45,216 nt of DNA from an uncultured bacterium (GTDB lineage Bacteria; UBA8481): NCBI GenBank assembly GCA_964499705.1, contig CAZCME010000013.1, positions 1-45,216 of the forward strand, given 5' to 3'. The translations under genes and the position numbers were made by a program. A model generated the notes under the pieces. The model saw only the letters and a list, made by a program, of their open reading frames with translations. It was not told the origin of the DNA and ran no database searches. This document shows positions 1 to 45,216 of the stretch, one piece after another. Every line of letters starts with the position of its first letter. Position 1 is the first letter of the stretch.

Positions 1-68
1 CGGGGCGGTCCTTTCTACTTTGCAGAAGCGGAACTTACTACTTTGCGCGTACAGAAGCATAGAATCGC

Positions 69-103
69 TTGGCGTCAGATTTCCCTGCTGATACGCTCCG
101 GCT
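69..103 (+). promoter_or_regulatory. sigma70-type promoter, probably leaderless
   Basis: TTGGCG(69-74)-17 nt-TACGCT(92-97) with an extended TG; ATG at 104 is 6 nt downstream; no SD. Confidence 0.55.
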
Positions 104-370
104 ATGAACTTCATGGATCCCCAGAAGACCTACGGCCTGGTCCTCGGCATGTTCATGCTGATGTGTTTCGGAGCCGCCATCATGGGGACGATGGTGACCA
201 GCGAACAGCGGTCGGAGTCGGGACGATCCCCCATGCCTCTCATTTTCGTCTGTATCTTCGTGGCGGTCGTGGGTTGGATGTTTATAGACTATCTATTTCT
301 ACCGCAATACAAGGGGATTCCCATGGGCGATTACGCCAAATTATGGCTGGGAAAAAAACTGGGTAAATAG
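104..370 (+). CDS. small membrane protein with two predicted TM helices
   Basis: 88-aa ORF with two hydrophobic segments, directly behind a promoter-like motif. Confidence 0.7.
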   Translation: MNFMDPQKTYGLVLGMFMLMCFGAAIMGTMVTSEQRSESGRSPMPLIFVCIFVAVVGWMFIDYLFLPQYKGIPMGDYAKLWLGKKLGK

Positions 371-425
371 CTCCGCTGGAATCACGCGCCGCATTCTGCC
401 GCGCGCTCAGCGATCAAGAAACAAG

Positions 426-499
426 TGCGCCCAGGAAGATTCGAACTTCCGACCTTCAGATTCGTAGTCTGACATTCTATCCAGCTGAACTATGGGCGC
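426..499 (-). tRNA. tRNA-Arg (anticodon ACG); CCA not encoded
   Basis: Reverse complement GCGCCCATAGTTCAGCTGGATAGAATGTCAGACT-ACG-AATCTGAAGGTCGGAAGTTCGAATCTTCCTGGGCGCA shows acceptor stem, D arm, anticodon stem TCAGA/TCTGA and GTTCGAA T-loop. Confidence 0.97.
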
Positions 500-511
500 G
501 GGAGAGAGTGA

Positions 512-539
512 ATTTTACCAGAGTCGGATACGTAAACAA
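512..539 (-). promoter_or_regulatory. sigma70-type promoter of tRNA-Arg
   Basis: TTGTTT-16 nt-TAAAAT with extended TG, 12 nt upstream of the tRNA. Confidence 0.55.
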
Positions 540-563
540 GCGATAGTTGCAGAAGGGGGCGGC

Positions 564-854
564 TTAAAGTCCTTCGCCTTCCTCCTCATCGGATGGAAAA
601 TTGACGTTCAGGTCGGCGGCCAGCGTGGCGCGCCCTTCGCCGGCCAGAGAATCGATCTTATTGAGCGTCATCTGTTCCGTGAACATCGGCCGGAGAGCGA
701 GAAAAATCGATACGACCCAGACCGAGATGAGGCCGATGACGAGCCCGTACTCGATCATGCCCTGCCCGGATTCATTTCTTTTTCGAAACCTCATTCCCTG
801 TGCCCGCTCACGCTTCATTTCTCCCTCGCTCTCCTTGAAATGCTTCATGCTCAT
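564..854 (-). CDS. Flp/Fap family type IVc (Tad) prepilin
   Basis: Basic leader, then G|QGMIEY (E at +5, Y at +6) and a hydrophobic helix. ATG at 854 overlaps the upstream stop (TGATG); a later start is possible. Confidence 0.8.
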   Translation of the reverse strand: MSMKHFKESEGEMKRERAQGMRFRKRNESGQGMIEYGLVIGLISVWVVSIFLALRPMFTEQMTLNKIDSLAGEGRATLAADLNVNFPSDEEEGEGL

Positions 855-1408
855 CACGCGTCCAGTTTCGCGGAAACGCGCTGCCTCATCGGTTCCGCTT
901 TTTGCCCGAGCCCGGACGTCCCGTAATTCTCCACGATCCACTCCAGACGGGTCAGGGAGGACTGGAATTTTCCGTTGCCCTCTTCCGTGATCGCCTGGAC
1001 GTATTCCCACAGGACATCATCCCGCGAAGCTTCCGGAAGATCCGCTCTGGCGCGGATCAGATCGAGATAGTCCTGTGCTTCCTTCAACTGTTCCTCGTTC
1101 GTCGGCTTTGATTCGATGAATTCCGCGAGCTGCTTTTCCGCCTCGGCGAATTGTCCCAGGCCCAGAAACGCCGTGCGCGCCGCGTAGAAACGAGCCTCGC
1201 TGGAGAATGTGGACCTGGAATATCCGTCAGCCACCCTCTGGTAAAGTGTGTACGACTGCTCCGCGCTCACCTTGCGAAACGCATCATGGGCCGCCACGAG
1301 ATCCCGGTGCGCGAGTTTTTCATAGGTGGCGGGAGGATTCAGAATGAACCAGACCGCCATAGTGACCACGTTCAGAAGAATGGCCGTAAACGCGAGGATT
1401 CGGAGCAC
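854..1408 (-). CDS. membrane-anchored TPR-like protein
   Basis: N-terminal TM segment; helical repeats such as EARFYAARTAF..QFAEAEKQLAEFIESKP; GAGG SD before GTG. Confidence 0.75.
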   Translation of the reverse strand: MLRILAFTAILLNVVTMAVWFILNPPATYEKLAHRDLVAAHDAFRKVSAEQSYTLYQRVADGYSRSTFSSEARFYAARTAFLGLGQFAEAEKQLAEFIESKPTNEEQLKEAQDYLDLIRARADLPEASRDDVLWEYVQAITEEGNGKFQSSLTRLEWIVENYGTSGLGQKAEPMRQRVSAKLDA

Positions 1409-1475
1409 TAAATTGCACCTCTCTTGTGGAGTATATCAGTCCGTCTCCAAAGGATTTCTACCAATGCATTTTTTT

Positions 1476-2120
1476 TCACTGTACGGACCGGAGCAACGTT
1501 CGTGCTTCGTTAGCGGCGGAATCCTTGGGATAGGCCGTCAGGAATTCCCGCAGTACCCGCGCTGCCTCCTCATTTTTCTGGAGTTTCTTGTTGATTTTCG
1601 CAATGTGCATCATGGACGGCGGTCTCAATGTCGAATTAGGAAATTCTTTCGCGATGCGATTCAGGATCTCGAGGGTCTTGGAATAATCCTTGGCTCGGTA
1701 GGAGGCATCCGCCTCATACCATATCTTCAGAATGGATCCGTCCTCACCCCAGTGCGTCTCCATGAAGGCGAGATCCGCCTGGGCCTTCTCGGCATAGGCG
1801 CTTTCCTTGAACGCGGCGACCTCCCGCAGCACGGTGCGCGCCTTATCCACATCCAGCATGCGACTGCGATAGATGTTAGCGAGCCGCTCGCCGGCGCGGG
1901 GCGCGATGAGCGTCGCGGACATGCCATAAAAAATGCTTTCGTACAGTTCCGCGGCTTCCGCAAATTTTTTCTGCTTTTCCAAATCCATCGCTACGGTGAA
2001 TATCTTCTCGGAACTTTCCCTCGTAGCCAGATCGGGCCGACCGAAGAGAAGCGTGGAAGTCGCGGCGAAATTGAGGAGCGCCACGATCACGGTCCACCTG
2101 ACAAGTTTTTCCGGCGTCAC
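1476..2120 (-). CDS. TPR protein (BamD/CpoB-like repeats)
   Basis: N-terminal TM segment; repeats such as IAKEFPNS and FLTAYPKDSAANEA are typical of BamD/YbgF-like TPRs; GTGA overlap with the upstream gene. Confidence 0.8.
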   Translation of the reverse strand: MTPEKLVRWTVIVALLNFAATSTLLFGRPDLATRESSEKIFTVAMDLEKQKKFAEAAELYESIFYGMSATLIAPRAGERLANIYRSRMLDVDKARTVLREVAAFKESAYAEKAQADLAFMETHWGEDGSILKIWYEADASYRAKDYSKTLEILNRIAKEFPNSTLRPPSMMHIAKINKKLQKNEEAARVLREFLTAYPKDSAANEARTLLRSVQ

Positions 2121-2620
2121 CGCGACCCGCTCCTTCTACCCTCGGGATATGGTTCCGACTGCTCGATTCCCCTGAAATCGTGATACTTCCCCTTGTAAAT
2201 GATTCCATTCCGGAAATCGTGAACCTCCTGCCACTCCCCCCAAACCCTGGCGCGCACCACTCGAACCTCCTCCACGGACTTCGGCTCCGCTGGTGAAGGA
2301 GCCCTTGCCGCGACAACCGCGGGCGCCGTTTCCATCGCCCCGGATGCTCCGGTTGACACTCCCGCCACCGTCGTTTCCGAAGCCACTGCTGCCGGCTTAT
2401 TGGCGGCGGGAACCTCGGCCCGCGCGATCTGCGGTCCGCCATCACGTTGTGATCGTCGAACCAGCGATTCTCGCGGGGTGGTGGGAGGGCGCATGGCGAG
2501 CACGACTTTCGATTCGGACGGAGGAGGCTCGCGATACATCATGAAGGTTGTCAGTGAAAAAAGGACGGAACCGAATCCCAGTCCGACTACCAGGAGGTAT
2601 TCTCTTCGAATTTGTGGCAT
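2117..2620 (-). CDS. hypothetical membrane-anchored protein with Ala/Pro-rich linker
   Basis: TM helix, low-complexity linker and small C-terminal domain; stop overlaps the next start. Confidence 0.6.
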   Translation of the reverse strand: MPQIRREYLLVVGLGFGSVLFSLTTFMMYREPPPSESKVVLAMRPPTTPRESLVRRSQRDGGPQIARAEVPAANKPAAVASETTVAGVSTGASGAMETAPAVVAARAPSPAEPKSVEEVRVVRARVWGEWQEVHDFRNGIIYKGKYHDFRGIEQSEPYPEGRRSGSR

Positions 2621-2682
2621 CTCAGGCCTTTCGCATGATACTAACTGTTACGGTATCCGGCAAGCGACACTTGAGCTCGTTT

Positions 2683-3465
2683 TCAGTCCCGCTGGATGGG
2701 AATTGAACCGAATTCCGTCTCGATCGTCCCCTGCACGCGGAGATGCACGGTGGACAGCATGCGTGAATGGAATCGCTTCAGCACAGGATTCCCGGATCGA
2801 AACTCAGCCTCCGCAGGTATGCGGGCGGAGGCGACAGGGCTGACGGACGGCCTTGCCGTCGCTCGAAACGGTCCCGCCGTGGTATCGGAGAAAACGATCC
2901 AGTATCGAAGCGAGCCCAGTTCCAGTTCCACACCGCCGGGATTGTGAACGTCGATCCTCGCGCGTGCGCTCGTCCACCCGTTTTGATGATCGAACGTGTC
3001 CATGCTCCCGACTCGAAACTCCGGCGGCCTGAAAACGGGTAGAACTCCCGAACAGGAGACGGGAAGCTTCCATGTCTCCGGGCCATGAGGAATGAGTATA
3101 TCCGCCGTCAGCAAAATACGAACAAATCCGCGGACGGTCGCGTGACGAAGATCGCCGTAGCTGATCCGCACAGGTAGAGACAGCACATTGTCACGGGCCG
3201 GCATAAGCTCCTTCGCGAAGAGCTTATCCCCCGACGCGAAACTGTCTCCATTCACGGTCACGTCATATCGGAGCCTGGGCGGCGCGAGCGGATATGCGGC
3301 GGGGTGGTGGATCGTGAAGCGGTACTCGACATTGACGCCATGCTCGTCGATCCCCGTATAACGAACCTGGATGTCCGCAACAGCCGGCGGAGTCCTCAAG
3401 GGAATCGAGACGCAGGCAACGAGCAACAGGCCTGGAAGAAGGCAGACGGAGACGATTCGCATCAT
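2683..3465 (-). CDS. LEA type 2 (WHy) domain lipoprotein, two domains
   Basis: Lipobox LLVAC; two beta-rich domains with IHHP..LRYDV and VHNP..LRYWI motifs typical of LEA_2. Confidence 0.7.
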   Translation of the reverse strand: MMRIVSVCLLPGLLLVACVSIPLRTPPAVADIQVRYTGIDEHGVNVEYRFTIHHPAAYPLAPPRLRYDVTVNGDSFASGDKLFAKELMPARDNVLSLPVRISYGDLRHATVRGFVRILLTADILIPHGPETWKLPVSCSGVLPVFRPPEFRVGSMDTFDHQNGWTSARARIDVHNPGGVELELGSLRYWIVFSDTTAGPFRATARPSVSPVASARIPAEAEFRSGNPVLKRFHSRMLSTVHLRVQGTIETEFGSIPIQRD

Positions 3466-3480
3466 CCCGGGATCGTATCA
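3466..3480 (-). promoter_or_regulatory. extended -10 element, probably leaderless
   Basis: TG-A-TACGAT, 6 nt, then ATG at 3465. Confidence 0.5.
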
Positions 3481-3545
3481 GATAACGATGAGGCACTTCA
3501 CTCCTGAAAATCCGTCCTTCCTCTGTCTCGGGTCATCCTTTTCTT

Positions 3546-3580
3546 TTGCAGTTCGATGGCGCCTGTTCTAGCCTGTTCTC
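3546..3580 (+). promoter_or_regulatory. sigma70-type promoter, probably leaderless
   Basis: TTGCAG-17 nt-TAGCCT-6 nt-ATG(3581); no SD. Confidence 0.5.
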
Positions 3581-4711
3581 ATGAACAAGGTCTGGATCGC
3601 GGGTGTCGGCATGACGGCATTCGGACGGCGATCGGATTCGCTCGCGGATATGATTCTGGAAGCCGCCCGCAATGCGGTCGAATCGGCGGGTTACGACGAA
3701 TTCGATGCCGTATATGTCGGAGCCATGCATCCGGAAGGTTTTCTCGATACCTCCAACCTCGCGTCCGTCATCACGGATTACCTCGGGTTCGTTCCCGCGC
3801 CCGCGATGCGCGTGGAATCCGCGTCGTCCACGGGCGCCGCGCTCTTCGCCGCGGGCTTTCATGCCGTGGCGTCCGGAGACTGCAATCGCGTCCTCATCGT
3901 CGCCGGCGAAGTGATGACGCGCGTGCCGACCTGGCGCGCCACCGAGCTCATGGCGCAGGTCGTGGATGCGGATGAACGACTGCATGGCGCGACGATGCCG
4001 GCCCTCGCCGCGCTCGCGACACGTCGCTACATGGTGGAATACGGGCTCAATTCGGAGGAACTGGCGCTTGTCGCCGTGAAGAATCACCGCAACGGCGTGA
4101 AAAATCCCTACGCCCAGTTTCGCCGGGAAATTTCAGTGGACGATGTGATCTCCTCGCGCATGGTGAGCGATCCTCTGCGCCTGTACGACTGCTCGCCGAT
4201 ATCCGACGGGGCCGCGGCCCTCGTCCTGTCCGCATCGCCGTCGGGCGTGCGCGTTCTCGGTGTCGGCCAGGCGACCGACCTCGTGGCCGTCCAGATGCGC
4301 AACAACCTCACTCATTTCAATTCCACGCGCATCGCCGCCAGGAAGGCATTCAAGATGGCCGGCATCACGCCTGCGGAAATCGGGACGGCGGAGATTCATG
4401 ATGCCTTCACATCCTTCGAGATCATCGGTTCGGAGGACATCGGCTTTTTTCCCGCCGGCGGCGGACGAACCGCGCTCCTCGACGGGATCACGCAACCCGA
4501 CGGAAAACTCCCCGTCAACGCATCCGGCGGTTTGAAGTCGCGGGGGCATCCGGTCGGCACAAGCGGCCTGGCGCAGATCATCGAGATCACGCTTCAACTG
4601 ACCGGGCGCGCCGAATATGACCACCCTTCCGATGCCCGGTTCGGATTGACGCAATCGGTCGGAGGACTCGCCACCAATAATCTCGTGACGATCATGAGGG
4701 CGGAGGAATGA
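3581..4711 (+). CDS. thiolase-family protein (SCP2/archaeal-like) lacking the nucleophilic Cys
   Basis: GVGMTAFG, NHRNGVKNPYAQ, DCSPISDGAAA, EIHDAF and NASGGLKSRGHPVG motifs; VESASSTG where VExACxSG is expected. Confidence 0.9.
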   Translation: MNKVWIAGVGMTAFGRRSDSLADMILEAARNAVESAGYDEFDAVYVGAMHPEGFLDTSNLASVITDYLGFVPAPAMRVESASSTGAALFAAGFHAVASGDCNRVLIVAGEVMTRVPTWRATELMAQVVDADERLHGATMPALAALATRRYMVEYGLNSEELALVAVKNHRNGVKNPYAQFRREISVDDVISSRMVSDPLRLYDCSPISDGAAALVLSASPSGVRVLGVGQATDLVAVQMRNNLTHFNSTRIAARKAFKMAGITPAEIGTAEIHDAFTSFEIIGSEDIGFFPAGGGRTALLDGITQPDGKLPVNASGGLKSRGHPVGTSGLAQIIEITLQLTGRAEYDHPSDARFGLTQSVGGLATNNLVTIMRAEE

Positions 4712-5064
4712 GCGGGCGCGTGGGAACAGGCTATCCGCCGTCTGATCAGTCCCCCCTGCCGATCTTCAAGTGCGCCTGCGGATACGGCACGCTTCTCGAT
4801 CGACCTTATTGTCCGAAATGCCATGACGCGCTGCAGCATGGTTTTACCGGCCCGTTCGGCGTGGTGCTCTCGTGGACCATCGTTCATGTGGCCGCGACAG
4901 AGGAAGCTCACGGTCCTTATGGACTTGCCATGGTCGGTCTCGAGAGCGGCATCAATGCCATGGCGCGGTTTGATGTTGGAGATCCCCTGGAGATCGGCGA
5001 TCATGTCTTCGTCACGCTCGAAGAGAATAAGATGAGGTATGCCCGAAAAGCGCCGTCACGGTGA
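4708..5064 (+). CDS. DUF35-type Zn-ribbon/OB-fold acyl-CoA-associated protein
   Basis: CxC...CPKC zinc ribbon and GVVLSWTIVH..PYGLAMVGLE OB fold; ATGA overlap with the thiolase gene. Confidence 0.85.
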   Translation: MSGRVGTGYPPSDQSPLPIFKCACGYGTLLDRPYCPKCHDALQHGFTGPFGVVLSWTIVHVAATEEAHGPYGLAMVGLESGINAMARFDVGDPLEIGDHVFVTLEENKMRYARKAPSR

Positions 5065-5086
5065 AGCCGGAAACGGCGTGGCGACG

Positions 5087-5545
5087 ATGAAGCACACGAA
5101 GATCGAGAAGATCATCATCGTGACCTTCTCCTCTCTTGGCATCGGTCTCGGGCTGTATTACGCGTGGTCCAGTTTCGGTTCCATGCTTCCATGGGAGACC
5201 GCTTCCGAAGTCCGATTCATTATTCCTTCTTCGATGGGAATAAGCCCGGGACATCCTGTGATGAATGAAGGTGCCCCGGAGCGCTCCGCGATCGGCACGG
5301 TCAGGAATTTGCGGGCCGTGTCGGATGGGATCATGATCACCGTCTCGATCGAGCCCGGCCGGCGGCTGAAGCGGGGAACACGCGTCGTGGTACGACCGCT
5401 CGGCGCTCTGCGGGAAGCCGCCATAGAATTGTCCACGGGCAATCCCGACGAGCCCGATCTGATCTTGCCCGCGATCGTGCCCGGTGAAATCCAGCCGGGC
5501 CCTCCCGACAATATGCTTGAACCTGCTCCACGCTGGCCGGCATGA
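5087..5545 (+). CDS. MlaD/MCE domain protein
   Basis: N-terminal TM segment, then GISPGHPV..G...IGTV and ..LG...IEL..G MCE pattern; start codon uncertain. Confidence 0.7.
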   Translation: MKHTKIEKIIIVTFSSLGIGLGLYYAWSSFGSMLPWETASEVRFIIPSSMGISPGHPVMNEGAPERSAIGTVRNLRAVSDGIMITVSIEPGRRLKRGTRVVVRPLGALREAAIELSTGNPDEPDLILPAIVPGEIQPGPPDNMLEPAPRWPA

Positions 5546-7632
5546 TCCTTCCCCTTGTTCTTCTCCTGGTGGTCGCGGCAGGCTCGGCGGATCGCCCGGC
5601 CGAGCTCGCCGGGTACCCCGACAGCGAATCGCTTCGGATCCATCGGGCCCGGCAGTACATCCAGGAGGGCGCGCGGCTGGAAGCCGTCGCTGAACTGCAT
5701 CGCGTGCTCAGGGATACCGCGGCCGATCTTCGCGAGAAGGAGCCTGCCCGGCTCCTCCTGTCCAAGATCTACCTCGAAGAAGCTCGCTATCATTCCCGGA
5801 ATGGCGACGGAAACCGCGCCGGCCGATGGTTGCGGGAAGCCCGAAAGATGGGTTATGCGGCGCCGGATGCCAGGAATTCCGGATTGCCTTCATCGGATGC
5901 AGTCGCCCTGCATCGCTCCGCTGCTTCTGCTCTGGATGAAAATCGCGCGGCTGAGGCCGCAGCCCTCCTGTCGCGTCTAGCCGGTCCTCAACCGGCAGCC
6001 ACGTATGCCCTTCGCGCCGAAGCCGCGCTTCTCATGAACCGGATGGATGTCATGGAGAAGAACCTGCGGCGCGCCAGTGCCATCGATTCCGCGGATCCGG
6101 TGCTGGGAAGGTTCTGGAAAACTCGCAGTCTTCACCGAGCGCGGGCCCTTTCGGAACGAGGCGAAATCTCGCCGGCCATCCGGGAACTTCATGCCGCCGA
6201 CTCCCGTCTCCTTGTCGTCGCTCTCCTCAAGGCGGATCTGCACCTGAGAGCCGCCGATACTCGGTCAGCCGTTGCGGAATTCGATGCGATCTCCCGCCGC
6301 CCGGACGCTCCGGGCTGGATTCCGGCCAAACTGGCGAAACTGTATCTCGACCTGGACATGATGGAGCAACTTCTCACGCGCTTCGACCGGTGGGATCTCA
6401 TGCCCCGCGATCCGGACAAGCTCATGAATATCGGCCGGGCTTTTCTAGATCACGGCGATACGCCACGTGCCTCCCAGTGCTTTCGGCTCCTGCTGAAACT
6501 CGCGCCCTCCACGGCTGAAGCATGGTCGATCATGGGTCGGGTGAGATACTCCCTCGGAGATTACGCGGCGGCCGCGTTCAACTTCGACATGGCGCGCCGG
6601 AATGGCGACACATCCGTCCTGCCGCGATTGCTGGATTCGCTCTCGCGCTCCGGCCGGAAGGATCTTCTCGCAAGGGAACTGGCACGAATCTCATCGGAAT
6701 CCAGAGCGGTCGCGATGAGCCATCCTCTTCCCGCCGTCGCTCCCGCTCCCCGGGAAAACCCCGTCCTGGTATCCGCATCCATCGGAGCAGCGTCGAAACC
6801 GCCCGATTCCGGTCTTCGTCGCGTCTCCGCGGAGTCTCCAGCGGTCTCCCGCTCGGGACATATTCCCGAGTCCACGCTCGTGGATCGCATTCGATCCCTG
6901 GCCGCCGCCGGGAATCACGACACGGTCCTGAGGCTTGCGCGCCAGGCGCTAGTCCTCGATCCGTTTCATGTCGAAACGCGCCTTCTCATGGCGCAGGCAT
7001 ACTGGCGTAAGGGAAGATTCGGCGATGCCATGAGCATCCTGAAGCCGATACGATCCATCGTTCCGCCGGGAGCGCAGCGCGCGCGATTGCTCGCGGCCCA
7101 GGGAACAGCCGCTCTCTCGCTGGGACTCCTGGATGACGCCCGCATGTCACTGGCGGAGGCATACGCCTTCGCATCGAACACGAAGGACACGTCCAGCATC
7201 GACAACATTGCGTTAAACCTCGCGATTGTCCTGAAGCGCTCCGGCGATCCGGACCAGGCTTTGGCGATCCTGGACCGCCATAATATCCGGACCATGGAGG
7301 GAAATCTCGTCAGAGCCGCCTCGCTCGACATGATGGAACGCTCCGGCGAGGCCATCAGTCTCCTGGAAGCCGCCGCGGCGGTCTCCCCTGTCGCCGCGCT
7401 CAACTACGGCATTCTCCTGAGGAAGAACGGCATGGTTGACGAATCCATCATGGTCTTCGAGGAGCTCGATAAATCGTGGAAGGAAGAAGCGCTCGTCGCC
7501 TATCATTACGCGCGATCGCTCGAAACAGCCCAGGATTTCGAGGCCGCGAAAAAATATTACGAGATCGCCTCCCGGCTCGAACGCGATCCGTCACTTGCGG
7601 AGATTTTCCGCAAGGAATCCCTGAGGTTCTAA
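5542..7632 (+). CDS. exported tetratricopeptide repeat protein
   Basis: Signal peptide; multiple TPR motifs (AEAWSIMGRVRYSLGDYAAA); ATGA overlap. Confidence 0.8.
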   Translation: MILPLVLLLVVAAGSADRPAELAGYPDSESLRIHRARQYIQEGARLEAVAELHRVLRDTAADLREKEPARLLLSKIYLEEARYHSRNGDGNRAGRWLREARKMGYAAPDARNSGLPSSDAVALHRSAASALDENRAAEAAALLSRLAGPQPAATYALRAEAALLMNRMDVMEKNLRRASAIDSADPVLGRFWKTRSLHRARALSERGEISPAIRELHAADSRLLVVALLKADLHLRAADTRSAVAEFDAISRRPDAPGWIPAKLAKLYLDLDMMEQLLTRFDRWDLMPRDPDKLMNIGRAFLDHGDTPRASQCFRLLLKLAPSTAEAWSIMGRVRYSLGDYAAAAFNFDMARRNGDTSVLPRLLDSLSRSGRKDLLARELARISSESRAVAMSHPLPAVAPAPRENPVLVSASIGAASKPPDSGLRRVSAESPAVSRSGHIPESTLVDRIRSLAAAGNHDTVLRLARQALVLDPFHVETRLLMAQAYWRKGRFGDAMSILKPIRSIVPPGAQRARLLAAQGTAALSLGLLDDARMSLAEAYAFASNTKDTSSIDNIALNLAIVLKRSGDPDQALAILDRHNIRTMEGNLVRAASLDMMERSGEAISLLEAAAAVSPVAALNYGILLRKNGMVDESIMVFEELDKSWKEEALVAYHYARSLETAQDFEAAKKYYEIASRLERDPSLAEIFRKESLRF

Positions 7633-7973
7633 ATCCCCGCCGCGATCAGGTAGATCCAGTTTCCTCCCACGGCGAAAAGGGCGGCAGCGCGGCCCCAGAA
7701 AAGTCGGCGCGGCGTTATCGCGGGATCGGGAAATCTCCCCGTTCGCGCGTAGATATGGAGTCCCGCGATCAACCAAGCCAGAAGAAGGGGGCCTCCGAGC
7801 ATGAGGAGCGGATTGAAGGCGATCGCATCGAGGGGCCGGCCGTCCAGCAACGCCATGACGCCCCGCGTGGCGCCGCACGTCGGACAGGGAATGCCGAGGA
7901 TCGTGTGAAAGGGGCAGTCCGGAGCGATCCGGTCGAAGAGCCTGAGGAGCGTGAGCGCGGCGGCGGCCATCAC
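7629..7973 (-). CDS. DUF2752-like membrane protein
   Basis: CPFHTILGIPCPTCGATRG...A..FNP signature. Confidence 0.85.
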   Translation of the reverse strand: MMAAAALTLLRLFDRIAPDCPFHTILGIPCPTCGATRGVMALLDGRPLDAIAFNPLLMLGGPLLLAWLIAGLHIYARTGRFPDPAITPRRLFWGRAAALFAVGGNWIYLIAAGI

Positions 7974-8638
7974 CCGGGCGGTTGAACCTGCCTCAGGATC
8001 TCCACGAACTGCGGTCCCATCATCGCCGCAAGCGTCGCGCCGAAGGCGAGAAACGCCATCACGATGCAGCAGCAGCAGAGAAACGTCGGCAACAGGACTG
8101 CCGCGATCACGGCGCCCGGCGGCGACTTATGGATATGGATGAGACCGATGATCTGCAGGACGAACATCCAGATGCCGCCGACGACGTTGCCGCAGCAGGG
8201 GATGAGAAACAGCAAAGCGGGAGCGGTCGCGTAGCAGCCCGCTTTCACCGTGCCTATATAGCCGCGGCCGCCCGCGCTGAACAGAAGCAGGAAGAGCTGA
8301 GTGATGGCGCCGCCGACGAAGAGTCCCGCGATTCCATGCACAGGATAGGTCAGCCAGAACAGGGAATAGAACGTCGTCTCGCCCATCACCGCTTCCTGCG
8401 AATACACCGGCGCCATGAAACTGGTCTGCGTCATGATCTGTATGGCGCCGAGCACCACGGTCCAGAAGACGTTGGCGGCCGCGCCGATCGAACAGGAGAT
8501 CGCGGCGAAGATGAGGGGCCTGGCCAGCGTATCGGACGGATCGGTTTCGTCGAAAAAGGCGGCGGGTTCCATCATCAGGCGCCGCACGGACTCGGCGTAT
8601 GATCCGACGCCGCCGGAAGATTCCCAGATATTCCCCAT
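7970..8638 (-). CDS. YIP1 family membrane protein
   Basis: P..FF near the N-terminus and about five TM helices; IPCCG and LCCCC segments. Confidence 0.75.
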   Translation of the reverse strand: MGNIWESSGGVGSYAESVRRLMMEPAAFFDETDPSDTLARPLIFAAISCSIGAAANVFWTVVLGAIQIMTQTSFMAPVYSQEAVMGETTFYSLFWLTYPVHGIAGLFVGGAITQLFLLLFSAGGRGYIGTVKAGCYATAPALLFLIPCCGNVVGGIWMFVLQIIGLIHIHKSPPGAVIAAVLLPTFLCCCCIVMAFLAFGATLAAMMGPQFVEILRQVQPPG

Positions 8639-8649
8639 GAGCCGGTTGG

Positions 8650-10161
8650 TTAAAGCCGGGCCATCGCCGAGAGAAATTCCTCGTTCGTCTCCGTCTGCAT
8701 CATTTTCTCCTGCAGCAGTTCCATCGCTTCCACGACGGTCAGGGGCGCGAGGATCTTCCGGAGCGCCCAGACTTTCGTGAGCGAATCCTTGTCGAGCAGC
8801 AGTTCCTCGCGGCGCGTGCCGGAACGGTTGATGTCGATGGCGGGGTAGACGCGGCGTTCCGCGAGCTTCCGGTCGAGGATCAGCTCCGAATTGCCCGTGC
8901 CCTTGAACTCCTCGAAGATAACCTCGTCCATCCTGCTGCCGGTTTCAATGAGCGCCGTCGCGATGATCGTGAGAGATCCTCCTTCCTCGATGTTCCGGGC
9001 GGCTCCGAAGAACCTCTTGGGCCGATGAAGCGCATTGGAATCGACGCCGCCGGAGAGAACTTTACCGGACGCGGGCACGACCTGGTTGTAGGCGCGGGCC
9101 AGGCGCGTGATGGAGTCCAGGAGGACGATGACATCCTTCTTCGTCTCGGTCAGTCGTTTCGCTTTTTCAATGACCATCTCCGCGACCTGCACGTGCCGCT
9201 GCGCCGGTTCGTCGAACGTCGACGCGACGACTTCCGCGTTCACGTTCCGCTGCATGTCGGTGACTTCTTCCGGCCGTTCGTCGATCAGCAGGACGATGAT
9301 GGTGGCTTCCGGATGATTCGCCGCGATCGAGTTCGCGATCTCCTGCATCAGAATCGTCTTGCCGGCCTTCGGCGGCGATGTGATGAGCGCGCGCTGGCCC
9401 TTGCCGATGGGCGAGAGGAGATCGATGATGCGCATCGAAAGATCGCGCTGCCCCTTCATCTCCAGCTTGAACCTCTTGTCGGGATACAGCGGCGTCAGGT
9501 TATCGAAGAGGATGCGGTCGTTCGCGAGTTGAACGTCCTGGTGATTGACGGCCTCGACCCGAAGGAGCGCGAAGAATTTCTCGCCCTCCTTCGGCTGGCG
9601 GACCTGGCCGGAGATCGTGTCGCCCTTCCGGAGCCCGAAGCGGCGGATCTGCGATGGGGAAACGTAGATGTCGTCGGGGCTGGAGAGATAATTGTAGTCG
9701 GGGGAGCGCATGAATCCGAACCCGTCCGGAAGAATTTCCAGGACGCCCGTGGCGAAAACATTGCCCGTGGACTTGGCCTGGGCTTCCAGGATGGCGAAGA
9801 TGAGATCCTGCTTCTTCAATCCTGTGGCATTTTCCACCGCGAGGCTCTTCGCCATCTTTGTCAGCTCGACGATCGACTTCTTCTGAAGACCGGCGACATC
9901 GAGCTCCGCGCCGCCCTCCACCTGCTGACCGGCGGCCGCGGCTTCTTCCTCCTGCTTGTCCTCCTCGGACTCGCGGGCAGCCTTGGCTGCGGCGGAGGCT
10001 TCCTTTACGGCGCTTTTGGCCGGGGAATCCGCGACATCGTCGTTCCGGTCCCTGTCGTCATCCTCGGCCTTGTGGCGCTCCGAAGCCTGCGCCTTGGCGC
10101 CACGATCGGCAACGGTCCTGTCCGAGACCGTTCGGTCTGAGGACGTCTTTTTTCTGGGCAT
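8650..10161 (-). CDS. rho: transcription termination factor Rho
   Basis: [41 protein letters not shown] and [15 protein letters not shown] before ATG at 10161. Confidence 0.99.
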
Positions 10162-10273
10162 GATTTTTTCTCCCTGCGGACAGGCCTTCGGTTTTCGACC
10201 GTTCGCCTGCAATGATTTTTCGGCTCACCCTTGACTGACTGTTGCTACCTGATCTGGTTGGGGATTCGGGAGC

Positions 10274-10303
10274 ATCCTACCCGCAGCCGGTCTTTCCTGT
10301 CAA
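10274..10303 (-). promoter_or_regulatory. sigma70-type promoter of rho
   Basis: TTGACA-18 nt-TAGGAT, about 110 nt upstream of rho. Confidence 0.55.
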
Positions 10304-10320
10304 TAAAAAGGTGGGAAAGA

Positions 10321-10662
10321 TTATCCGGTGAGTTCCAGCTCATCCCCGACGGCGCACCCCGTACTCTCCGCCGTCCCCGCCGGCAGTTCCAGGCAATCCC
10401 GCGCATCGGCTCCGGCCAGCCCCAGCCAGGGGCGCAGGCGGGCGCAGATCCGCACAATACGGCCTTCCCCGTCGAGAAAGATCGCGTCGATCGGAAAACG
10501 CATGAAGCACATGTGGATGGACGGCGTGTTCTTCAGAAGAAGACCTTCGCCTTCATCGAGCTTCGCGCGCCCCATGAGCCCCATCAGCTTGGCGTCGAAC
10601 GAATCGGCGAGTTCGATCCTGTCGCCGAGGAGCGTGTTGCGAGTCCGATTCAGGATCTTCAT
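10321..10662 (-). CDS. DUF192 domain protein
   Basis: ADSF..KLMGLMGR, SIHMCFMRFPIDAIFLD and LELPAG. Confidence 0.9.
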   Translation of the reverse strand: MKILNRTRNTLLGDRIELADSFDAKLMGLMGRAKLDEGEGLLLKNTPSIHMCFMRFPIDAIFLDGEGRIVRICARLRPWLGLAGADARDCLELPAGTAESTGCAVGDELELTG

Positions 10663-10698
10663 GACGGGGAGTTTACAGCCGAAACGCGATCAACCTGC

Positions 10699-11643
10699 TC
10701 AGCCCATTTCCTTCATGACCTTCAGCGCGATCGGTCCCAGGGTCACGATGAAGATCGTGGGGAAGATGAAGAAGATCATCGGGAAGAGCATCTTGATGGG
10801 GAGCTTCTGCGCCATCTCCTCGATCATCTGGCGGCGCTTCGTCCGGAGCGCTTCGGACTGGATCCGGAGAATCTGGCCGATGGAAACGCCGAGCGTGTCG
10901 GCCTGGATGACGGCCGCGATGAGCGAATCCAGCTCGGAAACCTGGGCACGGGCGCAGATGGCTTTCAAAGCGTCCTTGCGGGTCGAACCAAGTTTCACTT
11001 CCTGCAGCATCCGCTCGAATTCCTCCGTCAGAGGCGTATGCATCCGCTCGCAGACTTTCTGGATCGCCTGGTCGAAACCGAGCCCGGCTTCGACGGATAC
11101 GGTCAGCAGATCGAGAAGATCGGGCAGGGATTTGCGCATCATCTTGCGGCGCTTCGTGACCTTGCTGCCGAGCCAGAACTTCGGGAGAACGAACGAGAAT
11201 CCGGCTCCGATCAGGGCGAGCATCGGAGCGAACTGGAGCGGCAGGATCTGGACGAGCGCGAGGAAGGCGAAGAAGGTGACGGAGATCATCGCGGAGAGAA
11301 GCTGCAGGGCCTTGAACTGGCCGGACGTGAGATTTCCCGGGTTGCCCGCCTGGATGAGCAGCTCCGCGATCTTGTCGACTTTCCTCGCGCCCTTGGCGCC
11401 CTTGTCGATCTTCTTGGAGAATTTCTCCAGCTTCGGCTGGATGATGCGTTCGAAGAAGGATTTCTGGAGCTGTTCCTGCTCGTAGGAGCCCGCGATCTTC
11501 TTCTTCTGTTCCTTGCCGAAATTCTGCAGCTCCAGCAGGCGCTCGCGGGCAATGTTCTTGTTTCCGCCCTTGATGAAATAAATCCCGATGCCGATGCCGG
11601 CGGCAATCAGGATCGTGATGAATCCTACGAGCAGGCCTAGCAC
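10699..11643 (-). CDS. tadC: Tad pilus platform protein TadC (T2SS F family)
   Basis: LPDLLDLLTVSVEAGLGFDQA, KMLFPMIFFIFP; follows tadB. Confidence 0.93.
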   Translation of the reverse strand: MLGLLVGFITILIAAGIGIGIYFIKGGNKNIARERLLELQNFGKEQKKKIAGSYEQEQLQKSFFERIIQPKLEKFSKKIDKGAKGARKVDKIAELLIQAGNPGNLTSGQFKALQLLSAMISVTFFAFLALVQILPLQFAPMLALIGAGFSFVLPKFWLGSKVTKRRKMMRKSLPDLLDLLTVSVEAGLGFDQAIQKVCERMHTPLTEEFERMLQEVKLGSTRKDALKAICARAQVSELDSLIAAVIQADTLGVSIGQILRIQSEALRTKRRQMIEEMAQKLPIKMLFPMIFFIFPTIFIVTLGPIALKVMKEMG

Positions 11644-11644
11644 G

Positions 11645-12661
11645 TCACATCTCCACGTTCAGCATGTTCTTGATGACGAATCCCCCGAGTCCCTGCATGA
11701 AGAATCCGATGAAGATGAGAATGTAGCCCATGGTCGATTCGAAGAGCATGCCCATGACTTCAGGATTCATGAAATACATGATGCCGTAGAGTCCCGTCGG
11801 GAGCGCCGTGATGACGATGCCGCCCATCTTGCCCTGGGCCGTCAGTGCGCTGATCGTGCCCATCAGCTTGATCCGCTCCCGGATCGTCGCCGCGATCGAG
11901 TCGAGAATTTCCGCGAGGTTTCCGCCGATCTGGCGCTGGATCAGGACGACCGTGACCGTCAGGTCGAAGTCGTTCGACTCCAGTCTCTTCCCCATCGCTT
12001 CCAGTGCCTCGTCGATCGGCATGCCCAGAGAATTCTCCCTGACGAGGCGCTGGAATTCCTCCTTGGTCGGAGAGGGCGCCTCGCGCGATGTCATCTCGAC
12101 GGCCTGAAGGAAGGAGTAGCCCGCCTTCAGGGAATTGGAGATGAGGCCGAGCGTATCGACGAGCTGGCCCTGGAACGCCGCCTGGCGCCCGCTCTTTTTA
12201 AAACCGAGTACGATGTTGGGAAATTGAAATCCGATAATACCGAGCGGGACGCCGACGATGAAGGCGTTTTTCCACATGATGTGGCCGATCGACAATCCCA
12301 GGAGAAAACAGAAACCGCCGATCCCCATCATGAGCGTCAGGTATTCGCTGGCGCGCCACTGCATGCCGGCCGACGAAATCTTCAGAGCCAGTTTTTGCCG
12401 ATACCCTTCGAAGACAACGATGCGCTCCAGCACCTTCGCGATATTCGCGAGAGGAGAAGGCTTGGCGCGCCTCGTGAGTCCCATCGCCGCTTCCTCGGCC
12501 TCGATCTTCTCCATCTTCTGGAAGTATTCCTTGTCGATGTAGGGCGCGAGAATATTGTCGAGCTTGGACTTGCCGTCGTCCTTGGTCTTGACCTTCTTGA
12601 CGAGAATGACCGTGATGATGATGCAGATGACAAGAATGACGCCGATGATGATCTGAATCAT
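11645..12661 (-). CDS. tadB: Tad pilus platform protein TadB (T2SS F family)
   Basis: SLKAGYSFLQA, IQRQIGGNLAEIL and ALTAQGK. Confidence 0.93.
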   Translation of the reverse strand: MIQIIIGVILVICIIITVILVKKVKTKDDGKSKLDNILAPYIDKEYFQKMEKIEAEEAAMGLTRRAKPSPLANIAKVLERIVVFEGYRQKLALKISSAGMQWRASEYLTLMMGIGGFCFLLGLSIGHIMWKNAFIVGVPLGIIGFQFPNIVLGFKKSGRQAAFQGQLVDTLGLISNSLKAGYSFLQAVEMTSREAPSPTKEEFQRLVRENSLGMPIDEALEAMGKRLESNDFDLTVTVVLIQRQIGGNLAEILDSIAATIRERIKLMGTISALTAQGKMGGIVITALPTGLYGIMYFMNPEVMGMLFESTMGYILIFIGFFMQGLGGFVIKNMLNVEM

Positions 12662-12724
12662 GAGGAAAATCCTTGATGAAGGACGCGGGAAAAAGGTGGG
12701 GATAAGGGGCGCATGATGTTCATC

Positions 12725-12733
12725 ATTATAGCA
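12725..12733 (-). promoter_or_regulatory. internal extended -10 promoter upstream of tadB
   Basis: Perfect TG-C-TATAAT in the AT-rich cpaF-tadB gap. Confidence 0.5.
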
Positions 12734-12829
12734 TTATCGAGTGACTATGGAGAATTACATGAGTAAAAAAATACGATGATTTCTCCGGCTTTCAAAGCTG
12801 CCGCTCAATCAGGCTGTCTTCATCCTTCT

Positions 12830-14314
12830 CTAGTGTCCTCCGCGGGCCTGGGAGAAGTCGATGGGAGCATTTTCCTCGGAGAGTCGGGCCAGCAGCTCAG
12901 GTTCACGTTCCAGCTCGACCGCCATGTTCTTCTTCAGCCACTCCACCGATTCTTCCTTGTTGAACCCGAAAATCGTCAGGGGAAGGATGATCCCGTTCTT
13001 GATGTACTGCTGGTAAAACGTCGGAATGTGCCGCATGGGCTGGTGGCTTCCGATGATCTTTCCTTCCGGCGAGAGACCGGTCTGCACGTATTTGAAAATG
13101 TCGGCGAGCTGCACCTCATTGCCGTCGAATCCGAGCGACTGGCTGATGTAGGTGATGCGGCGCGAGCCGTCGGCGAGGCGCGATTGCTGCACGACCATGT
13201 GCACGGCAGCGCCCATCTGTTCCCGGATCGCCTTCGACGGCAGATCGACTCCCGACATCATCACCATCGTCTCGATACGCCGCATGGCGTCGATGGGGGT
13301 GTTGGCGTGGAGAGTAGTGAGGGAGCCGTCGTGGCCGGTGTTCATCGCCTGGAGCATGTCGAGGGTCTCGCCTCCACGGCACTCGCCGATAATGACGCGG
13401 TCGGGACGCATGCGGAGCGTGTTCCTGATAAGGTCGCGCATGGTCACGGCGCCCTTGCCTTCGACGTTCGCGGACTTGGTCTCCAGGCGCACCCAGTGCG
13501 GTTGCAGGATCTGGATCTCCGCGGCGTCCTCCACGGTGGCGATGCGGGCGCCGGGATCGATGAAGGATGAAAGAGCGTTCAGGAGCGTCGTCTTTCCGGA
13601 ACCCGTGCCTCCGGAAACGACGATGTTCTTCATGATCATGACGGAAGCCTGCATGAAATCGCAGAGCGTCTGGGTGAAGGCGCCGAAACGAATTAGGTCG
13701 GCTGTGCGGAGCGGATCCTTCTTGAATTTCCGGATGGTGATCGTGGACCCGTTCAAGGCCAGCGGTGGAATGACGGCATTGACGCGGGAACCGTCCTTCA
13801 GGCGGGCGTCGACATAGGGCATGGATTCGTCGCAGCGGCGGCCGAGCGGGGAGATGATCTTGTTGATCGTCGTCCGGACGGCTTCTTCGTTGGCGAACTT
13901 CACGTCCGTAAGAGTCAGCTTGCCCTTCTTCTCGATGTAGACCTGGTTCGGCCCGTTGACCATGATTTCGGAAACATCCTGGTCATCGATCAGAACCTGG
14001 ATGACTCCCAGACCGAGGATGTCATCGAGGAGTTCCTTGATGACTTCCTCGTGTTCCTTCTTCGTCAGCGTCACGCCGATGTCGGATCCCAGGAGCGCGA
14101 TGTTCTCCTCGATCCGTGCGCGCAGGAGCGTCCGCTTCATTTCCTGGTCGGGCATGGCGAGAAGCGCGGAGTCGATTTCGGCGATCAGTTTTTCCTGTAC
14201 TCGTTTCTTGAGGATATCGCGGGGCGATAGAGCGGCCTTTTCCGCCGTGGATGTGGCGGCCTTCTCCTTCTGGGCCGTCTTTTTCATCGATTCGAGACGT
14301 TCTAGGAGCGACAT
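12830..14314 (-). CDS. cpaF: Tad pilus assembly ATPase CpaF/TadA
   Basis: EIMVNG, VDARLKDGSRVN, GGTGSGKTT, LRMRPDRVIIGE and AMNTGHDG. Confidence 0.97.
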   Translation of the reverse strand: MSLLERLESMKKTAQKEKAATSTAEKAALSPRDILKKRVQEKLIAEIDSALLAMPDQEMKRTLLRARIEENIALLGSDIGVTLTKKEHEEVIKELLDDILGLGVIQVLIDDQDVSEIMVNGPNQVYIEKKGKLTLTDVKFANEEAVRTTINKIISPLGRRCDESMPYVDARLKDGSRVNAVIPPLALNGSTITIRKFKKDPLRTADLIRFGAFTQTLCDFMQASVMIMKNIVVSGGTGSGKTTLLNALSSFIDPGARIATVEDAAEIQILQPHWVRLETKSANVEGKGAVTMRDLIRNTLRMRPDRVIIGECRGGETLDMLQAMNTGHDGSLTTLHANTPIDAMRRIETMVMMSGVDLPSKAIREQMGAAVHMVVQQSRLADGSRRITYISQSLGFDGNEVQLADIFKYVQTGLSPEGKIIGSHQPMRHIPTFYQQYIKNGIILPLTIFGFNKEESVEWLKKNMAVELEREPELLARLSEENAPIDFSQARGGH

Positions 14315-14348
14315 GGTGGTATTTTAGCGGGACAGCAAGGATGATCAA
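14315..14348 (-). promoter_or_regulatory. sigma70-type promoter, probably leaderless, for cpaF
   Basis: TTGATC-16 nt-TAAAAT-6 nt-ATG(14314); no SD. Confidence 0.5.
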
Positions 14349-14350
14349 CA

Positions 14351-14454
14351 GGAAAATCCTGAATCCTGAATCCCAGCAATCTCCTCCCAGGCTGATTCTT
14401 GGATTTCGGATTCAGGATTTCGCTTGGATCACGGATTTAGGATTCAGGATTTCC
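14351..14454. repeat. heptamer-based (AATCCTG / CAGGATT) inverted repeat element with three arms
   Basis: GGAAAATCCTGAATCCTGAATCCC (14351-14374) is complementary to both GGATTTCGGATTCAGGATTTC (14401-14421) and CGGATTTAGGATTCAGGATTTCC (14432-14454). Confidence 0.85.
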
Positions 14455-14459
14455 CAAGC

Positions 14460-15716
14460 CTACTTCTTCTTCCCGAAAAGGCCTCCGCCCTTCTTCTTGG
14501 CCTTGCCGGCATCCGCTTCCTCCGCGCCCGCCTGGATATCGTCGGGGCAGATGATCTTGACAAGCTCGTTCATGGCTTTCGCCACCATCGAGTCCGGCGA
14601 GCGCAGATAGACCGGTTCGCCCTCGTTGACGGCAGGCATCACCGCGGCACCCTCGGAGGGTATGGTCGCGGCGACTTCCGCCTCCAGAGTCTTCTCGATG
14701 TCCGCCTTCTTGAACGCGGAGTCCTTCGACTCGCGGTTCATGATGATCTTGACCTTGTCGGAGCTGTAACCGAAGGTCTGCATGATCTCCATCATGAGCT
14801 TGCCGTCCTTGATCGTCGGCAGTTCCATGGTAAGAAGCAGCAGGATGAAATCGGAAAGTTCCAGCGACGTCAGGACCGTGTCGGAAAGAAACGCCGGCGT
14901 ATCGACGACGATGTAGTGGAATTTTTCCTTCATCTTCCGGAGGATCTGATCGATGTGCGGGCCCTTGACGAGATCGGCTTCGTCCGGCCGGACAGGAGCG
15001 GTCAGGACGCTCACACCGCTGCCTTCATGCACGATCAGGTGCGCGTTCAAGACGTCGTCTTCGAGCGTGCCGGAGTCCGCGATCTCGCGGGCGAGGGCCG
15101 CGATCGTGTTCTTCGGCTGGATGTGCATCATGATGGAGACGTCGCCGAACTGGAGATCGAGGTCGACGAGGGCGACCTTCTTGCCGGTGAGCTTCTTCAG
15201 GGCGCAGGCGAGGTTGATGGCGATAAGCGACCGCCCTACTCCTCCCTTTGTGGAAAAGATCGTCATCAGCTTGGCGTTGATGACCTCCTCTTCCCTGGTG
15301 CCGACGATCGCGGAGTAGGCTTCCTTCTTCTTCTCGCTGATGTCGGCGACGAGCTTGATGATCTCGACGAGGTCCCCCGCGTCGTACGGCTTGGGAAGAA
15401 CCTGGCGGACTCCGGCCAGCATCGCCTTGCGGAGGAAGAGGCCGTCGCCGCCTTCCGTGGATATCATCACCATGTCGGTGGTGGGGGCCTGAATCGAGAG
15501 CGTCTCGGCGCAGGCAAGGCCGTCAGGATTCTCGCCGCCCAGTTCGGAATCGATGAGAATGATCGAAGGATTCATCTCCTTCACCATCTTCACTCCGTCG
15601 GCCGCGTTGTCGGTCTCGCCAATCACCTCGAAGTTCTGCTCGACGAGAAACGCCTTCTTCAATTTCACGCGCTCGTCGACCGATCCGACGATGACGATGA
15701 GACGAATATCGCTCAC
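14460..15716 (-). CDS. cpaE: CpaE/TadZ-like pilus localisation protein (receiver + MinD/ParA ATPase)
   Basis: N-terminal REC-like domain (IILID, LPKP); STKGGVGRS deviant Walker A; VDLDLQFGD; GTG start at 15716 just after the secretin stop. Confidence 0.88.
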   Translation of the reverse strand: MSDIRLIVIVGSVDERVKLKKAFLVEQNFEVIGETDNAADGVKMVKEMNPSIILIDSELGGENPDGLACAETLSIQAPTTDMVMISTEGGDGLFLRKAMLAGVRQVLPKPYDAGDLVEIIKLVADISEKKKEAYSAIVGTREEEVINAKLMTIFSTKGGVGRSLIAINLACALKKLTGKKVALVDLDLQFGDVSIMMHIQPKNTIAALAREIADSGTLEDDVLNAHLIVHEGSGVSVLTAPVRPDEADLVKGPHIDQILRKMKEKFHYIVVDTPAFLSDTVLTSLELSDFILLLLTMELPTIKDGKLMMEIMQTFGYSSDKVKIIMNRESKDSAFKKADIEKTLEAEVAATIPSEGAAVMPAVNEGEPVYLRSPDSMVAKAMNELVKIICPDDIQAGAEEADAGKAKKKGGGLFGKKK

Positions 15717-15720
15717 GCTT

Positions 15721-18700
15721 TTATCTCCCCGCGGTGGCGGGCGTGGCGGCTGTGGAGGAGGGCTTGGTGACTGTGGGAGCCGGATTGGGGATGTCGGTCC
15801 GGGGGCCGCCGACCACCTGGTCAACCTCGCTGATGGTTCCATCCGCGGGGATGACGCGCGTCGTGAGGAAGATCAGGAGATCCACGTCCTGGACCGTGTT
15901 TTGATCGCTCTGGAAGAGCTTTCCGAGCCACGGGATGTCGCCGAGAATCGGAACTTTTGAGGCGGCGCCGGTCTTGGCCCGGGATGAGAGGCCGCCGATG
16001 ACGAGCGGTGTCCCGGACCGCACCATGACGCGGGTGCGCGCATTCCGTTCGCTGACGTTATTGACAACCGTGAATGTCGATGTGCCTTCTCCGAATTCGC
16101 GGGGCTCGCCGTTCGGACGAGACACGATGGCTTCCAGATCGAGCGAGATGATTCCGTTCTGACCGATCGTCGGGTTGACATCGAGCGTGATACCGATATC
16201 AACGGGCGTCGCTTCCGTTGATGTCGAGATTCCGCCGCCGTCCGTGACGGTCGTCGTCGTCGAAATGTCGAAGACACGATCTATGCTCTGCAGCCGCGCC
16301 GACTGGTTATTGACCGTGACGATTCTCGGCGAGGAAAGCACTTCAGCATCGTTGCTGGATTCCAACGCGTTGATGAGCACATCGATGTTCGAGAAGCGCA
16401 TTCCGTTCAGGTTGAAGCTCCTGGCGCCCAGCATCCCGAAGAGTATCCCGTTTCCGAGGATCGGATTCGTCGTCCCCAATGGATCGGCCGGGTCTCCCGT
16501 GATCGCCGATGCGCTGCCACTGGGGCTGTAGCCCGCGAACGGACGATTGCCGGTCGTCTGATTCACCGTCGAAAGTCCCCAGTCGATACCCAGCTGCTTG
16601 ATGATCGTCCGGTTGATCTCGACGAACTTGGCCTCGATGAGCACCTGCTGGATCGCGCCCTGGTCCATGGTCTTGGCAAACCGCTCGATCTCGGCGAAGC
16701 GGTCATTCGGAGCCCGGATGATGAGGCGGTTGGAAACGGAGTCGAGCGTGATGGAGAGGCCCGGCACGTCGGGATAGGCGCGGCCGATGAGATTGGCGAT
16801 GTCCGCGGCGCCGCGTGATTTCATGGTGATGATCCGGGGAGAATTGTCGCCTGTCTGGCGAACGTCGACCACGACTCCGTCGCGGAACGTGATGACATAC
16901 TCGGAATAGGTGTAGACTTTCTCATTGGAACGATCGCCCGGACGAATGGCGAAAGGCGCGCCACCCAGAACACGCGCCACGTCCCGCTCCGTCATTCCCT
17001 GCATCACGCTTCCGCCTTCAATGACGGTGAGCTGTTCTTCCGGCGTCAGCATCTGGAATTCCGTGCCGGACGCATACGGAACGGCGACGGAGACTCCTCG
17101 GCGCACGATTTCGGATCCGGCCAGATTGTCGAACCGTATGAGGCGGTCGTGGAAATAAAGCGCGTCGCCGAAGTCGTATTTCACGGTCTGCGTCCCGTCC
17201 GCATTCGCGGTCACGCGAAGCGGGCGATCTCCCAGGATTTTTTCCACATCAGACCGCAGGAGATTCGGCGTCAGTTGTTTCCGGAGAATCGCATTCCGGA
17301 CATCGTCTGATCCGGGATACATTTGGATCTCCGTCAGCACATCCTGGCGGAACCGAAGCATGCGGTTACCCAGGTCGTAAGAGAGATACAGATCCCCGTT
17401 TTCAATGGTGCGCAGCGGCGTCGTGTCCAGGGCATATCCGAGCGCCGCCTCGACCTGGGCACGTGTCATCCCGGTCAGGAGCACCCTTTCTTCCAGGGCC
17501 TGCAGCACATCGGCATCGATATACCGGGGGAGCATGTCCAGCAAAGTCTTCTGCAGGAGCGCGACCTGCTCGGGCGGACCGTTCATCGTGAGCGTGCCGC
17601 CTTCGAAGGCGAGAGACAACGGCGTCTGGTTGGGCACTTCGGGAAGACGGGCGACGGCGGCTCGAAGCTCGTCGATGATCGCGCGGCGACGGTCGTCGTC
17701 GATCATGGGTGAGAAACGGCCGATGAGGAATCCGACCTGGCGCGCAGGCTGGGTGACCATGATGCCTAGAGTGGGATCGAAGACACGCTGGCCGGGAACC
17801 GTGTAGACGCTTGAATCAATGGTGATCAGAGACTGCGGCTTCGGACGGTCCGTGAATGCGACCACATTGTCGATGAAGGCTATGGTGCCGGTGTCGGCGT
17901 AGATCATGAGGCTGCCTTCGTCGCTGTAACCGACGGTCCGGTAATTCAATCCCGCGCCGGACGCGTTCAACTGAGAGAGAACGCTCACGATGTCGGCGCC
18001 CGTGATGTACTTGAAGCGATAGGCGCGCCCGACGAATTCCGTGCCGCCGATGCGGACGAGAGGCATGCGCTGGCCGGTCGGAGGACCTTCGAGCGGCATG
18101 GTCGGGGAGGTGGACTGGATCTCGATGATGCGCCCGTCCCGGACCCGCACGCGCATCAGGGGATAGGAGTACGTGTACACGATCGCGCCGCCTTCGGCCT
18201 GAGCCGTCGGTGGTGAAGAGGGCTTGCCGATCGATTGCTCCATTTCCGCGATCGTCATTCCTTCGAGAATCAGATGATTTTCGATCGCCGCCGCGATCAC
18301 ATCCTCGCGCGCCAGATCCCGCGCGCGGACCTCGATGACCGTTCCTTCATCCACGACGATATCGACCGCGGGAAAACGGTAGATATCGACTGGCACGGAA
18401 TCTCTCATCTCCGTTCGCAGAACCGGCGGCATCGTCTTCTGGGACTGGCGCACCTCTTCCAGCGACATCCCTTCGATCACGTAGCCGCGTTCGATCGCCT
18501 TCTCGATGAGCGCCGTATCGACCTGGAGCCCGCGGAAGAGGCGGCTTGCGGTGGGAGCCGTGTTCACTTTCAATTCGTATTTGATGCCGCGTGACTGGAA
18601 GATCTGTTCCGCCTGCGCGATGGTCCGCGCCATGTCCGAAGTCTGACCGTGCAGGATGACCCGATTCGGCTCCACGTCGATCCTCGTCACACCGATGGGG

Positions 18701-19086
18701 AAGGCTCGCGCGTTGCTGTTGTCGATGACGACAACCCGGTACACATAGCGCTGCTCCCCGGACCAGACGTACACTTCCGTCGTCGCAACGCCGATCTCCG
18801 TCGCTGCGGCCGCTCCGCCGAAACCTCCGAAGAAGGCCGCCAGCGAAGGCTGCCCCTGGACGAGAACTTCCGTCGGCGAAATGACGCGCACATCCACGAC
18901 GTTCGGATTCCCGACGGCAACCTTCGCCAGGTTGGGAACCGTGATGATGAAAGAATTGTTCACGGAGACATACACGTCGGGGATATCGCGTGTCGGCCTG
19001 GAAGGATTGGCCGATGATAGTTGCTGCGCCGCGCCGGACAGGGCAAAGCTTGCCATCAGGATGAGCAGCGCGAGAGTTTTCTTCAT
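15721..19086 (-). CDS. outer-membrane secretin of the Tad cluster (CpaC/RcpA-like N-terminus, very long)
   Basis: Signal peptide; VAVGNPNVVDV..T.VYVW pilus-formation N domain; C-terminal core QVLIEAKFVEI, VLSSPRIVTVNNQ, KVPILGDIPWLGKLF. Confidence 0.92.
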   Translation of the reverse strand: MKKTLALLILMASFALSGAAQQLSSANPSRPTRDIPDVYVSVNNSFIITVPNLAKVAVGNPNVVDVRVISPTEVLVQGQPSLAAFFGGFGGAAAATEIGVATTEVYVWSGEQRYVYRVVVIDNSNARAFPIGVTRIDVEPNRVILHGQTSDMARTIAQAEQIFQSRGIKYELKVNTAPTASRLFRGLQVDTALIEKAIERGYVIEGMSLEEVRQSQKTMPPVLRTEMRDSVPVDIYRFPAVDIVVDEGTVIEVRARDLAREDVIAAAIENHLILEGMTIAEMEQSIGKPSSPPTAQAEGGAIVYTYSYPLMRVRVRDGRIIEIQSTSPTMPLEGPPTGQRMPLVRIGGTEFVGRAYRFKYITGADIVSVLSQLNASGAGLNYRTVGYSDEGSLMIYADTGTIAFIDNVVAFTDRPKPQSLITIDSSVYTVPGQRVFDPTLGIMVTQPARQVGFLIGRFSPMIDDDRRRAIIDELRAAVARLPEVPNQTPLSLAFEGGTLTMNGPPEQVALLQKTLLDMLPRYIDADVLQALEERVLLTGMTRAQVEAALGYALDTTPLRTIENGDLYLSYDLGNRMLRFRQDVLTEIQMYPGSDDVRNAILRKQLTPNLLRSDVEKILGDRPLRVTANADGTQTVKYDFGDALYFHDRLIRFDNLAGSEIVRRGVSVAVPYASGTEFQMLTPEEQLTVIEGGSVMQGMTERDVARVLGGAPFAIRPGDRSNEKVYTYSEYVITFRDGVVVDVRQTGDNSPRIITMKSRGAADIANLIGRAYPDVPGLSITLDSVSNRLIIRAPNDRFAEIERFAKTMDQGAIQQVLIEAKFVEINRTIIKQLGIDWGLSTVNQTTGNRPFAGYSPSGSASAITGDPADPLGTTNPILGNGILFGMLGARSFNLNGMRFSNIDVLINALESSNDAEVLSSPRIVTVNNQSARLQSIDRVFDISTTTTVTDGGGISTSTEATPVDIGITLDVNPTIGQNGIISLDLEAIVSRPNGEPREFGEGTSTFTVVNNVSERNARTRVMVRSGTPLVIGGLSSRAKTGAASKVPILGDIPWLGKLFQSDQNTVQDVDLLIFLTTRVIPADGTISEVDQVVGGPRTDIPNPAPTVTKPSSTAATPATAGR

Positions 19087-20024
19087 CGCGGATTCAACGT
19101 TCCCAGGGATCCATCCGTGACCGGGTCAAATCCCGTGCGGAATCCGGATCGCGTCGCCAGGTAAACCTCGATGTTATGCGGTTCCCGGAGGAAGCCCTTG
19201 CCGAAAAGCCCTTCGTCCGTCGTGCCGCTCGTCCTGGCCAGCACGTCATTCAAGGGGGAACGCAGGGCGCAGACGAGCCGCGCGCCGGATGCCTCCGCCC
19301 AGATGAGTCGCTCCGCTTCGTGCGGATAGACCGAGAGCGTAAAGCCCGTCGGAGGAGGAACGGCGGATGTGTCGCCGGGAGGACGCGGCGTGATTTCTCC
19401 GCCCAGCGCGACAATCCTGGCGTTCTGGACGAAGATCTTCGTGTACTGAGTCGTGCCGCCCATCCGGCGATTGACGTAGAAGTTTCCGATGATGTCGACG
19501 ACGTCGCCGAGATTGACGAGGCCGTTAACGGCGGAGAGAGGATCGTAGCGGAGCGCGATGGCGCGCTTGTATTTCGGAATGAGGTAGGAAAGCTGAGGTC
19601 GACCGGTGTAGACCATCTGCTCCACAAGGTAGTCGCCCGCCTTGATCTCCACCTGGTTGATATGTCCCGTGATCTTGGCGCGGTCGGCTTCCAGAACCAC
19701 CGCGTCGGGCGCCTCTCCCCGAGCGGCCACTTCCTTGACATCCACCATCTCGTCCTTGATGAGCGTGTTGGGCGGAATAATCGACTTGGAAATGAGAACC
19801 TTCTTGTGGGAACCGGGAAAGCGCTTGGGATCGTTGATATCCGTGCCTGCCGCCTGCTCCGCCACGTCGGTATGACCGTCGCCGTCGGTGTCTTTCTTGA
19901 GGGCCGCTTCGGCTTCCGCCTGGGGATTGCTTTCAGACCGGAACAGTTTGAAGTAGGCGGCGACAGAACCCACCACGAGAAGGACCAGTACAATGCCGAC
20001 AATAAGCAGCACTCGAGGATTCAT
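19083..20024 (-). CDS. cpaB: Flp pilus assembly protein CpaB/RcpC
   Basis: TM segment, SAF-like domain (VLISKSIIPPNTLIKDEMV), KRAIAL..AVNGLVNLGDVVDII and TLSVYPHEAERL. Confidence 0.9.
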   Translation of the reverse strand: MNPRVLLIVGIVLVLLVVGSVAAYFKLFRSESNPQAEAEAALKKDTDGDGHTDVAEQAAGTDINDPKRFPGSHKKVLISKSIIPPNTLIKDEMVDVKEVAARGEAPDAVVLEADRAKITGHINQVEIKAGDYLVEQMVYTGRPQLSYLIPKYKRAIALRYDPLSAVNGLVNLGDVVDIIGNFYVNRRMGGTTQYTKIFVQNARIVALGGEITPRPPGDTSAVPPPTGFTLSVYPHEAERLIWAEASGARLVCALRSPLNDVLARTSGTTDEGLFGKGFLREPHNIEVYLATRSGFRTGFDPVTDGSLGTLNPR

Positions 20025-20112
20025 GCTAGAGGCTCACGGTCGTGAAATTGGCCATACGCAAGAGCATCGGCCGTTCCCGCGCGATCTGAAATCAAAAAAA
20101 TCATGAATTCCC

Positions 20113-20928
20113 TCATTTAAACGTGTACCGCGGCGTTCCGCCCTTTAAGAGACCGAAATTCGCATCGGCCGGGAGCTGCGTCTTGATCTCACCGGAAACC
20201 ATCTTCCTGATAAATCGGCCCGTAATCCTGCCCTCCTGGTCAAGGCCTTCCGCATCCAGAGCGGCAAAGCCCTTCACGGGAGCGGCATTGTCCTCGAATT
20301 CGCCCAATATAACCACAACCGCTTCTTGTGGAGAAGCATAATTTTCAAAGCTCGACATCGGTTCCAGCACCGCCTTCTGGCCAACCACCAGGTTGGCTGG
20401 TCCCTTGATGCGATACGCTTTCACCGCGTAATCGGGAACATCTGTATCGCCGGACAGTGAAATGATGACATTCTGACCGACGCTGAATCCCTCGTAACCC
20501 TTGATGGCGAACCCGCATTCCAGCGCTGGATACTCTTCTACCGGGCCTCCACCGTCGAGTTCGACCGAAACGCTTTTCTTCGCCTGGAATTGCATCTTGG
20601 GATTTCCCACGATCCAGGCAAAATAGGCGGTCGCTTCCGCGTTGACGTAAATCTCAAGGGAATAGCCATCCGGCGCGACCGTGACACTTCCATCACTGAC
20701 CGGAAGTCCCCGCTTCTCAAGCTCCACGATCGCCGCCTGTCGCGCTTCACGTGGTCGGAACGGCAGATACTTGGCCGCGATTCCCGCGACATCCGCGACT
20801 TCGAATTCCAGGTTCTTCCGGCGCGCATAGGATTGCCAGACATCGAAGAAGAGGCCGGCCAGCAGCAGAACGCCCAGTCCGCCACCGATGAGCCAAGTAG
20901 GTTTGACTTCCTGTCCGCCGATCCTCAT
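20113..20928 (-). CDS. TadG-like pilus-associated protein
   Basis: Hydrophobic helix then FDV..SY.RRKNLE..VADVAGIAA..LP, resembling the Tad/TadG N-terminal motif; first gene of the tad cluster. Confidence 0.6.
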   Translation of the reverse strand: MRIGGQEVKPTWLIGGGLGVLLLAGLFFDVWQSYARRKNLEFEVADVAGIAAKYLPFRPREARQAAIVELEKRGLPVSDGSVTVAPDGYSLEIYVNAEATAYFAWIVGNPKMQFQAKKSVSVELDGGGPVEEYPALECGFAIKGYEGFSVGQNVIISLSGDTDVPDYAVKAYRIKGPANLVVGQKAVLEPMSSFENYASPQEAVVVILGEFEDNAAPVKGFAALDAEGLDQEGRITGRFIRKMVSGEIKTQLPADANFGLLKGGTPRYTFK

Positions 20929-21236
20929 TCGATCTTCCAGTCCTTTTTCCCGGTGCCACTGACAAAAGGCACCGAGCAGCAATCAATGCGACATGCGCAC
21001 CCTCCCAGCCCATGGGCGTCCCGACATAGGCTGTCCCGGCCTAATTTAGTGGAGAACCTGTGGAAAAATCAAGTGGTTCAACTGTTTTTTTTTCAGGCCT
21101 TGAAATCTGCATTTCCTGTCTTTAAGAACCTGAGCAAAGGTTCGGCTCCTCCGGCTTGACACTTCCTCGAAAAAGGCGGCTTCGCGGCGCGGTCCACAAA
21201 ATTTCGCGACTTTCGATGCGACCACCCGCAAGTGTT

Positions 21237-22988
21237 TCAGTTCGTTCTTACGAGAATCACGTCCTCGTTCCTTAAAATAATCTCCGCGCCGGGACAGGAA
21301 AGTATGTATTTCAGATCTCGATCCTGCATTCCTTCAGGAAGACCTTGGTAGCGCGAATGGTGCAGGACAAAATACTTCAGCTTGATGCGCCGGAATTCCG
21401 CGGCCATCGCAGTTGTATCGGGAATCGCGGCAACGTCGTTCACGAGGGGAGAAAGCACGGGCGATGCGAGAAAATATTCGAAGTGCGCGCGCGTCAAAGC
21501 CGTGTGAGATATCGGTCCGCCGAGGGAGCGTTTGCCGTGCAGCGTCTGAAGCCAGCCTCTTTCGTCAGGATCCGCGGATCGCCACCATTCGCTGGAATCG
21601 GTGGAGATCTTCAGGGGCAGATCCATGACGGCGCAGTCGTCCGGATCCTTTGCGATGACGCGGCAATACTCCGGATCGGGCGGAAGCGTCATCTCCATCG
21701 GAGCATTCCAGTATTCCAGAACGACGAGAACGAGGAGAGGAGCAAGGAGAACGCGGTGTTCGCGCGCCAGTCGCGAGGCTCCCATGCCCGCAAGAATCGC
21801 GAGGGGAAGCATGGCGACAGCCAGGTAACGCGCGGGCACGCGCGCGGCGGAAATGACGGGCATGACCTGCAGGAGCGCCTGGGGCATGGGAATCGGCCTG
21901 TCGCCGGGAAGAGTCACGATGCCGGCGACATGGAGCACGGGACCCAAAGACAGGATCAGGAAGCAGGCGCACACGAGGACGAGAAATTTTCTCCGTGTGA
22001 ATTCCCGCGCGCGGGCGCCGACACAGGCCAGGACCATGACGCTGAATCCGAGATAGCCGATATTCTCCCAGCCGGTGAAGCGATCGTAGAGAGGCATGAG
22101 CGGAAACCAGCTCGCGAGAAGTGGATTATGCGGGCTGGGCGTGATGAAGGAAAAAAGGTCAAGCGACTGGTGAATGTTGATCCAGGCCGGGATCTTGAAA
22201 CGGCCAGGCTGATTCGCCTGCCGGAACATGGGAATCAGCCAGGGAGCCGCGCCTGTGCCCGAGGATGCGGCGATCACGGTCCAGCCGATAAGCTTCTCCC
22301 GCATCATGGTCTTGCGGTCGCGAAAGAAAATGTCATTCATGAAAAACAGGAGCGCGAGAACGGAGGAGAATAGTCCGTAGTAGATATTCGCGTAGAAGAT
22401 GGCGAGGTATGCGCCGGCAACGCAGACGGCGCGTGCCGGCGTGCGCCGCTCCTGCCACCGCAGGAACGTCCAGAGAAATAATGCGATCCACTGGATGGAG
22501 AGATGCTCCAACTGGTACCGGTGATAGAAGTGGTACGGCGAGAAGGCGAAGATCCAGCCTGCGACAAGCGAGCCCAACGTGTTGCGGGTCAGTTGATACG
22601 CGGCTCCGAAGGCCGCCCATCCCGATAGGACGAACGTCGAGAGAAAGAAGAGGTTGTCCACGGCGGGCAACGGGAGAAAAAACTGCAAAGGAACGGACGC
22701 GAGCGAATTCAGGGGCGATGTCGAGTGATAGTGGAGATCGACGCCGAGCGGCCACCAGGCGTAGTCGCAGAAAAGCGGGCTGGCGTGCAGTGCGACAACG
22801 GCCTGCTTGAACCACCAGAAATTCCAGATCATGATCCAGCTGTCGCCCCGCCCCTGAAAGTGCGTGATGAAATATCCGGCCAATGGGCGAAGAACGACGA
22901 GGGAAGATACTAGAAAGAAGAAGAAGGCGAAGAGATGTGGTCTGTTTCGAATCAGGCTACCGGGCTGCCACGTGCGCGAATGCGGCAA
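21237..22988 (-). CDS. multi-pass membrane protein, probable GT-C fold glycosyltransferase (YfhO-like)
   Basis: GD.W..IWN.WW after TM1, AGWIFAFSPYH, GYLG, LSLGP and RVPARY motifs; many TM helices. Confidence 0.75.
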   Translation of the reverse strand: MPHSRTWQPGSLIRNRPHLFAFFFFLVSSLVVLRPLAGYFITHFQGRGDSWIMIWNFWWFKQAVVALHASPLFCDYAWWPLGVDLHYHSTSPLNSLASVPLQFFLPLPAVDNLFFLSTFVLSGWAAFGAAYQLTRNTLGSLVAGWIFAFSPYHFYHRYQLEHLSIQWIALFLWTFLRWQERRTPARAVCVAGAYLAIFYANIYYGLFSSVLALLFFMNDIFFRDRKTMMREKLIGWTVIAASSGTGAAPWLIPMFRQANQPGRFKIPAWINIHQSLDLFSFITPSPHNPLLASWFPLMPLYDRFTGWENIGYLGFSVMVLACVGARAREFTRRKFLVLVCACFLILSLGPVLHVAGIVTLPGDRPIPMPQALLQVMPVISAARVPARYLAVAMLPLAILAGMGASRLAREHRVLLAPLLVLVVLEYWNAPMEMTLPPDPEYCRVIAKDPDDCAVMDLPLKISTDSSEWWRSADPDERGWLQTLHGKRSLGGPISHTALTRAHFEYFLASPVLSPLVNDVAAIPDTTAMAAEFRRIKLKYFVLHHSRYQGLPEGMQDRDLKYILSCPGAEIILRNEDVILVRTN

Positions 22989-23010
22989 CGTGGCAGCCCG
23001 GCTCCGCGGG

Positions 23011-23322
23011 TTACAGCCCCAGAGAAGCTTTCTTGCCCTCGGCCGTGGGGAGAGGATCCTGGCGTTCCGTGACGTTCACGAGCTCGCCGGAGGCGCACTT
23101 GTCGCGGTTGATCTGGGTCCACTGCTGTTGCTCGGCCGGAACATCGGCTTCCGCGAAGATGGCCTGGACGGGACATTCGGGCACGCACGCGTTGCAATCC
23201 ACGCATTCATCGGGATTGATATAGAGCATCTTGTCGTCGCCGTAGAAGCAGTTGACGGGACAGGCGGTGACGCAATCCGTGAATCGGCAGTCATAACAAT
23301 TTTCCGTGACAACGTAGGCCAT
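23011..23322 (-). CDS. fdxA: 7Fe dicluster ferredoxin (FdxA type)
   Basis: CxxCxxxxCxxxCPxxC and CxDCxxCxxxCP; strong AGGAG SD. Confidence 0.93.
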   Translation of the reverse strand: MAYVVTENCYDCRFTDCVTACPVNCFYGDDKMLYINPDECVDCNACVPECPVQAIFAEADVPAEQQQWTQINRDKCASGELVNVTERQDPLPTAEGKKASLGL

Positions 23323-23384
23323 CGTGGTTCTCCTTTGATTCTTCGAAACTCGGCGCGTCCGCCATTGCTGACGCGCGCAAGCAG

Positions 23385-23435
23385 AGCTTATTTGCCGGCG
23401 GCGCGCATTGTCAAGAGGCAGCGGCAGGATAAAAT
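23385..23435. promoter_or_regulatory. divergent promoters sharing overlapping -35 hexamers
   Basis: Plus strand: TTGTCA(23408-23413)-16-TAAAAT-6-ATG(23442). Minus strand: TTGACA(23414-23409)-18-TAAGCT(23390-23385). Confidence 0.5.
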
Positions 23436-23441
23436 GTGGTC

Positions 23442-24635
23442 ATGCAGACCATCGATACCTCCCCGACGGTATCTCCACTCTTCCGGATCCATCATGCGTT
23501 GTCAGAAATCCCATCGGCGGCGTGGAACGCGCTGCTGGATGAAGATGCGACGCCCTTCCTGCGCTGGGAATGGCTGGAAGCTCTGGAGCAATCCGGCTGC
23601 GTCGGCCCCGGCACGGGCTGGAACGCCGCGCATCTTGCTCTCTACAGATCCGACCGCCTCGTGGCCGCGGCTCCCTGCTATATCCATGAGGAGAGCGACG
23701 GCGACTTTTCCCAGGACTGGAACTGGGCGGATGCGGCCGGAAGAGCGGGGATCCGTTTCTATCCGAAGCTGTGCGTCACCGTGCCGTTCACTCCCGTTTC
23801 CGGACGGAGATTTCTCGTCGCGAGCGACGAAAATCTCCGGGACGCCGTGCGAGAACTTCTTCGCGGCGCCATGAATGCCGCGGAGCGATTCGGATGCGGT
23901 ACCCTCCAGGTGCTGTTCTGCCGCGACGAGGAGTCGCTCATGGCCGCGGATGTGGGATTGGCAAGGAGGATTCATTTCCAGTATCACTGGCGCAACGAAC
24001 GCTACTCCTCCTTCGACGATTTCCTCGCCCGTTTTTCCTCCAAGAAGCGCAACGCCATCAGGCGCGAACGTGCCGCGCCGGATAAGGAGGGAATCCGGAT
24101 CCGGACCGTGCGCGGCGACGAACTCGCGCGGAATCCCTCGGGCTGGGCCGCCACGGCCGATGCGCTGCACAGATCCACCGTCGAAAAGCTCGCCTGGGGC
24201 CGGCGCTGGATCCACCGTGAATTCTATGAGCTCGTCCTGGATCGGATGCCCGACCATGTGGAGATCGTCGTCGCGGAACGGGAGGGAAGAATCATCGCCG
24301 GCGCCTTCAACCTCGCGACGACATCGCGCCTCTTCGGCCGCTATTGGGGGTGCCTGGAAGAACATCCCTTTCTTCATTTCAACGTCTCGCTCTATCATTC
24401 CATCGAGGAATGCATCAGGATGGGCCGGATCGCCTTCGAGCCCGGCGCGGGAGGCGAGCACAAGCTGACGCGCGGATTCGAGCCGGCGGAAACGTTCAGC
24501 GCGCACCACGTCTTCGATGAGCGCGTCGACGTCGCGGTCCGGAAGGCCATCGCGGCGGAAAACGAGGGGCTGGGAGAAGCCTTGAGAAACTGGAAAGAGC
24601 GATCGCCGGTCTTGAAAAAGAGGGAGGCCGCATGA
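23442..24635 (+). CDS. FemAB-like GNAT protein (DUF482 type)
   Basis: PFLRWEWLEALEQSG, YPKL..VPFTPVSG, QYHWRN..Y.SFDDFL, LFGRYWG and FEPGAGGEHKL.RGF. Confidence 0.9.
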   Translation: MQTIDTSPTVSPLFRIHHALSEIPSAAWNALLDEDATPFLRWEWLEALEQSGCVGPGTGWNAAHLALYRSDRLVAAAPCYIHEESDGDFSQDWNWADAAGRAGIRFYPKLCVTVPFTPVSGRRFLVASDENLRDAVRELLRGAMNAAERFGCGTLQVLFCRDEESLMAADVGLARRIHFQYHWRNERYSSFDDFLARFSSKKRNAIRRERAAPDKEGIRIRTVRGDELARNPSGWAATADALHRSTVEKLAWGRRWIHREFYELVLDRMPDHVEIVVAEREGRIIAGAFNLATTSRLFGRYWGCLEEHPFLHFNVSLYHSIEECIRMGRIAFEPGAGGEHKLTRGFEPAETFSAHHVFDERVDVAVRKAIAAENEGLGEALRNWKERSPVLKKREAA

Positions 24636-24970
24636 GAAACGAGATCAGGAGGAACCCTCAGGAAGGCGACGATGACGCCGGTGTCTCGACGATCGATCAG
24701 CCTGATATCCGGACGGAAAAGCCCCGCCTCTACAAGGTGCTCCTTCATAATGACGACTTCACATCGATGGAGTTCGTCGTGGCTGTTTTGATGGAAGTCT
24801 TTCACCACGCGGAAAACGACGCGATGACGATCATGCTCCATGTGCACCACAACGGCATCGGAGTCGCGGGCGTGTATACTTATGAAGTGGCTGAAACCCG
24901 CGTATCGCGCGTCATGGCGATGGCGAAGGAAGCGCAGTTTCCGCTGCTGTGCACGATGGAACCGGAGTAA
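24632..24970 (+). CDS. clpS: ATP-dependent Clp protease adaptor ClpS
   Basis: YKVLLHNDDFTSMEFVV, MLHVH..G, YEVAETR and FPL. Confidence 0.97.
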   Translation: MRNEIRRNPQEGDDDAGVSTIDQPDIRTEKPRLYKVLLHNDDFTSMEFVVAVLMEVFHHAENDAMTIMLHVHHNGIGVAGVYTYEVAETRVSRVMAMAKEAQFPLLCTMEPE

Positions 24971-24979
24971 AATACATTT

Positions 24980-27261
<2,282 letters not shown>

Positions 27262-27265
<4 letters not shown>

Positions 27266-27331
27266 TACGGGGACAGTATACTATTTTCCGTGAATAAATT
27301 CACGGAAAATAGTATACTGTCCCCGTATTAA
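27262..27331. repeat. 70-nt perfect palindromic element, copy 1 (possible bidirectional terminator)
   Basis: 33-bp perfect stem TTAATACGGGGACAGTATACTATTTTCCGTGAA with loop TAAA, at the junction of convergent genes. Confidence 0.95.
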
Positions 27332-27775
27332 CTGCCTCAGGAATTCTGCGGCGGCATCGTGGATGCCGGGGTTCTGGCTTTCGCGGGGGCCTGCGACATT
27401 CAGAATGGCGATCCTCTGCGTGGTCAGCCAGTGGTGGACTCCTTCGACGAGAAATTCGTTCGCGCCTGTCGGATCCACGAGCATGTGGGGCTTCCGGAGC
27501 TTGCGGGCGAGGCGGATCGTGTAGGCCGTTCCGCTGTCGGATGACGGCTGGCCGATGCAGATGATAAGTGTGCCGTCGGAGTCACGGACGTTCCATTCCG
27601 TGCGGACTTCGTAGTTGGCCGAGGGAGTTTCCACAAGCGGGTATCGCTCGGGAATCATGCCATCCTCGCTCCTCCGACCGCCGGGACACCACCCGCCGCA
27701 CTCCACGCCCTGTTCCAGGGCGACATCGAGGGCAGCCCGGTCCACTCCGGTCTGGCCTCCGGATATGATCTTCAC
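27281..27775 (-). CDS. SLOG-superfamily protein (putative molybdenum carrier / cpYpsA family)
   Basis: [36 protein letters not shown] and [12 protein letters not shown] at 27775 is the likely start (ORF open to 27850). Confidence 0.9.
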
Positions 27776-27912
27776 GCTTTTATCTTCATTCTTGACACCT
27801 TGCTTCGGTATTGTAGCATTTGCGTCCGACTTTGAGGTCTCGTCAGGCAAGCCTGTTCGGGTAATCCTGCGCTTCAGGTCAAAAATCGCTTCACAGAGGA
27901 ACGCGTTTTTCG

Positions 27913-29850
27913 ATGGGACAACATCAATCAGACGGGCACCACTCGCAGGGATCTTCGCATGCCAATCACGCTAGTGACGGACATCACGAGACCCATCACG
28001 AGCTCGGATTCTGGCGCACGTACGTCTTCTCCGTCGACCACAAGGTCATCGGCCTTCAATACGGCATAACCGCTCTCGTCTTCCTCTTCATCGGCTTCAC
28101 CTTCATGATGCTGATGCGCTGGAACCTCGCCTATCCGGGCCAGCCGATCCCGGTCCTGAAGCACATCTGGCCCTACTTCGGTTCTGCCGTCGACTGGATC
28201 AGGATTCACATGGCAGGCGCTTCCGCCAGCACATTCGCGCAGGAATCTCTTCCCGACGGCGCGCTCGATCCGACGTTTTACAACCAGCTCGGAGCGATGC
28301 ACGGCACGATCATGGTCTTCCTGGGCGTCGTGCCGCTTGCGGTCGGAGCATTCGGCAACTACGTGATGCCTCTGCAGATCGGAGCGCCGGACATGGCGTT
28401 TCCGAAGATCAACATGGCGAGCTACTGGTCGTTCCTGCCGGGCGGGATCCTGATGCTCCTCTCGTTCCTGCTGCCGGGCGGAGCCGCCCAGTCCGGCTGG
28501 ACATCCTATCCTCCGCTATCCGTCGTCAGCCCGGGACAGACCGCCTGGCTCATCGGGATGATCTTCCTCATCACGTCATCGCTCCTGGGATCCGTCAATT
28601 TCATCGTCACCATCGTCCAGCTCCGCGCACCCGGCCTCACCTTTTTCGAGCCGGGCAAGCGCTGGTTCGGATTCCCCGTCCCCTCGCAGAGTTTCCCCTT
28701 CTTCGTCTGGGCGCAGTTCGTCACGTCCTTCCTCCTTCTCCTGGCGTTTCCTCCTCTCGAAGCCGCCGGCGTGCTGCAACTGATGGATCGCGTCGCGGGC
28801 ACCAGCTTCTTCATGCCGTCGGGGCTCGTCGTCAGCGGCAAGGCGCTCGAATATGCCGGCGGCGGCAGCGTGCTCTTGTGGCAGCATCTCTTCTGGTTCC
28901 TCGCGCACCCGGAAGTGTACGTGCTCCTTCTGCCCGCGATGGGGATCGTCGCGGAGGTCATCGCGAACAACACCAGGAAGCCGCTCTTCGGCTACAAGGC
29001 GATGGTGGGCGCCACCATGTTTCTCGGATTCATGTCGTTCATCGTCTGGGCGCATCACATGTTCATGACCTCGATGGGCACCGTCATCAGCGCCTTCTTC
29101 CAGACGACGACGATGATCATCTCCATTCCCTCCGTCATCATCCTCACGTCGCTCATCATCTCGCTCTGGGGAGCCTCCATCCGCTTCAATACGCCGATGC
29201 TCTTCGCTCTGGCATGGATGCCGATGTTCGGCATCGGAGGCTTGACCGGCCTGCCGCTCGGACTTTCGGCCACGGATATTCCTCTCCACGACACGCTGTA
29301 CGTCATCGGACACTTCCACTACGTCGTCGCGCCGGGCACCATATTCGCGCTTTTCGCGGGCATCTACTACTGGTTCCCGAAGGTGACGGGACGGAAGATG
29401 AGCGAGAAACTGGGGCAGCTCCACTTCTGGCCGTCGCTCCTCTGCATGAACGGCATCTTCATGCCGATGCTCTTCCAGGGCATGGCCGGCATGAACCGGA
29501 GGCTGGCCGACGGTGGAGCCGCCTACACGCACGTGCAGCATGTCCTGTGGATGAACGAGCTCATGTCGTGGTCGGCCTGGATCCTCGCCCTCGCGCAGAT
29601 TCCGTTCATCTTCAATTTCTTCCGGAGCATCTGGTGGGGCGAAAAGTGCGGCGACAATCCATGGCAAGCGACGACGATCGAATGGTCGGCTCCGTCACCT
29701 CCGGGCCACGGCAACTTCCTCGCGCCGCCGGTCGCCTATCGTGGGCCCTACGAGTACAGCGTCCCCGGGCAGGAGAGCGATTTCTCTCCGCAATTTCTGC
29801 CTGATTCGGCTTTGGCGGCAAAACCAGCGCCGGCCGCGGGAAAGGCCTGA
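27913..29850 (+). CDS. ctaD: cytochrome c oxidase subunit I (A1-like; K-channel Lys absent)
   Basis: All six His ligands (MHG, HPEVY, WAHH, HFH), APDMAFP, LHDT and NRR. Confidence 0.97.
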
Positions 29851-29852
29851 CG

Positions 29853-30527
29853 ATGGTCGCTCCTGCGCCATCCGTGACGCCCGCGACACTTCCCACATCC
29901 TGTGGGTCGGATGTCGTGATCCAATACGTGGACAAGCCCCGTCCTGACACCGGCGTCACCAACGCCAAGCTCGGCATCTGGCTCTTCCTTGCCTCCGAAG
30001 TCATGCTCTTCGGCGCCCTCTTTTCCACCTACATCGTCATCCGCTCCGGCATGCCCGCGGACCTCTGGCATTCCTTCAATCACAACGCCGACGGCAGCAC
30101 GCTCCTCAGCATCCCCATGGCGACGCTCAACACCGTTTTCCTCATCACATCCAGCATCACGATGGTGATGGCGTGGGCGGAACTGATGCGGAAGGATTTT
30201 TCCCGGCACAGGCTCTATCTCGGCGCCACCGTCCTCCTCGGCTGCTGCTTTCTCGTCGTCAAATATTTCGAATACGGCGCCAAGTTCGAGCATCACCTCT
30301 ATCCGAGCACGAACAATTTCCTGGCGATCTACTTCACGATGACCGGGCTCCATGTGATCCACGTCATTGGAGGCCTTCTCGTGAACGCCTATTTTCTCTT
30401 TCCTGGTGCTAAAATGTGGATGACGGAACCGGATCGGTTTACCGGGCGGATCGAAGTGTCGGGCCTTTACTGGCACTTCGTCGATCTCGTCTGGATCTTC
30501 CTCTTTCCCGTTCTGTATCTGATGTAG
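29853..30527 (+). CDS. ctaE: cytochrome c oxidase subunit III
   Basis: GIWLFLASEVMLFGALF, TGLHVIHV and YWHFVDLVWIFLF. Confidence 0.95.
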   Translation: MVAPAPSVTPATLPTSCGSDVVIQYVDKPRPDTGVTNAKLGIWLFLASEVMLFGALFSTYIVIRSGMPADLWHSFNHNADGSTLLSIPMATLNTVFLITSSITMVMAWAELMRKDFSRHRLYLGATVLLGCCFLVVKYFEYGAKFEHHLYPSTNNFLAIYFTMTGLHVIHVIGGLLVNAYFLFPGAKMWMTEPDRFTGRIEVSGLYWHFVDLVWIFLFPVLYLM

Positions 30528-30537
30528 GAGAAACAGC

Positions 30538-31059
30538 ATGACCGAGACGCACGCGCATATGCATGATTTTGAACATCACAAGAATCTGTATATCAAGATC
30601 TTCGCGGCCCTGATGGGCCTGACCGTGCTGACGGTCGGCGCGAAATACCTCAACATCCCGATCGTCAGCGTCACCATCTTCATCGCCGTCCTGATCGCAG
30701 CCATCAAGGCTTCGCTTGTCGCGCTCTTCTTCATGCACCTGTCGGCGGAGCGGAAGATCATCTACGTCATGCTCATCCTGATGGTGCTCTGCGTCATCGG
30801 GCTCTTTCTCCTGCCGACCGCGATGCAGCACGGCCCGATCACGGGAACAACGGCCTCGCCGCTTTCCGTCGCCGGATCCAGGGCCAACGGCGCGGGGCAC
30901 GGGCGCGGCGGCGAAGAAGCGCCGCTAGCGGCCGGCACGACGCCCGCGGACTCCGCGGCGGAAGCCGGCGCACATCAGTTGGAATCAGGAGCGGCTGACA
31001 CGGGGGCGGCCGCCGCAGCAGCATCGACCACGGAAACGCCCTCCAAGGAGAATCACTGA
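30538..31059 (+). CDS. cytochrome c oxidase subunit IV family protein with Ala-rich tail
   Basis: IA.IKASLVALFFMHL motif; three TM helices; AGGAG SD. Confidence 0.9.
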   Translation: MTETHAHMHDFEHHKNLYIKIFAALMGLTVLTVGAKYLNIPIVSVTIFIAVLIAAIKASLVALFFMHLSAERKIIYVMLILMVLCVIGLFLLPTAMQHGPITGTTASPLSVAGSRANGAGHGRGGEEAPLAAGTTPADSAAEAGAHQLESGAADTGAAAAAASTTETPSKENH

Positions 31060-31060
31060 C

Positions 31061-31255
31061 ATGTCGTTGAAGAGCTTCCATATCTTCTTCATCGCGCTCT
31101 CGTCGCTTCTCGCCTTCGGGTTCGGAGCGTGGTGCGTGCTGGAGAATTCGGCGCGGTACGTGCCGATGGGAATCCTCTCGTTTTGCGCGGGTGTGGCGCT
31201 GGTCGTTTACGGCGTCTATTTCCTGCGGAAATTGAGGAACGTCAGCTTCCTGTGA
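31061..31255 (+). CDS. small two-TM protein in the oxidase operon
   Basis: 64 aa (MSLKSFHIFFI...); AAGGAG SD; tightly packed in the operon. Confidence 0.75.
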   Translation: MSLKSFHIFFIALSSLLAFGFGAWCVLENSARYVPMGILSFCAGVALVVYGVYFLRKLRNVSFL

Positions 31256-31542
31256 AGCGCGTTCATTCCCTCCCCGCCCTCCTCGCCGCGATCTGGCTCG
31301 TAGCGGCATGGGCCGGCCCGGTCTCCGCGTGCGCCGTCTGCTATGGCGATCCCTCGTCCAGCGCGGTGCAGAGCGTGAACATGGGCGTGATGTTCATGGT
31401 CGGCGTCGTCGGCATGGTGCTCGCCGGTTTCGTCGCCGCCTTCATCGTGTATTCCCGGAATATTGAAAGAAAACTCGCGCAGGCTTGCCTGGCACAGTCT
31501 TATCCGGCCCATGCGGGCCCGGAGGAGGAACAACGCTCATGA
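31252..31542 (+). CDS. small exported membrane protein with CAVC motif
   Basis: GTGA overlap; signal-like helix, then ACAVCYG and a second TM helix; stop overlaps the subunit II start. Confidence 0.7.
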   Translation: MKRVHSLPALLAAIWLVAAWAGPVSACAVCYGDPSSSAVQSVNMGVMFMVGVVGMVLAGFVAAFIVYSRNIERKLAQACLAQSYPAHAGPEEEQRS

Positions 31543-32306
31543 CACAATGGCTCGGACTTCCCTTCGACGCTTCGACTCACGGCGCGGAACTGGACATCGT
31601 CATGATGATGGTGCACCTGCTGATGTTCGCCCTCTTTATCGGGTGGGGAACGTTCTTCGGTTACACCATCTGGCGCTTCCGCAAGGGGCGCCAGCCGCGC
31701 GCGATCTACGAGGGCGCGCAGAGCCATGCCTCGACGTACCTGGAAGCGGTGCTTGCAGGCATCGAAGTCGTTCTCCTTTTCGGATTCTCCATTCCCATCT
31801 GGGCATCTCAGATCAACACGCTGCCGGACGAAAAAGACGCGGTCGTCATTCATGTCGTCGCCCAGCAGTTCACATGGAAGCATCATTACGCGGGAGCCGA
31901 CGGGATCTTCGGGCGTCAGGAGGTCGCGCTCGTCGACGAACAGAGCAACCCGCTGGGCCTCGATTACAAGGACGAGCACGCTCTCGACGATATCGTCACC
32001 GGCGAACTGCATGTTCCCATCAACAAGCCCGTGATCGTCAAGGTGACGTCGAAGGACGTGATTCACGGGTTCGGCATCCCCTGCCTCCGCGTGAAACAGG
32101 ATGCGATGCCCGGCATGCTCGTGCCCGTCACCTTCACGGCGAAGAAAATCGGCGTGTTCGAGATCGCCTGCTCACAACTCTGCGGTCTCGGGCACTCCAA
32201 CATGAAGGGCATCGTCGTCATCGAGACGCGGTCCGAGTTTGAAAAATGGGCGACGGAGCAATCCGCGTCCGCAAAGGAGATTAACGCGTCCGGCGGATTG
32301 TTCTGA
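31539..32306 (+). CDS. ctaC: cytochrome c oxidase subunit II (CuA)
   Basis: Two TM helices, AQQFTW, DVIHGF and CSQLCGLGHSNM CuA ligands; GGAGG SD before ATG at 31539; no fused cytochrome c. Confidence 0.95.
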   Translation: MTQWLGLPFDASTHGAELDIVMMMVHLLMFALFIGWGTFFGYTIWRFRKGRQPRAIYEGAQSHASTYLEAVLAGIEVVLLFGFSIPIWASQINTLPDEKDAVVIHVVAQQFTWKHHYAGADGIFGRQEVALVDEQSNPLGLDYKDEHALDDIVTGELHVPINKPVIVKVTSKDVIHGFGIPCLRVKQDAMPGMLVPVTFTAKKIGVFEIACSQLCGLGHSNMKGIVVIETRSEFEKWATEQSASAKEINASGGLF

Positions 32307-32327
32307 TTCCCCGGCACAACCCATCAC

Positions 32328-33383
32328 ATGAATAGCCCGGGTCATCACGCGCCAGCCCCCTGGCGGCGGCGGTTCGCCGTCCTGACCGCCTGCGCCACGC
32401 TCCTGCTCATCTTCGCCGGCAGTCTCGTCACATCGACCGGATCCGCGCTTGCCGTACCCGACTGGCCCCTGGCGTATGGCATGCTCTTTCCTCCGATGGT
32501 GGGCGGTGTCTTCTATGAACACGGTCACAGGATCATCGCCTCGCTGGTCGGATTCCTCACGCTCATCCTCGCCGTCTGGTTCGCCCGCACGGAAAACCGC
32601 TCCTGGGTCCGGAAATGCGGCTGGCTCGCGCTGGGAGCCGTCATCGTGCAGGGATTGTTCGGGGGCATGACCGTCCTCTTCATGCAGATGCAACCGCTCT
32701 CCATCATACACGGCGTTCTCGCGCAGTCGTTTTTCATGCTCACCATCCTGCTCGCCCACAGCCAGTCGAACGTTTCCCGGCAAACCCCGACGAGCGCAAC
32801 GCCGGCATCCGCGCTGAGGAAACTCTCTTTCGCCGCCATGGCGGTCATCTACATCCAGCTCATCCTCGGAGCCGTCATGCGGCACACAAGCTCCGGACTC
32901 GCGATTCCGGATTTTCCGACCATGGGCGGATCCTGGATCCCTCTCTTCGACGATGCCATGCTGAAAACCATCAGCACGCTCCGGTTCGAAGCCAATATCG
33001 ATCCCCCATCCGTCAGTCTTGCGCAGGTGGCGATTCATTTCGCCCACCGTGCGGGCGCCGTCCTCGTCTCGCTCGTCGTCATCGCGTTTCTCCTTCGCAC
33101 TCGTGGCATTCCCGATCTTCCCCGGTCCATACGGCGCGATGTGAACCTGCTCGGCGTGCTCCTGGCGGCACAGGTTATCCTCGGAGCCTTCACCATCTGG
33201 AGCGTCCGCCAGCCGTTTGTCGCGAGCTTTCACGTGCTGACGGGCGCGACGATGCTGGGTCTGTCCACGCTCCTGTACCTTCGATCTTTTCCAGCGCATA
33301 TTTTCGCACGGGAGCACCTCTTCCCGGCCCCGGACGATTCCACGATGCGCGGAGCTGAACCCGGGGAACTGGCCAAGGCATGA
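32328..33383 (+). CDS. ctaA: heme A synthase (COX15/CtaA)
   Basis: PDWP, EHGHR, IHG, HFAHR and FHV conserved His set; eight TM helices. Confidence 0.9.
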   Translation: MNSPGHHAPAPWRRRFAVLTACATLLLIFAGSLVTSTGSALAVPDWPLAYGMLFPPMVGGVFYEHGHRIIASLVGFLTLILAVWFARTENRSWVRKCGWLALGAVIVQGLFGGMTVLFMQMQPLSIIHGVLAQSFFMLTILLAHSQSNVSRQTPTSATPASALRKLSFAAMAVIYIQLILGAVMRHTSSGLAIPDFPTMGGSWIPLFDDAMLKTISTLRFEANIDPPSVSLAQVAIHFAHRAGAVLVSLVVIAFLLRTRGIPDLPRSIRRDVNLLGVLLAAQVILGAFTIWSVRQPFVASFHVLTGATMLGLSTLLYLRSFPAHIFAREHLFPAPDDSTMRGAEPGELAKA

Positions 33384-34267
33384 GCACGGCTCCGTCCCTG
33401 ATGCGTTCCTACATCGCTCTCACGAAGCCCCGGCTGGTCTCCATGGTCGCCGTCTCGTCTTCTCTCGGATTCTTTCTTGCATCTTCACCCCGAGCTTCCT
33501 TTCCAGACGCCACTCTGGCTCGATACCTCTTCATGATTCTCGGCGTCGGACTCTCCGGTGCGGGATCGTGCGTGCTGAACCAGTATCTGGAGCGCGATGC
33601 GGATTCGCGCATGGAACGGACGCGCCACAGACCGCTTCCGACCGGCGAAATCTCTCCGATGCATGCGCTGCTCCTCGGCGTAACGCTTGTTCTGGCGGGC
33701 ATTTTCATACTCGAAAACCAGGTCAACCTGCTGACAAGTTTCCTGGTGCTTCTGACGACATTCCTGTATGTCCTCGTGTACACGCCCCTGAAACGCCTCA
33801 CATGGCTGAACACGACCGTCGGCGCCATACCCGGAGCCATACCGACGCTGGCAGGATGGGCGGCCGCCACCAATCATCTCTCCCCCGCCGCCTGGACACT
33901 CTTCACGATTCTCTTCCTCTGGCAGCATCCCCACTTTTTCGCGATCGCCTGGCTGTACCGCGACGACTACCGGCAGGGCGATTTCCGCATGCTGCCCGTT
34001 GTGGAACCCGACGGCGCGAGCACGTTCCGGCAGATCCTCATCTTCACCGTTCTCCTCATCGCCGCGTCACTCGCACCCGCCGGTCTCGGCACGGCTGGAC
34101 TTATCTACACCGCTGGAGCCCTGCTCCTGGGAACCATTTTCCTCGCCAGCGGTATTCGCCTCGCGCGGCTTCGTTCCACCGAGCAAGCCCGGGCCCTCTT
34201 CCATTTCTCCCTGCTCTATCTCCCCTGCCTCCTCCTCCTCCTCGCCGCCGACTCGATCCTGCAATAA
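33380..34267 (+). CDS. ctaB: protoheme IX farnesyltransferase (heme O synthase)
   Basis: LTKPR, N...ERD.D..MERT..RPLP.G, YTPLKR and WQ.PHF.AIAW...DDY. Confidence 0.95.
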   Translation: MSTAPSLMRSYIALTKPRLVSMVAVSSSLGFFLASSPRASFPDATLARYLFMILGVGLSGAGSCVLNQYLERDADSRMERTRHRPLPTGEISPMHALLLGVTLVLAGIFILENQVNLLTSFLVLLTTFLYVLVYTPLKRLTWLNTTVGAIPGAIPTLAGWAAATNHLSPAAWTLFTILFLWQHPHFFAIAWLYRDDYRQGDFRMLPVVEPDGASTFRQILIFTVLLIAASLAPAGLGTAGLIYTAGALLLGTIFLASGIRLARLRSTEQARALFHFSLLYLPCLLLLLAADSILQ

Positions 34268-34268
34268 C

Positions 34269-34916
34269 ATGAGCCTGCATGCGGACAAGAAGACGATGAG
34301 AGATAATACGGGGACAGTATACCTATTTTGCGTGAAGGATTTCACGCAAAATAGGTATACTGTCCCCGTATTACTCGTATTAATCATGGGGCTAGCGGCG
34401 TGCGGCGAGCCTGCGAAGCCGCCGTTGCCGGTCGTGGGCCAGGCGCCGAAATTCACGTTCCTGGACCAGGATGCGAGGGAGTTCGGTTCGGCTCAACTCG
34501 AGAACAAGGTCTGGATAGTCGACTTCGTGTACACAATGTGCGCGGGACCGTGTCCGGTGATGAGCCGGAACATGGCGTCACTGCACCGCTCCTACGCGCT
34601 CGATGACCGCGTTCGTTTCGTGACGGTGACGGTCGATCCGGAGTTCGACTCGCCCCGGGTGCTGAAGGAATACGCGGAGAAGCAGGACGCGAAGACGAAG
34701 CAATGGGTGTTCCTGACGAGCGATTCCGCTTCCATCCACAATCTCGCCTACGAGGGTTTCAAGATCGGCTCCAAGGACGACCCGATCTTCCACAGCACCA
34801 GGTTCGCGCTCGTCGACGGCAAGTCGCGCGTGCGCGGATACTATGAAGGAACGGACGACGAGGAAGTCGCGCGGCTCTTCAGTGAAATCGCGCGGCTCCT
34901 GGAGGAGCCATCATGA
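34269..34916 (+). CDS. SCO/SenC copper chaperone lipoprotein
   Basis: CAGPC (CxxxC), TVDPEFD, conserved His in FHS, lipobox LAAC; start at 34269 or 34296. Confidence 0.9.
   Translation: MSLHADKKTMRDNTGTVYLFCVKDFTQNRYTVPVLLVLIMGLAACGEPAKPPLPVVGQAPKFTFLDQDAREFGSAQLENKVWIVDFVYTMCAGPCPVMSRNMASLHRSYALDDRVRFVTVTVDPEFDSPRVLKEYAEKQDAKTKQWVFLTSDSASIHNLAYEGFKIGSKDDPIFHSTRFALVDGKSRVRGYYEGTDDEEVARLFSEIARLLEEPS
34304..34373. repeat. 70-nt perfect palindromic element, copy 2, inside the 5' end of the SCO gene
   Basis: 33-bp perfect stem TAATACGGGGACAGTATACCTATTTTGCGTGAA with loop GGAT; near-identical to 27262-27331. Confidence 0.95.
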
Positions 34917-35344
34917 CGATTGCCGACCTGCCGGCGGTCAACGCCTCGCTGAATTTCTGCGCGGCGGTCCTCCTGACCTCCGGCTGGTTCGCCGTTCGAG
35001 CCGGCCGCCGCGACATTCATGCCAGGCTTATGATCGCCGCGCTCATCGCTTCGGCCGCCTTCCTCGTGTCGTATCTCGTCTACCACTTCAACATCGTGGC
35101 CGTGACGAAATACCAGGGGCAGGGCTTCCTGCGGGCGCTCTATTTCTTCATCCTCTTCACGCATATCCCGCTCGCCGTGCTGGTCGTCCCGGGCAGTCTC
35201 CGGGCCGTCTGGATGGCAGCGCGCGGCGATTTCGTCCGCCACAGGAAGACAACTCGATGGCTCTGGCCGGTCTGGATGTACGTCTCCGTCACGGGCGTCG
35301 CCATCTATGTCATGCTCTATATCCTGCCGGCGAACGCCTCATGA
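34913..35344 (+). CDS. DUF420 family membrane protein
   Basis: LPAVNASLN, H...M..A..AS..FL.SY..YH and W.YVS.TG. Confidence 0.9.
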   Translation: MTIADLPAVNASLNFCAAVLLTSGWFAVRAGRRDIHARLMIAALIASAAFLVSYLVYHFNIVAVTKYQGQGFLRALYFFILFTHIPLAVLVVPGSLRAVWMAARGDFVRHRKTTRWLWPVWMYVSVTGVAIYVMLYILPANAS

Positions 35345-37794
35345 TCGAGCTCGGCGTCACTCTCATCCGCTTCGGGCTCGCTGTGTCCGCGTGGTCGCTG
35401 GCTGCCGGAATCTTCGGCGCGTGGAGCAAACACCGCGCGGCGACGGAATCCGCCCGGCGCGGTGTCTTCGCCGCCGCCATTCTCTCCTGGGCCGGAGCGG
35501 CCGTTCTCGTGAGGCTCCTCGTCAGCCGCGATTTCCGCGTCGCGTATGTCTGGGAGTACACCTCCCTCACGCTCCCTGATATCTACGCCTTCACCGCTCT
35601 CTGGGCGGGCCAGGCCGGATCGCTGCTCTTCTGGCTCTGCATTCTCGGCGTCGTCTCCACGATCGCGCTCGCCAACATGCGGGGAAAGCTGCCCGACTTC
35701 GAGCCTCAGCTCCCTTGGATAATCGCTTCCATCCAGCTCTTCTTCTTCCTTCTCATCACCTTCGCCGCCGATCCGTTTCAGCTGCTCACCGACAGATATC
35801 CGGAGGCGGCGATCGCTTTGCCCGTGGACGGCAACGGCTTGAATCCCCAGCTCCAGAACTTCGGCATGATCATCCATCCGCCGCTCCTGTACGCGGGTTA
35901 CATCGCCTACACGATCCCCTTCGCTCTCGCGATGGCCGCTCTGGCTTCCGGCAATCTGGGCGACTTGTCGCATGGCGCCTCCTGGATCCGCGCCGCCCGC
36001 CGATGGTCGATCGCGGCCTGGATGATTCTCGGGTTCGGCATCCTCTGCGGAGCGCGATGGGCCTATGTCGAGCTGGGCTGGGGAGGCTACTGGGCGTGGG
36101 ACCCGGTGGAGAACGCCAGCCTCATGCCCTGGCTGACCGGCACCGCGTTCCTCCACTCCGTCATGATCGAGGAACGCCGCGGCATGCTCCGCCGCTGGAA
36201 CATCTTCCTCATCGCCCTGACGTACCTGCTCTGCCTCTTCGGCACATTTCTCACGAGAAGCGGTATCCTTTCGTCCGTCCACTCCTTCGCGCAATCCGAC
36301 GTCGGCCCGTTCTTCGTCCGCTTCATGTCGACATGGGCGTTCGCGGCCGCGGCGCTCTTCCTCTGGCGATGGAAGGAATTGCGGGCGGCTCAGCCGTTCC
36401 ATTCCGTTCTCTCGCGGGAATCCTCCTTCCTCTTCCAGAACCTGCTGCTCCTGGGAATCTGCGGCGCCGTATTCTGGGGGACGATGTATCCCATCATCTC
36501 GGAAAATTTCACCGGCGAAAAAGTCACGGTCGACGCCCCTTACTTCAACAAGGTCGTCCTGCCGCTGGGACTGGCCCTCTATCTCCTCACCGGTTCCGGG
36601 CCGCTCATCTCCTGGCGCCGCGCCTCCGGCGAGAGCCTGCGCAAGAACCTGGGCATGCCCGTTGCTCTGGGAGTGCTTGCGGGCATGGCGGCCGTGGCCC
36701 TGGGTTCACGCGACTGGATGGCGTCCAGCGCCTTCGGACTTTCGTTTTTCATCGTGGCCGCGGTAATTTTAGATCTCTACACATCCTCGCGCGTACTGTC
36801 GAAACAGACATCGCAGCCGCTCCTTCGTTCCTCTCTCGTTCTCATTGACCGGAATCACCGGCGCTACGGAGGCTTCCTCACGCACATCGGCATGGCGGTT
36901 CTCCTCATCGGTCTCGCCGGAAACGCGTTCAACCAGGAAGTGGAGAAACATCTCGCGCCGGGAGAATCGATGGAGCTCGGGCATTACCGACTTGTGTATC
37001 GCGGATTCGAGGAGGATAACGACGGCCACCGCAACATCTACCGCGCCAACGTGGATCTCCTCAGGGAGGGCGAACCGATCGGCTCGGAGCATCCGGAGAT
37101 CTCCATCTATTTTCCAGGACAGGAGAAGGAAACGAGAAACAGCGAAGTCGCCATCCGGCCGACGCTCTTCGAGGATCTGTACATCATCTTCGCCGAGCCG
37201 GACGGCTCCAACGCCGTCATCAGGATGATGATCCATCCGCTCATCGCCTTCGTCTGGGCCGGTGGATTTCTCGCCGTCCTCGGCGCGCTTGTCGCGATCG
37301 TGCCCTGGCGTTTCTCGCTTCCACGCGGCGCTTCCTCCGCGGCGGCGGCCCTCGTGCTCGTCCTTGTCGGCGCCGGAGCGCATGCGGAAACACCCCGGTA
37401 CACGCACGCCCTGGGAAATCGCGATCCGATCGCGAAGGAATTCGCCTGCCGGTGCGGCTGCACGATGATTCTTCACGAGTGCGATCACCCCAATTGCCCC
37501 GGCTCCGGGCCGCAACTGGACGAGATCGCGGCGTGGCGCGCGGAAGGATTGACGGACCGGCAGATCATCGATCGCGTCGTGGCCCGCGACGGCTTGAAGG
37601 CGCTCTCGTCGCCGCCCGCGGAAGGCTTTCACCTTTCGGCATGGCTCGCGCCGTTCCTGGCCGTCGCCATGGGCGCGGCCGGATTGACGGCGTTCTTCTT
37701 CTTCCGGAGAAACACACCGGAACCAACCGTAGCCGAGCTGACCGCCGGAGAAAAAGACGCCGTCGAAAAGGCGCTGAAAGAGCGGCGATCTTGA
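35341..37794 (+). CDS. ccmF: cytochrome c heme lyase CcmF fused to a CcmH-like domain
   Basis: WAGQAGSLL, GLNPQLQ, IHPP.LY.GY, WGGYWAWDPVEN and SVHSF; C-terminal ACRCGC..HEC...C domain with PP..GF...AW..P. Confidence 0.93.
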   Translation: MIELGVTLIRFGLAVSAWSLAAGIFGAWSKHRAATESARRGVFAAAILSWAGAAVLVRLLVSRDFRVAYVWEYTSLTLPDIYAFTALWAGQAGSLLFWLCILGVVSTIALANMRGKLPDFEPQLPWIIASIQLFFFLLITFAADPFQLLTDRYPEAAIALPVDGNGLNPQLQNFGMIIHPPLLYAGYIAYTIPFALAMAALASGNLGDLSHGASWIRAARRWSIAAWMILGFGILCGARWAYVELGWGGYWAWDPVENASLMPWLTGTAFLHSVMIEERRGMLRRWNIFLIALTYLLCLFGTFLTRSGILSSVHSFAQSDVGPFFVRFMSTWAFAAAALFLWRWKELRAAQPFHSVLSRESSFLFQNLLLLGICGAVFWGTMYPIISENFTGEKVTVDAPYFNKVVLPLGLALYLLTGSGPLISWRRASGESLRKNLGMPVALGVLAGMAAVALGSRDWMASSAFGLSFFIVAAVILDLYTSSRVLSKQTSQPLLRSSLVLIDRNHRRYGGFLTHIGMAVLLIGLAGNAFNQEVEKHLAPGESMELGHYRLVYRGFEEDNDGHRNIYRANVDLLREGEPIGSEHPEISIYFPGQEKETRNSEVAIRPTLFEDLYIIFAEPDGSNAVIRMMIHPLIAFVWAGGFLAVLGALVAIVPWRFSLPRGASSAAAALVLVLVGAGAHAETPRYTHALGNRDPIAKEFACRCGCTMILHECDHPNCPGSGPQLDEIAAWRAEGLTDRQIIDRVVARDGLKALSSPPAEGFHLSAWLAPFLAVAMGAAGLTAFFFFRRNTPEPTVAELTAGEKDAVEKALKERRS

Positions 37795-38180
37795 GCGTCT
37801 TTCTGATCGCCTCCGCGGGAGTTGCCGTGCTGGTGTATCTGATCCAGCCGTTTCTTGTGGAAACGCGGGAGGCGGTTCCCGCGAGCCATCGCGGCGTCGA
37901 TGATAAGAATGCAATCCTGGACGAGATCGAGGACATCGACCTGGAACATGCCGCGGGCAAGATTCCCGACGCGGCCTACGGGCACATCCGCGCGGAACTG
38001 GTCGCCCGGGCCGCGCAACTGCTGGATGTCGAAGCCGAAGTGGAGGCAGCGAAACCGCAGCCGGTGAGGGCGTTCTGTTCCCATTGCGGCAAAGCAGTGG
38101 AATCAGGGGATCGGTATTGCGCCGCCTGCGGCGAAACCATCAGCGCGTCGCGGGCTGAATCGGAAAGGAAATCATCATGA
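37791..38180 (+). CDS. CcmI-like N-terminal domain with double zinc ribbon
   Basis: TTGA overlap; TM segment, then EIEDIDLEHAAGKI...Y and CSHCG...CAACG. Confidence 0.75.
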   Translation: MSVFLIASAGVAVLVYLIQPFLVETREAVPASHRGVDDKNAILDEIEDIDLEHAAGKIPDAAYGHIRAELVARAAQLLDVEAEVEAAKPQPVRAFCSHCGKAVESGDRYCAACGETISASRAESERKSS

Positions 38181-38728
38181 ACAAGCAGACACTGGTATTC
38201 GTCGTCGTCGCGTTTCTCGCGGGATTCGGAGCGGGCTATTCGACGCGGCAGGAAAAGGCGGCCGTGGAACGCGTCGGCGAGATGCCGCAGAACAGGAGCG
38301 AATCGACACAGCTCCCCGAAGGCCATCCTCCGATCGACGGCGGCGGAGCGATGCCAGGAATGCCTCAGGCGATGACGGACATGGAATCCAAGGCGATCGT
38401 CGGCATGCAGAACGTCCAGGCGGGAGAATACGAGCGCGCCGTTCCGCTTCTTGCGGAGGCCGCGAAGGACATGGACGCTCCGGCGCTCCGTGTCTTCCAG
38501 GCGATCGCCGCCGAGGGGGCGGGCCGGACGCCGCAGGCGAAGAGCTTCCTTAAAGGGGATTCGGATGTCGAGCTGCTGAGATCCATCGGCCGCGAGGCCT
38601 TTATGGAACACCAAGATTTCAATATTGCCGGACCGGCGTACCAGCTTTACCTGAAAGTCCGTCCGAACGATCCGAGCCGGCCTATGATGGAGAACGCGGT
38701 GAAGATCTGGAAAGAGCAGGAGCACTGA
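38177..38728 (+). CDS. membrane-anchored TPR-like protein with LPEGHPP motif
   Basis: TM segment, LPEGHPPI and helical repeats ending YLKVRPND; ATGA overlap. Confidence 0.75.
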   Translation: MNKQTLVFVVVAFLAGFGAGYSTRQEKAAVERVGEMPQNRSESTQLPEGHPPIDGGGAMPGMPQAMTDMESKAIVGMQNVQAGEYERAVPLLAEAAKDMDAPALRVFQAIAAEGAGRTPQAKSFLKGDSDVELLRSIGREAFMEHQDFNIAGPAYQLYLKVRPNDPSRPMMENAVKIWKEQEH

Positions 38729-38767
38729 ATCGCGACCGATACCCCTATGCGAGTATCAGGGTAACAC

Positions 38768-39244
38768 CTATTCGCTTTCAGGGATCCTTGAAGCGATCGA
38801 CTCGATTTCGGTCCTGACGAGAGCCGCCATCTTTTCATCGACGAGCGGTTTCGGTTTCGGCGACGACCGGTTGATCACGCGGTCGATGGCGGCGAGCAGC
38901 GAATTGAATCCGCTCGTCTTGGCCACGAATTCATCCGCGCCCGCATCGTAACCGAGCTGCTTCTCGTCGTTGTCGATGAAGACCGCGGAGAACATGATGA
39001 CGGGCAGATGGTTGATCTGTGGATCGTTCTTGATGTAGAGGCACGCCTGGTATCCGTCCACTTCCGGCATCAGGAGATCGAGGACGATGGCATCAGGCGG
39101 TTTGTCCTTCGCGCATCGGATAGCCTCCCATCCATTGGACACGGTTTCGACTTCGTAACCTTCGCCCTGCAGCCAGAAGCCGAGGATATCGCGCATGTCA
39201 CCGTCATCTTCAGCCAGCAATACTCGTTTGGCGTTCTCAGCCAT
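38768..39244 (-). CDS. stand-alone response regulator receiver protein
   Basis: LLAEDD, IVLDLLMPEVDG, MFSA and GADEFVAK; start at 39244 or 39256. Confidence 0.93.
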   Translation of the reverse strand: MAENAKRVLLAEDDGDMRDILGFWLQGEGYEVETVSNGWEAIRCAKDKPPDAIVLDLLMPEVDGYQACLYIKNDPQINHLPVIMFSAVFIDNDEKQLGYDAGADEFVAKTSGFNSLLAAIDRVINRSSPKPKPLVDEKMAALVRTEIESIASRIPESE

Positions 39245-39334
39245 AATTAATCGCAACGCTCCTGCATCAAAATGAAATTACACTTAAGGTTAAAATTGTC
39301 GCCCCTATCCCCCGTCTTTTCAATCCCATATCAT

Positions 39335-39373
39335 TGTACTAATTTTTACGCCCTGTGTGTACTTATTTTTACA
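39335..39373. promoter_or_regulatory. tandem TGTA-N8-TAC(A/G) operator-like boxes, 23-bp period
   Basis: TGTACTAATTTTTACG (39335-39350) and TGTACTTATTTTTACA (39358-39373), upstream of TTGAAA-17-GACAAT on the minus strand. Confidence 0.55.
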
Positions 39374-39381
39374 CTGCCTTT

Positions 39382-40104
39382 TTACTCCCCCTGGACCAGC
39401 TCGGAAACGGTCACAAGCTCATATCCTTTGGCTTGGATGATGTCCAGGAGCCCCGGCAGGGCATCCATGGTCTCCCGATGGATATCATGCAGAAGTATAA
39501 TGGATCCAGGTGCCAATTGATCAGCAATCCGGGTCCAGATCTTCTCACGGCCGGGCGTCGTCCAGTCTCCAGGGTCGATCGTCCACATGACGATCGCCTC
39601 CAGGCCGGTTGTCGCGAGCGACCTCACGGCCCCCATGTCCACGCCGCCGCCGGGAGGACGAAACAGTCGCGGCCTGATTCCGGCCGCCGTGAAAAGAACA
39701 TCCTGTGTGCGCTCGATCTCATGGCGGATCTCTTTTGTCGAAAGTTTCGAGACATCGGCATGCGACCAGCTGTGATTGCCGATCTCATGTCTCTCCGCGA
39801 TCATTCTCCGCAACAGCTCCCGACCGCGTTCGCCCGACGCCTCGACGCGCTGCCCCACCACGAAGAAAGTGGCTCGCGCATGCGCCTCATGCAGCAGATC
39901 CAGGATCCGCTCCGTCGTTTCCGGCCGGGGTCCGTCATCGAACGTCAGCGCCACTCTCCGGTGCGCCGACGGTCCCGCCCAGATGACGCGGACATCCCGA
40001 GGCGAACGGATCTCTTCCGCGGAAAATGACGTGGCTGAACAGAGAGACAAGAAGAGCGCCGTGACGAGAGAAACGCATTTCCGGAAACGGCGTCTGCGAA
40101 TCAC
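39382..40104 (-). CDS. polysaccharide deacetylase (NodB/CE4)
   Basis: TFDDGP, HSWSH, FRPP, D..DW and ILLHD; signal peptide. Confidence 0.95.
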   Translation of the reverse strand: MIRRRRFRKCVSLVTALFLSLCSATSFSAEEIRSPRDVRVIWAGPSAHRRVALTFDDGPRPETTERILDLLHEAHARATFFVVGQRVEASGERGRELLRRMIAERHEIGNHSWSHADVSKLSTKEIRHEIERTQDVLFTAAGIRPRLFRPPGGGVDMGAVRSLATTGLEAIVMWTIDPGDWTTPGREKIWTRIADQLAPGSIILLHDIHRETMDALPGLLDIIQAKGYELVTVSELVQGE

Positions 40105-42134
40105 CGACGGTTCTGCAGCTCCTTCAAATTGAAGGAGGCTTCGATCGCGGCGGAATCGATCTCCACGGCGGCCTGGTATTCCTTCACCGCCTCCTCGTGA
40201 AGACCTCTCGTCGCGAAGATGTTGCCCAACTGCGTGTGAGCGGCGGCGTAGCGGGGATTCAATTTCAAAGCGGTGCGCAGGGCATCGACCGCTTCTTCGT
40301 ACCGCAGCTCGCGCGAGAGGATCACGCCACGATTGAAGTAGATATCCGGATTGCGCTGATCTTCGCCGGCGCCCGCATTCAAGGACTTGAGCGCGGCATC
40401 AGCATCGCCCCGCTTGTCATGAATCAGCGCCTGTGAAATATGAGCCAGCGCCTTCTGGTGCCGATCGCGGGCAGCCGACATCGCGCGAACCGCCCAATCC
40501 GAAGCCTCGGTCAGTCGCTCCAAGCGCGTCGAAAGCTGCGCAAGCCGCACCAGCAGCTCGAAGTCCTCCGCGCCCGCATTCACGGCCTTGGCATACTCGG
40601 CGGCCGCTTCCGCCGGCCTGTTCAGCTCCACGTAGGCATCGCCGAGCGCCGCCGCGTAGCGAGGTTCCTTCGGGGAGAGCGCGCATGCCTTCTCAAAGGC
40701 TTCCACGGCCTCGTCGATATTCCCCAGCCTGCGTCGAACGAGGCCGAGATTATAGAAAGTCCGCGGATCTCCCCTGTCTCCCTGGACATACTCCCGCTCG
40801 GCATCCTCGAATTTCCCGAGCACTTCATAGCAAAGGCCGAGATTGACATGAGCGCGGCCCGCATCCTCGCCGCCGATTTCGGTGATGCGCCGGAATCTCG
40901 CCATGGCTTCCTCGATTCGTCCCCGGCTCATGTGGATGTACCCGACGGTGAAGAGCGGAGCTGTGGCGGAACTGTCGATGGCGATGCCCTTGTCATAGGC
41001 TTCCAACGCTCCGTTCTGGTCGCCATCCAGATACAGGGCGCCGCCCAGGCCGAACCATGCCGGAGCATCCTCCTGATTCATGGAGAGAACTCTTCGAAAC
41101 GCATCAGCCGCCGCGTAATTCTCCTGGGACTGCGCGTGCGCGACGCCCTTGTTGAACCAGTAGTCCGATTTGCCGGGATCCTCCGCGGCAGCCCGACCGA
41201 AGGCGCGCGCCGCCTCACCGAAAAATCCCCGGCGGTACTCCGCCATCCCAAGAAAAGCCGCCGAACGGGCCAGTTCCTTCCCCTGCAAACCCTTCGAGGC
41301 CTGTGTGAACGCCTCCTGCGCCGAAGGATAATCTTCGCGCAGGAAATGCAGGAGGCCGAGATTGAACAGGACGGGCGCATGGTTCGTGTCGATATTGAGC
41401 GCCGCCCTGTAGGAACCGAAGGCCTCCTCCTGCTTGTTCGCGGCCACATACGCGTTGCCGAGATTCTGGAGGATGCCGATGTTGGCTCCATCCAGCTGCG
41501 CCGCCCGGGATAGCGCCTCGATGGCCGATGGCAATTCGCCCGCGTGAAGATACGCCACGCCGAGATTATGAAGCGCCAGCGGATCGAGCGGTTCCAGCTC
41601 GACCGCCTTCCGGAAAAGCTTGATCGCCTCGGTGAAATTTCCGGCGTGGTCCTGGAGTATTCCCATCTGGATAAAGGAACGGCGCCCGTATGCTCCGACC
41701 GGATCGATTTCCAGTACGGACGCAAATGCCTTCATCGCCCCTTGCGTATCGCCTTTCTGGATGTTGACGAGACCGAGATTATAGCGAAGTCGGAGCGTAT
41801 CCCTTGTCTGAACGGACAAACCGCTGAGGCTTTCCTCCGAAGGAAGATCCATCATTCCTTCCAGCATCGATTGGATCGGCTCGACAGGCAGCGAACGCGG
41901 TTCCTGCGATGATCGGCCCTGGAAGACGCTCTTGAACTTGTCCACAAGACCGGGAAATTTGCCGCCGGAGTCCACCGGACCAGGAGGATTTGTCGCCGGA
42001 GTCGATGATTTCAGCCAACGGACCGTGAGCCACGTGGCCGCGACCATCATTGCCAGGGCGGCGACGCCGAGAAAATGCGCGAAGGTGAACGACGAACCCT
42101 TGCGCCTCGGACTCGGCCGGTTGGGCTCCGTCAC
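40101..42134 (-). CDS. membrane-anchored multi-TPR protein
   Basis: One TM helix and many canonical TPRs (YNLG, HNLG, FNRG); GTGA overlap with nusB (ORF open to 42161). Confidence 0.9.
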   Translation of the reverse strand: MTEPNRPSPRRKGSSFTFAHFLGVAALAMMVAATWLTVRWLKSSTPATNPPGPVDSGGKFPGLVDKFKSVFQGRSSQEPRSLPVEPIQSMLEGMMDLPSEESLSGLSVQTRDTLRLRYNLGLVNIQKGDTQGAMKAFASVLEIDPVGAYGRRSFIQMGILQDHAGNFTEAIKLFRKAVELEPLDPLALHNLGVAYLHAGELPSAIEALSRAAQLDGANIGILQNLGNAYVAANKQEEAFGSYRAALNIDTNHAPVLFNLGLLHFLREDYPSAQEAFTQASKGLQGKELARSAAFLGMAEYRRGFFGEAARAFGRAAAEDPGKSDYWFNKGVAHAQSQENYAAADAFRRVLSMNQEDAPAWFGLGGALYLDGDQNGALEAYDKGIAIDSSATAPLFTVGYIHMSRGRIEEAMARFRRITEIGGEDAGRAHVNLGLCYEVLGKFEDAEREYVQGDRGDPRTFYNLGLVRRRLGNIDEAVEAFEKACALSPKEPRYAAALGDAYVELNRPAEAAAEYAKAVNAGAEDFELLVRLAQLSTRLERLTEASDWAVRAMSAARDRHQKALAHISQALIHDKRGDADAALKSLNAGAGEDQRNPDIYFNRGVILSRELRYEEAVDALRTALKLNPRYAAAHTQLGNIFATRGLHEEAVKEYQAAVEIDSAAIEASFNLKELQNRR

Positions 42135-42595
42135 GACCCGTTCACCGCTTCCTCGCCGCACGGGCTTCCGGCCGCGCCGGCGGGCGCCAGAGCATCCAGA
42201 ATGCCGTTGATGAAGGCGGGCGCGTCATCCGATGCATAGATTTTCGCAAGCTCCACCGCCTCGTCAATCACAATCTCTTTCGGATCACGTTCGCCCCGCT
42301 GATCCGGATACCGCAGCTCGTACAGCCCGACTCGCAGAATGGTCTTCTCCAGCAGGCCGATCCGGTCGAGACGCCAGTTCTGCGCCGCCGTCGATATCGC
42401 CGCGTCCAGCTCATCCTGGCTGCGGAGCACTCCGCGCACAAGGTGATCGGCAAACTCCCGGGTCACCTCGTCGAGCACGCCGTGCACTTTCGTGAATCGC
42501 GACAATTCTCCCTCGATATCCTCGGAGAATTCCTCGCGCCGGTACGTCGATTCGAACAGCAACTTCATCGCGACCTCGCGGCCCTTACGCCGCAT
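42131..42595 (-). CDS. nusB: transcription antitermination factor NusB
   Basis: R..REVAMKLLF, NWRLDRI, ILR...YEL, IDEAVELAK and FINGILD. Confidence 0.95.
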   Translation of the reverse strand: MRRKGREVAMKLLFESTYRREEFSEDIEGELSRFTKVHGVLDEVTREFADHLVRGVLRSQDELDAAISTAAQNWRLDRIGLLEKTILRVGLYELRYPDQRGERDPKEIVIDEAVELAKIYASDDAPAFINGILDALAPAGAAGSPCGEEAVNGS

Positions 42596-43085
42596 CGGGC
42601 TTGCCTTGCATATTCCTGCCCTGGCGCGGCAGTTTCTCGAACGCGGAGAGCAGCTGCAACAGGGCCGCGGCCGCTTCCGCCCCCTTGTTGCCCAGCGGGC
42701 CGCCTGACCGATCCGAGGCCTGCTGCACATTATCGACCGTCAGGATCCCGAACGTGACCGCCTTCCCTTCCGACGCGAGCCTGGTCAAGCCGTCCGTGAC
42801 GGCGCCGGATATGTATTCGAAGTGGGGCGTCTGCCCTCGGATCACGACGCCGATCGCAACGACGCCATCGTAGCCGCAGGCGAATGCGTGAGCCGACGCC
42901 GCGACGATCTCGAACGCGCCCGCCACTTCCATCACGACGGTTCCCGTCACGCCGAACGCCCTCAGTTCCGAAAGCGCTCCCTCGCAGAGCTTCTCCGTCA
43001 GAAAGTCATTCGTCCTGGAGAGAACGATGGCGATGCGGAGCGCATCGGGATCGGCGAAGTGCGTCGACAGGGGCAGGCGTTTCAC
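42585..43085 (-). CDS. ribH: 6,7-dimethyl-8-ribityllumazine synthase
   Basis: V.GAFEI, GVVIRGQTPHFEYI, FGILT and GNKG.EAA. Confidence 0.95.
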   Translation of the reverse strand: MKRLPLSTHFADPDALRIAIVLSRTNDFLTEKLCEGALSELRAFGVTGTVVMEVAGAFEIVAASAHAFACGYDGVVAIGVVIRGQTPHFEYISGAVTDGLTRLASEGKAVTFGILTVDNVQQASDRSGGPLGNKGAEAAAALLQLLSAFEKLPRQGRNMQGKPDAA

Positions 43086-43099
43086 GATGCTCGCCTCAC

Positions 43100-44347
43100 T
43101 TACTTCTCCCCGATGAAACGGAGAAGATGCCCCAGCTTGTCGCGCTTGGCTTCGAGATATTTCCGGTTTTCATTCCGCACGGGATGCTTCATCTCCACGC
43201 GCTCCACGACGGTCAGGCCGTATGCGGAGAGACCGATGATCTTGCGGGGATTGTTCGTGATGAGCCGAAGCTGCGTGACGCCGAGCTTCACGAGGATCTG
43301 CGCTCCGATGCCGTAATCCCTCAGGTCCGGCTTGAATCCCAGTCGCGCGTTGGCTTCCACCGTATCGAGCCCTTTCTCCTGGAGCTCGTACGCCTTCAAC
43401 TTGTTCCTGAGCCCGATGCCCCGGCCCTCCTGGCGCATGTACAGCAGCACGCCGCGCCCCTCGCTGTCGATCTGCTCCAGGGACGCCTCGAGCTGATCGC
43501 CGCAATCGCAGCGGAAGGAATGAAAGAGATCCCCCGTCAGGCACTCCGAATGCGCGCGCACAAGGACCGGCAGACCGTCGCTCACGTTTCCGCGGATGAG
43601 CGCCAGGTGGATGTCGTGAGTCAGGATCTCCTCGTAGGCCTTGACGTTGAAGAGGCCGAAGCGGGTCGGGAGCTGGATGTCGGCGGCGAGCTGGATGAGA
43701 TCTTCCGTGCGGCGGCGGTATGCGATGAGATCCTGGATGGTGATGATGTGGAGCTCGTGTTCAGCCGCGAATGTCTCCAGGTCGTGCATCCGCGCCATGC
43801 CCCCGTCGTCGTTCAGGATCTCGCAGATGACTCCGGCGGGAGCAAGCCCGGCGAGCGAAGCGAGATCGACGGCCGCCTCGGTGTGGCCGGCGCGGCGGAG
43901 CACGCCGCCGGCCTTGGCGATGAGCGGAAAGATATGCCCGGGCCTGGAGAAGGTGAGCGGAGTCGAGGCTGAGTCGGCCAGGGCGCGGATCGTGGCGGTC
44001 CTGTCCGCGACGGAGATGCCCGTGGTCGTATCCTTGACGGCATCGACGGAGATGGTGAAGGCCGTGCCGAGCGGATCCTTCCCGTCCGTCACCATCGGAA
44101 CAAGATCGAGCTGGGCGGCGCGCTCTTCCGTGATCGGAACGCAGATGAGCCCTCGGCCGAACTTCGCCATGAAGTTGACCGCCTCGGGCGTCACCTTCTC
44201 CGCGGCGACGATGAGATCGCCCTCGTTCTCGCGCTCCGCGTCGTCGACGACGATGATCATCTGACCGGAACGAATCGCATCGATCGCCTCGGGAATCGTG
44301 ACGAGACGCGACGCGGCGCGTTTCTCCTTCTTCACGTCATCCTTCAT
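43100..44347 (-). CDS. ribBA: bifunctional DHBP synthase / GTP cyclohydrolase II
   Basis: [35 protein letters not shown] and QEGRGIGL. Confidence 0.97.
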
Positions 44348-44966
44348 CCGATATCCCTGCCTTGCCGAACCTGGCCTGCGTCATTTCCTTAAGGTACCGC
44401 GCGATCAAATCGTATTCGATATTGACACACGAGCCTTCGGAAAGGTCCGAAAGATTCGTCGCGGACAGTGTAGCAGGAATGAGGGCGACTTCGAAGACGC
44501 CGGCGGACGCGTTCCATGAAGAGACGGTCAGCGATACTCCGTTCACGCCGATCGAACCCTTTTCCGCCACGAACCCGCGGGCGTGTTCCGCGTCCAGTTT
44601 CACGGAAAGAACCGCGAACTCCCCCTCGTGCTTCAAAGCGCGAACGCTTGCCACGCGATCGACATGGCCCGTCACGAAGTGGCCGCCCATGGTGTCGCCC
44701 ACGCGGAGCGAGCCCTCGAGATTGACGTGCGATCCCTCCCTATAGGCGCCGGCGATCGTGCGGTTCAGGGTTTCTCCGGATAGTTCGAAGGCCAGACGCG
44801 GCGCGGATACTTCCGTCACCGTGAGACAGCACCCGTCGATCGCGATGGAATCTCCGAGGCGCGCGGTGGAGGAAGAATCCGGCGCGGCAAGATTCAGCCG
44901 GATGCCTCCGGGCATCGTCTCGCACCCCACGACACGCCCCACTTCGCGAATGATTCCCGTGAACAT
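44337..44966 (-). CDS. ribE: riboflavin synthase (alpha)
   Basis: MFTGII N-terminus, [16 protein letters not shown] and [13 protein letters not shown]. Confidence 0.96.
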
Positions 44967-44975
44967 GGACTCGAC

Positions 44976-45215
44976 CTATCTCCCGAGGGAGCCGGTGAGG
45001 AATTCCCGCGCATGATAGGTGATGATGATCTCCGCGCCCGCGCGATGGATGGAGGCGAGAATTTCCAGGGCGATCTCAGGCCCGACCCAACCCTTTTCCA
45101 CGGCCGCCTTGACCATGCTGTATTCCCCCGAGACATTGTAGGCGGCGACGGGTCGGTCGAAGCGGTTCCGCGCTTCCCGGATGATATCGAGGTAGGACAG
45201 GGCGGGTTTCACCAT
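44976..45215 (-). CDS. hemB: porphobilinogen synthase, C-terminal part (runs off the window)
   Basis: [26 protein letters not shown] and RAGA.IIITYHA. Confidence 0.95.
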
Positions 45216-45216
45216 C

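Follow-up and report, generated by a model that had tools for sequence, protein, structure and literature searches.

Canonical A1-type aa3 oxidases, represented by the structures 1AR1/1QLE and 1M56, carry a full set of haem and copper ligands, the HPEVY motif, a D-channel, CuA, an entrance Glu in the second transmembrane helix (TM2) of subunit II, and subunits III and IV. The enzyme described here shares these features, although its CuA motif has Gln in place of the canonical Glu. Work on model oxidases regards the K-pathway Lys as indispensable. A Lys-free analogue of the K-path, built on hydroxyls and a subunit II Glu, serves the B-family ba3 oxidase of Thermus thermophilus, which our enzyme resembles in principle while differing from it in having a full D-channel, the HPEVY motif and its best matches in the A family.

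The K319M mutant is described as blocking haem a3 reduction (PMC12901375). Lys-less members of the A family have nevertheless been catalogued from sequences. Degli Esposti et al. 2021 (PMC8239418) list A1 'KC/hybrid K-channel' variants with the residue pattern Y-A/S-I-S-C-E, the taxa given in Table_3 and Suppl. Table S1 being Elusimicrobia GWA2_38_7 and MAG13 and Methylacidiphilum; the Elusimicrobia rows of Table_3 read Y-A/S-I-S-C-E, G-I-S-S and COX2 T or E. Such variants are defined by a non-ionisable residue in place of K354, Ser or Thr at T351, Glu at E292 and protonatable residues at the KC positions, with COX2 E78 given a score of its own. The aa3 oxidases of acidophilic iron oxidisers (rus operon; Acidithiobacillus, Acidiferrobacter, Acidithrix) replace K354 with Ile, Val, Met or Leu and keep the D-channel (bioRxiv 10.1101/2020.03.01.968255; PMC8239418). 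Closer to the B family, a Haloarcula 'ba3 classical' row and two Thermoplasmata bb(o)3 A/B-hybrid rows of Table_3 show Y-Y-T-S with COX2 E (PMC8239418).

Results

The locus lies within a window (the whole stretch of DNA analysed) of 45,216 nucleotides, and its operon runs coxI-coxIII-coxIV-small CxxC protein-coxII-ctaA-ctaB-sco (Table 1). The order coxI-III-IV-(small)-II, which sets the operon apart from those of canonical A1 enzymes, recurs in most of the 80 related loci kept. CoxI passes the Pfam COX1 cut-off (425.2 against 34.8) and scores 534.9 bits against the NCBIfam equivalog TIGR02891 (CtaD_CoxA), below the curated cut-off of 670.75. Its best PDB match is the P. denitrificans aa3 oxidase (1ar1_A, HMMER E 3.4e-106), and it matches R. 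sphaeroides 1M56 with an E of 1.5e-102. The AF2 model of CoxI has a pLDDT of 89.5 and a pTM of 0.90. The protein begins with a His-rich, disordered tail and, compared with canonical A1 enzymes, has extra loops at approximately 244-257 and 301-312 and a C-terminal RGPYEYS tail.

Table 1. Features of the oxidase operon, by position in the window.
Feature	Position	Strand	Remarks
coxI (ctaD), A1-like haem-copper oxidase subunit I	27913..29850	+	645 aa; ATG start; PF00115 E 3.7e-127
AHPEVY (CoxI residues 331-336)	28903..28920	+	CuB ligand His332, D-channel Glu334, cross-link Tyr336
N-side end of CoxI helix VI	28951..28971	+	Ala347 (canonical Ser), Glu348, Ala-Asn-Asn-Thr 351-354
Ser404 to Ser407, CoxI helix VIII	29122..29133	+	Ser404: canonical Ala; Ser407: K-pathway Thr position
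Ile410 codon (ATC)	29140..29142	+	K-pathway Lys position (bovine K319, P. denitrificans K354)
coxIII	29853..30527	+	short five-helix type; PF00510 E 4e-20
coxIV, prokaryotic subunit IV	30538..31059	+	PF03626; TIGR02229 52.8 bits, above cut-off 37.25
Small conserved membrane protein	31252..31542	+	~96 aa from GTG 31252
coxII	31539..32306	+	two TM helices and CuA cupredoxin domain, without fused cytochrome c; PF00116
CoxII TM2 E70	31743..31745	+	K-entrance Glu (P. denitrificans E78, R. sphaeroides E101)
CoxII TM2 E77	31764..31766	+	a further Glu on this helix face, seven residues deeper than E70
CoxII Gln214	32175..32177	+	in CuA motif C-S-Q-L-C; the canonical Glu also ligates Mg
ctaA, haem A synthase	32328..33383	+	PF02628 E 1.3e-38
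ctaB, haem O synthase	33380..34267	+	TIGR01473 287.8 bits, above cut-off 210.3
SCO1/SenC copper chaperone	33999..34916	+	PF02630 at ORF residues 151-277
CcmF-CcmH-like fusion, cytochrome c maturation	34843..37794	+	PF16327, PF01578, PF03918

The first-pass annotation had described coxI as encoding an enzyme with its metal ligands, cross-linking Tyr and D-channel residues intact, and had placed Ile410, Ser407 and an Ala (in GIVAEV) at the positions of bovine K319, T316 and S255. A codon check and an alignment with 1ar1_A showed these readings to be right at every coordinate. The six His ligands of haem a, haem a3 and CuB (H130, H332, H381, H382, H467 and H469) align with those of 1ar1_A and are each kept in 120/120 members of the clade to which CoxI belongs, as are E334 and Y336 of AHPEVY. 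The Ala331 that opens this motif in place of Gly is equally constant (Ala in 120/120 clade members, Gly in 63/63 canonical representatives). The D-channel set, comprising Tyr50 (GLQY), Asn149 (GNY), Asp160 (APDMAFP), Asn167 (KINMAS) and Ser222/Ser223/Asn229, aligns with its P. denitrificans counterparts; Y50, N149, D160, N167, S223 and N229 occur in 120/120 clade members and S222 in 119/120, the single change being Ser222 to Ala.

The surroundings of the K-pathway are altered throughout. The HMMER alignment sets helix VIII of CoxI against 'tmtiavptgikvfsw' of 1ar1_A, so that the Lys corresponds to Ile410, the Thr to Ser407 and the helix VI Ser to Ala347. With all three residues of the classical set replaced, the K-channel is, as read from the sequence, missing by its classical definition, and the subunit II entrance Glu is present. 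Position 410 is Ile in 97%, Leu in 2% and Val in 1% of 120 clade sequences, and Lys in 63/63 canonical representatives. Ser404 and Ser407 are Ser in 100% of the clade, where canonical representatives have Ala (90%) and Thr (92%). At the N-side end of helix VI (residues 320-354 in the AF2 model), position 347 is A68/G22/S10 in the clade against a canonical S98, Glu348 is E100 against H32/E24/T21, and residues 351-354 are clade-specific and 97-100% conserved, with Asn352 and Asn353 at 99-100%. Ser375 is found in 100% of the clade, in place of the Gly of 81% of canonical representatives, and position 412 is Thr or Ser in 100%.

Within a wider set of 109 family representatives, Ser at 404 is found in 1/72 of those with the Lys and 23/37 of those without it, and Ser at 375 in 11/72 and 28/37, respectively. 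Glu348 was considered as a new substitute for the Lys, a role weakened by the occurrence of Glu or Asp there in 29/72 Lys-bearing and 27/37 Lys-less representatives. No Lys, Arg or His relocated into helices VI-IX was found among 95 clade-specific invariant positions; the sole basic position seen near these helices is residue 362, Lys or Arg (K59/R41), where helix VII begins on the N-side. A search for co-variation across independent pairs (Ser404, Ser375, loss of Trp414 and others) gave nothing significant, with just 5 usable well-supported pairs.

Subunit II was aligned with 1qle_B, 1ar1_B and 1m56_B, its residues being numbered from 31536; it scores 145.1 bits against TIGR02866 (cut-off 147.7). 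The entrance Glu E70 is Glu in 74/74 related loci and, in a second count, in 73/73. The second TM2 glutamate, E77, is Glu in 73/73 related loci despite CoxII identities of 41-57% among them. The canonical residue here is Pro, and seven Lys-bearing controls have Pro (6) or Ala (1). The CuA region reads CSQLCGLGHSNM, in which His, both Cys, His and Met are present and the Glu of the canonical C-x-E-x-C is replaced by Gln. This CxQxC motif, which had already been picked out from the window, is conserved across related loci: Gln214 is Gln in 66/66 of them, and C[AS]QLC accounts for 72/74 motif matches.

Between coxIV and coxII lies a small protein with a lipobox-like L-x-A-C, an x-x-C-[FY]-G motif, one TM helix and a basic tail. 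It occupies the same place in 48/80 related loci (tblastn) and has no family match in Pfam or NCBIfam. Downstream, the longest SCO ORF overlaps ctaB, which suggests that its true start probably lies later. The full set of assembly genes had been described as retained; CtaA, CtaB and SCO are indeed present in the operon, but searches of the 96%-complete genome recovered neither a CuB chaperone of the Cox11/CtaG type (PF04442) nor Caa3_CtaG (PF09678). Table S1 of PMC8239418 likewise gives no Caa3_CtaG for the KC/hybrid subclade.

The genome has three PF00115 genes: coxI, a second A1-like oxidase and a qNOR homologue. The second A1-like enzyme, the only other A-family oxidase of the genome, also lacks the Lys, with Met in its place and Glu at the 348 position, and at 591.7 bits it too falls below the TIGR02891 cut-off. 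The qNOR homologue is a separate full-length gene, matching solved qNORs with an E of 1.1e-265. Searches of the genome for a cbb3 or bd oxidase found neither. The operon is flanked by housekeeping genes, a search of three genomes from the same family did not recover it, and its closest relatives, 73% identical proteins, are in other phyla; on these three grounds it was probably acquired horizontally. The datasets listed for the operon are DNA runs, mostly groundwater metagenomes from 3 studies, with no RNA datasets among them.

Lys absence is clade-wide and is accompanied by strong purifying selection on the remaining enzyme, and the polar substitutions around the former K-path are conserved across the clade. 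The 119/119 closest homologues (68-73% identity, from many phyla) lack the Lys and have AHPEVY, Ser404, Ser407 and Glu348. Counting the query and an identical record, 121/121 sequences combine a Lys-less IPS[VI]xx[LI] with AHPEVY and G-x-x-x-E. The sharing of the helix VIII motif, AHPEVY and CxQxC by a clade, which the first-pass annotation had put forward for checking, was found among the relatives. Among pattern-matched stretches from species-representative genomes, 596/600 encode relatives, and the phyla and classes covered include Acidobacteriota, Bacteroidota/Ignavibacteria, Latescibacterota, Verrucomicrobiota, Binatia and others. Judged by their sequences, these enzymes form a large multi-phylum A1-like clade in which the K-pathway Lys has given way to Ile, Val or Leu and the D-pathway and O2-reducing site are unchanged. 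Nor is K319 near-invariant, as had been assumed, at metagenome scale: 37/109 nearby 50%-identity family representatives are without it, and the pattern of loss among the 109 cannot be placed on the tree with fewer than 5-8 independent changes.

Discussion

We consider it probable (roughly 0.6) that this operon encodes an aa3-type, CuA-containing O2 reductase, predicted to be working, in which the K-path has been remodelled on carboxylates and hydroxyls and not abandoned. The invariance of Ser404, Ser407, Glu348, Ser375 and Thr/Ser412 in CoxI and of E70 and E77 in CoxII points to a K region that is remodelled and not relaxed. The earlier judgement that this is probably a working enzyme is strengthened by the retention of the ligands, Tyr336 and the D-channel in the 120 aligned members, one Ser222 apart, and a physiological need is suggested by the fact that the genome's sole other A-family oxidase is also Lys-less and by the failure to find a bd oxidase.

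In the mechanism we propose, protons would enter at the retained E70 of CoxII and pass to the membrane-buried E77 and/or to Glu348 of CoxI. E77, which had escaped the first-pass annotation, is the most striking of the compensating candidates and may be a surrogate for the lost Lys. It would sit two helical turns up TM2, roughly at the depth of the Lys. This estimate comes from helix arithmetic and from the distance of approximately 10-12 Å that separates the entrance Glu from the K-pathway Lys in R. sphaeroides. Onward transfer would use water and the invariant hydroxyls of Ser407 and Ser404 to reach the cross-linked Tyr336. The more specific proposal that the Lys is replaced in trans, by an E70/E77 two-Glu relay of CoxII TM2 feeding a Ser407/Ser404/Tyr336 hydroxyl chain, is a tentative one, for which we would claim less than even odds. 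If it is true, the enzyme would be a D-channel-bearing A1-type pump whose reductive phase runs through an acidic gate replacing the basic one.

A Ser/Thr-rebuilt path had been suggested before. The complete conservation of Ser404, Ser407 and Thr/Ser412 agrees with it; the helix VIII face beneath Ser407 does not, being hydrophobic in the clade (Ile410, Ala413 in 84% and, replacing a canonical Trp, Leu414 in 91%). A closed channel fits this face too, and with it the reading that all chemical and pumped protons travel by the D-pathway, with a structural or subunit-packing role for the conserved Glu and Ser near the old K-path. Further points in favour of such an arrangement are the predominance of Ala or Gly over the helix VI Ser at position 347, the preservation of the D-channel across 120/120 clade members and the sufficiency of one channel in the B and C families (PMC12901375). 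However, two CoxII transmembrane glutamates invariant in 73/73 loci, together with invariant Ser404 and Ser407, are hard to ascribe to packing. The 'modified' iron-oxidiser enzymes are instructive here: none of the A2 / rus-operon rows of Table_3 in PMC8239418 retains the CoxII entrance Glu (COX2 E78 to V/I/W/Q), whereas the A1-like clade keeps it along with E77. Exclusive use of the D-channel therefore seems to us unlikely.

Less likely again is a proton route along helices VI and VII through positions equivalent to those of the C-family channel, namely Ser375, Ser/Ala367, Tyr366 and Glu348. Ser375 lies six residues ahead of the His-His pair, at the place of the cross-link Tyr in C-family enzymes, and its full conservation in the clade and higher frequency among Lys-less representatives speak for such a route; Tyr366 is 94% conserved in the clade, and Table_3 of PMC8239418 calls the same residue pattern 'KC-channel' or 'hybrid'. 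Position 367, on the other hand, is just S67/A33 in the clade and Ala in the CoxI studied, and a Lys-bearing Flavobacterium entry in the same table shows the same G-M-S-S, which indicates that the KC residues do not discriminate between enzymes with and without the Lys.

We regard a shift of the main chemistry from O2 to NO or peroxide, which had also been raised, as very unlikely. The case for it is one of analogy, K-to-M mutants of model oxidases retaining the peroxidase half-cycle. Against it, there is conservation of the cross-link Tyr, every ligand of CuB and the haems, the D-channel, CuA and the synthesis of haem A, and the O2-reductase signature is intact. NO reductases are marked by the lack of the cross-link Tyr, by FeB or an altered CuB and by the lack of a D-channel; the present enzyme has a cross-link Tyr, three CuB His and a D-channel. 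The genome moreover has its own full-length qNOR homologue and no other O2 reductase family that we could find. Private decay, in which homologues would have kept the Lys, and a pseudogene are refuted by an open frame, the same substitutions in 119/119 nearest homologues and a GC3 of 0.83, which few ORFs of the window exceed.

The type itself is not new, contrary to what the first-pass annotation implied. By our mapping the CoxI studied reads Y-A-I-S-S-E and G-M-A-S with COX2 E, which places it with the KC/hybrid variants, and a 50%-identity representative (P0124) reads Y-S-I-S-C-E; the COX2 E78 retained in the Elusimicrobia MAG13 entry is matched in our CoxII (PMC8239418). The two groups may be the same clade, judging by the identity of residue patterns and not by a tree. 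Names of cultured carriers or of the catalogued Elusimicrobia sequences did not emerge from cluster look-ups or from a homologue search with P0124, and the named homologue matches include Verrucomicrobiota and no Elusimicrobia label. The catalogue, in the parts of PMC8239418 covered here, holds few taxa, scores a single COX2 residue and does not mention a second CoxII Glu, whereas the clade here is multi-phylum. In the literature searched, to which the review Degli Esposti 2020 did not belong, we found neither a biochemical study of such a Lys-less A1 clade nor any mention of the second subunit II Glu. What appears to be new is the second invariant TM2 Glu of CoxII.

As Lys loss has already been catalogued, its occurrence here will not surprise specialists in oxidase evolution. 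Several database records label clade members 'cbb3-type', and their scores fall below the NCBIfam CtaD cut-off; as aa3-type oxidases they may therefore be counted too low in Acidobacteriota, Bacteroidota and related phyla. This very large natural lineage, frequent among phyla of soil and groundwater, has retained its D-channel and O2 site without the Lys, and it offers a ready-made experiment on what that residue contributes, whether by relaying protons, compensating charge or acting as a gate. With the second CoxII Glu, invariant across related loci, the question takes a concrete form, as a hypothesis open to testing by mutation.

Subunit I and its missing lysine

The coxI product, an A1-like haem-copper oxidase subunit I, matches Pfam COX1 (E 3.7e-127), and its top matches in an HMMER search of all PDB chains are the aa3 oxidases of P. 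denitrificans (E 3.4e-106) and R. sphaeroides (E 1.5e-102). Its top NCBIfam model, TIGR02891 (cytochrome c oxidase subunit I), gives 534.9 bits, under the model cut-off of 670.75. The first-pass annotation had reported Ile410 in place of the K-pathway lysine, and this was confirmed by HMMER alignment to PDB aa3 (partner 'tmtiavptgikvfsw') and by a codon check. In the same alignment the K-pathway threonine pairs with Ser407 and the helix VI serine with Ala347, followed by Glu348. The haem and CuB histidine ligands, AHPEVY (Glu334, Tyr336) and the D-channel residues are likewise all present where they had been described.

The AF2 model of CoxI has a pLDDT of 89.5 and a pTM of 0.90. The His-rich N-terminal tail (9 His in 30 residues) is a predicted disordered region (pLDDT below 50) that most homologues do not cover. 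Between helices I and II the clade has an insertion of its own, modelled as an extra helix and flanked by conserved Pro80 and Gly116; further insertions lie at approximately 244-257, which the model shows as a beta hairpin, and 301-312.

Features of the oxidase cluster (positions in the window)
Feature	Position	Strand	Remarks
coxI	27913-29850	+	open frame, ATG start, 645 residues
CoxI N-terminal tail	27913-28002		residues 1-30
CoxI helix I/II insertion	28150-28215		residues 80-101
CoxI Ile410	29140-29142		codon ATC
coxIII	29853-30527	+	
coxIV	30538-31059	+	
small ORF	31252-31542	+	between coxIV and coxII; start approximate
coxII	31539-32306	+	CuA site
CoxII E70	31743-31745		K-entrance Glu
CoxII E77	31764-31766		second Glu in TM2
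CoxII Gln214	32175-32177		CuA motif
CcmF-CcmH-like fusion	34843-37794	+	983 aa; CcmF (Cytochrom_C_asm + CcmF_C) and C-terminal CcmH domain

Operon and surroundings

coxI is the first gene of a same-strand cluster that continues with coxIII, coxIV, a small ORF, coxII, ctaA, ctaB, an SCO1-like gene and a CcmF-CcmH-like fusion, about 250 N-terminal residues of which have no domain match. Upstream of coxI are clpA and, divergently oriented, a cpYpsA gene; elsewhere the window carries housekeeping functions (rho, nusB, riboflavin genes, a Tad-type pilus), and a cytochrome b gene stands on the same contig about 12 kb past the window. The small ORF encodes a lipobox-like L-x-A-C, then x-x-C-[FY]-G and, towards the C-terminus, a single TM helix and a basic tail. 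It has no match among Pfam or NCBIfam families; by tblastn, 48 of 80 related loci carry it in the corresponding position. Its product may be an additional subunit of the oxidase or a protein that handles copper.

The CuA site of CoxII has Gln for the usual Glu (CSQLCGLGHSNM). This C-x-Q-x-C motif, rather than C-x-E-x-C, was found in 66/66 related loci, and 72 of 74 motif matches read C[AS]QLC. In canonical enzymes the glutamate of the CuA motif is in addition a ligand of the Mg/Mn site between subunits I and II; the His-Asp pair of subunit I, H459/D460, is conserved in 120/120 clade members.

Conservation and recurrence of lysine loss

All 8000 candidates in a protein homologue search scored as homologues, so there are at least 8000. 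The best 119 non-self homologues of these are 68-73% identical to CoxI and carry labels from Acidobacteriota, Vicinamibacterales, Bacteroidota, Rhodothermia, Latescibacteria and Nitrospirae. With the query and its identical record included, 121/121 sequences have IPS[VI]xx[LI] without the lysine, AHPEVY and G-x-x-x-E; in the clade alignment the metal ligands, Tyr336, Glu334 and D-channel residues are each conserved in 120/120 (Ser222 in 119/120). Private decay in this genome, which the first-pass annotation had raised, is ruled out, since none of the 121 retains the lysine and the rest of the enzyme is conserved. Scanning one genome per species, we found relatives encoded in 596 of the 600 pattern-matched stretches listed, hence in at least 596, and the 80 retained loci as a rule follow the order coxI-coxIII-coxIV-(small)-coxII. 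The query belongs to a very large clade and is itself intact, and the feature is real and correctly described.

The lysine had also been held to be near-invariant in A-family oxidases. This does not hold: 37 of 109 near-full-length, 50%-identity representatives from an exhaustive HMMER search lack it, in a sample biased to the query's relatives and so not a family-wide frequency. On a quick FastTree phylogeny (SH-like support, no bootstrap) a minimum of 8 changes is required to explain the lysine state, of which well-supported branches force 5; the count is 9 when K-channel columns are omitted. The query's clade (7 representatives, support 100) is entirely lysine-less; its neighbourhood, of unresolved branching order, holds the clade of the genome's own paralogue and another pair, both lysine-less, and one lysine-bearing pair.

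Three more distant representatives inside the query's clade, P0126, P0127 and P0132, lack both the lysine and D-channel Asp/Asn residues, reading S/A/R at D160, T/G/S at N149 and S/H/S at N167 with Glu334 and Tyr336 kept; judged by sequence, they appear to have rewritten both textbook channels. Several NCBI records for this aa3-type clade carry the name 'cbb3-type cytochrome c oxidase subunit I', and the NCBIfam CtaD model scores clade members under its cut-off, which together look like a systematic annotation problem.

K-channel variants were classified by Degli Esposti et al. 2021 (PMC8239418). Under 'A1 various subtypes', Supplementary Table_3 of that work lists Elusimicrobia GWA2_38_7 (Y-A-I-S-C-E, COX2 T, 'KC-channel'), Elusimicrobia MAG13 (Y-S-I-S-C-E, COX2 E, 'hybrid') and Methylacidiphilum (Y-G-L-S-V-E), and the entry in its Table S1 for a 'KC channel' A1 subclade reads 'K-channel: no, KC'. 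By our own column mapping the query is Y-A-I-S-S-E with COX2 E, and P0124, its 50% representative, is Y-S-I-S-C-E. The preprint version describes iron-oxidiser enzymes with K354 replaced by Ile and COX2 E78 lost. Of the earlier question whether the clade was already characterised, one half is answered yes, as this kind of oxidase is catalogued from sequence, with the query matching by residue pattern rather than tree placement; no biochemical study of such a lysine-less A1 clade was found in the literature searched.

Origin and genome-wide oxidase set

No query homologue was found at E <= 1e-50 in three same-family genomes. When 40 relatives were compared, the paralogue from this genome stood at 45% identity and the other matches at only 35-41%; where the pattern matched (10 of 16 loci examined), the relatives' genes encode SHP[AV]VY-type enzymes with the lysine. 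As the nearest homologues, 73% identical, are in other phyla and the three same-family genomes gave no match at this threshold, the operon, now located among core genes, was likely acquired horizontally.

The genome (4.67 Mb, 45 contigs, 96% complete) has three PF00115 genes: the query, a second A1-like oxidase and a 778-aa qNOR homologue that matches solved quinol-dependent NO reductases (E 1.1e-265). The second oxidase (G000:C1:336633-341000, L001; order coxII-I-III-IV, GHPEVY, CAELC) also lacks the lysine ('ISIPFSLMV'), with Met at its site, Glu at the 348-equivalent, Phe at the Thr position and Ile at the Ser position, and falls in a separate lysine-less clade with P0139 and P0199. A search of the genome found no cytochrome bd subunit I, and none of the three PF00115 genes encodes a cbb3 oxidase, which would match PF00115. 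If the organism respires oxygen, its gene content suggests that it does so through lysine-less enzymes. Neither Cox11/CtaG nor Caa3_CtaG was found in the genome; for Caa3_CtaG this agrees with the KC subclade entry of PMC8239418 Table S1, which reads 'no'. A shift to peroxide or NO chemistry, proposed in the first-pass annotation, is unsupported, because the genome has a separate enzyme for NO reduction and the query retains an intact O2-reductase signature.

A probably remodelled K region

We compared the clade profile with 63 canonical (lysine-bearing) A1 representatives. A hydroxyl is gained at Ser404 and retained at Ser407 in the upper K-path, whereas the lower face of helix VIII has turned hydrophobic.

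Residue frequencies (%) around the K region
Position	Clade	Canonical
347	A68 / G22 / S10	S98
348	E100	H32 / E24 / T21
351-354	A-N-N-T, 97-100 (clade-specific)	
375	S100	G81
404	S100	A90
407	S100	T92
408	V91	G89
410	I97	K100
412	T88 / S12	F94
413	A84	S / N
414	L91	W98

TM2 of CoxII reads S-T-Y-L-E-A-V-L-A-G-I-E-V-V. Its first Glu aligns to the K-entrance Glu (P. denitrificans E78, R. sphaeroides E101) and, in a separate count, is E in 74/74 related loci; the second, seven residues deeper in the membrane, is on the helix face that also bears the first. Each of the two is E in 73/73 related loci, where CoxII identity is only 41-57%. Canonical CoxII instead has Pro at the second position (Pro in 6 and Ala in 1 of 7 lysine-bearing control operons, read from printed alignments).

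These residues suggest a path in which protons would pass from CoxII E70 to E77 and/or CoxI E348, then by water to Ser407, Ser404 and Tyr336. With TM2 of subunit II taken to run upward from the N side, a Glu seven residues past the entrance Glu would sit about 10 Å higher; in the AF2 model helix VIII (390-418) ends on the N side 8 residues away from Ile410, and the second Glu would lie at roughly the depth of that residue. Against such a path, an acidic residue at 348 is also common in lysine-bearing representatives (29/72 with Glu or Asp), and co-variation tests around the K region, underpowered at only 5 pairs, gave no significant result. It is possible that the K channel is closed and that the D-channel supplies all protons. 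Given the probable depth of the second Glu, we favour a remodelled K-path through CoxII E70/E77 and/or CoxI E348, in which the invariant second glutamate of subunit II, a candidate stand-in for the lysine, would be worth following up.
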